Positions 1 through 64,000 of a DNA stretch of 64,000 nt are shown here, piece after piece. The notes below the pieces were generated by a model. That model saw only the letters and a program-made list of their open reading frames with translations, did no database searches and was not told the DNA's origin. The position numbers were made by a program, and so were the translations under genes. Source of the DNA: Bacteroidetes bacterium 37-13. Lineage in GTDB: Bacteria > Bacteroidota > Bacteroidia > Chitinophagales > LD1. Position 1 is the first letter of the stretch; every line of letters begins with the position of its first letter. The stretch is from assembly GCA_001897535.1 (NCBI GenBank), contig MKTC01000021.1:24532-88531 (forward strand), given 5' to 3'.

Positions 1-246
1 TCCAGAAGAAACTTTTTTTGCCGTTTTTAATCTCAATTCCAGAAATATCTACTCCGCGGTTTTGTAAAAGTTCTAATTCTTTCATGTCAAAATCATCGCC
101 AATTACAGAAACAATATTTACTTTTTTAGAAAAGAAAGAAGCGCCCCAAGCTATGTAGGTAGCGGCTCCGCCAACAATTTTATCGGTTTTTCCAAAGGGG
201 GTTTCAATAGCATCAAAGGCAACGGTACCAACAGTTAATAAACTCA
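1..246 (-). CDS. PfkB-family carbohydrate kinase, N-terminal 82 codons (gene runs off the left edge)
   Basis: Reverse-strand ATG at 246..244. My own translation, MSLLTVGTVAFDAIETPFGKTDKIVGGAATYIAWGASFFSKKVNIVSVIGDDFDMKELELLQNRGVDISGIE, looks like a ribokinase/PfkB-type N-terminus. It is absent from the ORF track because the window edge truncates it. Confidence 0.7.
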
Positions 247-303
247 TTTTATATTATTTAAAAATTTTCGGGCGCTAAGATTGTGAGATTTATTGAAGAA
301 TTA

Positions 304-311
304 TACATTTG
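304..311 (+). promoter_or_regulatory. Candidate Bacteroidota -7 promoter box (TAnnTTTG) for tRNA-Asn
   Basis: TACATTTG lies 19 nt upstream of the tRNA 5' end. An ATTG at 279-282 sits at about the -33 spacing. Confidence 0.4.
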
Positions 312-329
312 CACCTCCAAAAAGGAAAT

Positions 330-403
330 TCCTCCTTAGCTCAGCTGGTTAGAGCACAAGACTGTTAATCTTGGGGTCCTTGGTTCGAGCCCAAGAGGGG
401 GAG
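330..403 (+). tRNA. tRNA-Asn (anticodon GTT)
   Basis: Hand-folded cloverleaf. The acceptor TCCTCCT pairs with AGGGGGA. D arm is GCTC/GAGC. Anticodon stem is CAAGA/TCTTG with loop CTGTTAA. T arm is CTTGG-TTCGAGC-CCAAG. CCA is not encoded. Confidence 0.9.
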
Positions 404-410
404 CAAGCAG

Positions 411-455
411 AGCGCTCAAATCGTTGAACAGCAATGGTTTGAGCGTTTTCATTTT
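411..455 (+). terminator. Rho-independent terminator after tRNA-Asn
   Basis: Stem CGCTCAAA (413-420) pairs with TTTGAGCG (438-445) and is followed by TTTTCATTTT. Confidence 0.6.
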
Positions 456-476
456 AAACTCCAAACTTCTTTTTCT

Positions 477-704
477 ATGGCTTCGGTTTATATTCTATAT
501 TCAGAAAGCAGTAATAAATTCTATGTTGGCTACACAACTGAAACGGTTGCAAAGAGATTAGAAAAGCACAATAGCGGCTTTTATGAGCATAAATACACAG
601 CAAGAGGAAAGCCTTGGACAGCTTATTTTGAAATAGAATGTGAAAGTGTAAAGCAAGCAGTGGGGATTGAAAAACTGTCTCGTCCTAAAATAGGTTTACA
701 CTAA
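477..704 (+). CDS. GIY-YIG nuclease family protein (short, possibly C-terminally truncated)
   Basis: VYILYS...KFYVGYT...RLEKHN...W is the GIY-YIG core. The tail after GIEK (LSRPKIGLH) does not resemble the basic tail I recall in related small GIY-YIG proteins. Confidence 0.7.
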   Translation: MASVYILYSESSNKFYVGYTTETVAKRLEKHNSGFYEHKYTARGKPWTAYFEIECESVKQAVGIEKLSRPKIGLH

Positions 705-767
705 AAAGTAAACGAAATGGACAAAAAAGCAGCTACTGCTAAAACAGTATTCTGAAAAAAAGCCCTG

Positions 768-803
768 AGAAAGGAACTTTCAGGGCTTTTTGCTATTGGG
801 TGT
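768..803. terminator. Bidirectional hairpin terminator
   Basis: AGCCCTGA (771-778) pairs with TCAGGGCT (790-797). An A-run precedes it and a T-run follows it. Confidence 0.6.
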
Positions 804-909
804 TCATTAACCCAAAAAACATCTATTGCGCAATCTGGGCTTAAGACTCTTTAACCGACAAGAATATGGCATCTGCCAACAAAAATTTGCTGTAAAAATT
901 TAAGTATAG

Positions 910-1812
910 TTACTGTATTTGCACTTTTGCCCAGTTGGTAAAACTACCGTTTGTGCATTTAGAGCGAACCCAAAAATAAGAAACACTTGCTGAACCTGTT
1001 GATATGGCTACTGTTCCGCTTGTGTTGGTTGTTGAGTTAATGGAACCCGGGCTGGAGGAAGATGCTGTGAAAGAATACTCATAATTTAAAGCGCCACTTG
1101 CTGTAAACTGAAAATTGATTTCCATACTGTTTACGCGATAAGCATAAAGATTAGTAGGCATAAGGCATTGCGCTCCACCCGGGTTGTAACTTTGTGGAGC
1201 AAAAAAACTTTTTGGTCCCACCCATTTGCTAAACTTATCGCTGCCGCAATTTCCGCGCACATAAAAATCGTAGGTGGTATTAGCGCTTAGTACTGCTTCG
1301 CTGGTATATCTTTGATTGGTTCTAATCAACTCGCCTTCGCCAAGTTTAAAACCTGTGGGTCCATATTGTATATCGTAGTAATCATTATCACCACTCCAAT
1401 TCCAATAAGGCCCGTTTGAGTTAATGGTTGCAGCTAAATATCTTGGTTCAGAACAATTAGATGTGGTTCCATCAATAACAAATTGAATCGGGTTAGACCA
1501 ATCAGAATAATTTGAAGTGCCGGAGCAAGGAACCCGCAAATAAATATCGTAAGTGCCGTAAGTCAAATTTTCAATTACCGGGTTTGTTATCAAAACGGTC
1601 TGTTTGGTGCCATTGCCCAATTTAAACCCCGCTGTGCCGTATTCAACTTCAAAAGAAGTATAGTCCGAGCCATAAAGTTCTATTCGGGCATTTACATTTT
1701 CTTTTATTATATTAAAAGACACGCTATTGCAACCTTCTTCTTTTTCGGTATTTTTTTTGCAGGCAGAAAATTGAACTATGCAAACGGTTAGTAGAAACAA
1801 AAACTTCTTCAT
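910..1812 (-). CDS. Lipoprotein with three Fn3-like Cys-bracketed repeats
   Basis: Lipoprotein signal MKKFLFLLTVCIVQFSAC. It contains three modules of about 90 aa, each with the pattern C...Y(G)..GF.LG.G...Y.(Y)VR..C...S.W. Confidence 0.7.
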   Translation of the reverse strand: MKKFLFLLTVCIVQFSACKKNTEKEEGCNSVSFNIIKENVNARIELYGSDYTSFEVEYGTAGFKLGNGTKQTVLITNPVIENLTYGTYDIYLRVPCSGTSNYSDWSNPIQFVIDGTTSNCSEPRYLAATINSNGPYWNWSGDNDYYDIQYGPTGFKLGEGELIRTNQRYTSEAVLSANTTYDFYVRGNCGSDKFSKWVGPKSFFAPQSYNPGGAQCLMPTNLYAYRVNSMEINFQFTASGALNYEYSFTASSSSPGSINSTTNTSGTVAISTGSASVSYFWVRSKCTNGSFTNWAKVQIQ

Positions 1813-1859
1813 AGTGCAAACTTAGCAAAACAACAATAACTTAGCTGCAAAACAAACAG

Positions 1860-2939
1860 ATGCAATCCAACTCTTTCGGTAAACTTTTTTCGATTACCAC
1901 TTTTGGCGAAAGCCACGGTGGCGGTATTGGCGTGGTAATTGACGGCTGCCCGGCAGGATTAGCTATTGATGAAGATTTTATTTCTAAAGAAATGAGCAGG
2001 CGCAAACCCGGGCAATCGGCTATCACAACCCAGCGAAAAGAAGAAGACAAAGTGCAAATTTTAAGTGGCGTTTTTGAAGGTGTTTCTTTAGGAACCCCAA
2101 TTGCTTTGTTTATTGAAAACAGCGATGCACAATCTAAAGACTACGACTATTTGAAGCATAGTTTTCGCCCGTCTCATGCCGATTTTACGTGGCAACAAAA
2201 ATTTGGCATTCGCGATTATCGCGGAGGAGGCAGAAGCAGTGCCCGCGAAACCGCAGCACGTGTAGCAGCCGGAGCAATAGCCAAGTTGCTGTTAAAGCAT
2301 TTTGGCATTACGGTTTCTGCTTATGTTTCGCAAATTGGAGAAGTAAAGCTAAATGCAAATTATAAGCAAGTAGATTTTTCTGCGATAGAAAACAACATCG
2401 TTCGCTGCCCCGATGAAAACACAGCAAACCTTATGATAGACACTATTCAACAAGCCCGCAGCGAAGGCGATACTTTAGGCGGAATAGTAAGCTGTGTAAT
2501 ACAAAATACTCCGGCAGGAATTGGAGAACCTGTTTTCGATAAACTACAAGCAGAACTTGCCAAAGCCATGCTAAGCATCAATGCTGTAAAAGGTTTTGAA
2601 TACGGATCCGGATTTGCCGCTGCCGGCATGAAAGGCAGCCAACACAACGATGCTTTTATTTCAACCGAAAAAGGAATTGAAACAAAAACCAATTTTTCGG
2701 GCGGCATACAAGGCGGCATCAGCAATGGAATGGATATTTATTTTAATGTTGCGTTTAAGCCGGTGGCAACCATTATGCAAAAACAAAATAGTGTTGATGA
2801 AAATGGTAATGCAATAGAATTATCAAATACGGGAAGGCACGACCCGTGTGTGGTTCCGCGTGCCGTGCCTATTGTGGAAGCAATGGCAGCTTTGGTAATT
2901 GCCGATAGAATTTTGTGTAGTAAAGTAAATAAATTGTAA
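1860..2939 (+). CDS. aroC: Chorismate synthase
   Basis: [38 protein letters not shown] and [13 protein letters not shown] are hallmark AroC motifs. Confidence 0.95.
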
Positions 2940-2944
2940 GCATT

Positions 2945-3640
2945 TTAAGCAATAGCAATCGTAGCAATACTCAACTGCAAATTTTCGACTTTGTTTAAGG
3001 TTGTTGCACAAGCTTCTATTGTGGCTCCGGTGGTGAGTACATCATCAACCAATAGCACACTTTTGTCTTTTAAAAGTTGCGGATTATTCAACTCAAAAAC
3101 ACTTGCCACATTATCCAATCGCTGAAATAAATTTTTCTTTGTTTGAGTTTCTGTAGCATGCTTTCGGTGTAGAAACTGAGTATCTGCCTTACAATTAAAA
3201 ACCTTTGCTATTCCTACTGCAAATTGCTGTGATTGGTTGTAACCTCTTTGCCTTTCTTTTTGTGGATGAAGCGGTACGGGAATCACAAAATCAAAATCGC
3301 AACTCATGCTTTCCTTCATTTTTTCCGCAAGCATTTCACCTAAAAAAATACCAAGCTCTTTCTGGTTGCGGTATTTGAGTTCGTGTAATAAATTCTGTAC
3401 TCCGCTATTCTTTACAAAATAAAAAAGAGAACATGCTCGGTGAAAAGCAAAGCGCCCCCACAGGTGCATTTCCATTGAATTGTTTTCTTGCTTCCAGTTT
3501 TGGGTAAAAGGCAGTGAATGCAAACACGCAGTACAAATAAATTCTTGCTTATACGAAAGCGATTGCCCACACGATAAACATAAATTGGGGTACACAATTT
3601 GCAACAGCTCAAACAATCGTTGGCGGAGTTGGGGTTTCAT
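2945..3640 (-). CDS. comF: ComF family phosphoribosyltransferase-like protein
   Basis: N-terminal Cys pairs (CLSCG...CTAC) plus a C-terminal PRTase motif VLLVDDVLTTGAT. I prefer the ATG at 3640 over the TTG at 3676 given in the track. Confidence 0.8.
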   Translation of the reverse strand: MKPQLRQRLFELLQIVYPNLCLSCGQSLSYKQEFICTACLHSLPFTQNWKQENNSMEMHLWGRFAFHRACSLFYFVKNSGVQNLLHELKYRNQKELGIFLGEMLAEKMKESMSCDFDFVIPVPLHPQKERQRGYNQSQQFAVGIAKVFNCKADTQFLHRKHATETQTKKNLFQRLDNVASVFELNNPQLLKDKSVLLVDDVLTTGATIEACATTLNKVENLQLSIATIAIA

Positions 3641-3725
3641 AAATCTAAGATAGTTTAATAGTAACAAAGAACTCAATTTCCTTTCTTAAAATTTTATTAC
3701 TTAGCACGAGTATAAAATAGAAAAA

Positions 3726-5618
3726 ATGGAACAGATTAAAGACTTTAATACCTATAAAACTGCATACCAAAAAAGTATAGAAAATCCGGAAGCATTTTGG
3801 GCAGAAATATCGGAAGAGTTTTTGTGGTATAAGAAATGGGATAAGGTATTAAACTGGAATTTTGAAACTCCGGAAATAAACTGGTTTGATGGCGGCACAA
3901 CCAATATTTGCACAAATGCCATTGATAGAAATCTTGAGAAATTTGGCGATCGAACTGCTATTATTTGGGAACCAAATTCTCCTGATGAGGCAGCTAAAAA
4001 ATTTACCTATCGCGAACTGCACCAAGCAGTTTGCCAATGTGCCAACGCATTGCTGAGTTTAGGAATTGCCAAAGGCGACCGCGTTTGTATTTATATGCCG
4101 ATGGTTCCGGAAGGTGCTATTGCCATGCTTGCCTGCGCAAGAATTGGAGCAATACACTCTACCGTTTTTGCAGGCTTTGCCGTTGAAAGTTTGCGCGATA
4201 GAATAAACGATTCTGAATGTAAATTGCTCATTACTGCCGATGCTTTTCACAGAGGCGAAAAAACGGTGGAATTAAAAACCATTGCAGATGAAGCGCTAAA
4301 GCAAACACCATCTATTCAACATTGCTTGGTTTTTAACCGAACAAATACACCAATCAATTTTGTGCAAGGCCGCGATATTTGGTGGCACGATTTGGTGCCA
4401 CAACAAGCCACAACACACGAGCCGGAACAGATGGAAGCCGAAGCGCCTCTTTTTATTTTATACACTTCAGGCTCTACCGGAAAACCAAAAGGTGTAGTAC
4501 ACACTACCGCAGGCTACATGGTGTTTATGGCTTATACTTTTAAGCAAGTTTTTAATTACCGCGATGGCGAAGTTTTTTTCTGTACTGCCGATATTGGTTG
4601 GATTACAGGACACAGCTACACTATTTACGGGCCACTCCTAAATGGCGGCACCACACTTATGTTTGAAGGTGTTCCAACTTATCCCGACCACGGAAGGTTT
4701 TGGGATATTGTAGATAAGCATAAGGTAAATATTTTATACACCGCACCAACTGCTATTCGTACTTTAGAAATGTTTGGCACAGATATTTTTAAGGCTAAAA
4801 ACCTTAGTTCACTGCGTGTTTTAGGAAGCGTGGGCGAACCTATAAACGAAGAAGCGTGGCATTGGTATTTTGAAAATGCCGGAAAGAAAAATTGCCCCAT
4901 TGTGGACACTTGGTGGCAAACTGAAACAGGTGGAATTTTAATTTCTCCCATAGCAACCGTTACACCTTTAAAGCCTGCATTTGCCACACTTCCATTGCCG
5001 GGCGTTCAACCAATTTTAGTTGATGAAAATGGAAAAGAAGTGGTTGGCAATCCTGCCGAAGGCCGCTTATGTATGAAATTCCCTTGGCCCGGAATGGCAC
5101 GTACACTTTACGGAAACCACGAGCGTTACAAGCAAACTTATTTTTCTACTTATCCGAATTTGTATTTCTCTGGAGATGGTGCTAAGCGCGATGAAAACGG
5201 ATACTACAGAATTACCGGAAGAGTAGATGATGTGATAAACGTGAGTGGACACCGCATCGGCACAGGCGAAGTGGAAGAAGCCATCAATAGCAACGATTTG
5301 GTGGTAGAAAGCGCGGTGGTGGGTTTCCCGCACGATATTAAAGGGCAAGGTTTATACGCTTTTGTAATTTGCAATAGCGATGTAACAGATACTGAAACTT
5401 TAGTAAAGGAAATTAAACACACCGTGAACGAAAGAATAGGTGCTTTTGCACGACCTGATAAAATACAGATTGTGCCTGGTTTGCCTAAAACACGAAGTGG
5501 AAAAATTATGCGCAGAATTTTGCGGAAAATTGCCGAAGGCGACACTTCTAATTTGGGCGATATTTCTACACTAATTGACCCTTCAGTAGTTGAAACAATT
5601 CTAAAAAGTGCGGTGTGA
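3726..5618 (+). CDS. acs: Acetyl-CoA synthetase (acetate--CoA ligase)
   Basis: 630 aa with the AMP-binding motif YTSGSTGKPKG, WWQTETGG and C-terminal PKTRSGKIMRRILRKIA. Confidence 0.95.
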   Translation: MEQIKDFNTYKTAYQKSIENPEAFWAEISEEFLWYKKWDKVLNWNFETPEINWFDGGTTNICTNAIDRNLEKFGDRTAIIWEPNSPDEAAKKFTYRELHQAVCQCANALLSLGIAKGDRVCIYMPMVPEGAIAMLACARIGAIHSTVFAGFAVESLRDRINDSECKLLITADAFHRGEKTVELKTIADEALKQTPSIQHCLVFNRTNTPINFVQGRDIWWHDLVPQQATTHEPEQMEAEAPLFILYTSGSTGKPKGVVHTTAGYMVFMAYTFKQVFNYRDGEVFFCTADIGWITGHSYTIYGPLLNGGTTLMFEGVPTYPDHGRFWDIVDKHKVNILYTAPTAIRTLEMFGTDIFKAKNLSSLRVLGSVGEPINEEAWHWYFENAGKKNCPIVDTWWQTETGGILISPIATVTPLKPAFATLPLPGVQPILVDENGKEVVGNPAEGRLCMKFPWPGMARTLYGNHERYKQTYFSTYPNLYFSGDGAKRDENGYYRITGRVDDVINVSGHRIGTGEVEEAINSNDLVVESAVVGFPHDIKGQGLYAFVICNSDVTDTETLVKEIKHTVNERIGAFARPDKIQIVPGLPKTRSGKIMRRILRKIAEGDTSNLGDISTLIDPSVVETILKSAV

Positions 5619-6131
5619 TTATTCTAAAATTTCGCCACGCTTGCCCAGCTCAATTGCTTCCATGCTTGTTACTTTTTTATTATCAAGTGTAAAGCGCAAC
5701 ATGGTTTTTATTTTATGAAACCCATGAACACCCGCAGCACCCGGATTTAAGCAGAGCATATTGCGATATTTTACATCGCGCATCACGCGCAGAATATGCG
5801 AATGTCCGCAAACAAAAATATCGGGAGGTTTTGCTTGTAAAATATTTCTTACACGCGAACTGTAGTGTTCCGGATAGCCGCCAATATGTGTTATCCAAAC
5901 ATCAAAACCTTCAAGCATAAAACGATTGTCTTCAGGATATTCTGTGCGTAAACGCATATCATCTATATTTCCATAAACAGCGCGAAGAGGTTTAAATTTT
6001 TTCAGTTCATCTAAGAGTTCAATGCCGCCCACATCACCAGCGTGCCAAACTTCGTCCACATCGCTAAAAAACTCAAACACGCGCCTATCTAAAAAGCCAT
6101 GTGTATCTGAAAGCAATCCGATTTTTTTCAC
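5619..6131 (-). CDS. YfcE/MJ0936-type metallophosphoesterase
   Basis: LSDTHG, HAGD, GNID and CGHSH metallophosphoesterase motifs in a 170-aa protein. Confidence 0.85.
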   Translation of the reverse strand: MKKIGLLSDTHGFLDRRVFEFFSDVDEVWHAGDVGGIELLDELKKFKPLRAVYGNIDDMRLRTEYPEDNRFMLEGFDVWITHIGGYPEHYSSRVRNILQAKPPDIFVCGHSHILRVMRDVKYRNMLCLNPGAAGVHGFHKIKTMLRFTLDNKKVTSMEAIELGKRGEILE

Positions 6132-6184
6132 ACAAGTGAAAATAAAATTGTTTCTGAATTCACGGCTTACAACTCACCGTATTT

Positions 6185-7042
6185 TTAAAATGCCTTTAAA
6201 CTTAAATCTAAAGCAATGCTGGAGTGTGTAATTGCACCAACCGAAATATAATCTACCCCTGTTTCTGCATAAGGTTTTATCGTTTCTAAAGTAACGCCTC
6301 CGCTTATTTCTGTTTCAAATTTACCATTTACCATTTTTACGGCTTCTGCTGCTTCTTTAGCCGAAAAATTATCGAACATAATTCGGTGAACACCTTCTTT
6401 TGCAAGCACTTGTTTCACCTCTTCCAAGCTTCTTACTTCAATTTCTACTTTTAGGTTTAAACCCTTAGCTTGTTGGTAGCGCGAAACGGCATCAATGGCA
6501 TTTTCAATTCCGCCACAAAAATCTATGTGGTTATCCTTCAACATAATCATATCGTACAATCCATTGCGGTGGTTGTGCCCGCCACCGATGCGCACCGCCC
6601 ATTTTTCAAAATAGCGAAGCGCAGGAGTTGTTTTGCGAGTATCTAAAATTTTGCATGAAGTGTGGCTTACTGCATCGGTAAATTTTTTGGTGTGTGTAGC
6701 AATGCCACTCATTCGCTGCATAAAATTCAGCAATACTCTTTCGGCTCTAAGTATAGATTTTACTTCGCCATAAATATTAAAAGCCACATTGCCTCTTTTT
6801 ATGTTTGCGCCATCTTCTAAAACGCCATCAAAAATGAGCGATTCATCAACTAAACGGCAAACTTCTTTGGCAACTTCTACACCTGCAAGCACGCCATCGG
6901 CTTTCACCAAAAGGTGCGCTTTTCCTTCTTTTGCTCCAGGTATTGCAGCCAGCGAAGTGTGGTCGCCAGCCGGAATTATTCCGTGTGGGTCAATAATGTC
7001 TTCGTCTAATGCTAATTGGATAAGATTCTGAAATCCGGTCAT
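6185..7042 (-). CDS. nadC: Nicotinate-nucleotide pyrophosphorylase (carboxylating)
   Basis: 285 aa with ERVLLNFMQRMSGIAT, DTRKTTP and LKDNH, which are typical NadC blocks. Confidence 0.9.
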   Translation of the reverse strand: MTGFQNLIQLALDEDIIDPHGIIPAGDHTSLAAIPGAKEGKAHLLVKADGVLAGVEVAKEVCRLVDESLIFDGVLEDGANIKRGNVAFNIYGEVKSILRAERVLLNFMQRMSGIATHTKKFTDAVSHTSCKILDTRKTTPALRYFEKWAVRIGGGHNHRNGLYDMIMLKDNHIDFCGGIENAIDAVSRYQQAKGLNLKVEIEVRSLEEVKQVLAKEGVHRIMFDNFSAKEAAEAVKMVNGKFETEISGGVTLETIKPYAETGVDYISVGAITHSSIALDLSLKAF

Positions 7043-7050
7043 AAATTTTG

Positions 7051-7455
7051 CTATTCTTCTATACGTAACTCGCGAACTAAAAACATTCCGTTGGCGGCTT
7101 TTCCATACGCATAAGTATTGAAATTTCCGTTTGCCGTTTGCAAAGTTCCTACTAAATATTTTGAACCTTCGGGAGAAGTTCCTTGGTGTTTTAATTCAAA
7201 GCCTTTCACACTATTTTTGGTGAAATAATTGCGCAACACGGCTTCTGCTTGTTGCTTGCTGTAGGCTGAAGAATTTTTGCCTAAAGTTAATTCAATGTTT
7301 GCTTCAAAATGCTTGGCAACAGCAGCAGCACTACCGTTTTTTAATCCAGAAATTAGTGCCTCTGTATTTTGTGAATAGGCAGTATATGCAAAAAACACCA
7401 CCAGCAAGGTAAGTATCTGTTTCATAATTGAGGTTGAAAATAAGGATGTTTTCAT
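7051..7455 (-). CDS. Secreted DUF4783-like protein
   Basis: Signal peptide MKQILTLLVVFFAYTAYSQ. The start may instead be at 7425. The small alpha+beta-like sequence resembles the DUF4783 family as I recall it. Confidence 0.6.
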   Translation of the reverse strand: MKTSLFSTSIMKQILTLLVVFFAYTAYSQNTEALISGLKNGSAAAVAKHFEANIELTLGKNSSAYSKQQAEAVLRNYFTKNSVKGFELKHQGTSPEGSKYLVGTLQTANGNFNTYAYGKAANGMFLVRELRIEE

Positions 7456-7519
7456 GGTAATGAAAATTTTATTTTGAAACGTTGGATTTGTACTAAAGCA
7501 CCAAGTTTAATTTTTGCCT

Positions 7520-8401
7520 TTATGCTCGTGGGTGCGCTTGCTTGTGAACACTTTTTAGTTTTTCAATCGTGTTGTGCGTGTAAACTTGTGTGGCTGCGAG
7601 GTTGGCGTGTCCTAAAATTTCTTTAATAGCATTTATTTCTGCGCCTTCGTTTAGCAAATGTGTGGCAAAAGAATGTCGCAAAACGTGTGGGCTTTTCTTT
7701 TCCAAAGTGGTAACGGCAGATAAGTTTTGTTTCACCACAGTATAAATTTCGTGGTCTTTAATTGGCTGTAATTTTTTACCGAAAAAGAGGAAAGGAAATT
7801 GGTATTCCGGCAGTTCTATTTTTCTTTCTTCAATAAATTTTTGAATTTTTTGAACCATGCTTGGGTGAAGCGGAATTAGCCGTTCTTTGCTGCCTTTGCC
7901 AAGCACTTTTATTTGGCTGTTCCACGAATCTAAATCGGCATCTTTTATGTTTCTAAGTTCACTGCGCCTCATGCCGGTAGCGTAAAGCAGTTCTATTATC
8001 AGTTTGTCGCGCTTGCCGAAAATATCATCTGCAAACTCAACTTTATTCAGCAATTTTTCCATGCTGTTTTCTTCAACAAATACAGGTAATTTTTTGCCTA
8101 CTTTTGGCGTAATTACTTTTGCGGTTGGGTTGTTTTGAATTACACCTTTGCGCAGTAAAAATTTATAGAAAGATTTTAGTGAAGAAACTTTTCGGTTTAC
8201 GCTGCGCGCGGTGTCGCCATCTTTCATTAAAGAAACCATCCAATTGCGAATATGAAAGTGCGAAACGGCTTCGAGTGGAGTTTTAAACTGGTCTAAAAAA
8301 ACGGTAAATTGCTCAATATCGTTTCGATATGCCAAAATGGTATTGGGTGAATAGCGTTTTTCAAATTCAATAAAAGCAATAAAAGACAAAAGATGGTTCA
8401 C
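7520..8401 (-). CDS. Tyrosine site-specific recombinase, XerC/XerD-like
   Basis: 293 aa. The C-terminal catalytic region HVLRHSFATHLL...LGHANLAATQVYTH contains the R..H-x-x-R..Y signature. Confidence 0.85.
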   Translation of the reverse strand: MNHLLSFIAFIEFEKRYSPNTILAYRNDIEQFTVFLDQFKTPLEAVSHFHIRNWMVSLMKDGDTARSVNRKVSSLKSFYKFLLRKGVIQNNPTAKVITPKVGKKLPVFVEENSMEKLLNKVEFADDIFGKRDKLIIELLYATGMRRSELRNIKDADLDSWNSQIKVLGKGSKERLIPLHPSMVQKIQKFIEERKIELPEYQFPFLFFGKKLQPIKDHEIYTVVKQNLSAVTTLEKKSPHVLRHSFATHLLNEGAEINAIKEILGHANLAATQVYTHNTIEKLKSVHKQAHPRA

Positions 8402-8643
8402 ACCATAAAGGTAGGAATTATGTTTTTGAATGTTTGCTTTTGTAAACTTGTTTTAGGTGAATGAATAGTTTTAAAAACAGCTACTGCGAAATGCTGATGA
8501 AGATTGCTTTTTAATGGGCGAAAAAACAAGAAAAGTAAACTATTTAGCGGCTTAAACAAGCTGAAAGCAACAAGGAATTTTAAAAACTTTTCTCAAAAAA
8601 TTTTTTTAGAGTAAATATTGTATCATAATTGATGCCGATTAAG

Positions 8644-8651
8644 TATTTTTG
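8644..8651 (+). promoter_or_regulatory. Candidate -7 box (TAnnTTTG) upstream of nuoA
   Basis: TATTTTTG lies 23 nt upstream of the nuoA ATG. The only -33-like element is a weak TTG at 8618-8620. Confidence 0.3.
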
Positions 8652-8673
8652 AGCGATTTTATTAAGTTTTAAT

Positions 8674-9039
8674 ATGGAAAATTCAGTAGTAGGTTATGTC
8701 CCAATTTTAATGCAGTTTGTTTTTGCTGCGGGTTTTGTTGGGGCTACAATTTTAATTTCACATTTTATCGGACCACACCGCAGTTCTAAAACCAAAGATG
8801 CTAACTTTGAGTGCGGTATTGAAATACATGGCAATGCGCGTTTGCCTTTTTCAGTAAAATATTTTTTGGTTGCCATCTTGTTTGTGTTGTTCGATGTGGA
8901 GGTTATTTTTCTTTATCCATGGGCAGTAAACTTCCGCGAAATGGGAATGGACGGCATGTTGAAGATGATTTTGTTTATGGGCATGTTGTTGATAGGCTTG
9001 TACTACATCATTAAAAAGAAAGCTTTAGAGTGGGAATAA
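8674..9039 (+). CDS. nuoA: NADH-quinone oxidoreductase subunit A
   Basis: A 121-aa protein with 3 TM segments, containing YECG-like FECGIE and FDVE motifs. It is the first gene of a nuo run. Confidence 0.9.
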   Translation: MENSVVGYVPILMQFVFAAGFVGATILISHFIGPHRSSKTKDANFECGIEIHGNARLPFSVKYFLVAILFVLFDVEVIFLYPWAVNFREMGMDGMLKMILFMGMLLIGLYYIIKKKALEWE

Positions 9040-9113
9040 ATTTATAGAAATTGCAAGGTTGGTAATACATTAAATTTTGTGATTTCACTACAACAAAAAA
9101 TTGAATAAAAGAG

Positions 9114-9653
9114 ATGAGTAATATTGTTCAAGCACCGGTAATAAACGGAGAAGGTTATCAACTAACACAGTTAGACAAAGTAATTGGCTTGGCACGTAGC
9201 AAAAGCTTGTGGCCATTGCCTTTCGCTACATCTTGTTGTGGTATTGCTTTTATGGCAACAATGGCTTCAACATACGATTTGGCGCGCTTTGGAAGCGAGC
9301 GCCCATCGTTTTCTCCTCGCCAGGCAGATATGCTAATGGTAATGGGAACGATAGCTAAAAAAATGGGTCCCGTGTTGCGCCAAGTTTATGAACAAATGGC
9401 TGAGCCGCGCTGGGTAATTGCTGTTGGCGCATGTGCCACCAGCGGAGGCGTTTTCGATACCTATTCTGTGTTACAAGGAATTGATAAGGTTATTCCGGTT
9501 GATGTATATGTGCCGGGCTGCCCACCGCGACCGGAGCAAATTTTAGATGGAGTAATGAAGCTTCAAGAATTAGTAAAAAACGAGCCAATGCGCAGAAGAA
9601 ACTCTCCGGAATACAAAGCGCTTTTGGCAAGCTATGGCATTGTTGTAAACTAA
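9114..9653 (+). CDS. nuoB: NADH-quinone oxidoreductase subunit B
   Basis: Fe-S ligand motifs [16 protein letters not shown] and PGCPPRPE. Confidence 0.95.
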
Positions 9654-9666
9654 AAGAAAATCGCAA

Positions 9667-10197
9667 ATGCAATTAACGAACGAAACTATACAACAAAAAC
9701 TCACCGAAAAATTTGGTGAAGTAGTAAGCGCTTTTGAAGAACCGTGGGGAATGCTCACTTTTGAAGTGCAACGCGATAAAATGCTTGAAGTGATGCAATG
9801 GCTTCGCGATGATAAAGAAATGGGGTTTACCTTCCTTACCGATTTATGCGGAGTACACTATCCAGATAACGAAGTGGAAAGACAGTTTGCAGCGGTTTAT
9901 CACATGCACAACTGGGTTGCTAATGTGCGCATTCGCTTTAAAGCATTTTTAAACGGTGAAAAACCTGAAGTAGAAAGCGCAACACCATTGTTCAACGAAG
10001 CAAATTGGCAAGAAAGAGAAACCTATGATTTTTACGGAATTGTTTTTAAAGGTCATCCGGATTTAAGGCGCATTATGAATATGGACGAAATGGTTTCTTT
10101 TCCGCAAAGAAAAGAGTTCCCATTAGAAGACCAAGGCAGAACTGATAAAGACGACCGCTATTTTGGAAGAGAACAACCTCGGCTAAGCGTTTATTAA
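9667..10197 (+). CDS. nuoC: NADH-quinone oxidoreductase subunit C
   Basis: ANWQERETYDFYGIVFKGHPDLRRI is the classic NuoC block. Confidence 0.9.
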   Translation: MQLTNETIQQKLTEKFGEVVSAFEEPWGMLTFEVQRDKMLEVMQWLRDDKEMGFTFLTDLCGVHYPDNEVERQFAAVYHMHNWVANVRIRFKAFLNGEKPEVESATPLFNEANWQERETYDFYGIVFKGHPDLRRIMNMDEMVSFPQRKEFPLEDQGRTDKDDRYFGREQPRLSVY

Positions 10198-10265
10198 AAA
10201 TTTATTTTTTTAAGAACAACGCGCACAAACAGAAACAATAATTGCAAACAGAAATATTTGAGAAC

Positions 10266-11507
10266 ATGAGCCAAACGAACAAACCGGTAACTATTGAAGA
10301 AAAATATGCCGAGCTGATTCGTCAAAGAAAAAAAGAAGACGGCAGTGAACTAAGCATATTAAACTTAGGACCCACACACCCGGCAACACACGGAATTTTT
10401 CAAAACGTGTTGTTGATGGATGGTGAAAAAATTGTAGATGCCGAACAAACTTTGGGCTATATCCACCGCGCATTTGAAAAAATTTCAGAGAACCGCCCAT
10501 TCTACCAAATTAACGTTTTAACCGATAGAATGAACTATTGTTCATCGCCTATCAACAACTTTGGCTATTGGCTCACGGTAGAAAAATTGCTGGGAGTTGA
10601 AGTTCCTAAACGCGCACAATATTTGCGTGTTATTATGATGGAATTGGCGCGCATTGCCGACCACATTATTTGTAATTCAATTTTAGTTTTCGATGCAGGG
10701 GCGTTTACTCCGTTTTTATATTTGTTCCAATACCGCGAAAAAATATACGAAATTTACGAAGAGCTTTGCGGAGCACGATTAACCACAAACATGGGTCGTA
10801 TTGGCGGTTTGGAGCGCGATTTGAGTGCCGTAGGTTTTCGCAAGTTGAAAAAATTTATCAAGGAATTTAAAATTGGCTTACGCGAATTTGAAGACCTTTC
10901 TACTCGTGGAAGAATTTTTATGGATAGAACCATAAACGTAGGCGGAATAAGTGCAGAAAAAGCAATGAGCTATGGTTTTACAGGGCCAAACTTACGGGCA
11001 GCGGGAATAGATTACGATGTGCGCGTGGCTACACCATACAGCAGTTACCAAGATTTTGATTTCAAAATTCCGGTTGGGCAAAGTGGTGATACTTACGACC
11101 GTTTTTGCGTGCGCAACACCGAAATGTGGGAGAGTTTAAAAATAATAGAACAAGCATTAGCAGGTTTGCCAGAAGGCGCTATTCATGCTGATGTGCCGGA
11201 TTACTATTTGCCTCCAAAAGAGTGGGTTTACAATAACATGGAAGCCTTAATTTATCACTTCAAAATTGTGATGGGCGAAATTCCTGTTCCGGTTGGTGAA
11301 GTATATCATTCTGTAGAAGGTGGAAATGGCGAATTAGGTTTCTATCTAATTTCTGATGGAAGTCGTGTTCCATACCGCTTACATTTCCGCAGACCATGCT
11401 TTATTTATTACCAAGCATACACCGAAATGATTAAAGGTGGCTATTTAAGCGATGCTATTTTAATATTAAGCTCGCTTAACGTAATTGCCGGTGAGTTAGA
11501 TGCGTAA
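10266..11507 (+). CDS. nuoD: NADH-quinone oxidoreductase subunit D
   Basis: LNLGPTHPATHG, RIADHI and the C-terminal LSSLNVIAGELDA are NuoD blocks. The ATG at 10266 is more likely than the TTG at 10242 given in the track. Confidence 0.9.
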   Translation: MSQTNKPVTIEEKYAELIRQRKKEDGSELSILNLGPTHPATHGIFQNVLLMDGEKIVDAEQTLGYIHRAFEKISENRPFYQINVLTDRMNYCSSPINNFGYWLTVEKLLGVEVPKRAQYLRVIMMELARIADHIICNSILVFDAGAFTPFLYLFQYREKIYEIYEELCGARLTTNMGRIGGLERDLSAVGFRKLKKFIKEFKIGLREFEDLSTRGRIFMDRTINVGGISAEKAMSYGFTGPNLRAAGIDYDVRVATPYSSYQDFDFKIPVGQSGDTYDRFCVRNTEMWESLKIIEQALAGLPEGAIHADVPDYYLPPKEWVYNNMEALIYHFKIVMGEIPVPVGEVYHSVEGGNGELGFYLISDGSRVPYRLHFRRPCFIYYQAYTEMIKGGYLSDAILILSSLNVIAGELDA

Positions 11508-11516
11508 ATTTTGCAG

Positions 11517-11540
11517 TTAAGTTCGTTGCAATTTAATAAC
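11517..11540. repeat. 24-bp direct repeat, copy 1 (TTAAGTTCGTTGCAATTTAATAAC)
   Basis: Exact 24/24 match to 12948-12971. It lies 10 bp after the nuoD stop. Confidence 0.95.
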
Positions 11541-11650
11541 TCGTCTAGACGTGGGCTGTGGCTACAAAAGATAATTTTTAAAACAATGAACAAAGAATAG
11601 AAGTGCTTAATTTAAGAGTGATAACGCTAAAAGCATTATTCTTGTTTAGA

Positions 11651-11667
11651 CGTAGGCACAGCCTACG
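11651..11667. repeat. Perfect hairpin CGTAGGC-ACA-GCCTACG with a degenerate inverted partner at 11551-11565
   Basis: 7-bp stem with a 3-nt loop. The reverse complement of GTAGGCACAGCCTAC matches GTGGGCTGTGGCTAC (11551-11565) at 13/15 positions. Both copies are preceded by TAGAC. Confidence 0.7.
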
Positions 11668-11671
11668 CCCA

Positions 11672-12673
11672 GTGAGAAGCAAACCCATTAAACGCCTATT
11701 TTTAATAGTTCTCATTGGTATATTTTCCTGCAATGCTTGTGCACAGATGGTAGATATGAAAGTGGTAACCCAAACCTTAGAGAAAGTTTTGAAACAAAAG
11801 ATTGACCAACTTTCAAAAAATGATTACGAGCAAGTAATTTATTTTCTTCACCCCGATGGAGTTACCGCAGATTGCTTTAGTACAAGCAAGACAACCAGCT
11901 TTACAAAAATAAATCATCACTTTCAGTTGCCACTAAACAACCTGAGCTACGTTTTTCCTCCACCCGATAGTATTTCTGAAAACAAGAAAGACAGCACCAT
12001 CATCTATCATTTCCCTCCTGGAGGCTACTCCTATATTCAGCAAAATGATTTATCAAATTTAATCACTATCCAAAACGACACTTTCATTTACAAACCCACT
12101 GACCGTAAAAAATATATGGGCAATCATTTTGGAATAGCAACCGATAAGGCTAATGGAATAAACAGCCTTAGCTATGCCTGGCTGCTACCCGAATCATTTG
12201 AAGTGCTTTATTACAAAAGCAACCGAAAAGGGAACTGGACTGCCCAAAACAATATGATTCATTTCATCGCCTCTCCAAATCAAAACGATTTTTTGTTTGA
12301 AATTGCCTACAAGCGAACCACAAAAATTCCTGAAGAAATCAACGGCAGAAAAATTAACTACACTAAAACAATAAACATTGCTTCGCCAGATATTACTATA
12401 AAAGCCAGCGACCCACAACGATCCGATGGCGACATCATTTCACTAAATCTTAATGGAGAATGGGTTCTACGTGGCTTTGAAGTTTCCGAACACCCGCTAT
12501 CGCTAAAAGTAACAGTTTCTAACATGCAGAATTATCTAATTCTTTATGCGGACAATGAAGGCATAATACCACCAAACACCGCTGCTATCGAAGTTTGGGA
12601 TGGCACAACCACACAAAAGATAACTTTAAACGCGGCAAAAGGCTACTGTGAAGCAATAATTTTAAAACGCTAA
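11672..12673 (+). CDS. Hypothetical lipoprotein (cargo of the repeat-bounded cassette)
   Basis: A GTG at 11672 gives MRSKPIKRLFLIVLIGIFSCNAC, a clean lipoprotein signal. The track start at 11603 adds an unlikely basic leader. I recognise no family. Confidence 0.6.
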   Translation: MRSKPIKRLFLIVLIGIFSCNACAQMVDMKVVTQTLEKVLKQKIDQLSKNDYEQVIYFLHPDGVTADCFSTSKTTSFTKINHHFQLPLNNLSYVFPPPDSISENKKDSTIIYHFPPGGYSYIQQNDLSNLITIQNDTFIYKPTDRKKYMGNHFGIATDKANGINSLSYAWLLPESFEVLYYKSNRKGNWTAQNNMIHFIASPNQNDFLFEIAYKRTTKIPEEINGRKINYTKTINIASPDITIKASDPQRSDGDIISLNLNGEWVLRGFEVSEHPLSLKVTVSNMQNYLILYADNEGIIPPNTAAIEVWDGTTTQKITLNAAKGYCEAIILKR

Positions 12674-12676
12674 CTT

Positions 12677-12865
12677 GTGAAGATAAATCCACTTGAATAT
12701 GAACTTGGTTTTGACAGGAGTGAATTCAATTATTCAGCAAAATTTAGACGCTATAAAAAAACAAATCATAATGATGAAGTATTTATTTGGCAAAACAGCG
12801 ACAAATCAATTAAACCATATACCGATAATGAACTTCTCTTCAACAATTTCGATGTGCGCTTTTAG
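12677..12865 (+). CDS. Small hypothetical ORF (GTG start, 62 aa)
   Basis: Starts 4 nt after the upstream stop. No recognisable motifs. It may be non-coding. Confidence 0.25.
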   Translation: MKINPLEYELGFDRSEFNYSAKFRRYKKTNHNDEVFIWQNSDKSIKPYTDNELLFNNFDVRF

Positions 12866-12947
12866 CTTATTTACTGCACTTTCATACATTTACCCTAAGC
12901 GGACAGAGTAGTGCCTCCTAAACCCGCACTTCACAAAGCCAAAAACA

Positions 12948-12971
12948 TTAAGTTCGTTGCAATTTAATAAC
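12948..12971. repeat. 24-bp direct repeat, copy 2 (the 3' end plus stop codon of the metallophosphoesterase gene)
   Basis: The reverse complement GTTATTAAATTGCAACGAACTTAA encodes VIKLQRT-stop of the CDS at 12948-14183. Confidence 0.95.
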
Positions 12972-14183
12972 CGTTATTTCAGGTAAAATACCAACCCTGC
13001 CCGGATAGCCCAAAAAGCCAAATCCTCGGTTTACGTAAAGATATTGTGCACCTTCTTGGTAAAGCCCCGCCCATTGCTTGTAAGCCCACTGCGAGGGACT
13101 CCATTTTATGTATTTATTTTCTATCCCAAATTGGAAACCGTGCGTGTGTCCGCTAAGCATTAAATCAACGTCAGGATATTCGGGGCGTACTTGCACGTCC
13201 CAATGCGAAGGGTCGTGGCTCAATAAAATTTTAAAAGGAATATTTTCAGTTCCGGCATACGCCAATTCCATTTTTCCGTATTTTGGAAAGTGCATTTTTG
13301 CTCCCCAGTTTTCTATTCCAAGCACTGCAATTTTTTCGCCATCTTTTTCAATAATTCTGTGCTCGTTCATTAAAATATCCCAACCCATTTCTTTATGTGT
13401 GTTTAGCAAGCGCTTAAAGTTATCTTGTTTTTCTTCAATGCTATTCCAAGGAATATAATCTCCGTAATCATGATTTCCCGTTACGCTCATCACGCCATAT
13501 TTTGCACGAAGGCGCGAAAAAAACTGTTTGTAGTCTTTCATCTCATCGGCAATGTTGTTTACCAAGTCTCCCGTAAACAGTATTAAGTCAGGGTTTAGAG
13601 CATTTATTTTTGCAATTACTTCTTCTATGGGATGTGTGCGTGTAAACGAACCGGAATGAATATCGCTGAGTTGTATAATTGTAAAACCTTCAAAGGATTT
13701 CGGCAAATTAGGAAACGAAATATTTTGTTTTCTGAAACGATAATTGTAGGCATTGTTTATTGACCCATAAATTAAAGTGCCGAAAGGAACTGCGGCAGCA
13801 ATAAGCGCTAATTTATTCAGAAAATCACTGCGCGAAATGCCGGATTGTATTCCCATGCTGGCATTGGGACCTTGAAATTTTTGTAGAAACCAGCGCACCA
13901 CGCGCACAATATCTTCAGGAAATAAAAAGAGGGCAGCCACCAATTTTGCCACGCTAAAACTGATAAAAAGCGTTGCCATCACTGTTTTCAATTCTCTGGA
14001 AACATCGTTGATTCCTAAGGTTCTAAACGAAATAAAATAAATCCACAACAGCAGCGTGAGTACGATATAAAAAATGATGGCAATTCTTTGCACCGCAGGT
14101 GTTTTAGAAAATATTCCTCGAAAAGCCACATATCCGTAATATTCAATAAGCAGCACAATTACAATAGCAACTACAAACTTCAT
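12948..14183 (-). CDS. Membrane-anchored metallophosphoesterase (YkuE-like)
   Basis: The N-terminal part has several TM helices. It is followed by LSDIHSG, GDLV, GNHD and SGHTHG phosphoesterase motifs. Confidence 0.85.
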   Translation of the reverse strand: MKFVVAIVIVLLIEYYGYVAFRGIFSKTPAVQRIAIIFYIVLTLLLWIYFISFRTLGINDVSRELKTVMATLFISFSVAKLVAALFLFPEDIVRVVRWFLQKFQGPNASMGIQSGISRSDFLNKLALIAAAVPFGTLIYGSINNAYNYRFRKQNISFPNLPKSFEGFTIIQLSDIHSGSFTRTHPIEEVIAKINALNPDLILFTGDLVNNIADEMKDYKQFFSRLRAKYGVMSVTGNHDYGDYIPWNSIEEKQDNFKRLLNTHKEMGWDILMNEHRIIEKDGEKIAVLGIENWGAKMHFPKYGKMELAYAGTENIPFKILLSHDPSHWDVQVRPEYPDVDLMLSGHTHGFQFGIENKYIKWSPSQWAYKQWAGLYQEGAQYLYVNRGFGFLGYPGRVGILPEITVIKLQRT

Positions 14184-14279
14184 TTATTATATTTAAGTTA
14201 GAATTTGAAATAATCGTTACAAAATAGATTTTTACAAGCGTGTTTAAAGACGTTTACCTTCTCACAAAATGCTAAATGA

Positions 14280-15983
14280 ATGAATTTGTTTCTGAAAATA
14301 ACTTTGCTAACTTTTTTTTGTTTTAATTTTTGTTTTCAATCGTTTGCCATTGGCAATGGGAGGCAAGCAAAAGGCTTTACCCGCTGCGACACTTTGCGCG
14401 GCAGCTTGCGTGATGAGCGAACATGCTACGATGTTACTTACTACGATTTAAGCGTAACGATAGACACTGCAAAACAAGCCATTTCGGGAGTAAACAAAAT
14501 TTACTACAAAGCGCTGCAAACTTTTGATGTGATGCAGATAGATTTTTTCAGCAATATGGTGATTGATAAAATTGAGTACAAAGGCGTTGTAGTTCCGTAC
14601 AAGCGCGAATGTGATGCGGTTTTTGTTTACACAAGAAAAGAACTAACACAAGCTCGCGGAAGCGAAGGAAGTTTAGAAGTTTATTTTCACGGCTACCCGA
14701 AAGTGGCGCGCAATGCGCCTTGGGACGGTGGTTTCACTTGGAAGTACGATGAAGAAGGAACACCTTTTATCGCTACTTCGGTGCAAGGAATTGGTGCAAG
14801 TTTGTGGTATCCATGCAAAGATTATTTGGGCGATGAGCCGGATAGTATGCGCATTAGCATTACATGTCCACAAAATTTAACCGCTGTGAGCAATGGGCAA
14901 TATGAAGGCGTGGAGAAAAATGAAGATGGAACACAGCAATGGAAATGGTTTGTGAGCTATCCGATAAACACCTACAATGTTTCGCTCAACTTAGGCAACT
15001 ACGCTCATTTTGAAGATGAATTTACCTACAGCGATGGCGAAAAATTAAAACTTAATTACTATGTGCTGAAGTATAATCTCGATAAGGCAAAAGAGCAGTT
15101 TAAGCAAGTGAAACCAATGCTCAAATGTTACGAAAAATATTTGGGCAAATATCCATTTATGCGCGATGGTTACAAGTTGATAGAAGTTCCTTATTTGGGC
15201 ATGGAACACCAAAGTGCCATTGCCTATGGAAACGGCTATAAAAATGGCTACGCAGGAATTGATTTTTCGAAAATTGGGGTGCTATTTGATTACATTATTA
15301 TTCACGAAAGTGGGCATGAGTGGTGGGGAAACAGCGTGAGCTGCAAAGATCTTGCAGACATGTGGATTCACGAAAGTTTTTGCACCTATACCGAATCTAT
15401 TTATGTAGAATGTTTGCACGATTACAAAACAGCCTTACGCTATATTAACGCAAAGAAAAATACGGTTGGAAATCGCTCACCAATTATTGGACCTTATGGC
15501 GTGAACCAAGAAGGCGACAAAGACATGTATTCTAAAGGCAGTTTAATTCTAAATACTTTTAGAAGCGTTTTGGGCAACGATAATTTATGGTGGAGTTTAA
15601 TTAAGAACATTAGCGATACTACTTTTAAAATTAAAAATGTTGATGCAAACGAATTGCTGGCACACATCAATAAATATACCGGATACGATTTCACCGCTAT
15701 GTTTAATCAGTATTTCAGATATGCAGCAATACCAACTTTTGTTTACACTTTAAAGAAAGCGAAAGGCAAAGAATATGAACTGAAATATCGCTGGCAAACA
15801 GATGTTCCAAATTTTAAAATGCCTGTTTTTATTCAAACAGGAAATGGTAAAAACCAAAGAATTGAATGTACCAACGAAGAGCAAACATTAAAGATGAAAC
15901 TTGCTTCGCCTTCCAAGTTTTTAGTAAATGAAAATCTCATTTTCATCAACGTGCAAAATACATCAACTAAAGCGGAAAAATAA
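14280..15983 (+). CDS. M1-family zinc metallopeptidase (aminopeptidase N-like)
   Basis: Signal peptide. It has HESGHEWWGN followed by WIHESF, which is the HExxH-x18-E gluzincin signature. Confidence 0.85.
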   Translation: MNLFLKITLLTFFCFNFCFQSFAIGNGRQAKGFTRCDTLRGSLRDERTCYDVTYYDLSVTIDTAKQAISGVNKIYYKALQTFDVMQIDFFSNMVIDKIEYKGVVVPYKRECDAVFVYTRKELTQARGSEGSLEVYFHGYPKVARNAPWDGGFTWKYDEEGTPFIATSVQGIGASLWYPCKDYLGDEPDSMRISITCPQNLTAVSNGQYEGVEKNEDGTQQWKWFVSYPINTYNVSLNLGNYAHFEDEFTYSDGEKLKLNYYVLKYNLDKAKEQFKQVKPMLKCYEKYLGKYPFMRDGYKLIEVPYLGMEHQSAIAYGNGYKNGYAGIDFSKIGVLFDYIIIHESGHEWWGNSVSCKDLADMWIHESFCTYTESIYVECLHDYKTALRYINAKKNTVGNRSPIIGPYGVNQEGDKDMYSKGSLILNTFRSVLGNDNLWWSLIKNISDTTFKIKNVDANELLAHINKYTGYDFTAMFNQYFRYAAIPTFVYTLKKAKGKEYELKYRWQTDVPNFKMPVFIQTGNGKNQRIECTNEEQTLKMKLASPSKFLVNENLIFINVQNTSTKAEK

Positions 15984-15997
15984 CTCCGCTTGATGTA

Positions 15998-16570
15998 TTA
16001 TCTTTTGATGTGCCCAAACCAGTTTTTAAGTATCTGCAATCCGTGAACGGTTAAAATAGATTCAGGGTGAAACTGCAAGCCTGCAAGCGGAAATTTTGGA
16101 TGTGCAATTGCCATAATTTCATTCTGTTGAGTTTGTGCAATTGTTTCCATTGGGCTTGTTTTCTCTGCTTCTAAAATAAGCGAATGATAGCGCATCACTT
16201 CAAAAGTTTCGGGCAAATTTTTGAATAAAAAATGCTCGGAATTAGTTGTGATTAAAGAAGTTTTTCCGTGTGTTGGTGCTGCTGCTCTTTTCAACTTCAT
16301 ACCAAAAAAAGAGCCTAGAGCTTGATGTCCTAAACAAATGCCTAAAATTGGAACTATGGTGTGAAGCTTTTCAATAAGCGGCAAAGTAATTCCGGCATTA
16401 TCAGGCGTTTTGGGCCCTGCAGAAATAACGATGCTGCTGAATGACAGTTCAGATATTTCACTCAAAGATTTTTCATCGTTGCGAATTACTAAACAAGTTT
16501 CGCCACACTGCAAAATGTAATCGCGCAGCATGTAGGTAAACGAATCATAATTATCTATGAGTAAAACCAT
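15998..16570 (-). CDS. Glutamine amidotransferase component II of anthranilate/aminodeoxychorismate synthase
   Basis: MVLLIDNYDSFTY, GICLGHQ and QFHPES form the class-I GATase triad context. The ATG at 16570 is preferred over 16603. Confidence 0.85.
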   Translation of the reverse strand: MVLLIDNYDSFTYMLRDYILQCGETCLVIRNDEKSLSEISELSFSSIVISAGPKTPDNAGITLPLIEKLHTIVPILGICLGHQALGSFFGMKLKRAAAPTHGKTSLITTNSEHFLFKNLPETFEVMRYHSLILEAEKTSPMETIAQTQQNEIMAIAHPKFPLAGLQFHPESILTVHGLQILKNWFGHIKR

Positions 16571-16980
16571 CTTTTTGCTTGGGGCGCGAAGTTGCAAAAC
16601 CATTTACATTATTAGAATAGTAATTGTGCGAAGTGTGTTTAAGATTTTTTTTACGCTATAAAATTACAAGCACGAAAGACTAAGTAAAGAAGAGACTCTT
16701 CAAGTAAATTTCAATTTCTCTGAAGTTTAATAGTTGAATAAACAATTGCTTTTTTCTTGCTGAAAATTAGGTTGGTTTATATGAAAATTAAAAAAATGTG
16801 TCTGAATAAATTTAATGCTGAAATTAATTTGGCAAAGCACTAAACGACAATACATTTTAAGAAACAAAAGCAAAACCCAAAAGCCTGATTGCTGAAAAAA
16901 TTTGGTAGTGTCGCAAAAACAAATAGTTTTGGCACTCCTAATTTAAAAAATTCATTTAGTAACTAAAAACAAATACTGTT

Positions 16981-17802
16981 ATGGCTCAGGCTAACACAGC
17001 TCAAAAACAAAAATCAGGAAGTTTTCCTATGGGTACTGTAGTAATGATTACTGCACTTGTTGTTTCAGAACTTATTTTCCATTTTGTGTTTGGCGATGTT
17101 AAACACTTTGTGGACGAAACTCGCCACGAAGCAAAACCAGGAGATTACTTGGGAATTATTTACAAAGGAGGTTTTATCGTACCTATTTTAATGACCATGA
17201 CAATCGTTGTATTCACTTTTGCAATAGAGCGTTTTATTACTTTGCGCAAAGCTAATGGAACTGGTTCTTTGGAAGCGTTCCTACAAAAAGTAAAACACCT
17301 TTTATCTACTAACGATATTGCAACTGCAAAAGCAGAATGCAACAAACAAAAAGGTTCAGTTGCCAACGTTGTATTAGCAGGTTTAACCAAATACGAAGAA
17401 ATGGCTTCTAATACAGAATTAGAAGAAGAGAAAAAATTATTAGCTATCAGCAAAGAAATCGAAGAAGCAACTTCATTAGAATTGCCTTCATTAGAAAAAA
17501 ACTTGCCAATCTTAGCAACTATCGCTTCGGTTGCAACCTTAGTTGCGCTTTTGGGAACGGTACTTGGTATGATTAGAGCTTTCGCGGCAATGGCCACCTC
17601 GGGTTCTCCAGACCCTGGCGCATTGGCAGAAGGTATCTCTGAAGCCTTGATTAACACGGCTATCGGTATCGGAACATCGGCTTTTGCTATCATTTTCTAT
17701 AACATCTTCACCGGAATGATTGATAAATTAACTTACGGTATTGATGAAATAGGATTTTCTATAGCACAGTCATTTGCAACTAGCGCAAAAAAGAGTAAAT
17801 AA
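16981..17802 (+). CDS. exbB: MotA/TolQ/ExbB proton-channel protein
   Basis: TM topology and the LLGTVLGMIRAF...ISEALINTAIGI block. It is followed by two ExbD genes and TonB. Confidence 0.85.
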   Translation: MAQANTAQKQKSGSFPMGTVVMITALVVSELIFHFVFGDVKHFVDETRHEAKPGDYLGIIYKGGFIVPILMTMTIVVFTFAIERFITLRKANGTGSLEAFLQKVKHLLSTNDIATAKAECNKQKGSVANVVLAGLTKYEEMASNTELEEEKKLLAISKEIEEATSLELPSLEKNLPILATIASVATLVALLGTVLGMIRAFAAMATSGSPDPGALAEGISEALINTAIGIGTSAFAIIFYNIFTGMIDKLTYGIDEIGFSIAQSFATSAKKSK

Positions 17803-17829
17803 TTTTTTAAACCTAAAAAGCATTCAGCA

Positions 17830-18459
17830 ATGCCAAAGGTTAAAGTTCCAAGGAAAAGTACAATAGTGGATATGACCGCCATGTGTGACGTGTCGTTCCT
17901 GCTACTTACTTTCTTTATCTTAACAGCAAAGTTTAATCCGGATCAAACAGTTCCGTTAGACATGCCATCTTCGCGCTCAACCATAAAAGTAGAAGATGCC
18001 ATATACATAACTATTGATAAAATTGGAAAGGTTTATTGGACAACCAATGCCAGCACCATGCGCTATGAAGCGCTCAATAATTTGATAGAAAAGTATGGTG
18101 ATAAGTATCCTGCTATTAAAAATTTAACCGAAGACCAAAAGAAGCAATTTGCTGTAATGGAAATTGTAGGCGGTCCGGTTGAAGATATACCAAGAGTGAT
18201 TGCGATGAGCGGAATACAACTGACAGACTATAAAAAGAAAATGCCCGGCATACCTGTGGATTCTTTACATAATCAGTTAGGCGACTGGATAATGGCGGCA
18301 AGATATGCAAATCCTAAAATGAGGATAGCTATTAAAGGTGATAAGTTTACCAATATCCAAACTGTAGAGCGTGTAATTGCAATTTTAAAAGAAAAAGAAG
18401 TGTATCGCTTTAATTTAATTACCAACCTTTCAACCGGAGGTAATAAAACTGAAGAATAA
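17830..18459 (+). CDS. exbD: ExbD/TolR biopolymer transport protein
   Basis: N-terminal DMTAMCDVSFLLLTFFIL anchor typical of ExbD. Confidence 0.8.
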   Translation: MPKVKVPRKSTIVDMTAMCDVSFLLLTFFILTAKFNPDQTVPLDMPSSRSTIKVEDAIYITIDKIGKVYWTTNASTMRYEALNNLIEKYGDKYPAIKNLTEDQKKQFAVMEIVGGPVEDIPRVIAMSGIQLTDYKKKMPGIPVDSLHNQLGDWIMAARYANPKMRIAIKGDKFTNIQTVERVIAILKEKEVYRFNLITNLSTGGNKTEE

Positions 18460-18486
18460 TTCATTTAAAAAAGTAGAAGCTAAGTT

Positions 18487-19074
18487 ATGGCAGATATAGA
18501 TACCTCGAGTAGTGGCAAGGGTGACGGAAAGGTAAGAAGTAAGAAAATGTCAACGCGTGTGGATTTAACTCCAATGGTTGACTTAGCTTTCCTTCTTATC
18601 ACCTTCTTCATGCTTACCACCACACTCAACAAACCTCAGGCAATGGAATTAAACATGCCTAAAAAGGTAGAGCAGCCGGAGGAGCAAACAGATGTTGCCG
18701 ATTGTCAGGTAATGAATATTCTGTTGGATACTTTAGACCAAGTTTGGTATTACGAAGGATTATCGGTGGCAGGCTTGCAAAAGACAACATTTGCAGGAGA
18801 TGGTGGTATTCGCAAAGAAATTTTGAAGAAGCAAAAGGAATTGGTAAAAAGCGGTACTTGTGTTTATCCTGCCGGAAATAAAAGAGCCGGGCAGCCGCGC
18901 GATTTTATTGTACTCATTAAAATGCTGAAAGGCGCTCGCTACGATAACATGGTGAATATTTTAGATGAAATGGATATTACCGGAACCAAGATATATGCTA
19001 TCCAAGCTCCGGATCCAATTGAAATTGAAGCTATTGACAACGGAGGAGTAGTGAAAAATTTTGCCGCTCAATAA
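18487..19074 (+). CDS. exbD: ExbD/TolR biopolymer transport protein (second paralog)
   Basis: DLTPMVDLAFLLITFFMLTT anchor. Confidence 0.8.
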   Translation: MADIDTSSSGKGDGKVRSKKMSTRVDLTPMVDLAFLLITFFMLTTTLNKPQAMELNMPKKVEQPEEQTDVADCQVMNILLDTLDQVWYYEGLSVAGLQKTTFAGDGGIRKEILKKQKELVKSGTCVYPAGNKRAGQPRDFIVLIKMLKGARYDNMVNILDEMDITGTKIYAIQAPDPIEIEAIDNGGVVKNFAAQ

Positions 19075-19126
19075 TTATGGAAAAAAAAGTATTGGTGCAT
19101 CATAAAATAAAAGCGTAACAAAAGCT

Positions 19127-19939
19127 ATGCAAGCAACACCAAAAGATTATTTGAATTGGAGTTTTGATGATATCGTTTTCGATAATAGAAATAAAGATTA
19201 CGGTGCCTATCAACTTAGAAAAGTACAGCCTAAAAACTCTCGCACAGGGCTTATATTGGCTGTCGTATTTTTCACCGGATTTATTTTCTTAAGTCAGGTA
19301 GATTGGTCGTTTCTTAAATCGAATAGCCAAGAGGAACAAGTAGTTGAAACCGTGGTAACGCTTTCGGAGCCGCCACCATTAGATGAAAAAGCTCCACCAC
19401 CACCTCCTCCGCCACCACCGCCACCACCGCAGCGTCCAACAGTTCGTTTCGTGGAAATGATTGTGAAGAAACAAGAAGAAGTGCGCCAGCAAGAAGATGA
19501 GCCGGTAAAAATTGAAGATATAAAAGAAGCTGAAATTTCAACCAAAACTCAAGAAGGTGATGCAAATGCAGAACCAACAATTAACGAGCCGGTTGTAATT
19601 GATGCACCGGTTGTAAAAGAGCCTGAAATCTTCACTATTGTAGAGCAACAACCGGAATTTCCGGGCGGAGAGCAGTCGCTTTACAAATACCTTCGCGATA
19701 ATATTCAATATCCGAATATGGAGCGCGACAACGATATTCAAGGTAAAGTAATTGTAGCATTCGTTGTTTGGGACGATGGTAGTATTCGCAACGTGGAAGT
19801 AAAAAAAGGCGTTAGTCCGGGTTTAGATAAAGAAGCTAAGCGTGTGATAGAAAAAATGCCAAAGTGGAAAGCAGGAAAGCAGCAAGGTAAAGCTGTTCCA
19901 TGCCGCTACGTTATTCCGGTAGTATTTAGATTACAATAG
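19127..19939 (+). CDS. tonB: Energy transducer TonB
   Basis: TM anchor, then a poly-Pro linker (PPPPPPPPPPPPQRP), then the C-terminal TonB domain EQQPEFPGGEQSLYKYLRDNIQYP...GKVIVAFVV. Confidence 0.9.
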   Translation: MQATPKDYLNWSFDDIVFDNRNKDYGAYQLRKVQPKNSRTGLILAVVFFTGFIFLSQVDWSFLKSNSQEEQVVETVVTLSEPPPLDEKAPPPPPPPPPPPPQRPTVRFVEMIVKKQEEVRQQEDEPVKIEDIKEAEISTKTQEGDANAEPTINEPVVIDAPVVKEPEIFTIVEQQPEFPGGEQSLYKYLRDNIQYPNMERDNDIQGKVIVAFVVWDDGSIRNVEVKKGVSPGLDKEAKRVIEKMPKWKAGKQQGKAVPCRYVIPVVFRLQ

Positions 19940-19962
19940 TATAAAACGAACAGACAAAAGAG

Positions 19963-19992
19963 GCCATTTGAGAATATCAAGTGGCTTTTTTG
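19963..19992 (+). terminator. Rho-independent terminator after tonB
   Basis: GCCATTTGA pairs with TCAAGTGGC (one G-U pair) and is followed by TTTTTTG. Confidence 0.65.
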
Positions 19993-20025
19993 TTTTGATG
20001 CAGTTTATTGCTTTATATTGAAACG

Positions 20026-20646
20026 ATGCAGTTTGAATTTTCAATAATTATTGCAACATATAATCGAGCAGCACTTTTAAAACAAGCGCTCAATTCTGTA
20101 ATGAAGCAAACGTATAGAAATTGGGAAGTGATTATTCTTGATGATGGCAGTACAGATTCTACAGAACAAATTGTTCAGCCATTTTTAGGCGAAAAGATAA
20201 GCTACCATAAGCAACTAAACCAAGGAGAACCTACTGCAAAAAATAATGCTATAAAATTGGCCAAAGGAAGAATGATAACCTTTTTAGATTCTGATGATGA
20301 ATTTAAACCGGACCACTTGGCAAGCAGAGCCAAAATTTTAGAGCAGAATTCCAATATAGATTTACTACACGGTGGTGTTTTTATAGTTGGCGATCAATAT
20401 GTGCCCGACAGAAAAAATACACAACAGAAAATACATATTTCTAAATGTATTGTTGGTGCAACCTTCTTTTTTAAAAAAGAGAAACTGATGGCGCTTGGTG
20501 GTTTTAGAAATCTGCCGATTGCTGCTGATGCAGACTTATTTGAAAGAGCTAAAAACGCAGGTTATTTAATTGTAAAAACAGATTATCAAAGCTATATTTA
20601 CAATAGAACTTTAGAAGATTCCATTACGCACAGTTTTGATTTGTAA
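20026..20646 (+). CDS. Family 2 glycosyltransferase
   Basis: FSIIIATYNRA...ILDDGSTD...FLDSDD are GT2 motifs. The ATG at 20026 is preferred over the TTG at 20008. Confidence 0.8.
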   Translation: MQFEFSIIIATYNRAALLKQALNSVMKQTYRNWEVIILDDGSTDSTEQIVQPFLGEKISYHKQLNQGEPTAKNNAIKLAKGRMITFLDSDDEFKPDHLASRAKILEQNSNIDLLHGGVFIVGDQYVPDRKNTQQKIHISKCIVGATFFFKKEKLMALGGFRNLPIAADADLFERAKNAGYLIVKTDYQSYIYNRTLEDSITHSFDL

Positions 20647-20738
20647 CAACTATATTTTCAACCAAGCTGCCAACGTATTTGTGAAAAAGAAAATCTATAC
20701 ACTTGTATTAGTTTCAGAATAAAAGATAGATTTGAATT

Positions 20739-21812
20739 ATGGTAAAAACGAACATTTTGTTTACTGTATTTTTGCTTGCTTTTTCAGCAATAACACTTCC
20801 TGCTTTTTCGCAAAACAATATTGGAATAGGTACAAATGCGCCAAATGCAAATGCGATTTTAGATTTAGATCCTCCGGCAAAAGATAAAGGATTTTTAGCG
20901 CCACGCTTAAACCAAACCCAAAGAGTTACTTTGGCAACATCTTTGGCTGCTGCCGATAAGGGCTTGTTGGTTTTCGATCCAATAGACAACCTCTTTTATT
21001 TTTGGGACGGCACCAAGTGGGTTCCATTTCCAACCGATGCACAAACATTAAGCTATAACAATCTAACTAACGAACTTTCGATTACGAATGGCAACACGGT
21101 TATATTGCCATTAAGTGCAGGACCAACAGGCGCAACCGGACCTGCCGGAGCAAATGGGGCTCAAGGTGCAACCGGAGATACAGGACCGATAGGCGCACAA
21201 GGAATACAAGGAAATACAGGGCCAGCGGGAATACCAGGCGCAGCAGGTGTGCAAGGTGTAACAGGACCAACCGGAGCCACAGCACCCGGAAGTTTTAATA
21301 CTGCCTTTGTATTTAACCCAAGTGGAACTGCGGCAATTACCGATGGAAACGGCACGCTTACCACAACTCAAGCAGCATGGTTAATTGGTGGAAACACCGC
21401 ACCCACAAGCAATAATTTGGGGCAAACAGGTAATGCGCCATTGGTGCTTATTACCAATAATCAAAACCGCATGAGCGTAGAAGCAAATGGCGATATTTTT
21501 GTGGCGGGAAGCAAGCCGATAGTAATTAGGAGATTTAATTGCAATTGCGATAACCCGGATAGAAACACCAACGTGAATACAACCGATTGGGTGGCTTATG
21601 TTGGTGGTGCATATCCAACAGGAAACGATGGCAGTACAAAAGCAGAAAGTACTCGTTTTGCTATGTATCCTAAAAGCGGAACATGGTGGTTTAAAGGTGA
21701 TTTAGAATCGCCCGGCAGCGAAGAATGGAGCGTAGATGTGGTTTTTGTAAAACGCCAATTGGTGGACGACCAGCGCCCGGCAAACTACAATGGAACAGGA
21801 ACAAATTTTTAA
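20739..21812 (+). CDS. Secreted collagen-like triple-helix repeat protein
   Basis: Signal peptide, then a QNNIGIGTNAPNANAILDL...GFLAPRL N-domain. There are 18 uninterrupted Gly-X-Y triplets at nt 21120-21281, followed by a C-terminal domain of about 175 aa. Confidence 0.85.
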   Translation: MVKTNILFTVFLLAFSAITLPAFSQNNIGIGTNAPNANAILDLDPPAKDKGFLAPRLNQTQRVTLATSLAAADKGLLVFDPIDNLFYFWDGTKWVPFPTDAQTLSYNNLTNELSITNGNTVILPLSAGPTGATGPAGANGAQGATGDTGPIGAQGIQGNTGPAGIPGAAGVQGVTGPTGATAPGSFNTAFVFNPSGTAAITDGNGTLTTTQAAWLIGGNTAPTSNNLGQTGNAPLVLITNNQNRMSVEANGDIFVAGSKPIVIRRFNCNCDNPDRNTNVNTTDWVAYVGGAYPTGNDGSTKAESTRFAMYPKSGTWWFKGDLESPGSEEWSVDVVFVKRQLVDDQRPANYNGTGTNF

Positions 21813-23041
21813 ATTGTTGACAACGCTTTAGGATAACATACAAAATATTTCACCACTTTTTCGCTTAGAACAGTGGCTTCTAAGTGCTGCGAAATATTTT
21901 CGGCATTTTGAACATTACCTTGCTGGTCAATAATTTTTATAGTGCCTTGTTTGGCATTGTAAGCATGGTTGTAAGTAGAATCTTGAAAAATTAACCACTT
22001 AGCCTCTTCTTGGGGCAATTTGAAATACGCAGCAGCTTTTTCCTTTAGCTTTGTTATTTCACTTTCTGTGAAAGGCTCTTTCGTTATTTCAATTTTAAAT
22101 AAATGGCGATTTAGGATAGAACTACACAGAAGCGAAAGCACATTATCGCTGGTGTTTTTCCAACTTTTTAAAGCCGCAAAAACATCTACATCATCTAAAT
22201 CAGCAAAGTGTTGAATTGCTTGTGAATTAGTTTCAAAATCGTGCAGTGTAATTTTATTTTTCAAGAAGAAATCGAGCGCTTCGGAGCAAGGCAATGTAAT
22301 GTCATTTTCAATTAAATATTTTGCACGCTCTACAGCTTTTATGAGCATTTGCTCCACACACAAAACAGTTTTGTGCAAATACACTTGCCAATACATCAAC
22401 CTGCGGGAAATAATAAAATTTTCAATCGAATAAATTCCTTTTTGCTCAATTACCAATTCATCGTTTTGCACGTTCATCATTTCAATAATGCGGTCGTAGC
22501 TCACAATGCCTTCGTTTACTCCGGTAAAAAAACTATCGCGCGTTAGGTAATCTAACCTATCTACATCTAACTGCGAAGAAACCAAGCTGTGTAAGAATTT
22601 TTTGGTATAAGTGCCTTCAAAAATTTTTATTGCAAGCGAAAGTTTTCCATCAAATTCTTGGTTAAGTTTTTGAAGAAATATTTTAGAAATGTGTTCGTGA
22701 TTTACGCCTTTAATCAAAGTTCTTTCCAAGGTGTGCGAAAAAGGTCCGTGCCCAATATCGTGCAATAAAATTGCAATAGAAGCTCCGAGTTCTTCTTCGG
22801 CAGTAATTTCGATTCCTTTTATTTTAAGAATAGAAATTGCTTTTCGCATTAAATGAAAAGCACCCAAAGCATGATGAAAGCGCGTGTGCAGTGCTCCGGG
22901 ATAAATGTAATCGCTTAGCCCAAGTTGCTTAATTCTGCGTAGGCGTTGGAAATACGGATGTTCAATAATATCGAAAATCAACTCGTGCGGAATGGTGATA
23001 AAACCATGCACCGGATCGTTGAATATTTTGCGCTTGTTCAC
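21809..23041 (-). CDS. HD-domain phosphohydrolase (dNTP triphosphohydrolase-like)
   Basis: IFNDPVHGFI...RLRRIKQLG...HTRFHHALGAF...LLHDIGHGPFSH...DVDRLDYLTRD is the HD superfamily signature. Confidence 0.85.
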   Translation of the reverse strand: MNKRKIFNDPVHGFITIPHELIFDIIEHPYFQRLRRIKQLGLSDYIYPGALHTRFHHALGAFHLMRKAISILKIKGIEITAEEELGASIAILLHDIGHGPFSHTLERTLIKGVNHEHISKIFLQKLNQEFDGKLSLAIKIFEGTYTKKFLHSLVSSQLDVDRLDYLTRDSFFTGVNEGIVSYDRIIEMMNVQNDELVIEQKGIYSIENFIISRRLMYWQVYLHKTVLCVEQMLIKAVERAKYLIENDITLPCSEALDFFLKNKITLHDFETNSQAIQHFADLDDVDVFAALKSWKNTSDNVLSLLCSSILNRHLFKIEITKEPFTESEITKLKEKAAAYFKLPQEEAKWLIFQDSTYNHAYNAKQGTIKIIDQQGNVQNAENISQHLEATVLSEKVVKYFVCYPKALSTI

Positions 23042-23082
23042 TGTGTGGATTGCTTACAATTTGCGAGATTGGAGATTTTATT

Positions 23083-23484
23083 TCAAACTTCTGCAATTAC
23101 TTTTATTTCGATGGCAATGGCAGAAGGCAAAGATTGTACTTCCACAGTGGTGCGGCAGGGCTGCGCTTCGCTAAAATACTGCGCATAAATTTTATTGAAA
23201 GTATGAAAATCGCGTTTCATGTTCACGAGAAAAATGGTAACATCTACAATTTTATTCCAATTGCTTCCGGCTTCTTCTAATGCGGTTTTTACATTCTTAA
23301 AAACACTGTGTACTTGCGCTTCAAAATCGAAAGAAATATAATTGCCGTGCTTATCTAATTGCAACCCCGGAATGTTGTCGGTGCCGGCTTCGCGCGGTCC
23401 CATTCCTGAAACAAAAATCAGGTTTCCCACTTTTCGTGTCATGGGATAAAGCCCCATTGGTTTTGGCAAGTTTTGTTTTTCCAT
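23083..23484 (-). CDS. RidA/YjgF-family protein
   Basis: About 130 aa starting MEKQNLPKPMG, with a C-terminal CRTTVEV block. The ATG at 23484 is preferred over the longer track ORF. Confidence 0.75.
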   Translation of the reverse strand: MEKQNLPKPMGLYPMTRKVGNLIFVSGMGPREAGTDNIPGLQLDKHGNYISFDFEAQVHSVFKNVKTALEEAGSNWNKIVDVTIFLVNMKRDFHTFNKIYAQYFSEAQPCRTTVEVQSLPSAIAIEIKVIAEV

Positions 23485-23512
23485 ATTGGCAAATGTGATT
23501 GCAAAAGTAGGC

Positions 23513-24277
23513 TTAATAAAGAAACGGCAAAAGCGCTTTTCTGTTTTTGGGATAATCGGCAAAAGTATTTTTATACCATTGGTGATGGTGAATAGCGCGA
23601 GGCGCAAGGTTGGCAATTGTCCATACCGCAAAAGAGAGAGCCGGAATATTCCACGCCATTATGGCAAAGCCAATCCACTCCACCATTTCGCCTACCAAGT
23701 TTGGGCAGCTAAGGTATTTAAACAAAAAACCTTCGGGAGTTTTGTAGCCTGTTTCTCCGGGTTTTCGCAAAGCCAAAAGAATATTATCGCTTTTAATATT
23801 GATGAAAGCACCTGCGGCAAAAAGGGAAAAACCAAACCCAACGCGAAAAATAGTGATAGAATCCCAAGTAGGTTGTTGTAAAAAAGAACCTAAAAAAAGT
23901 CCGTTTAAAGAAGCATTTACCGAATTAAAAAACATAGCAAAAAGCACAATGGTAAGTGGAATTTTTTTGCCCGTAGTTTTTGTTCTAAAAGGATAAATAA
24001 AACTGCGATTGATGTAATGTAAACTCCAGAGTGAAACGAGAAAAATTGCCATTGGGCTTTTCTTATTTTCTCCATCAAAGAAACAAGAAAGCAAAACAAC
24101 AAGACTCACTATTTCCATTATCACCCAACCGAGTTTGTTGGGAATAGCAAAGCCCCATTTTGTGGAAATGTGTCTGCCGTAAGGAGCTTTGTTTATTACT
24201 TGTGAAGGAATTAAAATTACAGCCAATGCTGCCCAAGCCCAAGCTATTTGGGTTAAAAGTTGTTCCGTAAGTTGCAT
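23513..24277 (-). CDS. 3-oxo-5-alpha-steroid 4-dehydrogenase family membrane protein
   Basis: Multi-TM protein. The C-terminal block CPNLVGEMVEWIGFAI...HHHQWYKNTFADYPKNRKALLPFLY is typical of the steroid 5-alpha-reductase family. Confidence 0.8.
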   Translation of the reverse strand: MQLTEQLLTQIAWAWAALAVILIPSQVINKAPYGRHISTKWGFAIPNKLGWVIMEIVSLVVLLSCFFDGENKKSPMAIFLVSLWSLHYINRSFIYPFRTKTTGKKIPLTIVLFAMFFNSVNASLNGLFLGSFLQQPTWDSITIFRVGFGFSLFAAGAFINIKSDNILLALRKPGETGYKTPEGFLFKYLSCPNLVGEMVEWIGFAIMAWNIPALSFAVWTIANLAPRAIHHHQWYKNTFADYPKNRKALLPFLY

Positions 24278-24286
24278 AAAAGTTTT

Positions 24287-24640
24287 TTAGATAGCGGTTT
24301 CTGTCCACTCGTTAAAGAGTTCATCTATAAAGATGTTTTCCTCTTTGGTAATTGGCTGAGTTGCTTTTGCCAGTTTCACGGCAAAGTCAATCAGGTTCAT
24401 TCTTTCCGCCTCGGTGCTGTCGCTGTAAAAATCTGCCATTGCCTTTTGGAAATGTTCCATGTATTCGCTCTTTGGCAAGGCAGCTAAAAAAGAAATTTCG
24501 TTATCTAAATTTATTTCTATTGGAAACTGCTGCGAAATAAATTCGGCAATTACTTTATCTTCTTTAAAACTAAACTGGTTATCTACCGCAGAAAGAATCA
24601 TGAGCAAATGATAACCGGCAATTGGTTTATTCAATTTCAT
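24287..24640 (-). CDS. Hypothetical protein (possibly TerB-like)
   Basis: 117 aa, helical. It only weakly resembles TerB-type domains. Confidence 0.4.
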   Translation of the reverse strand: MKLNKPIAGYHLLMILSAVDNQFSFKEDKVIAEFISQQFPIEINLDNEISFLAALPKSEYMEHFQKAMADFYSDSTEAERMNLIDFAVKLAKATQPITKEENIFIDELFNEWTETAI

Positions 24641-24715
24641 TTTTTATCGTTTTATATTCTAAATGTAAGAAACAATTTTAGTATGCAAAGTGTATTGGTT
24701 TAGAAATAAGCTATG

Positions 24716-25297
24716 TTATTTTTTCTTTCGCCAGCAGCTTTCTAAATGGTCATCAACCAAACCAACAGCTTGCATAAAAGCATAGCAAATGGTGCTGCCG
24801 CGAAATTTAAAACCACGCTTTCCCATATCTTTGCTCATAGCATCACTAATAGGAGTAGTTGCCGGAATATCGCTAAGTATTTTTGGGTGATTTACAATTG
24901 GCTTGCCTTCCGTAAATTGCCAAATATAATTGCTGAAACTGCCAAACTCTTTTTGGACCTCTATAAAGCGATTGGCATTATTTATTGCGGCTTCAATTTT
25001 TAAACGATTGCGAATAATGCCTTCGTTTTGCATGAGCAATTCAACTTTTTCGGCATTAAATTTTGCAACGCTTTTTACATCAAATTCGGTAAATGCTTTT
25101 CTAAAATTTTCGCGTTTTTTTAAAACGGTATGCCAACTTAAACCCGCTTGAAAACTTTCCAAAATCAAGAATTCAAACAGCAATCTATCATCGCGAACAG
25201 GGTTTCCCCATTCGTTATCGTGATAAGCAACATACAAATCATCTTTTAAACACCAAGCACAACGGCTTTTGCTATCGCGTGGTGTAAATTCTGCCAT
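24716..25297 (-). CDS. tag: DNA-3-methyladenine glycosylase I
   Basis: RCAWC...YHDNEWGNPVRDDRLLFEFLILESFQAGLSW is the Tag signature. Confidence 0.9.
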   Translation of the reverse strand: MAEFTPRDSKSRCAWCLKDDLYVAYHDNEWGNPVRDDRLLFEFLILESFQAGLSWHTVLKKRENFRKAFTEFDVKSVAKFNAEKVELLMQNEGIIRNRLKIEAAINNANRFIEVQKEFGSFSNYIWQFTEGKPIVNHPKILSDIPATTPISDAMSKDMGKRGFKFRGSTICYAFMQAVGLVDDHLESCWRKKK

Positions 25298-25309
25298 GTA
25301 AATTTTTGT

Positions 25310-25933
25310 TTACAACTTAAATGTAACACCTGCATTGAAGAAACTTTTGCCGTAGCCAAGTTCTCCGTTTATTGAAACTTTATCGTTGAAATAATAACGA
25401 ATGCCGACTTGTGGTCCGATAAAGAAAAGTGCCGATACATGAGTATTACTTGAATTGCGTGGCAATAAAATTGCAGGACCTGTACCCACATTTAAACCTG
25501 CGTAAATATCCAATTTATCAGCATGAATATCTTTTCCTGTTTTGTCTGCAATTAACTGGTAAAAGTGGAAGTTGGCAAACGCGCCCATAGGGATATTTAC
25601 TTCCGGTTGAAAAGCATAGCCGGTTCTTCCCCAAAAGCCTCTATAGTAGTAACTACCCAAGCCGGCTCCAAATCCCACACCGGTTGTGAACCCTACGCCA
25701 ACATATTCGTGAACACCAAATTCCATTTGTAAACCAAGCTGACCGGTTATTGGAGAATAGCCAAAGTAGCCGCCATTCCAGCCATCAAAATAGGTTCCGC
25801 CCATGTGCCACATTTGTGCAGCACCTAAGTTTACATTTATATATTTTCCTCCTTTTTCAAATGCTTGAGCAGAAGAACTTTGGTAAGCAAATGTTGCAGC
25901 AATTAGCGTAACTATAAAAATCATTCTTTTCAT
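25310..25933 (-). CDS. Small outer-membrane beta-barrel protein
   Basis: Signal peptide, Gly/aromatic-rich alternating strands, and a C-terminal ...GVTFKL. Confidence 0.65.
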   Translation of the reverse strand: MKRMIFIVTLIAATFAYQSSSAQAFEKGGKYINVNLGAAQMWHMGGTYFDGWNGGYFGYSPITGQLGLQMEFGVHEYVGVGFTTGVGFGAGLGSYYYRGFWGRTGYAFQPEVNIPMGAFANFHFYQLIADKTGKDIHADKLDIYAGLNVGTGPAILLPRNSSNTHVSALFFIGPQVGIRYYFNDKVSINGELGYGKSFFNAGVTFKL

Positions 25934-25994
25934 AATCAGTATTTTGTTTTTGTTGCAGCAAAAGTAGAAATGAGAAAATAATTTACAAAAAAAT

Positions 25995-26711
25995 TTATTC
26001 TGTTACAAAAACCAAATCGTTGTCTTGTAGTTCAAATGCTTCATTTCTAAAACGAAGCAGTAAACGAGCCACCGTTACCACATCGCGCTGACAATATTCC
26101 ATGATTCGCCTTAAATCATTTTGTTGCCAATAAACGCCTGCCACATCTTTTCCTTCAATATCTTCTTTGGGTGATGGAATACCTAATATTTCTGCAAGCA
26201 ATTTTAATGAAGTATAATTTTTATAGTCGCCAAAGCGCCATAAATGCAGCGTGTCTATACTTTTTACTTCCCAAGGTTTTTTGCCGGAAAAATTTAATAC
26301 TTCAGGTAGAGCCATTTTGTTTATCACCATTCTTCGGCACAAGTATGGAATATCAAATTCTTTGATGTTGTGGCCGGCAAACGCAAGGTTTTTTTTCTTA
26401 TTTAGTAAAGCTGAAAATTCTTGTAGCAATTCGTTTTCGTTATCGCCAAAAAACGATTTCAACCTGAAAAAATATTTGCCTTCTTGTTTATGGAAATAGC
26501 CAACCGAAATGCAAATTATTTTTCCAAATTCAGCATAAATGCCTGCGCGTTTTTCAAAACTTTCTTCGGGCGTTTCTTGCTCTATTCGCAGTAAAGAATG
26601 CTTGCGTGTCCATAGTTCTTGCATGGTTTCAGATAGTTCATTAAACTGCTTTTTTTGAGGTACAGTTTCAATATCAATAACCAAAAGTTGTTCGAGTGTT
26701 GTTTGTTGCAT
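25995..26711 (-). CDS. Predicted 3'-5' exonuclease (PolB-exonuclease-like, RNase H fold)
   Basis: VIDIET (ExoI-like), GHNIKEFDIPYL (ExoII-like) and YCQRDV (ExoIII-like). Confidence 0.7.
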   Translation of the reverse strand: MQQTTLEQLLVIDIETVPQKKQFNELSETMQELWTRKHSLLRIEQETPEESFEKRAGIYAEFGKIICISVGYFHKQEGKYFFRLKSFFGDNENELLQEFSALLNKKKNLAFAGHNIKEFDIPYLCRRMVINKMALPEVLNFSGKKPWEVKSIDTLHLWRFGDYKNYTSLKLLAEILGIPSPKEDIEGKDVAGVYWQQNDLRRIMEYCQRDVVTVARLLLRFRNEAFELQDNDLVFVTE

Positions 26712-26804
26712 ACGCTGTAAGTTTTTTCACATTAAATGTGTGGATAGCTTTTGCAATAAAAATACAAAACCTTGCGTTACATTTGCATAAAACAAATATA
26801 GAAT

Positions 26805-27725
26805 ATGGAAGAGAATCAAAAAAGCAATAAAGGCATATACATTGCAGCAATTGTTTTGCTATTGCTTGTAAATGGCGTGTTGGGCTATTTTCTTTACACC
26901 AGCAACAACGAGAAAAAAGATTTAGAAGTTGCGAAACAAGAATTAGATAATCAATACCAAGGTGTGCTTACCGAGTTAGAAGCGCGCAAGGCAGAATTAG
27001 AGCAATACAAGGGTAAAAATGCCGAATTAGATAGCGTAATCTCTGAGCGCCAAGCTGAAATAGAAAAATACAAAGGTGAATTGGAGGGCTTGTTGAAAAA
27101 GGGAAAAATTACCAATGCCGAACTTGCAAAAGCGCGTGAGTTAATTGATAAGCTAAGAGCTGAAAACAAAGACCTGCAAGCAAAAGTTTCGGAACTTACG
27201 CAAGCAAATCAAATGCTTACACAAGAAAACCAACAGTTAGGGCAAAACTTAGAAAATGAAAAGAAAACAACGGAGGCACTTTCTGCTGAAAAACAAAACC
27301 TTTCTCAAAAAGTAGTTTTAGGTTCTTTGTTGAAATTGAACAATCTTACCGTAACCGGCATTCACATTAAGAACAACGGAAAAGAAGATGAAACTTCAAG
27401 ATTGAAAAAAGTAAGCAAGTTGAAAATTTCGTTTGAAACAGGTGAAAACAAAGTAACTGAAAAAGGTAATTTACCTTTGTATGTTCGTGTAATAAATCCA
27501 AAAGGCGAAACAATTGCAGTGCGCGACCAAGGTTCTGGTACATTTAAACTTGCCGATAGCGGAGATGAAGTTCAATATAGCCGCGTTGCAGATATCAACT
27601 ACCAACAAGCAAACAAAAAAGTAAGTATTGATTGGGGAAGTAACCTGAATTTAGAAGGAACTTACAAAGTTGAAGTTTACCAAAGTGGATATTTGGTTGG
27701 CAAAGGCGAAGTGAAATTGAAATAG
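26805..27725 (+). CDS. Membrane-anchored coiled-coil protein
   Basis: One N-terminal TM, about 130 aa of heptad-rich E/K/Q/L sequence, and a beta-rich C-terminal domain. Confidence 0.6.
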   Translation: MEENQKSNKGIYIAAIVLLLLVNGVLGYFLYTSNNEKKDLEVAKQELDNQYQGVLTELEARKAELEQYKGKNAELDSVISERQAEIEKYKGELEGLLKKGKITNAELAKARELIDKLRAENKDLQAKVSELTQANQMLTQENQQLGQNLENEKKTTEALSAEKQNLSQKVVLGSLLKLNNLTVTGIHIKNNGKEDETSRLKKVSKLKISFETGENKVTEKGNLPLYVRVINPKGETIAVRDQGSGTFKLADSGDEVQYSRVADINYQQANKKVSIDWGSNLNLEGTYKVEVYQSGYLVGKGEVKLK

Positions 27726-27746
27726 TAGATACAGAAAGCATAAAAT

Positions 27747-27788
27747 GAAAGAGCCGCATCAAGAAAAATGATGTGGCTCTTTCATTTT
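27747..27788 (+). terminator. Rho-independent terminator
   Basis: GAAAGAGCCGCATCA pairs with TGATGTGGCTCTTTC (15 bp, one G-U pair) and is followed by ATTTTAT. Confidence 0.7.
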
Positions 27789-27857
27789 ATACAATTTTCT
27801 CTCCCTTTTCAAACTAAAACTTTATTTTGAACCACAGAAACAAAAGCCACATTACTA

Positions 27858-30800
27858 ATGATTTTAAAACCATTGAAGCCAAGAAAGGCACTGAACAAAG
27901 CCTTTTTAAAAGTAAAACCGAACAGGACTGAAATTGAAGGTTTCAAGACCAATCTCATTACTTTACTCGACCGTACCAATGACACGGAAAGCGAAGAGTT
28001 TCATAAAAACCTGATTTCCGACTTTCTAAAAGATACTTATTACAAACAAAATCATTTCATCAATACCAAAGGTAGAAACGACCTTGTTATTCACAACGGA
28101 CAAAATGCAAACTCGACAGTTGGTGTAATTCTCGAAGCTAAAAAGCCGACCAACAAAACGGAAATGATTACGACCAAAAGACTGAATGTAAAAGCATTTC
28201 AGGAATTGGTTTTGTATTATCTAAGAGAAAGAATTACACATAAAAATCTTGAAGTAAAACATTTGGTGGCGACCAACATTAACGAATGGTTCATTTTTGA
28301 CGCTACCCTATTCGACAGACTTTTTGCTCAAAACAAAAATCTTGTAAAGCAATTCAACGACTTTGAAGGTGGACGATTAGCAGACACCAAAACAGATTTT
28401 TTTTACAAAGAAATTGCCGAGCCGTTTATTGACAGCATCACTTCTGAAATTGAATTTACATACTTCAACATTCAGGACTTTCAAAAACCGTTACGAAATA
28501 CCGACAAAGCAGACGATAATTCGCTGATTGCTTTATTCAAATTGCTTTCGCCAGAGCATCTTTTAAAGCTTCCTTTTACCAACGACAGCAACAATCTTGA
28601 CAAACGCTTTTACAGCGAATTGTTGCACATCATCGGTTTGAACGAAACCAAAGAGGGAAGCAAAAAAATCATCGAGCGGAACAAAGCAGGAGAACGAAAC
28701 ACGGGAACTATTTTGGAAGATGCCATTATCCAGTTGGACAGTTTAGATAAGCTCAACCGATTGGAAAAACCCAGCCAGTTTGGGAATACCAAAGATGAAA
28801 AACTTTTTAATGTTGCCTTGGAACTCTCCATCACTTGGATAAATCGGATTTTATTCCTGAAATTGTTGGAAGCTCAACTCATCAACTATCATAAAGGCGA
28901 TAAATCGTATTCGTTTCTGAATTTTGAAAAAATCAAGAATTATGACGACCTAAACAGTTTGTTTTTTCAGGTATTGGCTCGCAAGTATGACGCGCGAAAC
29001 GAAGATGTAAAAAAGGCTTTTGAAAAAGTACCTTATCTCAATTCATCACTTTTTGAGCCGACCGATATTGAACAAGTTACTTTGTTCATCAGCAACCTGA
29101 AAGACGAAAAGACCATTCCGATTTTTTCGCAAACCGTGTTGAAAGACCAACAGGGCAAAAAACGCACAGGCAACATTTCCACGCTTCAATATTTGTTTGA
29201 GTTTTTAGATGCTTACGACTTTGGAGCAGAAGGCGGAGAAGAAATTCAGGAAGACAATAAAACGCTGATTAACGCTTCGGTTCTCGGTTTGATTTTCGAG
29301 AAAATAAATGGCTACAAAGACGGTTCGTTTTTCACGCCCGGTTTCATCACCATGTATATGTGCCGTGAAACCATTCGCAAAGCCGTTGTGCAGAAATTCA
29401 ACGAAAGCAAAAAATGGAACTGCACAACCCTTGAAGAACTTTACGACAAAATTGAAGACCGAAAAGAAGCCAACCAAATTGTAAACAGCATTAAAATTTG
29501 CGACCCTGCCGTTGGTTCAGGACACTTTTTGGTTTCGGCACTCAATGAAATGATTGCCGTTAAAAACGACTTGAAAATTCTGCAAGACCGTGACGGAAAA
29601 CGCCTGAAAGAATATCAGGTGGAAGTGGTAAATGATGAACTGATTGTAACAGACGAAGAAGGCGAACTTTTTGAATACAACCCAAGCAACAAAGAAAGTC
29701 AACGCATACAGGAAACGCTTTTCCACGAAAAACAAACCATTATTGAAAATTGCCTTTTCGGTGTGGACATCAATTCCAATTCGGTAAAAATTTGCCGTTT
29801 GCGTTTGTGGATTGAGCTTTTGAAAAATGCTTATTACATAAGCTCTCCTCCTTTAAAAGGAGGAGTACCCGAAGGGGGAGGTGGTTTAATCAAAAACCTA
29901 CCCGAAGGGGGAGGTGGTTTTAAATTAAATAATCTACCTTACCTAAAAACTTTCCGTAAGGAATTAAGGAACAACCTAACACCTGCTGAAGCTAAACTTT
30001 GGACATTGCTGAAAGGCAAACAAATGAATGGTCGAAAATTCAGAAGGCAACATAGTGTAGGAAACTATATCTTAGATTTTTACTGCCCATCAGAAAGAAT
30101 AGCCATTGAATTAGATGGGCAAGGACATTTCGAAGTTTCCCAGGCAGAATATGATTATGAAAGAGATTTGTTTTTAGAGGCTTTTGGAATAAGGGTTTTA
30201 AGATTTGAAAATAAATGGGTTTGGAATAATCCTGATGGATTGTTGGAAGAAGTAAAAAGTTATTTTGGAAAGCAACCACCCCGTCCTGCGGACACCCCTC
30301 CTTACAAAGGAGGGGAGCTTCAAACTCTTCCGAACATTGACATCAACATAAAATGCGGTAACTCTTTAGTGAGCCGTTTTGCCATTGATGCCGACCTGAA
30401 ACAAGCCTTGAAAAAAAGCAAGTGGACGATCGACAGCTACCGAATTGCCGTGAACACTTATCGAAATGCTGAAAACAAAGAACAGAAACGAGAAATGGAA
30501 AAGTTGATTCTTGCTATAAAGCAAGATTTTTCAACAGAAATAAGGATGAACGATCCTATAAAAAAGCGATTGGATAAACTGGCAAGCGAACTTTATCACC
30601 GTTTTACAGGTACTTTCTTATTTGAACCGGAAGTGCCATACGGAAAGTCTGAAAAACAGTTACAGAAAGAGCGCCAAAAAGAAAAAGAGAAATTAGAAGA
30701 AGAAATAGAGCAGCTCAACAAAAAAATTGATAAAATAAAAGCCAACAAGATTTTTGAAAATTCCTTTGAATGGCGCTTTGAATTTCCCGAAGTGCTGAAC

Positions 30801-31877
30801 GATGATGGCGATTTTGTGGGCTTTGATGTGGTGATTGGAAATCCGCCATATTTCATAATGACTAAGAACAATATGGAAAAACTTGAGCTAAGTCATTACA
30901 TAAATAATTATCAAGCAGTAAAAAATGCAAGTTCAAAAAACATCTTCAATCTATTCATAGAATTAGGCATAATCATAAGCAATAGAAATTCATTCCACTC
31001 AATGATAGTTCCAGAAGGCTTATTTGAAACAAGAAGCTATTCTGACACAATTGATTTATTAAAAAATGCAGGTGCAGTTTTAAACATCACAAGAATAGAA
31101 GGAATGGTATTCGATGAAGCGAATACAGGGAATGTGATTTACATTTTTGGAAAGAGTAAACAAGGTGCGGAAACAGAACAAAGAATATTCAAGAAAAATC
31201 AAGATTTAGCTGAATATAGTAAAAATGAAGACCCTCTAATTTTAAAAATAGACAATCCAAAAACTCCACGACTCTCAGATTTTTGCCAACTATTTAAAGG
31301 TATGGTTGTCGCAGACAGAAAGACGAAAATATTTGAAAACCAAGCGGAAAATTTACCAAACAAATTTTTACTAGGTAATTGTATATCAAAATGGAACATT
31401 GACAAATGCTTTTACACAGATTATGAATCCTTGTCTATAATTGGTGGAACTAAGGCTAAAGACAAACACGCAGTTTCTCCAAGAATTTTAATTAGAAGAA
31501 CAGGAGATTATTTATGTTGTGCATATCTGATAGAACCTGCATTAACAGAATCAACACTTTATTCTTGTTGGTCATTAAAAGATGAAATACACAATCTTTT
31601 TATTCTTGGTGTATTACACTCAAAAGTTGCAGACTATTTCATTAAAAACAAGTTGGTAACAAATCCACAAGCATTTCCGCAAATTTTAATGACCGATTTA
31701 CAATCATTACCAATCCCAAACCCATCAATTGAAATTCATAATTCAATTAAATCATTAACGGAAGAGAGATTAGAAAACAAGGGCAACAATAAAGTAACTG
31801 AAGCGAAAATAGACCAATTGGTTTACAAACTTTACGACTTGACGGAAGAAGAAATAAAAATAGTGGAAAATGGATAA
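27858..31877 (+). CDS. Type IIG restriction-modification enzyme (nuclease + gamma-class N6-adenine methyltransferase + specificity region), carrying a nested DUF559 module
   Basis: N-terminal PD-ExK-like motif (NDLVI...VGVILEAKKP). MTase motif I is CDPAVGSGHFLV and motif IV is VIGNPPY (nt 30837-30851). The C-terminal part is a long variable region. The architecture resembles Eco57I/MmeI-type single-chain enzymes. Confidence 0.85.
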   Translation: MILKPLKPRKALNKAFLKVKPNRTEIEGFKTNLITLLDRTNDTESEEFHKNLISDFLKDTYYKQNHFINTKGRNDLVIHNGQNANSTVGVILEAKKPTNKTEMITTKRLNVKAFQELVLYYLRERITHKNLEVKHLVATNINEWFIFDATLFDRLFAQNKNLVKQFNDFEGGRLADTKTDFFYKEIAEPFIDSITSEIEFTYFNIQDFQKPLRNTDKADDNSLIALFKLLSPEHLLKLPFTNDSNNLDKRFYSELLHIIGLNETKEGSKKIIERNKAGERNTGTILEDAIIQLDSLDKLNRLEKPSQFGNTKDEKLFNVALELSITWINRILFLKLLEAQLINYHKGDKSYSFLNFEKIKNYDDLNSLFFQVLARKYDARNEDVKKAFEKVPYLNSSLFEPTDIEQVTLFISNLKDEKTIPIFSQTVLKDQQGKKRTGNISTLQYLFEFLDAYDFGAEGGEEIQEDNKTLINASVLGLIFEKINGYKDGSFFTPGFITMYMCRETIRKAVVQKFNESKKWNCTTLEELYDKIEDRKEANQIVNSIKICDPAVGSGHFLVSALNEMIAVKNDLKILQDRDGKRLKEYQVEVVNDELIVTDEEGELFEYNPSNKESQRIQETLFHEKQTIIENCLFGVDINSNSVKICRLRLWIELLKNAYYISSPPLKGGVPEGGGGLIKNLPEGGGGFKLNNLPYLKTFRKELRNNLTPAEAKLWTLLKGKQMNGRKFRRQHSVGNYILDFYCPSERIAIELDGQGHFEVSQAEYDYERDLFLEAFGIRVLRFENKWVWNNPDGLLEEVKSYFGKQPPRPADTPPYKGGELQTLPNIDINIKCGNSLVSRFAIDADLKQALKKSKWTIDSYRIAVNTYRNAENKEQKREMEKLILAIKQDFSTEIRMNDPIKKRLDKLASELYHRFTGTFLFEPEVPYGKSEKQLQKERQKEKEKLEEEIEQLNKKIDKIKANKIFENSFEWRFEFPEVLNDDGDFVGFDVVIGNPPYFIMTKNNMEKLELSHYINNYQAVKNASSKNIFNLFIELGIIISNRNSFHSMIVPEGLFETRSYSDTIDLLKNAGAVLNITRIEGMVFDEANTGNVIYIFGKSKQGAETEQRIFKKNQDLAEYSKNEDPLILKIDNPKTPRLSDFCQLFKGMVVADRKTKIFENQAENLPNKFLLGNCISKWNIDKCFYTDYESLSIIGGTKAKDKHAVSPRILIRRTGDYLCCAYLIEPALTESTLYSCWSLKDEIHNLFILGVLHSKVADYFIKNKLVTNPQAFPQILMTDLQSLPIPNPSIEIHNSIKSLTEERLENKGNNKVTEAKIDQLVYKLYDLTEEEIKIVENG
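29845..29865. repeat. Left boundary palindrome CTCCTCCTTTAAAAGGAGGAG
   Basis: CTCCTCCTTT is the reverse complement of AAAGGAGGAG, with one central base between them. Confidence 0.9.
29866..29920 (+). repeat. 22-bp direct repeat TACCCGAAGGGGGAGGTGGTTT x2 (33-bp period)
   Basis: Copies at 29866-29887 and 29899-29920. They encode (V/L)PEGGGG twice. Confidence 0.9.
30295..30315. repeat. Right boundary palindrome CCCCTCCTTACAAAGGAGGGG
   Basis: CCCCTCCTT pairs with AAGGAGGGG around an ACA loop. It has the same core as the left palindrome. Confidence 0.9.
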
Positions 31878-31951
31878 ATCCATTGTAAACATATTCGTGT
31901 GCATCCATAGCCCGCGATTTAAACCGTAGGCTATGAATGTACAATCTGTTT

Positions 31952-33259
31952 TTAATTGTTTATTAAATGCTCATTAAGCTGAATATAAAAATCGGTAATT
32001 GTGTTAGGTAAATTAGAGTCGTAGCGGGTTTCTACTTTTATATAATTATCTGTAAAGCCATTTATGGTTCCATCGTGGTTGTCAGATTCCCACAAAACGG
32101 GGCGAGTAGATCCTTCAAACTTACGGTAAAATGCCATGCGCTTTTTTTCGCTAAGAATGCGCAATCGTTTGTTGCGTTCTTTGCGTACTTCCATTGGCAC
32201 TACGCCTTCCATTTTTTCGGCTTTGGTATTTGCTCTTTCAGAATAAGTAAATACGTGGAAATAGCTCACATCTAAGCCGTTCAAAAAATTATAGGTTTCT
32301 AAAAAATCTTCATCAGTTTCTCCGGGGAAACCTACAATTACATCAACACCAATGCAGCAATGCGGCATTAGTTCTTTTATTATTTGCACACGGCTTTCAT
32401 ACACTTCGCGCAAATACTTTCTACGCATAAATTTTAGTGTTTTGTTGCTGCCGCTTTGCAGTGGAATATGAAAATGCGGCATAAACCTTTTTGAGCTTGC
32501 CACAAAGCGAATAATTTCTTCACTCAACAAATTTGGCTCAATAGAAGAAATGCGAAAGCGAGGCACATTCACTTCTTCGTCTAATGCTTGAATAAGCTGA
32601 AAGAAGTTTTCATCAGTGCGCTCATTGCCATCGGGCGTTTTGCCGAAGTCGCCAATATTTACACCGGTTAAAACAATTTCCTGAGCGCCTTCTGCCGCAG
32701 CTTTTTGTGCGTTGGCAACTGTTTCTATAATGCTTGCGCTGCGGCTCGCACCGCGTGCGTAAGGAATGGTGCAAAAGGAGCAGAAATAATCGCAGCCGTC
32801 TTGTATTTTTAAAAAAGTGCGTGTGCGTTCGCCATGGCTCCATGCCGGAGAAAAGAAATTTACATCTTCTATTTCACTGGCAGAAACTATGGTTTCAGTT
32901 TGGTTTTCTAACTCGCTGATGTGCTCGTGCAGTTTAAATTTTTCTTTTGCGCCAAGCACCATGCTCACTCCCGGAATTGCTGCTATTTCATTGGGTTTCA
33001 ATTGTGCATAACAGCCGATTACAATCACTTTTGCCGAAGCATTTAATTTAAGTGCGCGCTTTACAATTTGGCGCATTTCTTTATCGGCACTTTCGGTTAC
33101 GGAGCAAGTGTTTATTACATAAAAATCTGCCGGCTCGGTAAATTCAGTTTTGGCATAGCCGCCTTCAGCTTCTACCGTTTGGGCAATAGCTGCCGTTTCT
33201 GCAAAATTGAGCTTGCAGCCTAAAGTATGAAACGCTATTTTTGAAATTGGTGCAGACAT
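31952..33259 (-). CDS. mtaB: tRNA methylthiotransferase MtaB (radical SAM)
   Basis: N-terminal HTLGCKLN and NTCSVT Cys motifs, a radical-SAM CDYFCSFC motif, and a TRAM-like C-terminus. Confidence 0.85.
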   Translation of the reverse strand: MSAPISKIAFHTLGCKLNFAETAAIAQTVEAEGGYAKTEFTEPADFYVINTCSVTESADKEMRQIVKRALKLNASAKVIVIGCYAQLKPNEIAAIPGVSMVLGAKEKFKLHEHISELENQTETIVSASEIEDVNFFSPAWSHGERTRTFLKIQDGCDYFCSFCTIPYARGASRSASIIETVANAQKAAAEGAQEIVLTGVNIGDFGKTPDGNERTDENFFQLIQALDEEVNVPRFRISSIEPNLLSEEIIRFVASSKRFMPHFHIPLQSGSNKTLKFMRRKYLREVYESRVQIIKELMPHCCIGVDVIVGFPGETDEDFLETYNFLNGLDVSYFHVFTYSERANTKAEKMEGVVPMEVRKERNKRLRILSEKKRMAFYRKFEGSTRPVLWESDNHDGTINGFTDNYIKVETRYDSNLPNTITDFYIQLNEHLINN

Positions 33260-33314
33260 TTTATTTCTCTGCTAAGTTCTTAAATATTTAAAAGGAAAAA
33301 CAAAACAATTTGTG

Positions 33315-34700
33315 CTATTCAGCAGCCACTGCTTCGTTTGCCTTTTGTACCATTTCGTTAAAGTCGTTCAACGAAATTGGGTTATCGGTTAGGCTTACTT
33401 TTGATTTCATATAAACCATCACTTTATCATTTAATATTTGCTCGTGCGCTCTGCGAACGTATTCTTTGTCTTTCATTTGACGCTGTACAAAACTTTCAAT
33501 CCAATCGTAACCCATTCCGCTTAAACCGTATTGAGCCATTTGCTGTAAAGTTTCTTGGCGTGCTTTTTCTAAAAGTTCTTCTTCTTTCACCTCGTAGCCT
33601 TGCTCTTTGCTAATGCGCGAAGTGATTAAATCCCAACGCAGTTGCTTAGAAAACATTGGGTATTCTGTTTCGATTTGCTCTTTTGTAATCGGTTTTTCGT
33701 TGGTTACGGTAATCCAGCGTTTTAAGAAGCTATCGGGAAGTGGAAATTCGATGTTTTCCATAATGGCTTTGTAAATATCGTTTACTAAAAACACATCAGT
33801 TCTACCATCAAAATAAGCTTCTAAATCGCTCTTAATAAAAGTTCTGGCATCTTCTTCGGTTTTTGGCCCGTTTGCACCAAATGCTTTTGTGAAAAACTCT
33901 TCGTTTAAATCGGCAGGAATGCTGCGCGTGATATTGATTAAAGTAACTTGGAAGTTCGGATTTAAAGCGTCTAATTCTTCAGCATTTTTCAGGTTCAAAA
34001 TAAATTTTGCAACGCCTTCTTTATCGCGGTCGAAAGCTTCTAAAACATTCACTGTTGTAGATTCTTGTTTCTTTAGGTTTTGAAGTGCGTTTCTGTACTC
34101 CGGCTTTGCAATTTCGAGTAAAGTTGAAGAAGTAGTTTGGTAGCCGTTTTCTTTCACGTTTCCTGCTTCGTCCAATTCTTTGTATTCAAATTGCACAATA
34201 TCGTTGTCGCCAACTAATTCAGGATATTCGTACTTAGCATATCTTTTGCGTAAACGCTCCAATTCTTCGTCCACCATTTTATCTTCAACCGCAATTTTAT
34301 ACTTGCTAAAAGTTGGGGCTTTATCTAAATAAGATAAATCGAACGAAGGTGCATGAGCAATTTCAAAAGTAAAGTTGATGTCTTTTAAATTGTTGATGTC
34401 CCAATTTACATCTTGTCCTTCGGCAGGAAGCGGCTGAGCAAGAATTTCAAGCTTGTTTTCCTCAACAAATTTATTGGTTTCTTCGTTCAGCATTTTTTGA
34501 ACTTCTTCAAACAAAACGCTGTTGCCATACATTTTTTTTACCAAACTAAGCGGAGCCATTCCCGGTCGAAAACCTTTTAAAGAAACTTGCTTTACCAGCT
34601 TGTTTAATGCTGATTTTATTTTGGGCTCGTAGTCTTCTTTCTTAATGTCTAATACGATTTTAGATTGTAGGTCGCTAACTTTTTCTTGATAAACGTTCAT
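33315..34700 (-). CDS. tig: Trigger factor
   Basis: 461 aa. The N-terminal ribosome-binding block is GFRPGMAPLSLVKKMYG. Confidence 0.9.
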   Translation of the reverse strand: MNVYQEKVSDLQSKIVLDIKKEDYEPKIKSALNKLVKQVSLKGFRPGMAPLSLVKKMYGNSVLFEEVQKMLNEETNKFVEENKLEILAQPLPAEGQDVNWDINNLKDINFTFEIAHAPSFDLSYLDKAPTFSKYKIAVEDKMVDEELERLRKRYAKYEYPELVGDNDIVQFEYKELDEAGNVKENGYQTTSSTLLEIAKPEYRNALQNLKKQESTTVNVLEAFDRDKEGVAKFILNLKNAEELDALNPNFQVTLINITRSIPADLNEEFFTKAFGANGPKTEEDARTFIKSDLEAYFDGRTDVFLVNDIYKAIMENIEFPLPDSFLKRWITVTNEKPITKEQIETEYPMFSKQLRWDLITSRISKEQGYEVKEEELLEKARQETLQQMAQYGLSGMGYDWIESFVQRQMKDKEYVRRAHEQILNDKVMVYMKSKVSLTDNPISLNDFNEMVQKANEAVAAE

Positions 34701-34738
34701 AATATTTTGCTATTTATTACCCGAGAATTTTCGGTTTT

Positions 34739-34823
34739 TGGTGCGGGCGGAGGGACTCGAACCCCCATGCCGTGAAGCGCTTGATCCTAAGTCAAGTATG
34801 TCTACCAATTTCACCACGCCCGC
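34739..34823 (-). tRNA. tRNA-Leu (anticodon TAG), CCA encoded
   Basis: The reverse complement is GCGGGCGTGGTGAAATTGGTAGACA...CTTAGGA...long variable arm...GGGGGTTCGAGTCCCTCCGCCCGCACCA. The acceptor GCGGGCG pairs with CGCCCGC. Confidence 0.9.
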
Positions 34824-34890
34824 ATCGGTTTAAATGTAAGGGAGCGCGAAGGTATATTTTTTATGTTTATTTCTACTATAGTATTGAAAC

Positions 34891-35268
34891 TTATTGCACA
34901 AAAATTTTTTTGAGGCTTAAATTCCAAGCTAACATGGCAACAAAAGCACCTGAAGTATTTGAAAACACATCAAGCCATTCGAAGTGGCGGTCGGTTGTTA
35001 AAAATTCTTGCCCTAATTCAATTCCAACTCCAAAAAGTATGCAGGCGAACCAAATTGTAACCAATGGGGCGGTTTTTAAAAGCATAAACTGCGATTGCTT
35101 TTTCCAGCCATAAAAAGTGAAAGAAAACAAGAGGAAATAGAATATAAAGTGAACTAACTTATCAATTTGCGCAATTTCTACTTTAGGCAAATCGCCTCCC
35201 GGCAAAAACGATAGCACCGCAATTGTGAGCATCCAACCGATTGAAAATATATTGTACTTGAGAAACAA
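34891..35268 (-). CDS. VanZ-like membrane protein
   Basis: 125 aa with 4 TM helices. DKLVHFIFYFLL and the ELGQEF block are typical of VanZ. Confidence 0.65.
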   Translation of the reverse strand: MFLKYNIFSIGWMLTIAVLSFLPGGDLPKVEIAQIDKLVHFIFYFLLFSFTFYGWKKQSQFMLLKTAPLVTIWFACILFGVGIELGQEFLTTDRHFEWLDVFSNTSGAFVAMLAWNLSLKKIFVQ

Positions 35269-35318
35269 AATGCTGTGTTTTTAAAGCGACAAAAGTATAG
35301 AACAATCGTAAAATCGCT

Positions 35319-36248
35319 TTATTCTTCAATAGAAAAATAGGGCTTTAGTTTTTGAAAAACACTATCAGAAAACATTCCTGCTCTTTGTGCTGTTTCAATT
35401 CGGCTAAACTTGCCATTGGCAGTTCTAAAAGCCACCATGCTTTTGGCTTGCTGCCAAGTAATGTATGGATGGCGCATGAAAGAATCTGCCGGAGCGGTAT
35501 TGATATTTATTTTTTGCAAACTGTTTTCTGCTATGTAAATCTTGTCTTTAATTTTTTGAAAAGTAGAATCGGGCAACTTTCTTGTTTCTGCAACTTGCTC
35601 AATAGAAGTGAAACCACCCAAAGCATTTCTATAGTTTAAAATTTTGTGAGTTAGGTATGGGCCAATTCCCGGAAGTGCTTCAATGGCAGCGCTATCGGCA
35701 GAATTTATTTCTAATAAAATTGGTTGTTTGGCTTCGTAAATAAAGGCTGTTTTCTTTTCAAAAGGTTGTGAACTTTCGTAAACCCTCGGTGGAATTTCTA
35801 CATAGTTTTTCAATCGCTCAAAACCTTCATCGCCAATTACTCTTATTTTTTTTAAATCGTTTGCCGAATAGAACTTAAATCCTTTTGCTTTTATTGCTTC
35901 AATTACTTCTGCCTGTCTGCGGCTAAAACCTAACTGTTGCCATTCTGTTTCGCCAATTTCATTTGGGTTAAATGCAAATAATTTTACCGTTTTCATCACT
36001 TCAAATTTTTCATTATCATCTGCATAAGGAACTAAATCTCCGCTAAAAGTATTATCGGTTTTAGTAGTGTCTGCCAGGGCTTTTGCCAATGCTTCGTGCA
36101 GCGAAACATCATATTCAAATTTGGGAGGGAAAAATAGCAAGTAAATTCGTGGTGCAATAAATGCTACTGCAATTAAAAAGCAAAGGAGCAAAATTGCTCT
36201 GAGTTGCGACTTGGAGAAATAGAGAAATCCTTTCAACCATTCATTCAT
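35319..36248 (-). CDS. comEA: ComEA-like helix-hairpin-helix DNA-binding protein
   Basis: N-terminal TM. Repeated HhH segments (INSADSAAIEALPGIGPYLTHKILNYR; NINTAPADSFMRHPYI). Confidence 0.7.
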   Translation of the reverse strand: MNEWLKGFLYFSKSQLRAILLLCFLIAVAFIAPRIYLLFFPPKFEYDVSLHEALAKALADTTKTDNTFSGDLVPYADDNEKFEVMKTVKLFAFNPNEIGETEWQQLGFSRRQAEVIEAIKAKGFKFYSANDLKKIRVIGDEGFERLKNYVEIPPRVYESSQPFEKKTAFIYEAKQPILLEINSADSAAIEALPGIGPYLTHKILNYRNALGGFTSIEQVAETRKLPDSTFQKIKDKIYIAENSLQKININTAPADSFMRHPYITWQQAKSMVAFRTANGKFSRIETAQRAGMFSDSVFQKLKPYFSIEE

Positions 36249-36403
36249 AGCAGGGGATTTTAGTGAGTGGTACTAAAGTAGAAAGGATTGTACAAAATTC
36301 AAAAAACTAATTCATTTGTGTTGTTGGTTCTAAAAAAGGCAGTATAAGCAATATACGAAATGCTCGAGTTTGAGCAGCAACGTATGGCCTTTTTATTTTA
36401 AAC

Positions 36404-37282
36404 CTATTGCATAAAATAATATTCTCTAAAAATTTCACCGTCTTTTATCATTCGCACGCTGTATCTTTTGTTTGTGAGCGAGAGTGGAAACGGATTGTAG
36501 CGAATGCTGTGTGCGCCATCTTTAACCAAAACATCTTCAATAATAGGTTTTAGCAGTTCTCCGCTTTGGCTGTAATAGCCAACAGAAATTATGTGTGCGG
36601 TGTCGGTATTAAAAACAATGTTTCTATCAAATTGCTTGCCATTGTAAACAGCCATAATTTGCGCCAAATTATTATAAGCATTTTCCTTTTTTAGTTGCTC
36701 TAAATTCACTCCTTTTAAGTTGGCAACAAAAGCCTGTAAGCCATTCTGTATGTTTAAGTTTTCTGAGTGAATAGAAAGGATTGGGCTATTATCGGTAAGA
36801 CTCCAAACTGCTTCTTGAGCAGCAAAGGATTGGCACCTATTTTTGGCAATATATTGGGCAAGTTCAAAAAGTGCACCCGAAGATTTTTTTCCTACTTTGT
36901 ATTTTATTTTTGAAGAAGGCGAACTCATAGAAAGTTGTGCGCACATGGCGTAAATAAACTGCTTCTCTTTGCTCTTTGGTTTTAGTTTTACTATTAGTGG
37001 TTGGGTCATCAATAAAACTTGATAACCTTTTTCGGTGGGCTCCATTAAAAAACCTTCTTCCATTTCCAAATTCAATTCTTGGTTGGTATTGTTTACTAAT
37101 TCCATTTGCAGCTTGGGTAAATAGTTGTTTTCCCGAAAATTATTTGGAATTTCTGCACCGTTTGCACCTTGAATTTCGGCTGAAATTAAATTGGTGGCAA
37201 TTGCATTTACAACGTGCGTGGCGTTTACTCTTGCCGAAAAAGCAATAAGCATCGCAATGATGGTTGCGTATTTCATAATCAA
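36404..37282 (-). CDS. Secreted hypothetical protein
   Basis: Signal peptide MKYATIIAMLIAFSARVNA. I recognise no family. Confidence 0.55.
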   Translation of the reverse strand: MIMKYATIIAMLIAFSARVNATHVVNAIATNLISAEIQGANGAEIPNNFRENNYLPKLQMELVNNTNQELNLEMEEGFLMEPTEKGYQVLLMTQPLIVKLKPKSKEKQFIYAMCAQLSMSSPSSKIKYKVGKKSSGALFELAQYIAKNRCQSFAAQEAVWSLTDNSPILSIHSENLNIQNGLQAFVANLKGVNLEQLKKENAYNNLAQIMAVYNGKQFDRNIVFNTDTAHIISVGYYSQSGELLKPIIEDVLVKDGAHSIRYNPFPLSLTNKRYSVRMIKDGEIFREYYFMQ

Positions 37283-37426
37283 AAGGTTTGGTTTGTTCGA
37301 TTAACGAAAAGCACGAAAAATTTATTGTGTGTTGTATATTTTGCAAACGGGAAAGCAGTTATGTAACTTCTGTTTCGCAACAGTAATTTATTAGCTTGTA
37401 TCATTGCTTCCATAAAATAAAGAATA

Positions 37427-39121
37427 ATGAAAATTGTAATAGTAGGAGGTGTTGCCGGAGGCGCAACCGCAGCAACAAGGCTTAGGCGCTTATCAGAAGA
37501 AAACGAAGTAATCATTTTTGAAAAAGGACCTTACGTGAGCTTTGCTAATTGCGGCCTGCCATATCATATTAGCGGAACCATTAGTAATAGAAATTCGCTT
37601 TTGCTTCAAACACCTGAAAAACTAAAAGAGCGCTATAATTTAGATGCACGTGTTTTCTCGGAGGTGTTATCCATCAATACTTTAGAAAAAATAGTGATGG
37701 TGAAGAATTTGCAAACAGGTAATACTTATGCTGAAAGCTACGATAAACTATTGCTTTCTCCCGGTGCAGAGCCTATCCGCCCGCCTTTTGAAGGAATAAA
37801 TTCTGACAAAATATTTACACTCCGAAATATTCCCGATATGGATAAAATTGTTGCCAAAACAAAAGAGGCAAATGATTTTGTGGTTGTGGGCGGTGGTTTT
37901 ATTGGCTTAGAAGTGGCAGAAAACTTAATTGAAGCCGGCAAGAATGTGCAACTGGTAGAATTAGGCAATCAGGTGATGGCTCCGGTTGATTTTGAAATTG
38001 CAAGTTTTATTCATCAAAAAGCAGCAGAAAAAGGCTTAAAGTTTTTATTGAATACAGGCGTACAAAAGTTTGCAGATAAAGGCAACAAAATAGAAGTGTT
38101 TTTTACAAACGGCACTTCAGTAGAAACAGATGCTGTAATTCTATCAATAGGCGTAAAGCCCGATACCCAATTGGCAAAAAACGCAGGTTTAGAAATTGGC
38201 ACTACCGGAGGCATTTTAGTAAACGAATATTTGCAAACTACCCATCCGGATATTTATGCCGTAGGCGATGCGGTTGAGGTGGCGCATTTTATTCATCATA
38301 AAAAAGTGCTTATTCCTTTGGCGTGGCCGGCAAATAGGCAAGGCAGAATTGTTGCCGATAATATTTTAATGGGCAACAGCTATAAATATTCCGGCAGCTT
38401 GGGTTCTTCTATCCTTAAATTTTTTGAACTCACGGTTGCTTCTACGGGCTTAAACGAAAAATTTTTGAAGCGCAATAAAATACCATACAAAACGGCTGTT
38501 GTAACGCGCGGCCACCATGCAGGATATTATCCCGGAGCTAAAACAATGGTACTAAAATTGCTTTTTGATGAAACCGGAAAAATATTTGGTGCGCAAGCCG
38601 TTGGCGAAAAAGGAGTTGATAAAAGAATTGATGTAATTGCTACCGCCATTAAAGGCGGATTAAGCATTTATGATTTGCAGGAAATTGAAATTACTTATGC
38701 GCCACCTTTTAATTCGGCAAAAGATATTGTAAATATTGCCGGCTACACCGCAGAAAATATGCTGAATGGCAAGCTGGAAATGATTAACTACGATGAATTA
38801 GCAACTTATGCAGAAGAAAACAATGCTACTATTTTAGATGTGCGCACAGCCGAGGAATTTGCTTGCGGAAATATTCCTGAAGCCGTTAATATTAGCGTAG
38901 ATGATTTGCGGGCAAATATTCACCAATTAGATAGAAGTAAAACTTACGTTATTTATTGCCAAGTAGGGCTTCGTGGCTATTTGGCAACCCGTATCTTAAA
39001 CAACCATGGATTTAAAGCCGTGAACCTGAATGGCGGATATCAAATATGGGCGAAAGTATTTCCAAAAGCTACTTTGCTGCAAGAATGTGTTGTAATGTCT
39101 TCGGTAGATGCAATGGCGTAG
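37427..39121 (+). CDS. CoA-disulfide reductase-type FAD oxidoreductase fused to a C-terminal rhodanese domain
   Basis: GGVAGGATAA FAD motif, redox Cys in SFANCGLPY, a second GGGFIGLE dinucleotide motif, and a C-terminal rhodanese with active-site-like CQVGLRG. Confidence 0.85.
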   Translation: MKIVIVGGVAGGATAATRLRRLSEENEVIIFEKGPYVSFANCGLPYHISGTISNRNSLLLQTPEKLKERYNLDARVFSEVLSINTLEKIVMVKNLQTGNTYAESYDKLLLSPGAEPIRPPFEGINSDKIFTLRNIPDMDKIVAKTKEANDFVVVGGGFIGLEVAENLIEAGKNVQLVELGNQVMAPVDFEIASFIHQKAAEKGLKFLLNTGVQKFADKGNKIEVFFTNGTSVETDAVILSIGVKPDTQLAKNAGLEIGTTGGILVNEYLQTTHPDIYAVGDAVEVAHFIHHKKVLIPLAWPANRQGRIVADNILMGNSYKYSGSLGSSILKFFELTVASTGLNEKFLKRNKIPYKTAVVTRGHHAGYYPGAKTMVLKLLFDETGKIFGAQAVGEKGVDKRIDVIATAIKGGLSIYDLQEIEITYAPPFNSAKDIVNIAGYTAENMLNGKLEMINYDELATYAEENNATILDVRTAEEFACGNIPEAVNISVDDLRANIHQLDRSKTYVIYCQVGLRGYLATRILNNHGFKAVNLNGGYQIWAKVFPKATLLQECVVMSSVDAMA

Positions 39122-39141
39122 ATATTTTTTAAAGCAGTAAA

Positions 39142-39170
39142 AATAAGCAGTAGGATTTCTACTGCTTATT
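39142..39170. terminator. Bidirectional hairpin terminator between convergent genes
   Basis: AATAAGCAGTAG pairs with CTACTGCTTATT (perfect 12 bp, 5-nt loop). Both flanks are A/T-rich. Confidence 0.7.
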
Positions 39171-39180
39171 TAATTAAACT

Positions 39181-39405
39181 CTATTTCTCTAAAGTGTTTT
39201 TTTGCTTAGTTGCTTTTAAGCGCTTTGCTCCATATAAACCCGCGGCAGCCAATAAAAGTGCTGCACCGCCATCTATTGGAACGCCTGCTGGCGGAGGTCC
39301 GCCTTGTCCTTGTCCGCCACCACCGCCTCCGGGTTGGGCTTCTACTAATGTGGCACTTGCTATAATTACTGCTGCAAAGAGTATTTTTATTGCTATATTT
39401 TTCAT
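39181..39405 (-). CDS. Mini-protein: signal peptide + Gly/Pro linker + exosortase-type (PID-CTERM-like) sorting tail
   Basis: MKNIAIKILFAAVIIASATLVEA | QPGGGGGGQGQGGPPPAGV | PIDGGAALLLAAAGLYGA | KRLKATKQK. This is the motif, TM helix and basic-cluster architecture. Confidence 0.65.
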   Translation of the reverse strand: MKNIAIKILFAAVIIASATLVEAQPGGGGGGQGQGGPPPAGVPIDGGAALLLAAAGLYGAKRLKATKQKNTLEK

Positions 39406-39431
39406 GTTGTTTCGTTTTGTGCTTGTTGGCT

Positions 39432-42400
39432 TTACTTGTTAGAAATAAATACTTTAGAAACCTTGTTGATGCCCTCTTCTTTTACCTTCACAATAGCGTA
39501 CCAAGCTTGGCTACCGTTAAGCTCAATGGTTGTCTTTCTGCTCGTGGTGGTTTCTTCAGTTAGCTGCTGACCCATCATGTTGTAAATAGTAATTGTTGCA
39601 GGCGTATTCTTGTTTCTTAAAACAGTTACTTGATTTTTATTTGAATAAATACTTACGGCATTTTCTGCACTTTCATTTATTCCTGAAACTACTTTTGCTG
39701 CAAACACAATAGAATAGTTGTTGTAGTTCTCGTTTGCGTTTAACTGCAAAACTATGCTTCCGGTTTCTAAATTGGTAAGCGTTCCGGTAGTTTTATCTTT
39801 TAGATAAGCAGTTAAATCAGTTAGGTTTAAAGCATTTGCAGTAAGCGAGTAATTACCGTTTTCGCTCACGCGCATTATCAAAGGCAATTCTGTGTTTTCG
39901 GTTATTTCGTCTAATACATTGATAGCGTAATCTTTTCCTTGCGAAACATAACCCATGTAAACGGTACTGCCCGCAGGTATTTTCACGGCATCTAAACCTT
40001 TGTCTTCATTTTGAGAGGCATTAGCATCGGTGTAAGCTACTATTTCATCGCTATTGCCTTGTCCGCTTAATAGCAATCTTACTTCGTTGCTCTGCACACC
40101 GGCTTTGTAGAAGTTGGCAGCAGTTGCCGTTCTTACAGTATTGTTAAGCGTGAAAGTTCCTCCGGCACTCGTTTTTACAAAGAACCCTTGCCCCGAAGCA
40201 ATCGTAGCACTAATTCCGTTTAAACCGGAAGCCACGCCAGAAGCATTACAAGTTCCCCAGTTGCCGGTGTATTCTCCGGTAGTATTAAACACATAGTAAT
40301 TACCATCAATAGAAGAAGAATTGAGTGCTGCTGCTGTTACCCAATCAATATTGCTTGGATAAGGATTACCCACAAAATTCCAACCATCTTGCGATGTTGA
40401 AGCAGAAGGTGTATTAGTGATAGCTCTATTTAGAGTGTCGTTATGTGGCGTGCCTGTAAAGTCTAAGGTAAAAGGTGCGCCTGCATAAGTGCGGATTGCA
40501 AAACCCTGCATTGGGCTTAGTGTATTGCTATTGCCTGTTCTGCTAAGCCAGCCTGTAAAATAGTTTCCGGTTGGTGTAGAAAGCGCATTGTTTGCCGCTT
40601 CATCATACACTTGCACATTTGGGTAAGGGCTGTAGCTATACCAACAATTTACACCATTTTGACCAAACACGGTAAAATCATCTGCTAAATCTGCAACAGT
40701 AGTAGCCACAGGAGAACTAACATCGCGATAGCCATTGGCAATGTTGGTAATGCTTTTTTCTACGGTAAATGTACCGCTGCCACCATAGCTGCTGCTATTG
40801 CCTTGCAAGAAGTTGCCGCCATCTTGTATGGTAACGGCACCACTGTTTGCAAAAGTACCGTTAAGTGTGAGAGAGCCTCCGTTAGCTACGGTAAGAGTAG
40901 CTCCACCGGCAAGCGAAATGTCTTTTACTGCTGCACTACCGCCAATTACCGGGCTGTTGGTAACATTTGGTATAGTAGCATCATCGGTAGAAGTTGGCAC
41001 ACTGCCTTTACACCAGTTTCCTGTTTTGCTCCAATCGTTGTCTATGTTGCCGGTCCATAATTTTGCAGTTCCACTTAATGCCGCAGCATTCGGAATATAC
41101 AAATTATCAATGGTTAAAGTTTCTGAGCAAGAATTGTTGTGTTGCCATAATGCACCAAAGTAAGGCAGGCTGCTTGCGGTATAAGTAGAATTGGTAGCAG
41201 TAAATGCGCTGCCCAAACTTCCTACATTTGGTGCAGCAAAACTGCTTCCATCGTTTCTTACATAAAGCGACCACTGGCTGTTGCAAGGGTTAAAAACCAC
41301 TTTCACACTTAAATAGCCTGTTTCGCCTGTATAGTTTGAAGCAACAATATCGGAAATATGAGAGTTGTCGTTTAAACCATTAGTAAAGTGAATCAGCTTA
41401 ACAGGGTCTGGTGTTCCCTGATTTCCGATAATTACCGCATATCCATTAGCGGCAGCATCGCCAAAATCACTTTTGCTACTGCCTAAAACTACTGCACCGC
41501 CATAAGTATTAGTCGAATTACTAAAACCCGAAGGAGTATTCCGTGTACTTTTCATATTAAACAACCAAACCAACTCTCCGCTTGCATTGGCAAAAGTGGT
41601 AGCATATTTTCCTGTACCATTAAACTGGGCTTGCTCCACACCATTTCCACCTGAAGCAGGAGAAACATTACAATTAGAAAGCACTAAAGTTCCATTATCA
41701 ATTCGCAAACGCGAACCGTCTCCGGTTTCTGTTTCTGTCCATGCAGTTGAGCCGCCACTGCTTGGAATACCCACCGTATTATTATTGGCTCGGTTAAAAT
41801 CATCAAAAAGTTGATAAGGGTCGTTGGTGCTGTTTATAGTTGCATAAACAGCAGAAAAACCACCACCACTGGCACTTATTTGGAAAGTTCCCACTTGGTT
41901 GTAGCTTAAACCGCTAAAAGTGTAAGTGCCTGCCACTAAGTTATGTGTAGCACCGCCCGTTAAAGTACCTGCTCCGCTCGATTTTGCCAAAGTAATTGCC
42001 GGAGTTTGGTTTTGGTCTATGTTTCCATTGGCATCAATGGCGCTTACGGTTATTGTAAAGTTACTGCCTACGGGTACTGAAGCCGGAGCATTGATAAATT
42101 GCAAGGTTGCGATAACATCAATTTCATTTTTGCTGCTGCTGCTGGTTGGAGCAAAAGACCCTAATTGTGAACTTACAGTACTGTTATCAACGGTTACATC
42201 TGCATCTTCTAATTTAAACACTAAGCGCTTGCCATCAGAACCTGCCGCCATTGGATTATCAATGCTAAGGCGCATGCTTATTTGTTTAAAACTTCCTGCA
42301 CCATCTGCCACAGACAAGCCACTTGTAGGTGTAAACGAAATTGTAGAATTTCCTACTATAAACGAACCGCTGATTGGTGTAGAGGAGCTTCCGTCAAAAA

Positions 42401-44936
42401 ACTTAACGTTATCAACTACTGTTGTCCAGTTTGGAACAGTGTTTCCTGCTGCTGCGCGAATAGTCCATTGTTTGTAGATGGTAGGCAAAGCATCGCCATC
42501 ATCAGCAGAGCCATTGCCATCAAAAAGTTTAAACTGCCAAACCTGTGCGCCCTGAGTGTTGTTTGTAATTGTTCCATTTTCTAAAGAAGAAATGGTAGTT
42601 GCTTCTGAGCCGCTTACCGCTTGTATTACACTTGCGGTTGAAGTAGGAGCAGTGGTTGCTTGTGAATTAGGATTATTAGTAGCGGTTGAAGTAATAAATT
42701 TAGAACTAGAACCGGTGCAATTGTATTCGTACACACGGAAATAGTAGGTGGTGCTTGCAGAAAGCCCGGTAACTGAAACACTTGAGCCATTGCTGTTGTA
42801 AACCAATTGTTGGCCACTGTTTGCCCAAGTTGTGTTGGCTGAAGATAAAGTTCCGCCATCAGTTGGTGCTGTAAAGCTATTGGTGCTATTGATATACACC
42901 ACTCTGTTGCTGCCATCGCCATTAGTCCAGCCAATATCCATGCTGCTTGTAAGCACATTAGAGAAGGTTATGGCAGATGCTTGGGTAGTTGGCGCTGCAC
43001 AGGCAAAAGGCGAAACTGTTCCGTTAAACTCAAAATCGTTGATGCTGAATGTGCCAGATCCTCCACTTGCATTCCAACCATAAAAGCGGAAGGTAATGGC
43101 TGCGGTAATGGTTTGGTATGCTGCTCCCGATAAGCTGATGGTTGTGCCCGTTGCTGTTGGGCTGCCAATATTAGCAGTATAGCCATCTGCACTGGAGCGA
43201 AAAGCAAAACTTGTTGGTCCAGAACCTGAAGCTTGCCCGTTATAAACAAAATTGGTAAAATCTATTTTGTAGCCGCTGTTTGGCGTTAAGGTAAATTCAA
43301 AATAATCATTGGCATATAAAGTGTTAGCGTCCCAACCGTTGGCGTTATAGCGATTGTTAGCTCCGGCTGCAGATACTCCCGAGCCGCGGCTGATACCGGA
43401 AACGGAGATATTGGCATCTTTGGAATCTCCGGTGGTGTATGGGCTGGCTGTGATACTCGTTCCCGTAATATCATTACTCCAAAGTGGACCGGCAAGTGTA
43501 GTAATGCCTGTGGTGTAGCCGGCATAACTGCTGTTGCCTCCGGCATTTGCCACGCGCACACGGTAATAGTAAGTAGTAGAAGGGCTTAAACCCGTTATGA
43601 TGGTAGAAGTAGAAGCAATACTGCTTACGGTTGTTACCGGAGCACCGGTAAAAGCACTGTTAGCATAAACCTCTACGGTGTAAGTGTAACTTGCTGCTCC
43701 CTGCCCTGTTGGCGCACTCCAACTTGCCGTAAAGCCATTTGCTGTAGGAGAACTTGCCGCAGGCGATGTTGGTGGCAGAGAGATTGTGGTAAAGGTTAAA
43801 TCGTTGCCATAGCCTGTTACGCTACTGCTGTTGGTAATATATGCGCGGTAGTGGTAAACGGTATTGGCAGTAAGCCCTGTTACGCTGCTGGTATAATTTG
43901 CTGTTCCGCTTCCATCATTAGTAGAATTAACAGAAGGCACTGTTGGGTTGGCAGCCGTGCCCCACACCACGCCTTTGGCTGTGATAGTAGCACCGCAAGT
44001 AGTGCTTACGCTGTTACCTCCCGAATTGGCAGAAGTGGTATTTACGCTACTTACTGTAACTGTAGTTACAGCAACCGTACTGTTAATACCTGTGGCAGAT
44101 GTTACCGCACAATTGGTAGCCGATGCACCACCTCCCGATACAGTAATATTGCCGGTATATGAAGTAGCCGCAGCAGGAGTAAATTTTACATAAACGGTTG
44201 TGCTGCCAAGTGTTGGTGCGGTATATGGCAAACCAAGCGTAGAGGTATAAGTACCTCCGGAAGTAAGCGAATAGGTAAAGCTGCTGAGAGTGCCCACACT
44301 CACCGCAGAGCCGTCTAAATTGCTGCCCGAAACCGTAAATTGCTGTGGCCCCGCAGTAGCACCAATGCACACATTGCCAAATTGGTTATCAAGTGTACTT
44401 ACAGTAAGAGAAGGAGAGGCTCCACCCGAATATGCAGTCCACACCACATCATCTATTGCAATTCTTTTGCCTGAAGTAGTTTGATTGATAACGATTGAAG
44501 TAAGACTTGCAACATTTATTCCGCTCCATGTATAAGAAACTACAGAACTTATTGTTGAACCAGTTGTTGTTTTCGTAGATATGGAAGTGCCATTTACAAC
44601 AAGCTCTAAAGTACCAATATCTGGAGGGTTGCCAAAAGGTGCTTTTGCATTTATAGTTAAATCTCCTATACCGGCAGATTGTTGAGCAGTAGTAAGCCCA
44701 AAGGTTAAAGCCCCATTTCTAATGCATATTGCTTTGCCTGTAATTGTTTGGTCTGTTCTGGCATCGGTAGAGCCCCAAGTTGCTCCGTTGTCGCCAGTCC
44801 AACTTCTATTTGAGTAAGAACCCGAAGACCCCGTGGGGATATTTGTAAAACTTTCAGTTCCCTGCCCCCAACTGCAAAGGCTTGCAAAAACAAGTAGCAT
44901 TACTACTACTGCGGTGTGTAAAGTAAATTTTACCAT
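39432..44936 (-). CDS. Giant cell-surface protein (1834 aa) with Fn3-like repeats and a T9SS C-terminal sorting domain
   Basis: Signal peptide, Thr/Ser/Gly-rich beta modules, several Fn3-like units (SPSTTYYYRVRV, SASTTYYFRVYEY), and the C-terminal ...ITIYNMMGQQL...WYAIVKVKEEG...KVFISNK. Confidence 0.85.
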   Translation of the reverse strand: MVKFTLHTAVVVMLLVFASLCSWGQGTESFTNIPTGSSGSYSNRSWTGDNGATWGSTDARTDQTITGKAICIRNGALTFGLTTAQQSAGIGDLTINAKAPFGNPPDIGTLELVVNGTSISTKTTTGSTISSVVSYTWSGINVASLTSIVINQTTSGKRIAIDDVVWTAYSGGASPSLTVSTLDNQFGNVCIGATAGPQQFTVSGSNLDGSAVSVGTLSSFTYSLTSGGTYTSTLGLPYTAPTLGSTTVYVKFTPAAATSYTGNITVSGGGASATNCAVTSATGINSTVAVTTVTVSSVNTTSANSGGNSVSTTCGATITAKGVVWGTAANPTVPSVNSTNDGSGTANYTSSVTGLTANTVYHYRAYITNSSSVTGYGNDLTFTTISLPPTSPAASSPTANGFTASWSAPTGQGAASYTYTVEVYANSAFTGAPVTTVSSIASTSTIITGLSPSTTYYYRVRVANAGGNSSYAGYTTGITTLAGPLWSNDITGTSITASPYTTGDSKDANISVSGISRGSGVSAAGANNRYNANGWDANTLYANDYFEFTLTPNSGYKIDFTNFVYNGQASGSGPTSFAFRSSADGYTANIGSPTATGTTISLSGAAYQTITAAITFRFYGWNASGGSGTFSINDFEFNGTVSPFACAAPTTQASAITFSNVLTSSMDIGWTNGDGSNRVVYINSTNSFTAPTDGGTLSSANTTWANSGQQLVYNSNGSSVSVTGLSASTTYYFRVYEYNCTGSSSKFITSTATNNPNSQATTAPTSTASVIQAVSGSEATTISSLENGTITNNTQGAQVWQFKLFDGNGSADDGDALPTIYKQWTIRAAAGNTVPNWTTVVDNVKFFDGSSSTPISGSFIVGNSTISFTPTSGLSVADGAGSFKQISMRLSIDNPMAAGSDGKRLVFKLEDADVTVDNSTVSSQLGSFAPTSSSSKNEIDVIATLQFINAPASVPVGSNFTITVSAIDANGNIDQNQTPAITLAKSSGAGTLTGGATHNLVAGTYTFSGLSYNQVGTFQISASGGGFSAVYATINSTNDPYQLFDDFNRANNNTVGIPSSGGSTAWTETETGDGSRLRIDNGTLVLSNCNVSPASGGNGVEQAQFNGTGKYATTFANASGELVWLFNMKSTRNTPSGFSNSTNTYGGAVVLGSSKSDFGDAAANGYAVIIGNQGTPDPVKLIHFTNGLNDNSHISDIVASNYTGETGYLSVKVVFNPCNSQWSLYVRNDGSSFAAPNVGSLGSAFTATNSTYTASSLPYFGALWQHNNSCSETLTIDNLYIPNAAALSGTAKLWTGNIDNDWSKTGNWCKGSVPTSTDDATIPNVTNSPVIGGSAAVKDISLAGGATLTVANGGSLTLNGTFANSGAVTIQDGGNFLQGNSSSYGGSGTFTVEKSITNIANGYRDVSSPVATTVADLADDFTVFGQNGVNCWYSYSPYPNVQVYDEAANNALSTPTGNYFTGWLSRTGNSNTLSPMQGFAIRTYAGAPFTLDFTGTPHNDTLNRAITNTPSASTSQDGWNFVGNPYPSNIDWVTAAALNSSSIDGNYYVFNTTGEYTGNWGTCNASGVASGLNGISATIASGQGFFVKTSAGGTFTLNNTVRTATAANFYKAGVQSNEVRLLLSGQGNSDEIVAYTDANASQNEDKGLDAVKIPAGSTVYMGYVSQGKDYAINVLDEITENTELPLIMRVSENGNYSLTANALNLTDLTAYLKDKTTGTLTNLETGSIVLQLNANENYNNYSIVFAAKVVSGINESAENAVSIYSNKNQVTVLRNKNTPATITIYNMMGQQLTEETTTSRKTTIELNGSQAWYAIVKVKEEGINKVSKVFISNK

Positions 44937-45090
44937 AATTCTATCTATTTTAAAAACGATTATTCAAGCTGCGAAGCCACAAAACTAAAACAAACGGTCT
45001 ATAATCTACAGAAATAGAATATTAAATAATTATTATTTAATCTGTAATAATAAGGTAGAGGTTTTGGAGCAGAAACTTTTTAAAGAAACA

Positions 45091-46368
45091 CTAATCGAAC
45101 TTGCGCTTAATAAACCAAGTATCGTTAAGCACAAAGCCTATATTGAGTTTGTAGTAGGTTTCAGAAAGTACCAACTTGCTATCGAATCCTCTTTTGCCAA
45201 AATCGCCCGAAATATTGATGCGCGCAATGGCTTTTCGCGAAACGGGAATACCAAAACCAACGGTGCCTCCGGCTTCGTTAAGTTTTTGACCTGCATAAAC
45301 GGCTTCGCTTTGCCCGTAGTAGCCACCAACTTTTAATTGGATTTTACCGCCCATTTTTCGGCTTTCAATATTTGGAGTGTATTGCAAACCAAGCGCCACA
45401 CGCCAGCTATCGTTTAATTTTTCAGAATTAAAATCGCTTGTAAAGCTGCTCCAGTTGGCATAGCGAAAATCGGCACCAATCAACCAATGGGCTTCATTAC
45501 CAAAGGTAAAACCACCACCAAGTTGGTACGGTAAAGTAATAGTAGATTTTCCATTAGTGATAGCTGTTACGGTATCAACGGCAATTGGATTTCCGGTTTC
45601 ATCGTAAAAAAATCTATCCCAAAAACGGGTAACTTTTGCAGTTACGGGAACTTGGCTGTTGCCAAACACGCCAACGGTAAACAAGATGTCGTGGCGCAGG
45701 TTGTTTTCTTTTGTTTTCTTTTTTATGGCTATGCGATATTGCAAACCTACATTATACACAAAACCGTTTACACGATAAGTAGCAGCATTTCTGGAGTTAA
45801 ACGCGCCAACCGAATCAGGAAAAAGCACAAAGCGCGAATAATCTAATTTTCCAAAAAGATAACCGGCATTTACGCCAAACGAAAAACCTTTAAACTGTGC
45901 GCCCGTGCCCACATAAACTTGATACAGCGAACCTGCTCCGCGATAGATATTTTGAAAGCCGCCAAAGGCAGAATCGTAACCAAACTGACGAAAAGTATAA
46001 TTCATGTTTGAATAAGGCAGCAAGCCAAAACTCATGCCCCAAGTGCCGCGTTTTAAAGGAACGCCCACAGCAACGTGGCTAAAAGAACCATTGTGTGCAT
46101 TGTAAGTAGAATCGCGTGCTGCAATGGAAACAAAATCCATGTTTGCGCCTAGTTCAAACGTAACAAAACTAAGGGCGCTGTACGATGCCGGGTTGTTGAA
46201 ATTGATATTTGCAGTGCTGGCATAGCCGCCACTCAATTCGGCAAAACCTCTATTGGCAGAAAATCCGTTGGTGCGGATATAACCTAACCCAAGCCTTGAA
46301 TAAGGTGAAGAAACTTGCGCCTGTATTAAAAGTGCTGAACTAAACAGCAACAAAAAAATAATTCTCAA
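45091..46368 (-). CDS. Outer-membrane beta-barrel protein (porin-like; TTG start)
   Basis: Signal peptide, an SPYSRLGLGY N-terminal motif, alternating aromatic/Gly strands, and a C-terminal aromatic-rich strand. The start codon is uncertain. Confidence 0.6.
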   Translation of the reverse strand: MRIIFLLLFSSALLIQAQVSSPYSRLGLGYIRTNGFSANRGFAELSGGYASTANINFNNPASYSALSFVTFELGANMDFVSIAARDSTYNAHNGSFSHVAVGVPLKRGTWGMSFGLLPYSNMNYTFRQFGYDSAFGGFQNIYRGAGSLYQVYVGTGAQFKGFSFGVNAGYLFGKLDYSRFVLFPDSVGAFNSRNAATYRVNGFVYNVGLQYRIAIKKKTKENNLRHDILFTVGVFGNSQVPVTAKVTRFWDRFFYDETGNPIAVDTVTAITNGKSTITLPYQLGGGFTFGNEAHWLIGADFRYANWSSFTSDFNSEKLNDSWRVALGLQYTPNIESRKMGGKIQLKVGGYYGQSEAVYAGQKLNEAGGTVGFGIPVSRKAIARINISGDFGKRGFDSKLVLSETYYKLNIGFVLNDTWFIKRKFD

Positions 46369-46720
46369 CTACAATTTTTTATTTCAAAAATTAAAAATAG
46401 CAACTACACAAAAGTGCAATTTATGTAAACCGAAAAAGGCTTTTTTTATTGCACACGAATAAGTTGCATGCTGCATTTTTTACTATCATAACGGCACAAG
46501 TTTTTCTTGAACTGAATGCTAAAATAAAATTTGCAGCGGGCGAAGATGCTATTTTCAAATGCTTTAGCCAAATTCAACACATTTTTTTAAAGCCCAAATT
46601 TTCCAAAGCAAATTACCTAACACAAAGTTTTAGGTTTTTCATTACTCCAAAGTAGGGTTAAAATTGGGAGCGTTTCAACTTTACGGCTTATCTTCGTACT
46701 TTAATTTTTGTTGAATAATT

Positions 46721-47587
46721 ATGAGTGAAGATATATCAATGATACGCAAACCCGATTGGCTCAAAATACAAATTCCTTCGGGCGAAGAATATTCTGAAGT
46801 AAAAAAGAACATTAAGGAAAACAAACTGCACACGATTTGCGAAAGCGGCAACTGCCCCAACCGAAACGAATGTTGGGGGCGCGGCACAGCAACCATTATG
46901 ATATTGGGAAATATTTGTACGCGCAGTTGTGGTTTTTGTAATGTAAAAACAGGAAACCCGCTGCAAGTAGATATTGCCGAGCCGATGCGCGTAGCCGAGT
47001 CAGTTAAAAAAATGGGCTTGAGCCACGTAGTGATGACATCTGTTGATAGAGATGATTTAATAGATGGCGGAAGCATTATTTGGGCAGCCACCATTCGCGC
47101 TATCCGCAAGGTTTGCGAAGGTGTAACGATGGAAACGCTTATTCCCGATTTTCAAGGAAAGCAAGAAAACCTTCAACGCATAATAAACGAAAAACCCGAA
47201 GTGGTAAGCCACAATATAGAAACCGTGCGGAGATTGAGCAGGCAGGTGCGTGTACAAGCGCGTTTCGATAGAAGTTTAGATGTGCTAAAACGCCTGAAAG
47301 ATGGTGGCATAGACCGAACTAAAAGCGGTATTATGCTTGGCTTGGGCGAAACAAACGAAGAAGTGTTGGAAGCAATGCAAGATTTAAGAAAAGCAGAAGT
47401 AGATGTGCTTACACTTGGGCAATATCTGCAACCGACTAAACAGCATTTACCCGTAAAACGCTATGTAAAAATTGCAGAGTTCAACGAGTTAAGAGATGCC
47501 GGTTTGGCAATGGGTTTCACTTTTGTGGAAAGCGGTCCGATGGTGCGCAGCAGCTACCATGCCGAAAAGCATGTGAAGAAGGTGTAA
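46721..47587 (+). CDS. lipA: Lipoyl synthase
   Basis: CESGNCPNRNEC plus the radical-SAM motif CTRSCGFC. Confidence 0.95.
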   Translation: MSEDISMIRKPDWLKIQIPSGEEYSEVKKNIKENKLHTICESGNCPNRNECWGRGTATIMILGNICTRSCGFCNVKTGNPLQVDIAEPMRVAESVKKMGLSHVVMTSVDRDDLIDGGSIIWAATIRAIRKVCEGVTMETLIPDFQGKQENLQRIINEKPEVVSHNIETVRRLSRQVRVQARFDRSLDVLKRLKDGGIDRTKSGIMLGLGETNEEVLEAMQDLRKAEVDVLTLGQYLQPTKQHLPVKRYVKIAEFNELRDAGLAMGFTFVESGPMVRSSYHAEKHVKKV

Positions 47588-47615
47588 CCATAGCGTCAAT
47601 AATTTAAGAATAAAA

Positions 47616-49433
47616 GTGACTGCCGAAGAATTTAGAGAACAATACCAACAATCTATTCCGAATGAGCCCGGAGTGTATCGCTACTTTAACGATAACAACG
47701 AAATACTCTATATCGGTAAAGCAAAGAACTTGCGCAAGCGCGTTTCAAGCTATTTCAACAATGGCGATTTGAGTTACCGTATTTTAGTTATGGTGCGCAG
47801 CATTGCTAAAATTGAATTTACCATTGTGAGCACCGAACAAGACGCTTTTCTGCTCGAAAATTCGCTCATTAAACAATACCAGCCGCGCTATAACATTAAC
47901 CTGAAAGACGATAAAACTTATCCGTATATAGTCATTAAAAACGAACCATTTCCGCGTGTTTTTTTAACTCGAAATGTAATTAAAGATGGCAGCCAATACA
48001 TCGGCCCGTTTACATCGGTAAACAGTGTGCGCGAAGTGCTGAATTTGCTGAGCATGTTGTTTCCAATTAGAACTTGCACACTTTCGCTTACACGCAAAAA
48101 CATACAAGCCGGAAAATTTAAAGTGTGTTTGGAATATCACATGAAAAGATGCTTAGCTCCTTGTGTTGGCTATATTACAGAAGAAGAATACAACGAAAAT
48201 ATTACCGAAATAAAAAACTTGCTCAAAAGCGATTTCGGTTCTGTAATGCGATTTTTAAAGCGCAAAATGAACGAGTTCGCAGAGCAATTAGATTTTGAAA
48301 CCGCAAATACTTTTAAGGAAAAAATAGAAGCACTAGATGCTTGGCAAAGCAAGAGTACGATTGTGAATCCGCGCCTACATAATATTGATGTGTATGGCTA
48401 TAGCGAAGCAAAAAACTTTGCCTTTGTGAGCTTTTTAAAAATTGGCAATGGCACTATTGTGCGTGCCAAAACATTGGAAGTGAAAAAGCAATTAGACGAA
48501 GCTCCGGAAGAAATTTTACAACGCGCCATAGTAGAAATTAGCTTTGGAGAAGAAAGCGAAATGCAAGCCGAAAATCCGGAAATAATTTTACCGTTTGAGG
48601 TTGAAATTCCTTTTGCGCACACGCTCGTAATTCCGCAGGCAGGTGATAAAAAGAAACTACTCGATTTAGCTACCCGAAATGCGCTTTATGCCAAAGAAGA
48701 CAAAGTGAAAAGCCTAATGACTTCCGAAGAAAAAAATCCTTCGTTTAGGATTATGCGCACTTTAAAAGATGATTTAAAATTGAAAGAACTACCGCGCCAC
48801 ATCGAGTGTTTCGACAATTCAAATATTATGGGAACAAATGCCGTGAGCGCGTGTGTGGTTTTTAAAGATGCCAAACCAAGTAAAAAAGATTACCGCATTT
48901 TTAATGTAAAAACAGTAGTGGGTCCCAACGATTTTGCCACTATGGAAGAGGTGATTTACAGACGCTATAAACGCATGATAGAAGAAGAGCAAACGCTGCC
49001 GCAACTTATTATTGTTGATGGCGGAAAAGGACAGTTGAGCAGCGCCATTATTAGTTTGGAAAAATTAGGTTTATATGGAAAAATTCCGATAGTGGGCATT
49101 GCCAAGAACTTAGAAGAAATTTATTTCCCCGAAGATTCTATTCCGCTCCACATCAACAAGAAAAGTGAGAGCCTAAAACTTATCCAGCGCATGAGAGATG
49201 AGGCACACCGTTTCGGAATTACACATCACCGCGATAAACGCAGCAAAAATTTCACCGTTACTGAACTCGAAGGCATAAAAGGAATTGGGGAAAAAACAAC
49301 CAATTTATTGCTCTCGCATTTTGGTTCGGTAGCACAACTTAAAAAAGCAACACTGCAAGAAATTGCAACATTGGTTGGCAATGCAAAAGCAGCAGTTGTA
49401 ATGAAATATTTTGAGCAAGAGCAATTGAACTAA
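47616..49433 (+). CDS. uvrC: Excinuclease ABC subunit C (GTG start)
   Basis: N-terminal GIY-YIG (PGVYRYFNDNNEILYIGKAKNLRKRV), a central UvrC domain, and a C-terminal HhH (GIGEKTTNLLLSHFGS). Confidence 0.9.
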   Translation: MTAEEFREQYQQSIPNEPGVYRYFNDNNEILYIGKAKNLRKRVSSYFNNGDLSYRILVMVRSIAKIEFTIVSTEQDAFLLENSLIKQYQPRYNINLKDDKTYPYIVIKNEPFPRVFLTRNVIKDGSQYIGPFTSVNSVREVLNLLSMLFPIRTCTLSLTRKNIQAGKFKVCLEYHMKRCLAPCVGYITEEEYNENITEIKNLLKSDFGSVMRFLKRKMNEFAEQLDFETANTFKEKIEALDAWQSKSTIVNPRLHNIDVYGYSEAKNFAFVSFLKIGNGTIVRAKTLEVKKQLDEAPEEILQRAIVEISFGEESEMQAENPEIILPFEVEIPFAHTLVIPQAGDKKKLLDLATRNALYAKEDKVKSLMTSEEKNPSFRIMRTLKDDLKLKELPRHIECFDNSNIMGTNAVSACVVFKDAKPSKKDYRIFNVKTVVGPNDFATMEEVIYRRYKRMIEEEQTLPQLIIVDGGKGQLSSAIISLEKLGLYGKIPIVGIAKNLEEIYFPEDSIPLHINKKSESLKLIQRMRDEAHRFGITHHRDKRSKNFTVTELEGIKGIGEKTTNLLLSHFGSVAQLKKATLQEIATLVGNAKAAVVMKYFEQEQLN

Positions 49434-50009
49434 ATATCATTTTTTTTACTAACTATAGTATGTTGTAACGTGTATTCTAAGTATAGCTTTGCTTACTTAA
49501 AATAGCAATAGATTTTAAACGGAAAATATTTGTAAAATTTGAGCAAAGAGTCCGAGTGGAGTTCCTATCTTTGAGTGGAAGAATAATTTAGTTTAAACAA
49601 AATTCCAGTTTTAAGCAACTTACAAATGAATTTATAGATAAAGCAAAACCATTAATACAAGAATTATAGAAATAAAACGGCATGGCAAAAATCAACGTAA
49701 AAGATACCACAAACAAAGCGATTGATAAAACTCAATAAAATAGCTATTCAGCAAATGAGCATATTATAGGACGTGGATAAAAGAAAACTATTGAAATAAA
49801 TTAGCCGGTTCAACAAAACAGCCAAAACTATTTCAAAAATATAGCTTAAATGACTAATGTTTTTTGTCCGCTTTTTGTTCAGAATTTCACTATAAACTTA
49901 GAACTTTTGCCTATTGGGCTAAAATTATTCTTTTCAATTAACGGTGAGATATAAGCGTATGTACTATTTTTAAAAAACTTCTTCAATTTATCGCTTTATT
50001 TCACCCCGC

Positions 50010-51311
50010 ATGAAATTTTACAACATTCATAAACCGGAAAAAAAAGTAAACCTTACCGAAGCGGTGCTAACCGGCATTCAAGGCAGCGAAGGCTTGTTTA
50101 TGCCTGAATATATTCCAACGCTTCTGGATTCGTTTTTTGAGCAGTTGCCACAACTCTCTTTGCAAGAAATTGGCATTGCTGTTGCCGAAAAATTTCTAAG
50201 TGAAGATGTGAGTAAAACAGACATTCAAAATATAGTTTCTGAAGCATTAAATTTTCCAATTCCATTGGTGAATGTTACAGAGAACATTTATTCGTTAGAA
50301 CTTTTTCACGGACCAACCTTAGCTTTTAAAGATGTGGGTGCGCGTTTTATGGCACGATTGTTTTCGGTGTTGAACAAAAACAGTTCTGAAAAAATTAAAA
50401 TTTTAGTTGCCACCTCTGGCGATACCGGAGGCGCAGTGGCTAATGCTTTTTTTAATGTAGAAGGAATTTCTGTAACCATTTTATACCCTTCGGGGAAAGT
50501 GAGCGCATTGCAGGAAAAACAACTTACCACACTCGGTAAAAATATTTCTGCCATAGAAGTAAACGGAACTTTTGACGATTGCCAACGCTTAGTGAAACAA
50601 GCTTTTGCAGATGTTTCTTTACAACAAAAACTAAAGTTGGCTTCTGCAAATTCTATCAATTTGGCAAGGTTAATTCCGCAGTCGTTTTACTATTTTTGGG
50701 CAGTTGCGCAGGCATGGAAACAGAACAAAAAACAAGCTATTGCCATTAGTGTTCCGAGTGGAAATTTTGGAAATATCACCGCAGGAATTATTGCACAAAA
50801 AATGGGCTTGCCGATTTCTAAATTTATTGCGGCAACAAATGCAAATAATATTGTTCCGCAATACTTACTCAATGGAAATTATGAACCAAAAGCATCTGTT
50901 CAAACCATTTCAAACGCAATGGATGTTGGCAATCCGAGCAACTTTGCACGAATGAAGGTTTTGTTTGAAAACAGTTGGGAGCAAATGAAAGCAAGCATTA
51001 ACGGCTTCTATTTTTCTGATAAAGAAACAAAAGCCGCAATACGCAATTTATATACGCGATTTAATTATATTGCCGACCCGCACGGAGCAGTTGGTTACTT
51101 GGCTTTAGCGGCATATTTAAAAGAAGAAAAAAACACCACAGGAATATTTTTAGAAACGGCACATCCTGCAAAATTTATTGATGTGGTTGAAGAAGCTTTG
51201 AGCGAGAAAATAGAAATTCCACAGGCGCTTTCTGCACTTGCTTCAAAACAAAAAGTAGCTGGAAAAATAGATGCAGATTATGAGCAGTTGAAAGCAATAT
51301 TGCTTGCTTAG
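50010..51311 (+). CDS. thrC: Threonine synthase
   Basis: PLP-lysine block HGPTLAFKDVGARF and SGDTGGA. Confidence 0.9.
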   Translation: MKFYNIHKPEKKVNLTEAVLTGIQGSEGLFMPEYIPTLLDSFFEQLPQLSLQEIGIAVAEKFLSEDVSKTDIQNIVSEALNFPIPLVNVTENIYSLELFHGPTLAFKDVGARFMARLFSVLNKNSSEKIKILVATSGDTGGAVANAFFNVEGISVTILYPSGKVSALQEKQLTTLGKNISAIEVNGTFDDCQRLVKQAFADVSLQQKLKLASANSINLARLIPQSFYYFWAVAQAWKQNKKQAIAISVPSGNFGNITAGIIAQKMGLPISKFIAATNANNIVPQYLLNGNYEPKASVQTISNAMDVGNPSNFARMKVLFENSWEQMKASINGFYFSDKETKAAIRNLYTRFNYIADPHGAVGYLALAAYLKEEKNTTGIFLETAHPAKFIDVVEEALSEKIEIPQALSALASKQKVAGKIDADYEQLKAILLA

Positions 51312-53752
51312 AAAGTTCGCCATTTTAATTTCTTGGCATTCTCGTTTAGCTTAATTCCAACTGTTACAAAGAAAGTAAGTGGCTCCGAAGGAATAATTCC
51401 CGGTCCCGGATAACTCACGGCTCTTCGCGTAAAATAAATATGGTTTGTAAAATTGTTTATACCTGCAATTAACTGCACGCAGCGGAAAGTATATTTTGCA
51501 TTCCAATCGAAAGTGTAATACGCAGGAATAATTCCATTTACACCCGTTGCCGTAAATCGCGCATTGGTAGCATCGGTAAATTGCTCCGAAACATATTGCC
51601 CTTGAATGCCGGTGGCAAAATCTCTAAAGCGATATTGTACGCCAAATCGAACGGTATGTTTTGGCGCAAACTCAAGCGAATTTCCAATTACATTTTTATA
51701 CTGCGATTTCACATATGCAGAATGAATAAAACCATAAGAAATATATAAATTCAAATGCCCGGCATCGTGATGAACCACAGCGGCTTTCAGCACATCAGCT
51801 TCTACAAAAATTTCTGCTCCGGTGCTTTGCGAACTTCCCACATTTGTGGTGAAGCGATAAATATTATATGCCGAATCCACTTGCTGAATTTGCCCGATTC
51901 TATTGTTGTATTGCAGCCAGAAAGCACTCACGTCCCAATGTAACCAACTTTTAAAATCTCCGCGATAACCCAAGTCTGCATTAAACCCTTTTTCATCTTT
52001 TAAATTTGGATCAACCAACTGGCTCGTGCGAATTACGCGCATATCGGTAAACGTGATGCCTCTGTAGTTTTGCGAAATATTTGCATACAGTTCAGAATTT
52101 CTCCAAACATTATACGAAACGCCCAAACCTAATAGCACAAAGCTTCTTTGCATATCGCGCTTTTCGGGTTTTATAGCAGTATCTATTTGATTAAAAAAAG
52201 ATTGCCGATAATAACCATCTGATTGTGTGCGAATATGCTCAAATCGAATGCCGGGTGTAATTTTTATCTTGTTCTTAATATTAAAAACATGCTCTGTAAA
52301 TAAAGCCACATTCATTCCCGGGAAATGAAAATCGGAACCTTCTAAAGAATCAGGGTGAAGAAAGCGATAATCTGCATCGCTGTTACTGCTTCCTAAACCT
52401 TGTTGTTTTTGTGTGTTGCCGATATAAAAACGAGCACCAATCAACCAACCCGATAAATATTTTCCGAGATAGTATTTCCATAAATAACGCGCTTCGGAAC
52501 CGAAGTTTTTGTACTTGTCTTTTATTAAATCGCGCGGCTGTGTTATATCGTCTTGGCGGTTGGTAGTTCCTAAAAATCCTAAGGCATTTCTTCCACCCAA
52601 AAATCCCCATGCTCTAAAATTAAATTGATGGTGAATGTTGTGTTTGTAGTTTAGCGATAGGGCTAAAATATTCCAATCGGTAGAAAACCAATTTCGAGTG
52701 CGCAAGCTTTGGCGGGCATTATTTTCAAACTGTTCATCGGTTAAACCTCCCGGCTGCTTACTATCGTATTTTGATAAAGTATATTCTAAACGAAGGCTCA
52801 ACTTTTCGGAGCATTGATAACCTAAAGAAACAAAAGCATTATGCGCGTTGAAATTGCCATTTGGTCGCCAGCTTTCGCCTTGTTTGTAGTTGTAATAGCC
52901 ATAGTAATTAAAACATTTTACTGTACCTCCAATGCTGTTGAAAGTGTTTACCAATTTAAAACGTCCGGCAGTGGTAAAAGATGTCCACTCAAATTTTTGG
53001 TCGGTTGGTGCAGATTGTAAAACATAATTCAACATGCCACCAAATTGTGGCCCGTATTGCAGCGAAGCCGCACCGCGAATAATTTCAATTCTATCAACGC
53101 CTTCAGCAGGTGGCACATAATACGCATCGGGATAACCCAAGGCATCGGCACTCATATCGTAGCCATTTTGGCGCATATTAAAATTTGAAGTTCTGTTTGG
53201 ATCTAAGCCGCGTGCAGCAATCCCTAATTGCAAACCTGCGGCATCGCTTTCCCAAATATTTATGCCTGGAACTTTTGCAAATATTTGACGCGAAACATTC
53301 ACTGCTTTGTTAGCAATCAAATCTTTCATCAGTACCAATTCATTTTTTTTGCCTTCGTTTATGGCAACACCTTCAATAGATTTTAAGCGCGAAATTCCAA
53401 AGGTGGAACCTCTATCTTCTACAATTACTTCGTGCAGTTCATGTTCTTGTGATTTTACTTTTATATTGGTGAAAATGGTATCACGGTTTAGCTTTATCCA
53501 AAATTCTTTTTTCTCAATTCCTAAAGCTTTTATTTCTAATTCATATCTGCCTTTTGCAATGTTTTTAAGGTTGAAATTTCCTAAAGAGTCAGTTTGTGTT
53601 TCGTGTGGTGTGTATTCTAATTTTACTTTTGCATGTTGCACAGCATTGCCTTTTTCATCAACAATATTTCCTGAAATAGAAAAAGTTTGAGCAACTATTT
53701 GCCTTGCAAAAAAGAAAGAAAAAAAAGCAAACAACAGATAGAAATTTCTCAC
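51308..53752 (-). CDS. TonB-dependent outer-membrane receptor
   Basis: A carboxypeptidase-regulatory-like N-domain, a plug (VDRIEIIRGAASLQYG), a 22-strand barrel and a terminal ...KWRTF. The GTG at 53752 gives a clean signal peptide MRNFYLLFAFFSFFFARQIVAQ and overlaps the upstream TGA as GTGA. Confidence 0.85.
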   Translation of the reverse strand: MRNFYLLFAFFSFFFARQIVAQTFSISGNIVDEKGNAVQHAKVKLEYTPHETQTDSLGNFNLKNIAKGRYELEIKALGIEKKEFWIKLNRDTIFTNIKVKSQEHELHEVIVEDRGSTFGISRLKSIEGVAINEGKKNELVLMKDLIANKAVNVSRQIFAKVPGINIWESDAAGLQLGIAARGLDPNRTSNFNMRQNGYDMSADALGYPDAYYVPPAEGVDRIEIIRGAASLQYGPQFGGMLNYVLQSAPTDQKFEWTSFTTAGRFKLVNTFNSIGGTVKCFNYYGYYNYKQGESWRPNGNFNAHNAFVSLGYQCSEKLSLRLEYTLSKYDSKQPGGLTDEQFENNARQSLRTRNWFSTDWNILALSLNYKHNIHHQFNFRAWGFLGGRNALGFLGTTNRQDDITQPRDLIKDKYKNFGSEARYLWKYYLGKYLSGWLIGARFYIGNTQKQQGLGSSNSDADYRFLHPDSLEGSDFHFPGMNVALFTEHVFNIKNKIKITPGIRFEHIRTQSDGYYRQSFFNQIDTAIKPEKRDMQRSFVLLGLGVSYNVWRNSELYANISQNYRGITFTDMRVIRTSQLVDPNLKDEKGFNADLGYRGDFKSWLHWDVSAFWLQYNNRIGQIQQVDSAYNIYRFTTNVGSSQSTGAEIFVEADVLKAAVVHHDAGHLNLYISYGFIHSAYVKSQYKNVIGNSLEFAPKHTVRFGVQYRFRDFATGIQGQYVSEQFTDATNARFTATGVNGIIPAYYTFDWNAKYTFRCVQLIAGINNFTNHIYFTRRAVSYPGPGIIPSEPLTFFVTVGIKLNENAKKLKWRTF

Positions 53753-55134
53753 AACGCACCTACTAATTTTTGCTGTTCGATATTGTAAGGCAATATCCAT
53801 TTTTTGTTTGAAAATCCGTCTTGCTCGGCTGCTAAATTCACGCTTGGGTTAATTAGCAATCGGCTTCCTTCGCCATTTAGTGTTACATAATTTTCTACAT
53901 AAATTTCAGGATTTTCCCAGCCTAATTTTTGATAAATCCAAGCTAAGTGATGTGCAAATTGCAAAATCATATCGGGCTGTGTACACATTTGTTTTTCTTG
54001 CTGTTGCGTAAGATAATCGCTATTGCGAATGGCAACAATTCTATTGCTATTTTTTTCTTTTACATGAAATGTTGCCATACCTGCTTTTTCCATTAGCATC
54101 ACTCGCCACGAAAATCGAAAACCTTGCTCGTGCCAAAATAAATCTTTCGGATACATTAAATATCTGAATGGAAATAGAAATTGAAAACTAAAATGAAGCA
54201 CAAAAAGTGCAATGCCAACTCTTCCAAATATTGATGGAGCAAAGCCTAAAAATTTACGCAGAGAAAATGTGTTTGCTTGGTTTTTTTCTTGCTGAATTGG
54301 AATAATAAACACAATAGCGCAAACCATCATAATAAAAGGAAACATACCGATTGGCGGAAAAAGAATGGCGGTGAGTGCGTGAAAAATTACTACTACTGCG
54401 TAAGCCAAGTATTTTGTTTTTCGCCAGAAGAGAAAGAAAGGAATTAGCGTATCGAACAACATGCCGCACCAACTAAAAAGATAGGCAAGCCAAGTTTCGC
54501 TGAGCCATGCACCAACGAAAGGCAAATTGGTTTTTGTGGGCAGCCAAAGTTTAAGCGGCATAGCATTAAATAGCCAATCGTAATTTATTTTGGCTATGCC
54601 CGCAAAAAAATAAACAGTTGCCATTTGCAGTTGCAAAGCCAGGCTCATCCAACGCGGAAAAATTTCTAATGGCTTTGTAATTCCAAATTTTACATCGAGC
54701 GAAAATTGTTTGTGTGCAGGAATAAAGCAAAGCAAAAGAGCAATAATGCTGATAAAGTAATAATGGTTGAGATAAATGCTTTTTTCAATTAGTTCTACGT
54801 ATGTAAAAGTAGCAAAGAACACAATGCTCGAAAAGCGATATAAAAACCCGAGTGCTATAAAAATAGCGCTCAAAAACATAGCAATGTAAAGTGCATACAT
54901 GCCTGTTTCGCCCAAAGCTCTCACCCATTCAAAACCGTAGTATGAAAAATGAAAAGATGGTGTGATGTATATTTTTTCTATCCAACCGTTTAGCCAAAAA
55001 CGAATGATGGAAAGCGCCATCATTACACCAAATGCAATGCGGTAAAATACCACTGCATTCAGCCTTTTAAAAAGAGAAAGAAGGCGAATAGAAAAACTAT
55101 TATTAAGTGTTTCAATCTCCATCGTTATCGGCAT
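53749..55134 (-). CDS. HTTM-domain membrane protein (vitamin-K-dependent gamma-carboxylase-like)
   Basis: FYRIAFGVMMALSIIRFWLNGWIEKIYITPSFHFSYYGFEWV plus a polytopic membrane body match the HTTM family pattern. Confidence 0.75.
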   Translation of the reverse strand: MPITMEIETLNNSFSIRLLSLFKRLNAVVFYRIAFGVMMALSIIRFWLNGWIEKIYITPSFHFSYYGFEWVRALGETGMYALYIAMFLSAIFIALGFLYRFSSIVFFATFTYVELIEKSIYLNHYYFISIIALLLCFIPAHKQFSLDVKFGITKPLEIFPRWMSLALQLQMATVYFFAGIAKINYDWLFNAMPLKLWLPTKTNLPFVGAWLSETWLAYLFSWCGMLFDTLIPFFLFWRKTKYLAYAVVVIFHALTAILFPPIGMFPFIMMVCAIVFIIPIQQEKNQANTFSLRKFLGFAPSIFGRVGIALFVLHFSFQFLFPFRYLMYPKDLFWHEQGFRFSWRVMLMEKAGMATFHVKEKNSNRIVAIRNSDYLTQQQEKQMCTQPDMILQFAHHLAWIYQKLGWENPEIYVENYVTLNGEGSRLLINPSVNLAAEQDGFSNKKWILPYNIEQQKLVGAL

Positions 55135-56194
55135 AGCTTATGGTAACACCAACAGCAGAAGCTAAATCTACTTTTACTAAAACAGTTAGCTTTTTCAACT
55201 CTAAAAACAGCGATTCCATTTTAGGTTTATCGCTTGTTAAAGCAGTTTTAAAATCGGTTGAAATTTGATTGGCAGCAGCTATACATTTATCGTATTGGTT
55301 GGCAATTTCTTCGTTTAATGGCACACCTTGAAAACTTGCTTCTTTCACTTGCGGATAATCGTCAAAGCCAATGCCAGCGCCACCTGTGAAGATATTTTTT
55401 CCTGCTTGTAAATTTGCAATCAATAGTTCTTTAGAATAATTAGAATAAAACGCTTCAAGCATTTTTGTGTCTATGTTTCCTGTGGCAATTAACCCAACAT
55501 AGCCAAGCGAATTGCCTACGCGCTCTCTACGGCTGCGTTCGGTGTATTGTGCCCAACTATTGCAAAGAATACTCACAGAGCCACCCAAATCTAAGTTTGT
55601 GGCAGCCGTAAAAGTATTTAGGTAGCCAGCGTTCCAATCATCATACACGGCAGTGATATTGTTTGAAATATCTGCTGCTACATCATTCAAATATTGCTTG
55701 GTGTGAAAATTGCCTACAGTATTCACAAACATATTTTCATCACTTACAGAAAACAATATAAAATCTAAAGCAGGGAAACCTTTCGCTCTTAAATTTCCGG
55801 CTTGGTTAAGGTCGTAGGAACCGGAAGATAGGTTAGATAAAATACGTACGGTATCTGCCGGAAAATTATTGAGCGTAAGCGTTAATCCCGTAGCTTTTCC
55901 GAAATCGAAATTTTCAACTGCTTGCCAAGCGATGTATGCTTCTTTAAAAGCTGTTTTTGTTGCTTGCAACTTAGGCACATCGGGCGCTGCGGTAAAATCT
56001 GCAATTGCAACTTTTAATGCGAGCGATTTTGTTTGTGCTTGTTTATATGCAGGCACAATTACATTGTTTCCTAAATTTTCGAGTAGTGGTTTTCTATCGT
56101 AATCGCTCTTTTTTTCTTTGCAGGCGCTTGTTTGTAAAAACAAAAGCACAACTGCCAATATTGGTAAGCGAGAAAGAAAATATTTTAAAACCAT
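55112..56194 (-). CDS. Imelysin-family (peptidase M75-like) lipoprotein
   Basis: Lipoprotein signal LFLQTSAC. The helical-bundle sequence includes AYIAWQAVENFDFG and GFPALDFILF blocks. The ATG at 56194 is preferred. Confidence 0.7.
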   Translation of the reverse strand: MVLKYFLSRLPILAVVLLFLQTSACKEKKSDYDRKPLLENLGNNVIVPAYKQAQTKSLALKVAIADFTAAPDVPKLQATKTAFKEAYIAWQAVENFDFGKATGLTLTLNNFPADTVRILSNLSSGSYDLNQAGNLRAKGFPALDFILFSVSDENMFVNTVGNFHTKQYLNDVAADISNNITAVYDDWNAGYLNTFTAATNLDLGGSVSILCNSWAQYTERSRRERVGNSLGYVGLIATGNIDTKMLEAFYSNYSKELLIANLQAGKNIFTGGAGIGFDDYPQVKEASFQGVPLNEEIANQYDKCIAAANQISTDFKTALTSDKPKMESLFLELKKLTVLVKVDLASAVGVTISYADNDGD

Positions 56195-56290
56195 AGCATA
56201 ATTTTTTTCAAACTTAATGTGTTCAAGAACAAGCGCCAAACACATCAAAACCTTATTAAAAATAGTTGGCAGCAAAGCTACGAAAAGCAA

Positions 56291-57340
56291 TTATGGATTT
56301 ATACCATAAACAGCGGCTAAGGCAGTTCTTGCAGAAAGAATATTTGCTTGCGTAATTGTCCAGTTGCTATTGCCGATAGTGGTTGAAATATCTGCAATTT
56401 GAGTATTGGTAATTTTTTTGGTACTACTGTAAGAAAGCGCTGTAAGTAAACCTCTAAATTCAGAAAGTGTGCGGCAGCGCGTTACATCGTTTCCAAAGTT
56501 GGCATTGGCAAGTGTGAGGTAATTCACAGCGGTTGCTGCCAATACTTTTTCTACTGATTCTTTCACAATAGCGGCTTGCTTGCTCACTTCATCGTTGTCA
56601 TCATTGTCAATTGCTGCTCTGCCTTTCAAGAAAGCATTCATAATAGTGCTGTTAATGCCAAGCAGTAAAGTTGTATCGCGTTGGCTGCCATATTTTCCAA
56701 TAAACATTAAATCGGTTTTGTTCGTAGGGAAATCTACAGGAACACCATAATAGCCAAAAGCGGCATCCCAACTTTGCTGGCGTGTTTTTTTGTTTACAGA
56801 AGCACCAATGTTTGTTGGCGATAAAAGTACTTCGCAAATTTGGTAGTTGAGCAACGCGCCAAACAGCCCTTTTTCTATACTTTCTTTATACTCAATTCCG
56901 TTAGCATCGAGCAAACGTGCTGCCGAACCGGTTCCTACCACTCCGGCTACACCTTGTCCACCTGCTTGGTTTGCTTGCGATGTGGTTTCTAAAGCGGCAA
57001 ATAGCGATTCTATAACTGATTGTTGGCTTGAAATAACTTGGTTTTTTAGTTGTAAGCCGGAAGTGTTTAATGCCGCATCACTAAACGGTGAATTGGTATT
57101 GGTGAATAAATCATTCAACCTTTGTGCCGTTACAACTGTACCTAAAGTATTTGCCTTTTTAGTTTCAGAAATTAGTTCGTCCATCATTTCCAAGCGTAAA
57201 CTTGACGATGTGAAATATACACTATCGAAAGTGTAAGTGGTTGGCACGGTATAATTCTTTTTGGTTTCATCTTTTTTACAAGAACTAAAACCGATTGCTA
57301 TAAGCATTAAAAGCGCAAGAGGACGAAGAGATTTTTTCAT
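56291..57340 (-). CDS. DUF4856-like lipoprotein
   Basis: MKKSLRPLALLMLIAIGFSSC lipobox starting from the ATG at 57340. It is the first gene of the imelysin/HTTM/TBDR cluster. Confidence 0.6.
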   Translation of the reverse strand: MKKSLRPLALLMLIAIGFSSCKKDETKKNYTVPTTYTFDSVYFTSSSLRLEMMDELISETKKANTLGTVVTAQRLNDLFTNTNSPFSDAALNTSGLQLKNQVISSQQSVIESLFAALETTSQANQAGGQGVAGVVGTGSAARLLDANGIEYKESIEKGLFGALLNYQICEVLLSPTNIGASVNKKTRQQSWDAAFGYYGVPVDFPTNKTDLMFIGKYGSQRDTTLLLGINSTIMNAFLKGRAAIDNDDNDEVSKQAAIVKESVEKVLAATAVNYLTLANANFGNDVTRCRTLSEFRGLLTALSYSSTKKITNTQIADISTTIGNSNWTITQANILSARTALAAVYGINP

Positions 57341-57423
57341 GTAAATTATTGTTTGTTTTATTGAATGTTTATTGATTGTCATTTAATTGTAAAGCAATTT
57401 GCCAATACGTGCCATATAGAAAT

Positions 57424-57771
57424 TTAGCTTGCTAATGCTGCTACTTTTGCACTTGTGAAAGATTTAGTGGAAGAGCTTATTTTAGTATCGTTTTTAGTGT
57501 CAGGCGTAGTTTTTATTTTCCTGCTTCTGCGCAAATTATTTTCAGAATCGGACGAAGGCTGAGCTTCAAACTCATTTTCTAATATCTTTATTGCATTGTT
57601 TATATCGGCAATCCGCTTTTTGTATTTAGCAACTTCTTCGGGCATGTGAATGCTTTTTACATTCAAATATTTAAGCCACTGCTGCAAACAGTCTTTTTGT
57701 TTACATAAAGTTGCTAATGCAAAATTTTGCTCGGTAGAAATTTGCTCTAAAGAATACATTCCGCTTGCCAT
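57424..57771 (-). CDS. Hypothetical protein
   Basis: 115 aa with a helical N-half and a Ser/Thr/Lys-rich tail. No family recognised. Confidence 0.45.
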   Translation of the reverse strand: MASGMYSLEQISTEQNFALATLCKQKDCLQQWLKYLNVKSIHMPEEVAKYKKRIADINNAIKILENEFEAQPSSDSENNLRRSRKIKTTPDTKNDTKISSSTKSFTSAKVAALAS

Positions 57772-57924
57772 CTTTTTTATTTAGACTTAATCTAATTAAA
57801 CGCAAACTTAATTATACAATACTTATTGCCAAATATTGTAGCAAAAAAATGCTGAATAATTTCGGGTAAAAGCTAAACAGAAGCACTTTTCTGAAAAAAA
57901 TTTACGAAAGATTAAATTTGCCTC

Positions 57925-58836
57925 ATGAAAGAAATTACCCGCAAAAGGATAATGTTCATTATCAACCCAATTTCGGGAGTGGCACGCAAAGAAGGTATTC
58001 CTGAGCAAATTGCGCGGTTTTTGGATTATGTGCAATACGATTTCACCATTCGCTACACGCAATATGCCGGACACGCCACCGAAATTGCAAAAGAAGCTGT
58101 AGAAGATGGCTATGAGGTTGTTTGTGCTGTTGGCGGAGATGGTTCTATAAATGAAATTGCTCAGAGTTTGGTAAATACTCAAACTGCATTGGGAATAATT
58201 CCTTTTGGTTCCGGAAATGGTTTGGCTTCGCATCTTTCCATTCCGGCACGCAACGCACAAGGGGCTATTGATGTGCTGAACAATTCTAAACCTATAATGA
58301 TAGATGCAGTGAGTACCAACAAAGGTTACTTTTTTAGCTGTGCCGGTTTCGGTTTAGATTCTTCGGTGGCGCGAAGATTTAAGCATCACGCTATTCGAGG
58401 ATTTTTATCGTATGTGTGGGCAATTATTTCGGAATTGTTTTTTTACTTCATTCCATTTCATGCAAAAGTAAAAATAGATGAAGTGGAAATAGAACGCGAC
58501 TTCTATTTGTTTACTGCATTTAATGCCAACCAATACGGATATAATTTCGGTCCGTTTCCTTTCACAAGTTTAAAAGATGGCTTGCTCGATGTGATTGTGA
58601 TAAACAAATTTCCACTTTGGAAGTTACTCTATATCTTTTTTTGCCTTGCGCTAAAACGTGCCGATTTAATTAAAGAAGCAGAAACTTTTAGAGCGAAAAA
58701 AATTGAAATAAAAGGCGACCCAAAGCGCGTGTATCAATTCGATGGCGACCACTTTATTTTTCATGACGATTTGGTAATGGAAATTGAGCCGCAGTGCTTA
58801 AAAGTGCTTGTTCCTGAAAAGCTGAATACACTCTAA
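57925..58836 (+). CDS. Diacylglycerol-kinase-family lipid kinase (YegS/BmrU-like)
   Basis: INPISG, the AVGGDGSINE catalytic-domain motif, and GIIPFGSGNG. Confidence 0.85.
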   Translation: MKEITRKRIMFIINPISGVARKEGIPEQIARFLDYVQYDFTIRYTQYAGHATEIAKEAVEDGYEVVCAVGGDGSINEIAQSLVNTQTALGIIPFGSGNGLASHLSIPARNAQGAIDVLNNSKPIMIDAVSTNKGYFFSCAGFGLDSSVARRFKHHAIRGFLSYVWAIISELFFYFIPFHAKVKIDEVEIERDFYLFTAFNANQYGYNFGPFPFTSLKDGLLDVIVINKFPLWKLLYIFFCLALKRADLIKEAETFRAKKIEIKGDPKRVYQFDGDHFIFHDDLVMEIEPQCLKVLVPEKLNTL

Positions 58837-58961
58837 TTTCCATTTTAATATTGACCAAATTATTAAGCAAAACAGTTGCTTTTCACAACTTTTGGTGTGT
58901 ATGTTTCGTTTACTTAATAGTGGCTTAGGCTATTTTTGTACATTAAGAAAAAGTGTAGGCT

Positions 58962-60260
58962 ATGAGTAAGACAAAATATAGTTGGCTTTGGAGTTTGGTA
59001 TTTGGGTTGCTACCGTGTTTTGCAAATGCACAAGGAGCGCCACTTTCTCCAGATGTGTTGAAGTATATTGAAAAGTTCAAAGAAATTTCTCAAGAAGAAA
59101 TGCTGCGTGCAGGCATTCCTGCAAGTATCACTTTGGCGCAAGGTATTCACGAGTCGAATATGGGAAAATCGGTTTTGGCAACTGATGCAAATAATCACTT
59201 CGGAATTAAATGCCACAAAGAGTGGACTGGTGCCGGTTACACTTACGATGATGATGCTAAAGATGAATGTTTTAGAATTTACAAATCGGCTGAAGAATCT
59301 TATCGCGACCATTCAGATTTTCTTACTTCAAGGCCGCGTTATGCCAATCTTTTTACTTTAGATAGAACCGATTACAAGAGTTGGGCTTATGGACTTAAAG
59401 CTGCGGGTTATGCCACCAACCCAAAGTATCCTGAAATTTTAATTAAGCTAATTGAAAATTATAACTTGCACGATTATGATGACTTGAAAAATTTTGTTGC
59501 CCAAAAGCAACAAACTACACCTGCTACAAACCAAGCAACTGCAAACACACAAGTAAAAACAGAAGTATTGGAGTTTCAAGAAAAAGGCTCGTTTAACGGA
59601 GTTGCTTGCATTATTGTTGATGTAAGAACAAAGCCTGAACAAATTGCAGATAAATACAAAATTAGTTTAGATGATTTGCTTTCGTACAACGAAATGGAAG
59701 AAGGCGATTGGTTTAGTGCAGGCGATAGAGTGTATTTTGCACATAAGAAAAAAGTTGGCGACACAGAATTGCATACGGTGAAAACTGGCGAAAATATGTG
59801 GCAAATTGCTCAACAACACGGTATGAAAATTCATAAGCTCTACGAAAAGAACCGTATGAAAATGAACGACCAGCCGCTTGCAGGAGAAGTAGTTTATTTA
59901 CAGCAAAAACATAGCACAGCACCGCGAACAATAGATTATGAAGCATATTTGAAAGAAACTAAAAAGAATAATGCTGAAAAAGAATTGAAAGCTGAGCAGG
60001 CAGAAAAAACAAATGCTTTGGTTGCTACAAACGATAGAATTTATGATGCCATTACATCAAAGAATTACTTTCCGCCTACCGACAAACTTGCATCAGACAG
60101 CAATAATGAAAAAGCTGTTTTGTATTATGAAGTTCAACCAAAGGAAACACTATACAGCATTGCACGCCAATTTAGCACTACCGTGCAGCAATTAAAAATA
60201 TGGAATAACTTATCTGATAGCGGATTAAAAATCGGTCAGCAAATTATAGTGAAGCAGTAA
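58962..60260 (+). CDS. Secreted N-acetylglucosaminidase-domain peptidoglycan hydrolase with LysM repeats
   Basis: Glucosaminidase block PASITLAQGIHESNMGKS...NHFGIKC...YATNPKYPE. There are two LysM-like units (HTVKTGENMWQIAQQHG; YEVQPKETLYSIARQF). Confidence 0.8.
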   Translation: MSKTKYSWLWSLVFGLLPCFANAQGAPLSPDVLKYIEKFKEISQEEMLRAGIPASITLAQGIHESNMGKSVLATDANNHFGIKCHKEWTGAGYTYDDDAKDECFRIYKSAEESYRDHSDFLTSRPRYANLFTLDRTDYKSWAYGLKAAGYATNPKYPEILIKLIENYNLHDYDDLKNFVAQKQQTTPATNQATANTQVKTEVLEFQEKGSFNGVACIIVDVRTKPEQIADKYKISLDDLLSYNEMEEGDWFSAGDRVYFAHKKKVGDTELHTVKTGENMWQIAQQHGMKIHKLYEKNRMKMNDQPLAGEVVYLQQKHSTAPRTIDYEAYLKETKKNNAEKELKAEQAEKTNALVATNDRIYDAITSKNYFPPTDKLASDSNNEKAVLYYEVQPKETLYSIARQFSTTVQQLKIWNNLSDSGLKIGQQIIVKQ

Positions 60261-60270
60261 AAGGATTTTA

Positions 60271-61179
60271 CTACATCATTTTAGTGCGCTTGAGCAAAAA
60301 TGTTTGCAGTATTTTCTCGTAACTGCTATTGGTATCTGCCTCTACAAATTCAATTTTATATTGCCCACATTTTAATTTTAGTTGGGTGTAAAAATTATTG
60401 ATGTGGTTTAAGTAAAATGCTTTCACCTCACTCGGTTGAAGTTTTAAATCTTCACCACTTTCTAAGTCCACAAACTTGTACGGTCTGTTTTCAAAATTGA
60501 AATCAAGTTCTTTTTGTTTGTCTGCAACATGAAATAAAATCACTTCGTGTTTGTTATATTTTAAATGTTGCAAAGCACTAAATAAATCGTCCTCATTTTC
60601 ACCGTCAAACATGTCGCTGAAGATAATTACCATACTTCTTTTGTGAATGCTTTCAGCAATTTGATGCAAGCATTTTGCAGCATTTGTTTTTTGTTTTTCC
60701 GGTTGATTTTGCAGTAAACTTTCCAAATGAGCAAATAGCATTTGCCGATGTTGCAATCCGGCACGAGCAGTGGTGTTTATTATCACATTATCGCTAAAAA
60801 TACTCAAGCCTGCTGCATCACGCTGCCGCTGCAAAAGGTTGATAATACTTGCTGCAGCTACTACCGAAAAGTATAACTTGGATTGCTTTTTTTCTCCATC
60901 GCTCACGAGGTTCATAGATGAAGAAGCATCAATAATAATTTGGCAGCGCAAATTGGTTTCTTCTTCATAGCGCTTCACAAACATTTTTTCGGTTCGTGCA
61001 AAAACTTTCCAATCAATATTTTTAGTTGGCTCACCGGGATTGTACAAACGATGCTCTGCAAACTCAACAGAGAAGCCATGAAAAGGAGATTTGTGTAAAC
61101 CAATAATAAAGCCTTCAACTGCTTGTTTTGCCAAGAGTTCAAGATGGCTTATGTTATTTGTTTGTTGGCTAAGTTGCAT
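60271..61179 (-). CDS. DUF58 (vWA-like) protein
   Basis: HKSPFHGFSVEFAEHRLYNPGEPTKNIDWKVFARTEKMFVKRYEEE and IIIDASSSM. Confidence 0.8.
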   Translation of the reverse strand: MQLSQQTNNISHLELLAKQAVEGFIIGLHKSPFHGFSVEFAEHRLYNPGEPTKNIDWKVFARTEKMFVKRYEEETNLRCQIIIDASSSMNLVSDGEKKQSKLYFSVVAAASIINLLQRQRDAAGLSIFSDNVIINTTARAGLQHRQMLFAHLESLLQNQPEKQKTNAAKCLHQIAESIHKRSMVIIFSDMFDGENEDDLFSALQHLKYNKHEVILFHVADKQKELDFNFENRPYKFVDLESGEDLKLQPSEVKAFYLNHINNFYTQLKLKCGQYKIEFVEADTNSSYEKILQTFLLKRTKMM

Positions 61180-61202
61180 GTGCCGAAAATAGTTTAAAAA
61201 AG

Positions 61203-61230
61203 AAAAGTTGCCGTTTTAGTGGCAACTTTT
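61203..61230 (-). terminator. Rho-independent terminator after the hemD-like gene
   Basis: AAAAGTTGCC pairs with GGCAACTTTT (10 bp). A T-run follows on the minus strand. Confidence 0.65.
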
Positions 61231-61258
61231 TCTATTTTTTATCACAATAGCTTTGCTG

Positions 61259-62194
61259 CTATTTTGAAGTTTCTTTTAAGTAGTTTTCTAATGCTACAAC
61301 AATGCTTGGTTGGCTTTTTAATGGTGCCATAAGTTGCAGTTCTAATCCGGCATCAATAATTGCATCTGCCGTGGTAGTACCATACACGCCCCATTTAATT
61401 TTGTAGCTTTTAAACTTTGGAAAGTTTTGTTGCAAAGAAGCTACTCCCGATGGGCTAAAAAACAATACCATATCAAACTTTTCAATATTAAACTGCTTTA
61501 GGTTTACCGCCACTGTTTTATACATCACTCCTTCTGCATAAGCAAAGCCATTGGCTTTCATAAAAGAAGGAATTTCATCTTTTCTGGATTCTGCGCAGAT
61601 ATATAAAAAATCAGTAGTGTCTTTATGTTTAAAAAGCAAATTGCGCAACTCTTTATTGTTGTTTTGTGACTCACCGTAAAACACTTTGCGTTTGCGGTAT
61701 TGAGTATATTTTTGCAGGTACAAAGCAATAGCTTCGGAGGTGCAAAAGAACTTGGTTTCTTGGCTCATTTTCACTCTCAATTCTTCACAAATTCTAAAGA
61801 AATGATCAATAGCATTTCTGCTTGTAAATATGATGCCGTTAAAGTCGTTTAAAGTAATTCTTTGCTTGCGAAATTCTCTTCCCGGCACACCTTCAACTTG
61901 TATAAATGGTTGAAAGTCTATGTTTACTTTATAGCGCTCAGCAAGGTCAAAATATGGCGATTTTAAACCTTCGGGTTGCGGTTGAGAAATGAGTATATTT
62001 TTGAGTTTTGTTTTTGGAGTTTTAGAAAGAAAATCTTCGTAGTTTCTTTCTCCTACCTTTTGAGGAATGATAGGTTTGTTCTGAACCTTTACAGGTTTTT
62101 CTTCTTTTGCAGGTTGAGGTGGTTTTGGAGTCTTTTTAGAAGAAGCAGCAGCGCTTGTTGAAGTCTGCTTTACAGCTGTCTTTCCCTTTAGCAA
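61259..62194 (-). CDS. hemD: Uroporphyrinogen-III synthase-like protein with a Lys/Pro-rich N-terminal extension
   Basis: The body from about aa 65 (ILISQPQP...FTSRNAIDHFF...FFSPSGV) has the two-lobed HemD pattern. Confidence 0.7.
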   Translation of the reverse strand: MLKGKTAVKQTSTSAAASSKKTPKPPQPAKEEKPVKVQNKPIIPQKVGERNYEDFLSKTPKTKLKNILISQPQPEGLKSPYFDLAERYKVNIDFQPFIQVEGVPGREFRKQRITLNDFNGIIFTSRNAIDHFFRICEELRVKMSQETKFFCTSEAIALYLQKYTQYRKRKVFYGESQNNNKELRNLLFKHKDTTDFLYICAESRKDEIPSFMKANGFAYAEGVMYKTVAVNLKQFNIEKFDMVLFFSPSGVASLQQNFPKFKSYKIKWGVYGTTTADAIIDAGLELQLMAPLKSQPSIVVALENYLKETSK

Positions 62195-62226
62195 AGCGCT
62201 GCTGCTGTCAGATTTTACCTGGTTGC

Positions 62227-62535
62227 TCAGGCGCTTTTTTTTTCAGCCTTTTTAGCAGGAGCTGCTTTTTTAGCTACCGCTTTTTTAGCAGGAGCTGCTT
62301 TTTTAGCAGGAGCTGCTTTTTTAGCTACCGCTTTTTTAGCAGGAGCCGCTTTTTTAGCTACCGCCTTTTTAGCAGGAGCCGCTTTTTTAGCTACCGCCTT
62401 TTTAGCAGGAGCTGCTTTTTTAGCTACCGCTTTTTTAGCAGGAGCTGCTTTTTTAGCTGCTGCCTTTTTAGGCGCTGCTTTTTTTGCAGCTGCTTTTTTA
62501 GGCGCTGCTTTTTTTGCTGTTGGTTTTGTTGCCAT
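62227..62535 (-). CDS. Histone H1-like Ala/Lys/Pro repeat protein
   Basis: 102 aa composed almost entirely of A, K, P and V, with AAPAKKAVAKK repeated. Confidence 0.8.
   Translation of the reverse strand: MATKPTAKKAAPKKAAAKKAAPKKAAAKKAAPAKKAVAKKAAPAKKAVAKKAAPAKKAVAKKAAPAKKAVAKKAAPAKKAAPAKKAVAKKAAPAKKAEKKSA
62254..62469. repeat. 33-bp tandem repeat (about 6 units plus one 18-bp half unit) encoding the H1-like repeats
   Basis: The unit AGCAGGAGCYGCTTTTTTAGCTACCGCYTTTTT starts at 62254, 62305, 62338, 62371, 62404 and 62437. A half unit starts at 62287. Confidence 0.9.
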
Positions 62536-62537
62536 AA

Positions 62538-63461
62538 CTAGGAAACAATTTTGGTTAACAATTTAATTAGAAGTAGCACCATTGCCGCTTCACTAATACA
62601 AACATAGATAAAAAAGTATTTGATGTTACTTGCAGTAAATTTTATAGATGTTGATAACCCTCTAATAATAAGCATTACAACACCTATCAACAAAAGTATG
62701 CAAGCAATACCAAAGGCGAAAACAAAATATTTTTTGTTGCCTGCAAACATAAACAACACAACCGGAAGCATTGTAATTCCTAATACTTGCAAGGTTTTGT
62801 AGAAATGAAATTTGTAAAGAGATAATATTTCTTTAAGAGGAAAAGTGAATGAAAGAAGGTTGAATAAAAATGACTTCAAGAACAAAAATGATGTGAATAA
62901 AATAACAAGTAGAACAGTTGTAATTGATGCTTGTGATGCATGAGATGGAAAAAAATATTGCGCTGAAAATTGAATAAAGAACACGCTGCATAGAACAAAA
63001 TTTGCAGTGAGTAAAAATGATGCAACTGAAAAAGAATCTGTTTGTGTTCTATAAATTTGCATCGCTCTATTACTACTTGAAATAGAATATATCAACTCAT
63101 CGAAGTCGTTGCTGTACGCCAATCTTAGGTATGTAAGCAAAAGTAATAGCAACATAATTATTGCAAACATTCCAAGGTTATTTTCTGTTATTCGCTTCTG
63201 TTGAATATTAAAAAGTGAAGGCGAATTTTTTCTTGCCCAACTAAAAATATTATCTGCAAAATTTGTGTGTGCAACAAGTGATGCAGAATCATTTTTTATT
63301 TTCTCTTGTACTAAAATTTTATTCAATGAATCTCGCATTACAATTTGCAGTGAATCCGGTTCGCTAAAAGTTGAATCGGCTGAAATGCTTGTGCTATCAA
63401 GCTGTGCAAGAAGTTGAAACGAAAATAGAATAGTAAGAAAAGAAGTAAGGATTGTTTTCAC
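62538..63461 (-). CDS. DUF4271-like polytopic membrane protein
   Basis: Signal/TM start followed by 5-6 TM helices. Its stop lies 2 nt from the H1-like start. Confidence 0.6.
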   Translation of the reverse strand: MKTILTSFLTILFSFQLLAQLDSTSISADSTFSEPDSLQIVMRDSLNKILVQEKIKNDSASLVAHTNFADNIFSWARKNSPSLFNIQQKRITENNLGMFAIIMLLLLLLTYLRLAYSNDFDELIYSISSSNRAMQIYRTQTDSFSVASFLLTANFVLCSVFFIQFSAQYFFPSHASQASITTVLLVILFTSFLFLKSFLFNLLSFTFPLKEILSLYKFHFYKTLQVLGITMLPVVLFMFAGNKKYFVFAFGIACILLLIGVVMLIIRGLSTSIKFTASNIKYFFIYVCISEAAMVLLLIKLLTKIVS

Positions 63462-63487
63462 TAAAAGTTATCTGCTGCAAATATTCA

Positions 63488-64000
63488 TCAAAAATAATTG
63501 GTATAACCAAAATGTATTTTGCTGTTTTTAAAACTTACTTTCTCATTGTGCTTTTGCCCGAGCGCGTATGTGATTCCAAAAACGCCAATCTTAGTTTCTA
63601 AAGAAACGCCTGCACCAAATCCAAATGGAAAATCTATTTTATTACTCGCTGCTTGTTGCACAACACCTACATTAAAGAAAGTAAAGAAGAAAGCATTTTT
63701 TGAGAGTAAGTATCTATACTCTAAGTTAGCAATTCCATAGTATGGCGTAATGATTGATTCTTCTGTAAAGCCGCGTAGCGTATTCATTCCACCGATTCTG
63801 TATTTTTCATTTTCAAAAACCAATGCACTATAAAAGTACTTTGCTTTAAGCGAAGTGAGTATGGTCATGCGCTTATGAATTTTCCAAAATTTATCGAGCG
63901 AAAGCCATAACGAAAATTGAAAATTTTGTTTGCCGATACTATCATATAAATAGGAAAAAGTTTCTCCGCGTTTTTCATCCATTAAATTATTGATAAGCGA
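63488..64000 (-). CDS. Omp85/BamA-family outer-membrane protein, C-terminal part (gene runs off the right edge)
   Basis: The frame stays open to nt 64000 upstream of the track Met. The C-terminal barrel block is RIGGMNTLRGF...FFDAG-like FFNVG...GFGAGVSLETKIGVFGITYA, ending in an aromatic residue. Confidence 0.7.
   Translation of the reverse strand, partial: SLINNLMDEKRGETFSYLYDSIGKQNFQFSLWLSLDKFWKIHKRMTILTSLKAKYFYSALVFENEKYRIGGMNTLRGFTEESIITPYYGIANLEYRYLLSKNAFFFTFFNVGVVQQAASNKIDFPFGFGAGVSLETKIGVFGITYALGQKHNEKVSFKNSKIHFGYTNYF

Follow-up and report, generated by a model that had tools for sequence, protein, structure and literature searches.

The locus described here raises a simple question: how does a complete nuclease domain come to lie, in frame, inside the methyltransferase domain of a restriction-modification-type enzyme, and does it belong to that enzyme or travel in it? 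The host gene is a 1339-aa ORF encoding a single-chain enzyme (27858..31877, forward strand, as for all features given below) in the window, the whole stretch of 64,000 nucleotides that was analysed. In Pfam it matches DUF7149, DUF7814, a gamma-class N6-adenine methyltransferase (MmeI_Mtase/Eco57I) and a TaqI_C specificity domain. FFTPGF, CDPAVGSGHF and GNPPY represent the gamma-class motifs X, I and IV, and inspection of the sequence confirms the coordinates of motif I (CDPAVGSGHFLV, 29499..29534) and motif IV (30837..30851). The Eco57I match (aa 631-1071) encloses DUF559, in keeping with the original prediction that the host reads as an Eco57I-type methyltransferase around the segment. The C-terminal 868 aa match CamA, M.BseCI, M.TaqI and PglX in Foldseek, PglX-like NCBIfam matches to the host protein are weak, and Pfam finds no nuclease family in the N-terminal 470 aa, with DUF7149 and DUF7814 the sole matches there. 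N6A methyltransferase motifs and a TaqI-like specificity domain thus share one chain, as in Type IIG/IIL enzymes, and the host may be called Type IIG-like, a label that reflects domain architecture only.

The nested domain itself is a predicted Vsr-fold, PD-(D/E)xK-like nuclease core of 115 aa (29928..30272), to judge from Pfam, the structure 3HRL and an AF2 model. The DUF559 profile (PF04480) matches aa 697-800 with an E-value of 1.7e-30 and 105.5 bits (cut-off 20.6), over positions 4-105 of 109, so that the search on which the original prediction could have failed detected the domain clearly. PDB 3HRL, a structural-genomics entry from N. gonorrhoeae titled 'Endonuclease-Like Protein', aligns with the core over 95 residues (E 4e-20), and the NCBIfam PRK09767 score of 76.8 bits is below the equivalog cut-off of 218. 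The proposed D...E-x-D...H signature is present together with the whole invariant set, that is, the D in ILDF, E-x-D, H, RRQ and RFEN, so that R, Q, D, E-x-D, H, R and N are all found in the window core. The eight invariant residues are kept in all 25 nested copies and in 67 free copies, with the exception of one free copy showing an R-to-V change. The nested cores have dN/dS values of 0.03-0.09 with saturated dS, and to judge from these sequences the nested nuclease is under strong purifying selection. Proteins of this kind (YcjD-like/DUF559) are called putative or predicted nucleases in the literature found. A true Vsr (PF03852), the T:G mismatch nickase, was considered and rejected, as Pfam assigns DUF559 and MTES_1575 and not Vsr; a Vsr with a Dcm-type C5 partner was discarded as well, the host being an N6-adenine methyltransferase (NPPY) instead.

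The core is flanked by two arms that together form terminal inverted repeats. From outermost to outermost inverted-repeat base (AAGCT...AGCTT), the whole inserted element extends over 29840..30320, as delimited by repeat search and by comparison with an empty site (L001). The left repeat (29840..29886; repeat search, family consensus) consists of AAGCT, hairpin 1, TA, hairpin 2 and GGAGGTGGTT. Its hairpin 1 (CTCCTCCTTTAAAAGGAGGAG, 29845..29865; repeat search, DNA fold) is a perfect palindrome with a 10-bp stem and a DNA fold z-score of -3.5, translated as SPPLKGG, and its hairpin 2 (CCC-GAA-GGG, 29868..29876) has a stem that is kept family-wide while the sequence varies. The right repeat (30274..30320) consists of AACCACCCC, hairpin 2 (GTCC-TGC-GGAC, 30283-30293), A, hairpin 1 and AGCTT, where hairpin 1 (CCCCTCCTTACAAAGGAGGGG, 30295..30315; repeat search, DNA fold) is again a perfect palindrome, with a 9-bp stem, translated as TPPYKGG. 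Each arm contains a conserved hairpin, a covarying second hairpin and an AACCACCCC/GGGGTGGTT motif, and the two repeats, of 47 nt each, are 79% complementary. The twin GGAGG palindromes that had been taken to bound the module are where they had been placed, and are now seen as the tips of these longer repeats; the palindrome pattern occurs 4 times in the window, where chance would give 0.03. The left arm also carries the 22-nt direct repeat with a 33-nt period that had been reported, a tandem duplication of the subterminal arm segment (29866..29920, repeat search; copies at 29866-29887 and 29899-29920, chance expectation 0), and the copy number of this segment differs among relatives (P0036, P0053, P0055, L006, L009, L023).

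Compared with an empty allele, the window copy adds 465 nt net, equal to 155 codons (516 versus 51 nt from NAYY to NID), with junctions at ...NAYY|ISSPP and KGGE|LQTLP. The segment first delimited as 29845-30315 is located correctly and is open, but 29845 is a second codon position and the gain is 155 codons rather than 157. No stop codon interrupts the window copy, and the arms are open in the host frame. From the left end there is no in-frame ATG, GTG or TTG up to TTG 30006 and ATG 30024, both of which lie in the core, so that the earlier remark that no ATG precedes the core extends to the other two start codons. In the AF2 model the core is a separate alpha/beta domain between model helix 169-187 and strand 358-360, which places the insert in a loop of the methyltransferase domain, the one that follows the motif-II helix (...LWIELLKNAYY) and leads to strand DINIK; the host strand/motif NIKCGNSL (30345..30368, AF2 secondary structure) follows directly 3′ of this loop. 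The arms have pLDDT values below 50 (protein aa 653-704 and 807-842) and are Gly/Pro/Ser-rich when translated, and they are predicted to be disordered linkers in the loop. The nuclease would therefore hang from the loop and leave the host frame intact, and the combination of open arms, linkers and an intact host frame points to a non-splicing, in-frame passenger. Spliced inserts were also considered. Rfam gave no match to a group I or II intron in 29600-30600 on either strand (E <= 1), the insert being open in frame, and an intein was rejected given that there is neither a Hint/intein Pfam domain nor splice-junction residues at NAYY|ISSPP and KGGE|LQTLP.

That the gene is just a disrupted pseudogene, or its insert an assembly artefact, has a negligible probability. 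No support for this was found, and it is contradicted by the intact ORF, by the identical host protein on 13 independent metagenome contigs, by a syntenic strain with the same insert (L003) and by dozens of intact filled alleles, which upholds the original view of an intact gene.

A second alternative is that the nuclease was an ancestral domain of the Type IIG family, lost in most lineages. Alignment of the host family shows the segment to be an insertion instead: it is present in 26 of 121 homologues, and the closest orthologues lack it exactly there, as had been anticipated if it were inserted. Thus, P0001 (95% identity over the N-terminal 655 aa) is empty at NAYY|KNAT|ELETLPNID, and P0062-P0102 (95-96% in the N-terminal half) are empty at the same point. 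On the host trees, filled and empty alleles are intermingled in a nearly random way (21 changes on the N-terminal tree and 20 on the C-terminal tree, against a null of 24 in both), and their state shows linkage with the adjacent 250 aa only (13 changes versus 24). The ancestral reading would be compatible with the observation that all filled alleles have the insert at the same position, with inserts mostly of one clade. It is opposed by the scatter on the host tree, by the presence of terminal inverted repeats, by the occurrence of divergent nuclease lineages at the same site (L034 and L047) and by the fact that the nearest insert relatives lie in unrelated host genes or stand-alone genes. We consider it very improbable, and the scattered distribution and the cross-host relatives lead us to reject it.

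The window allele has a mosaic structure. Its N-terminal part and insert resemble P0015 (97%), while its C-terminal part resembles empty alleles (96%). The flanks of filled alleles bear distinctive markers, I...ELQTL in the Type IIG family and FVPEK...CFAP in the Type ISP family. Alleles with and without the insert exist side by side at both sites (NAYY|...|LETLPN in Type IIG, EK|...|FAPID in Type ISP), with flanks carried along, a pattern of occupancy of the homing type. The element would have spread from allele to allele of a mosaic gene family as recombination carried it along with its flanking sequence, and, as most inserts at the window site belong to one clade, a single ancient gain with later recombination would account for much of the pattern in this family. 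Neither the Type IIG (L001, L002) nor the Type ISP family yielded a filled and an empty allele whose flanks are identical; in both, filled alleles differ from empty ones in the loop itself, so that the exact borders rest on the inverted repeats. In addition, solo G/C-rich hairpins are found in the same loop of 'empty' alleles (L020-L022), that of L020 resembling the left arm.

The window copy belongs to a family of ~0.5-kb elements with terminal inverted repeats of ~45-55 nt and a single ~115-aa DUF559 gene. A scan of genomes with a single protein yielded only 10 loci, and the wider set came from an alignment-based metagenome scan. Read outward, the arm consists of AACCACCCC, a variable hairpin, A, a conserved CCCCTCCTT-loop-AAGGAGGGG hairpin and AG(C/T)T(T)n. 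Among 98 loci close to the window copy the left palindrome was found in 84, the right in 82 and both in 69, so that palindrome-bounded DUF559 copies, whose absence elsewhere would have spoken against the original prediction, are numerous. The same ends flank free-standing intergenic genes (L014, L017) and a proteobacterial copy that is 40% identical (L013). Hairpin 2 occurs as 55 distinct sequences with 42 distinct stems, and its mean perfect stem is 4.7 bp compared with 2.6 bp in shuffles. The arms are 91-98% conserved as DNA while synonymous sites are saturated: third codon positions of the core are 39% identical between the window copy and L025, which lies in another host gene, and 46% identical between the window copy and L009, whereas the arms agree at 39/43 and 40/42 positions in the first case and the left arm at 40/42 in the second. 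Moreover, the arms are read in different frames among copies (SPPLKGGVPEGGGG, SSSPNIGEVSEGRRG, SSPEKGRWPKAGGV). These comparisons, which concern DNA sequence, show an architecture of terminal inverted repeats and hairpins that is conserved family-wide and selected at the DNA level. The only ORF of the element is DUF559, with no known transposase of the DDE, HUH, serine or tyrosine type. Matches in phage (7) and plasmid (44) records were all distant, below 60% identity, and an origin from either was rejected on this ground.

The range of hosts bears on a further alternative, in which the nuclease is a domesticated accessory domain, a second nuclease or nickase of restriction-modification enzymes acquired by domain shuffling, with the arms kept as linkers. 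Nested copies are found in Eco57I-type, Type_ISP_C, HsdS, HsdM and N6_N4_Mtase proteins, in IcmF, IleRS and HPPK, and in a TPR-SpoIIE protein; the in-frame hosts of close relatives include a PP2C phosphatase. Restriction-modification proteins account for 25 of 27 nested loci and for at least 18 of 27 long representatives (HsdS 9, Eco57I 5, Type_ISP_C 4, N6_Mtase 4). This heavy bias, together with the purifying selection and intact catalytic residues, would also fit a host function, and both the production of the nuclease solely within the host chain and the single-clade character of most inserts at the window site agree with domestication. In IleRS, HPPK, IcmF and PP2C hosts there is no evident task for a nuclease, and nesting there speaks against a domestication specific to restriction. 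Domestication is further opposed by the near-identical alleles lacking the insert, by the occurrence of the same ends on intergenic stand-alone genes and arm-only units, and by the arms themselves, which are conserved as DNA, used in several frames and variable in copy number, a behaviour not expected of protein linkers. We therefore regard domestication as unlikely.

Near relatives of the element, by nearest-neighbour identities of the cores, are indeed found in unrelated genes as well as between genes. A copy in a Type IIG gene, in the loop between motifs X and I (L026), is 90% identical in the core to one in a Type ISP specificity domain (L031), and a copy in an HsdS gene (L028) is 87% identical to one in a Type IIG gene (L027). 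Arm-only miniatures exist as well: ~150-bp units lie at L067 2870-3200, and L025, L030, L033 and L084 contain in-frame solo arms, with 10 distant matches of this kind in 418 kb of loci. As judged from these placements, the element would be mobile, now or recently.

Such derivatives can also be read in another way, namely that REP/MITE-like arms are moved in trans by another enzyme and that DUF559 is cargo or a repeat-associated gene, with a role for instance in repair or regulation, in the manner of RAYT genes flanked by REPs. Besides the arm-only units and solo arms, unrelated palindromes in the same loop (L105 AGACAGGGCATGCCCTGTCT; L022) and the resemblance of the ends to terminators (GC hairpins followed by T-runs) are in line with this, and to our knowledge no transposon uses a Vsr-fold nuclease as its sole enzyme. 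On the other hand, arms and nuclease remain associated between Bacteroidota and Proteobacteria, where protein identity is down to 40%, the arm classes co-vary with the nuclease lineages, no recurring partner gene lies beside the elements in the loci inspected, and no dispersed solo hairpins occur within the 64-kb window. Transport by another enzyme is accordingly a rather doubtful account, somewhat more so than domestication.

The selfish, in-frame reading put forward in the original prediction is thus supported, and the points at which it could have failed all fell in its favour. We consider it probable that 29840-30320 is a copy of a widespread family and a mobile, non-splicing in-frame passenger. 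This reading is weakened by the lack of target-site duplications (none at eight independent junctions, where the bases outside the hairpins are inverted and not direct: AAGCT/AGCTT and AAACT/AGTTT in the window copy, L007, L011 and L017), by the lack of a clean filled/empty pair, and by the presence of one copy in the window, where no second DUF559 copy was found. As to its movement, the weakest step is that the DUF559 nuclease might target the hairpin ends of its own element and nick them when they are extruded or single-stranded, and so start copy-in or excision; we know of no DUF559 protein that acts on hairpins and of no homing activity of DUF559 proteins themselves. More tentatively, hairpin-ended DUF559 genes could represent a new autonomous class of selfish elements with the ~115-aa nuclease as sole mobility protein. 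One lineage would then have specialised in an in-frame life, chiefly in restriction-modification enzymes, as a DNA-level 'intein that never splices'. The element family is apparently undescribed: the original prediction knew of no earlier account of either of its readings for Type IIG enzymes, and literature searches turned up none of a DUF559 element with hairpin ends or a nested position.

Gene-invading elements are tolerated as extra peptide, in the case of Rickettsia palindromic elements (RPEs) and miniature elements (MITEs), or by splicing, in the case of inteins. If the preferred reading is true, a protein-coding element would be added to those that invade bacterial genes without killing them, and DUF559, a very large family (about 24,000 clusters at 50% identity) usually annotated as 'very-short-patch-repair endonuclease', would gain a biological context. 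If the nuclease drives mobility, its transposition or homing chemistry would lie outside the known transposase classes. There are consequences for annotation too, since restriction-modification enzymes, IleRS, HPPK and other proteins with an insert are named after it ('DUF559 domain-containing protein' or 'very-short-patch-repair endonuclease'). It has been reported that a 'DUF559 domain-containing protein' is among the targets of programmed inversion, beside Eco57I-type methylases (PMC9881135), and nested inserts may explain the presence of this name there; within the window, no silent specificity-domain cassettes or programmed inversion were found. Finally, the insertion loops are useful for protein engineering, since they indicate where Type IIG, Type ISP and HsdS proteins can accommodate an extra domain of 150 aa.

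Several known systems share part of these properties. Stand-alone DUF559 proteins (E. coli YcjD; N. gonorrhoeae 3HRL) belong to the same Pfam family and have the same invariant residues, but they are annotated as ordinary small genes, and neither hairpin ends nor nesting are described for them in the literature searched. Vsr, DUF559 and DUF2726 form one nuclease clade (PMC3424549), and a nuclease of the same superfamily serves a selfish element in the Vsr-like/EDxHD homing endonucleases, such as I-Bth0305I and the 'fractured genes' family (PMC2677866, PMC3239194). Unlike the element, these are intron-encoded or free-standing between split-intein halves, larger, equipped with extra DNA-binding parts and devoid of hairpin inverted repeats. 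REP/REPIN-RAYT and IS200/IS605 systems resemble it in having a small single gene flanked by hairpin-forming repeats, hairpin-only derivatives, no target-site duplication and a stem structure conserved over a variable sequence. They depend on an HUH Y1 transposase, of which the element has none; REPs are scattered over a genome by the hundred, a dispersal that the window does not show, and the element has true inverted repeats with two hairpins each. PARCELs are also DNA-palindromic units translated within proteins and horizontally distributed, but they are repeat modules without an enzyme domain or such terminal repeats (PMC2996958).

Other systems to be compared are elements that live inside genes. 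Like inteins with a nested homing endonuclease, the element is an in-frame selfish insert whose nuclease is made within the host polypeptide; filled alleles are found alongside empty ones, and homologous genes have the insert at one and the same position. Unlike inteins, it has terminal inverted repeats and no splicing domain or Cys/Ser/Thr...His-Asn junction residues, and the insert must remain in the mature protein. In this it resembles RPEs and in-frame bacterial MITEs, short mobile DNAs with palindromes or inverted repeats that enter genes with the frame kept and are translated as an extra peptide in surface regions, leaving the host protein usable (PMC1779305, PMC10969869, PMC2229807). 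The solo arms and arm-only units described here behave as RPEs and MITEs do. Whereas the latter have no protein of their own, the element has double-hairpin ends and carries a complete nuclease domain, under purifying selection and joined to the host protein.

The host gene is read as one long frame of 1339 aa on the plus strand (27858..31877), and its Type IIG label derives from the domain architecture alone: Pfam places DUF7149 at aa 6-243, DUF7814 at aa 244-471, MmeI_Mtase/Eco57I at aa 530-1071 and TaqI_C at aa 1170-1286. In agreement with the original prediction, methyltransferase motif I (CDPAVGSGHFLV) and motif IV (GNPPY) are found at nt 29499-29534 and nt 30837-30851, and the Eco57I match encloses a full Pfam DUF559 match (aa 697-800, E 1.7e-30) whose core has no upstream in-frame start codon. 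Likewise confirmed are the palindrome pair (29845-29865, 30295-30315) and, in the left arm, a direct repeat of 22 nt, both far above chance in the window (4 matches to the palindrome pattern vs 0.03 expected; 0 expected for the repeat). The palindromes had been taken as the borders of the module, but a repeat search of the window revealed that they are merely the tips of 47-nt inverted repeats at 29840-29886 and 30274-30320. Both arms are compositional outliers, with a GC content of 47% (29844-29927) and 65% (30273-30315), the window as a whole having 38% and the DUF559 core 34%. The alternative that the gene is simply a disrupted pseudogene is ruled out, the ORF being intact and the identical protein being present on 13 contigs. 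In an AlphaFold2 model of host aa 472-1339 (mean pLDDT 73.7), both arms (aa 653-704 and 807-842) fall below a pLDDT of 50 and enclose a separately folded alpha/beta domain. As to where the insert would sit in the structure, it is predicted to follow the helix that ends in ...LLKNAYY and to precede the strand DINIK; its nearest solved relative is 3HRL. Outside the insert, the model is similar to CamA, M.BseCI, M.TaqI and PglX.

Whether the segment is an ancestral domain or an acquired one can be read from host homologues that carry it (filled alleles) or lack it (empty alleles) at the NAYY...LETLPN loop. When the best 120 of thousands of whole-protein homologues were aligned with the query, the window's 1339-aa protein, 26 of the 121 sequences displayed about 150-250 additional residues at exactly the insertion point of the window, and the remainder read NAYY-KNAT-ELETLPNID or had a few additional residues. 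The segment is not universal, as the original prediction had anticipated, and the alignment shows it to be an insertion. The interval from NAYY to NID measures 516 nt in the window vs 51 nt in an empty allele; because filled and empty alleles diverge in the loop itself, the element borders rest on the inverted repeats. The N-terminal 655 aa of the query are 95-96% identical to many empty alleles, and its C-terminal 515 aa are nearest to empty alleles as well (the homologue P0001 reaches 96% in the specificity domain). The N-terminal part plus insert is 97% identical to P0015, which comes from the same chromosomal locus of a related strain and has another specificity domain. By these identities, the query protein is a mosaic. 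The filled or empty state is distributed almost at random on both the N-terminal tree (21 changes vs a null of 24) and the specificity-domain tree (20 vs 24), and is clustered only with the 250 aa adjoining the site (13 vs 24), suggesting that the segment and its immediate flanks move together from allele to allele within a gene family that recombines strongly.

At the collected locus L003 (10001-14194, compared with window 27858-31877), the gene recurs in a related strain at the corresponding chromosomal position, between the neighbours that flank it in the window. This version matches the window protein at 97.7% over the N-terminal part and contains the same insert, but the C-terminal 500 aa are unrelated, with about 25% identity in the specificity domain; the specificity half of the enzyme is exchanged between strains. 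L001 is the empty allele nearest to the gene of the window and has flanking genes at 86-1813 and 5605-7485; a phage-type integrase gene adjoins it, and downstream a 626-aa gene with no Pfam match overlaps its stop codon. Neither gene occurs at the window locus, so it appears that the host gene is itself carried in different contexts.

With the insert alone as query, small DUF559 proteins were recovered in the thousands, spread over many phyla and often with matching flank peptides, and an exhaustive search yielded 23,763 50%-identity clusters at E <= 0.001. Among 98 collected loci surveyed for CCCCTCC...GGAGGGG-type palindromes within 260-300 nt of the core, the left palindrome was found in 84, the right in 82 and both in 69, so that further palindrome-bounded copies do exist. 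The arms share a common plan which, read outwards, consists of AACCACCCC, hairpin 2, A, hairpin 1 (CCCCTCCTT-loop-AAGGAGGGG), AG(C/T)T and T-rich sequence. In hairpin 2 the stem is kept as the sequence changes (55 distinct versions with 42 distinct stems; mean perfect stem 4.7 bp vs 2.6 bp in shuffles). Its left and right versions are unlike within one element (CCC/GGG vs GTCC/GGAC in the window), so that pairing is within an arm and not between arms. The two hairpin 1 copies of an element have loops that in most cases are exact reverse complements of each other; in some cases they are direct. Tandem multiplication of arms is frequent (L006, L009, L023, L051), the 22-nt repeat of the window being a small case of it. 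Free-standing copies, located between ordinary metabolic genes in L014 (a 540-kb marine contig) and L017, have the same ends, and their ORF terminates at its own stop codon ahead of the right arm. No target-site duplication was seen at the element junctions, and neither a second copy nor a solo hairpin was found within the 64-kb window. Other repeats of the window comprise a long 15/18-nt periodic run at 62200-62532 (AGCTGCTTTTTTAGC...), whose minus strand would encode a Lys/Ala-rich repeat protein, and a CCACCACCNCC repeat of 9-nt period at 19381-19443, Pro-rich or Gly-rich by strand, with a weaker copy at 39295-39330.

In about 1/4 of the loci, long open frames of hundreds of codons flank the core on both sides. 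The hosts include the Type IIG family of the window, other Eco57I-type enzymes (in the loop between motifs X and I), Type ISP enzymes in which the insert splits the Type_ISP_C domain, HsdS, HsdM and an N6_N4 methylase. Among 27 long proteins within the 150 closest representatives, matches, some overlapping in one protein, were to Methylase_S (HsdS) in 9, Eco57I in 5, Type_ISP_C in 4 and N6_Mtase in 4. This restriction-modification bias is real in the sample, which was ranked by similarity to a copy itself located in such a gene; it could arise because long modular proteins are tolerant, because they are often exchanged horizontally or because the host benefits. Same-kind arms and DUF559 also occur in frame in isoleucyl-tRNA synthetase, HPPK (folate synthesis), a PP2C/SpoIIE phosphatase domain and IcmF-type methylmalonyl-CoA mutases (P0383, P0374, P0282; L051, L064), cases that speak against a restriction-specific function as a general explanation. 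Nuclease cores cross host boundaries, being 90% identical between L026 (Type IIG) and L031 (Type ISP), and 87% between L028 (HsdS) and L027 (Type IIG). In the window's family the inserts at the site fall into a main clade, with L034 and L047 as two divergent lineages beside it. The Type ISP family repeats the presence/absence picture: empty alleles are 91% identical over the query part upstream of the insert (70% of it), and filled alleles are occupied at the same loop. Among individual architectures, P0012, of the window's family, has a different DUF559 subfamily nested between motifs X and I (aa ~545-700), with different flank peptides (PSPSPSGRGVGGEG...; SFGRGDRGEGDG) and the usual site empty; of P0272 and P0257, one is a Type IIG/Eco57I-type enzyme with two nested DUF559 modules and the other a 377-aa protein made up of three tandem DUF559 domains.

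Nested cores show a dN/dS of 0.03-0.09 with saturated synonymous sites, and the eight family-invariant DUF559 residues are kept in 25/25 nested copies. The arms retain 91-98% nucleotide identity where core third positions retain 39-60%, even across copies in different host genes (e.g., window vs L025), and their reading frame varies among copies (SPPLKGGVPEGGGG, SSSPNIGEVSEGRRG, SSPEKGRWPKAGGV), as expected for DNA (or RNA) structure elements that need only an open frame and unlike the expectation for a protein linker. Selection acts on the arms as DNA and on the core as protein. Arms also occur on their own. Two tandem arm-only units of ~150 bp, each a left and a right arm separated by about 55 nt, occupy L067 2870-3200 and have a hairpin in common; they resemble MITE-type derivatives, and a full DUF559 element is situated 2.4 kb away. 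Host genes of the element can also hold solo arms in frame at other points (L025, L030, L033, L084), that of L030 at the loop which corresponds to the insertion site of the window; 10 distant matches to solo arms or arm-only units were found in 418 kb of loci. Furthermore, a single G/C-rich hairpin marks the insertion site in the "empty" alleles L020, L021 and L022 (resembling the left arm in L020; G/C with a 12-bp stem in L022), and the "empty" allele L105 (P0078) has an unrelated perfect 20-nt palindrome, AGACAGGGCATGCCCTGTCT, at the same loop. These hairpins could be excision footprints, or independent small insertions at a hot spot for hairpin inserts.

An intron was rejected for the nested element, which has no Rfam match, as was an intein, Pfam finding neither a Hint nor an intein domain; the element is not typical of a phage or a plasmid either. 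On sequence comparison, the evidence supports a mobile, in-frame passenger element as the favoured reading: the element family is marked by terminal repeats, by miniature derivatives, by insertion at many unrelated sites and by presence/absence polymorphism, and its one protein stays intact. As a preferred guess, the DUF559 nuclease might nick its own extruded hairpins, and repair synthesis or recombination might then complete the movement. No account of DUF559 elements with hairpin ends or in a nested state emerged from a full-text literature search. A "DUF559 domain-containing protein" beside Eco57I-type methylases has been listed, uncommented, among inversion targets (PMC9881135), and we suspect that this entry reflects nested copies. 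Among known systems the element comes closest to RPEs and MITEs, which are palindromic and inserted in frame, to inteins, to Vsr-like homing endonucleases and to REP-RAYT systems; it combines features of all four and belongs to none.
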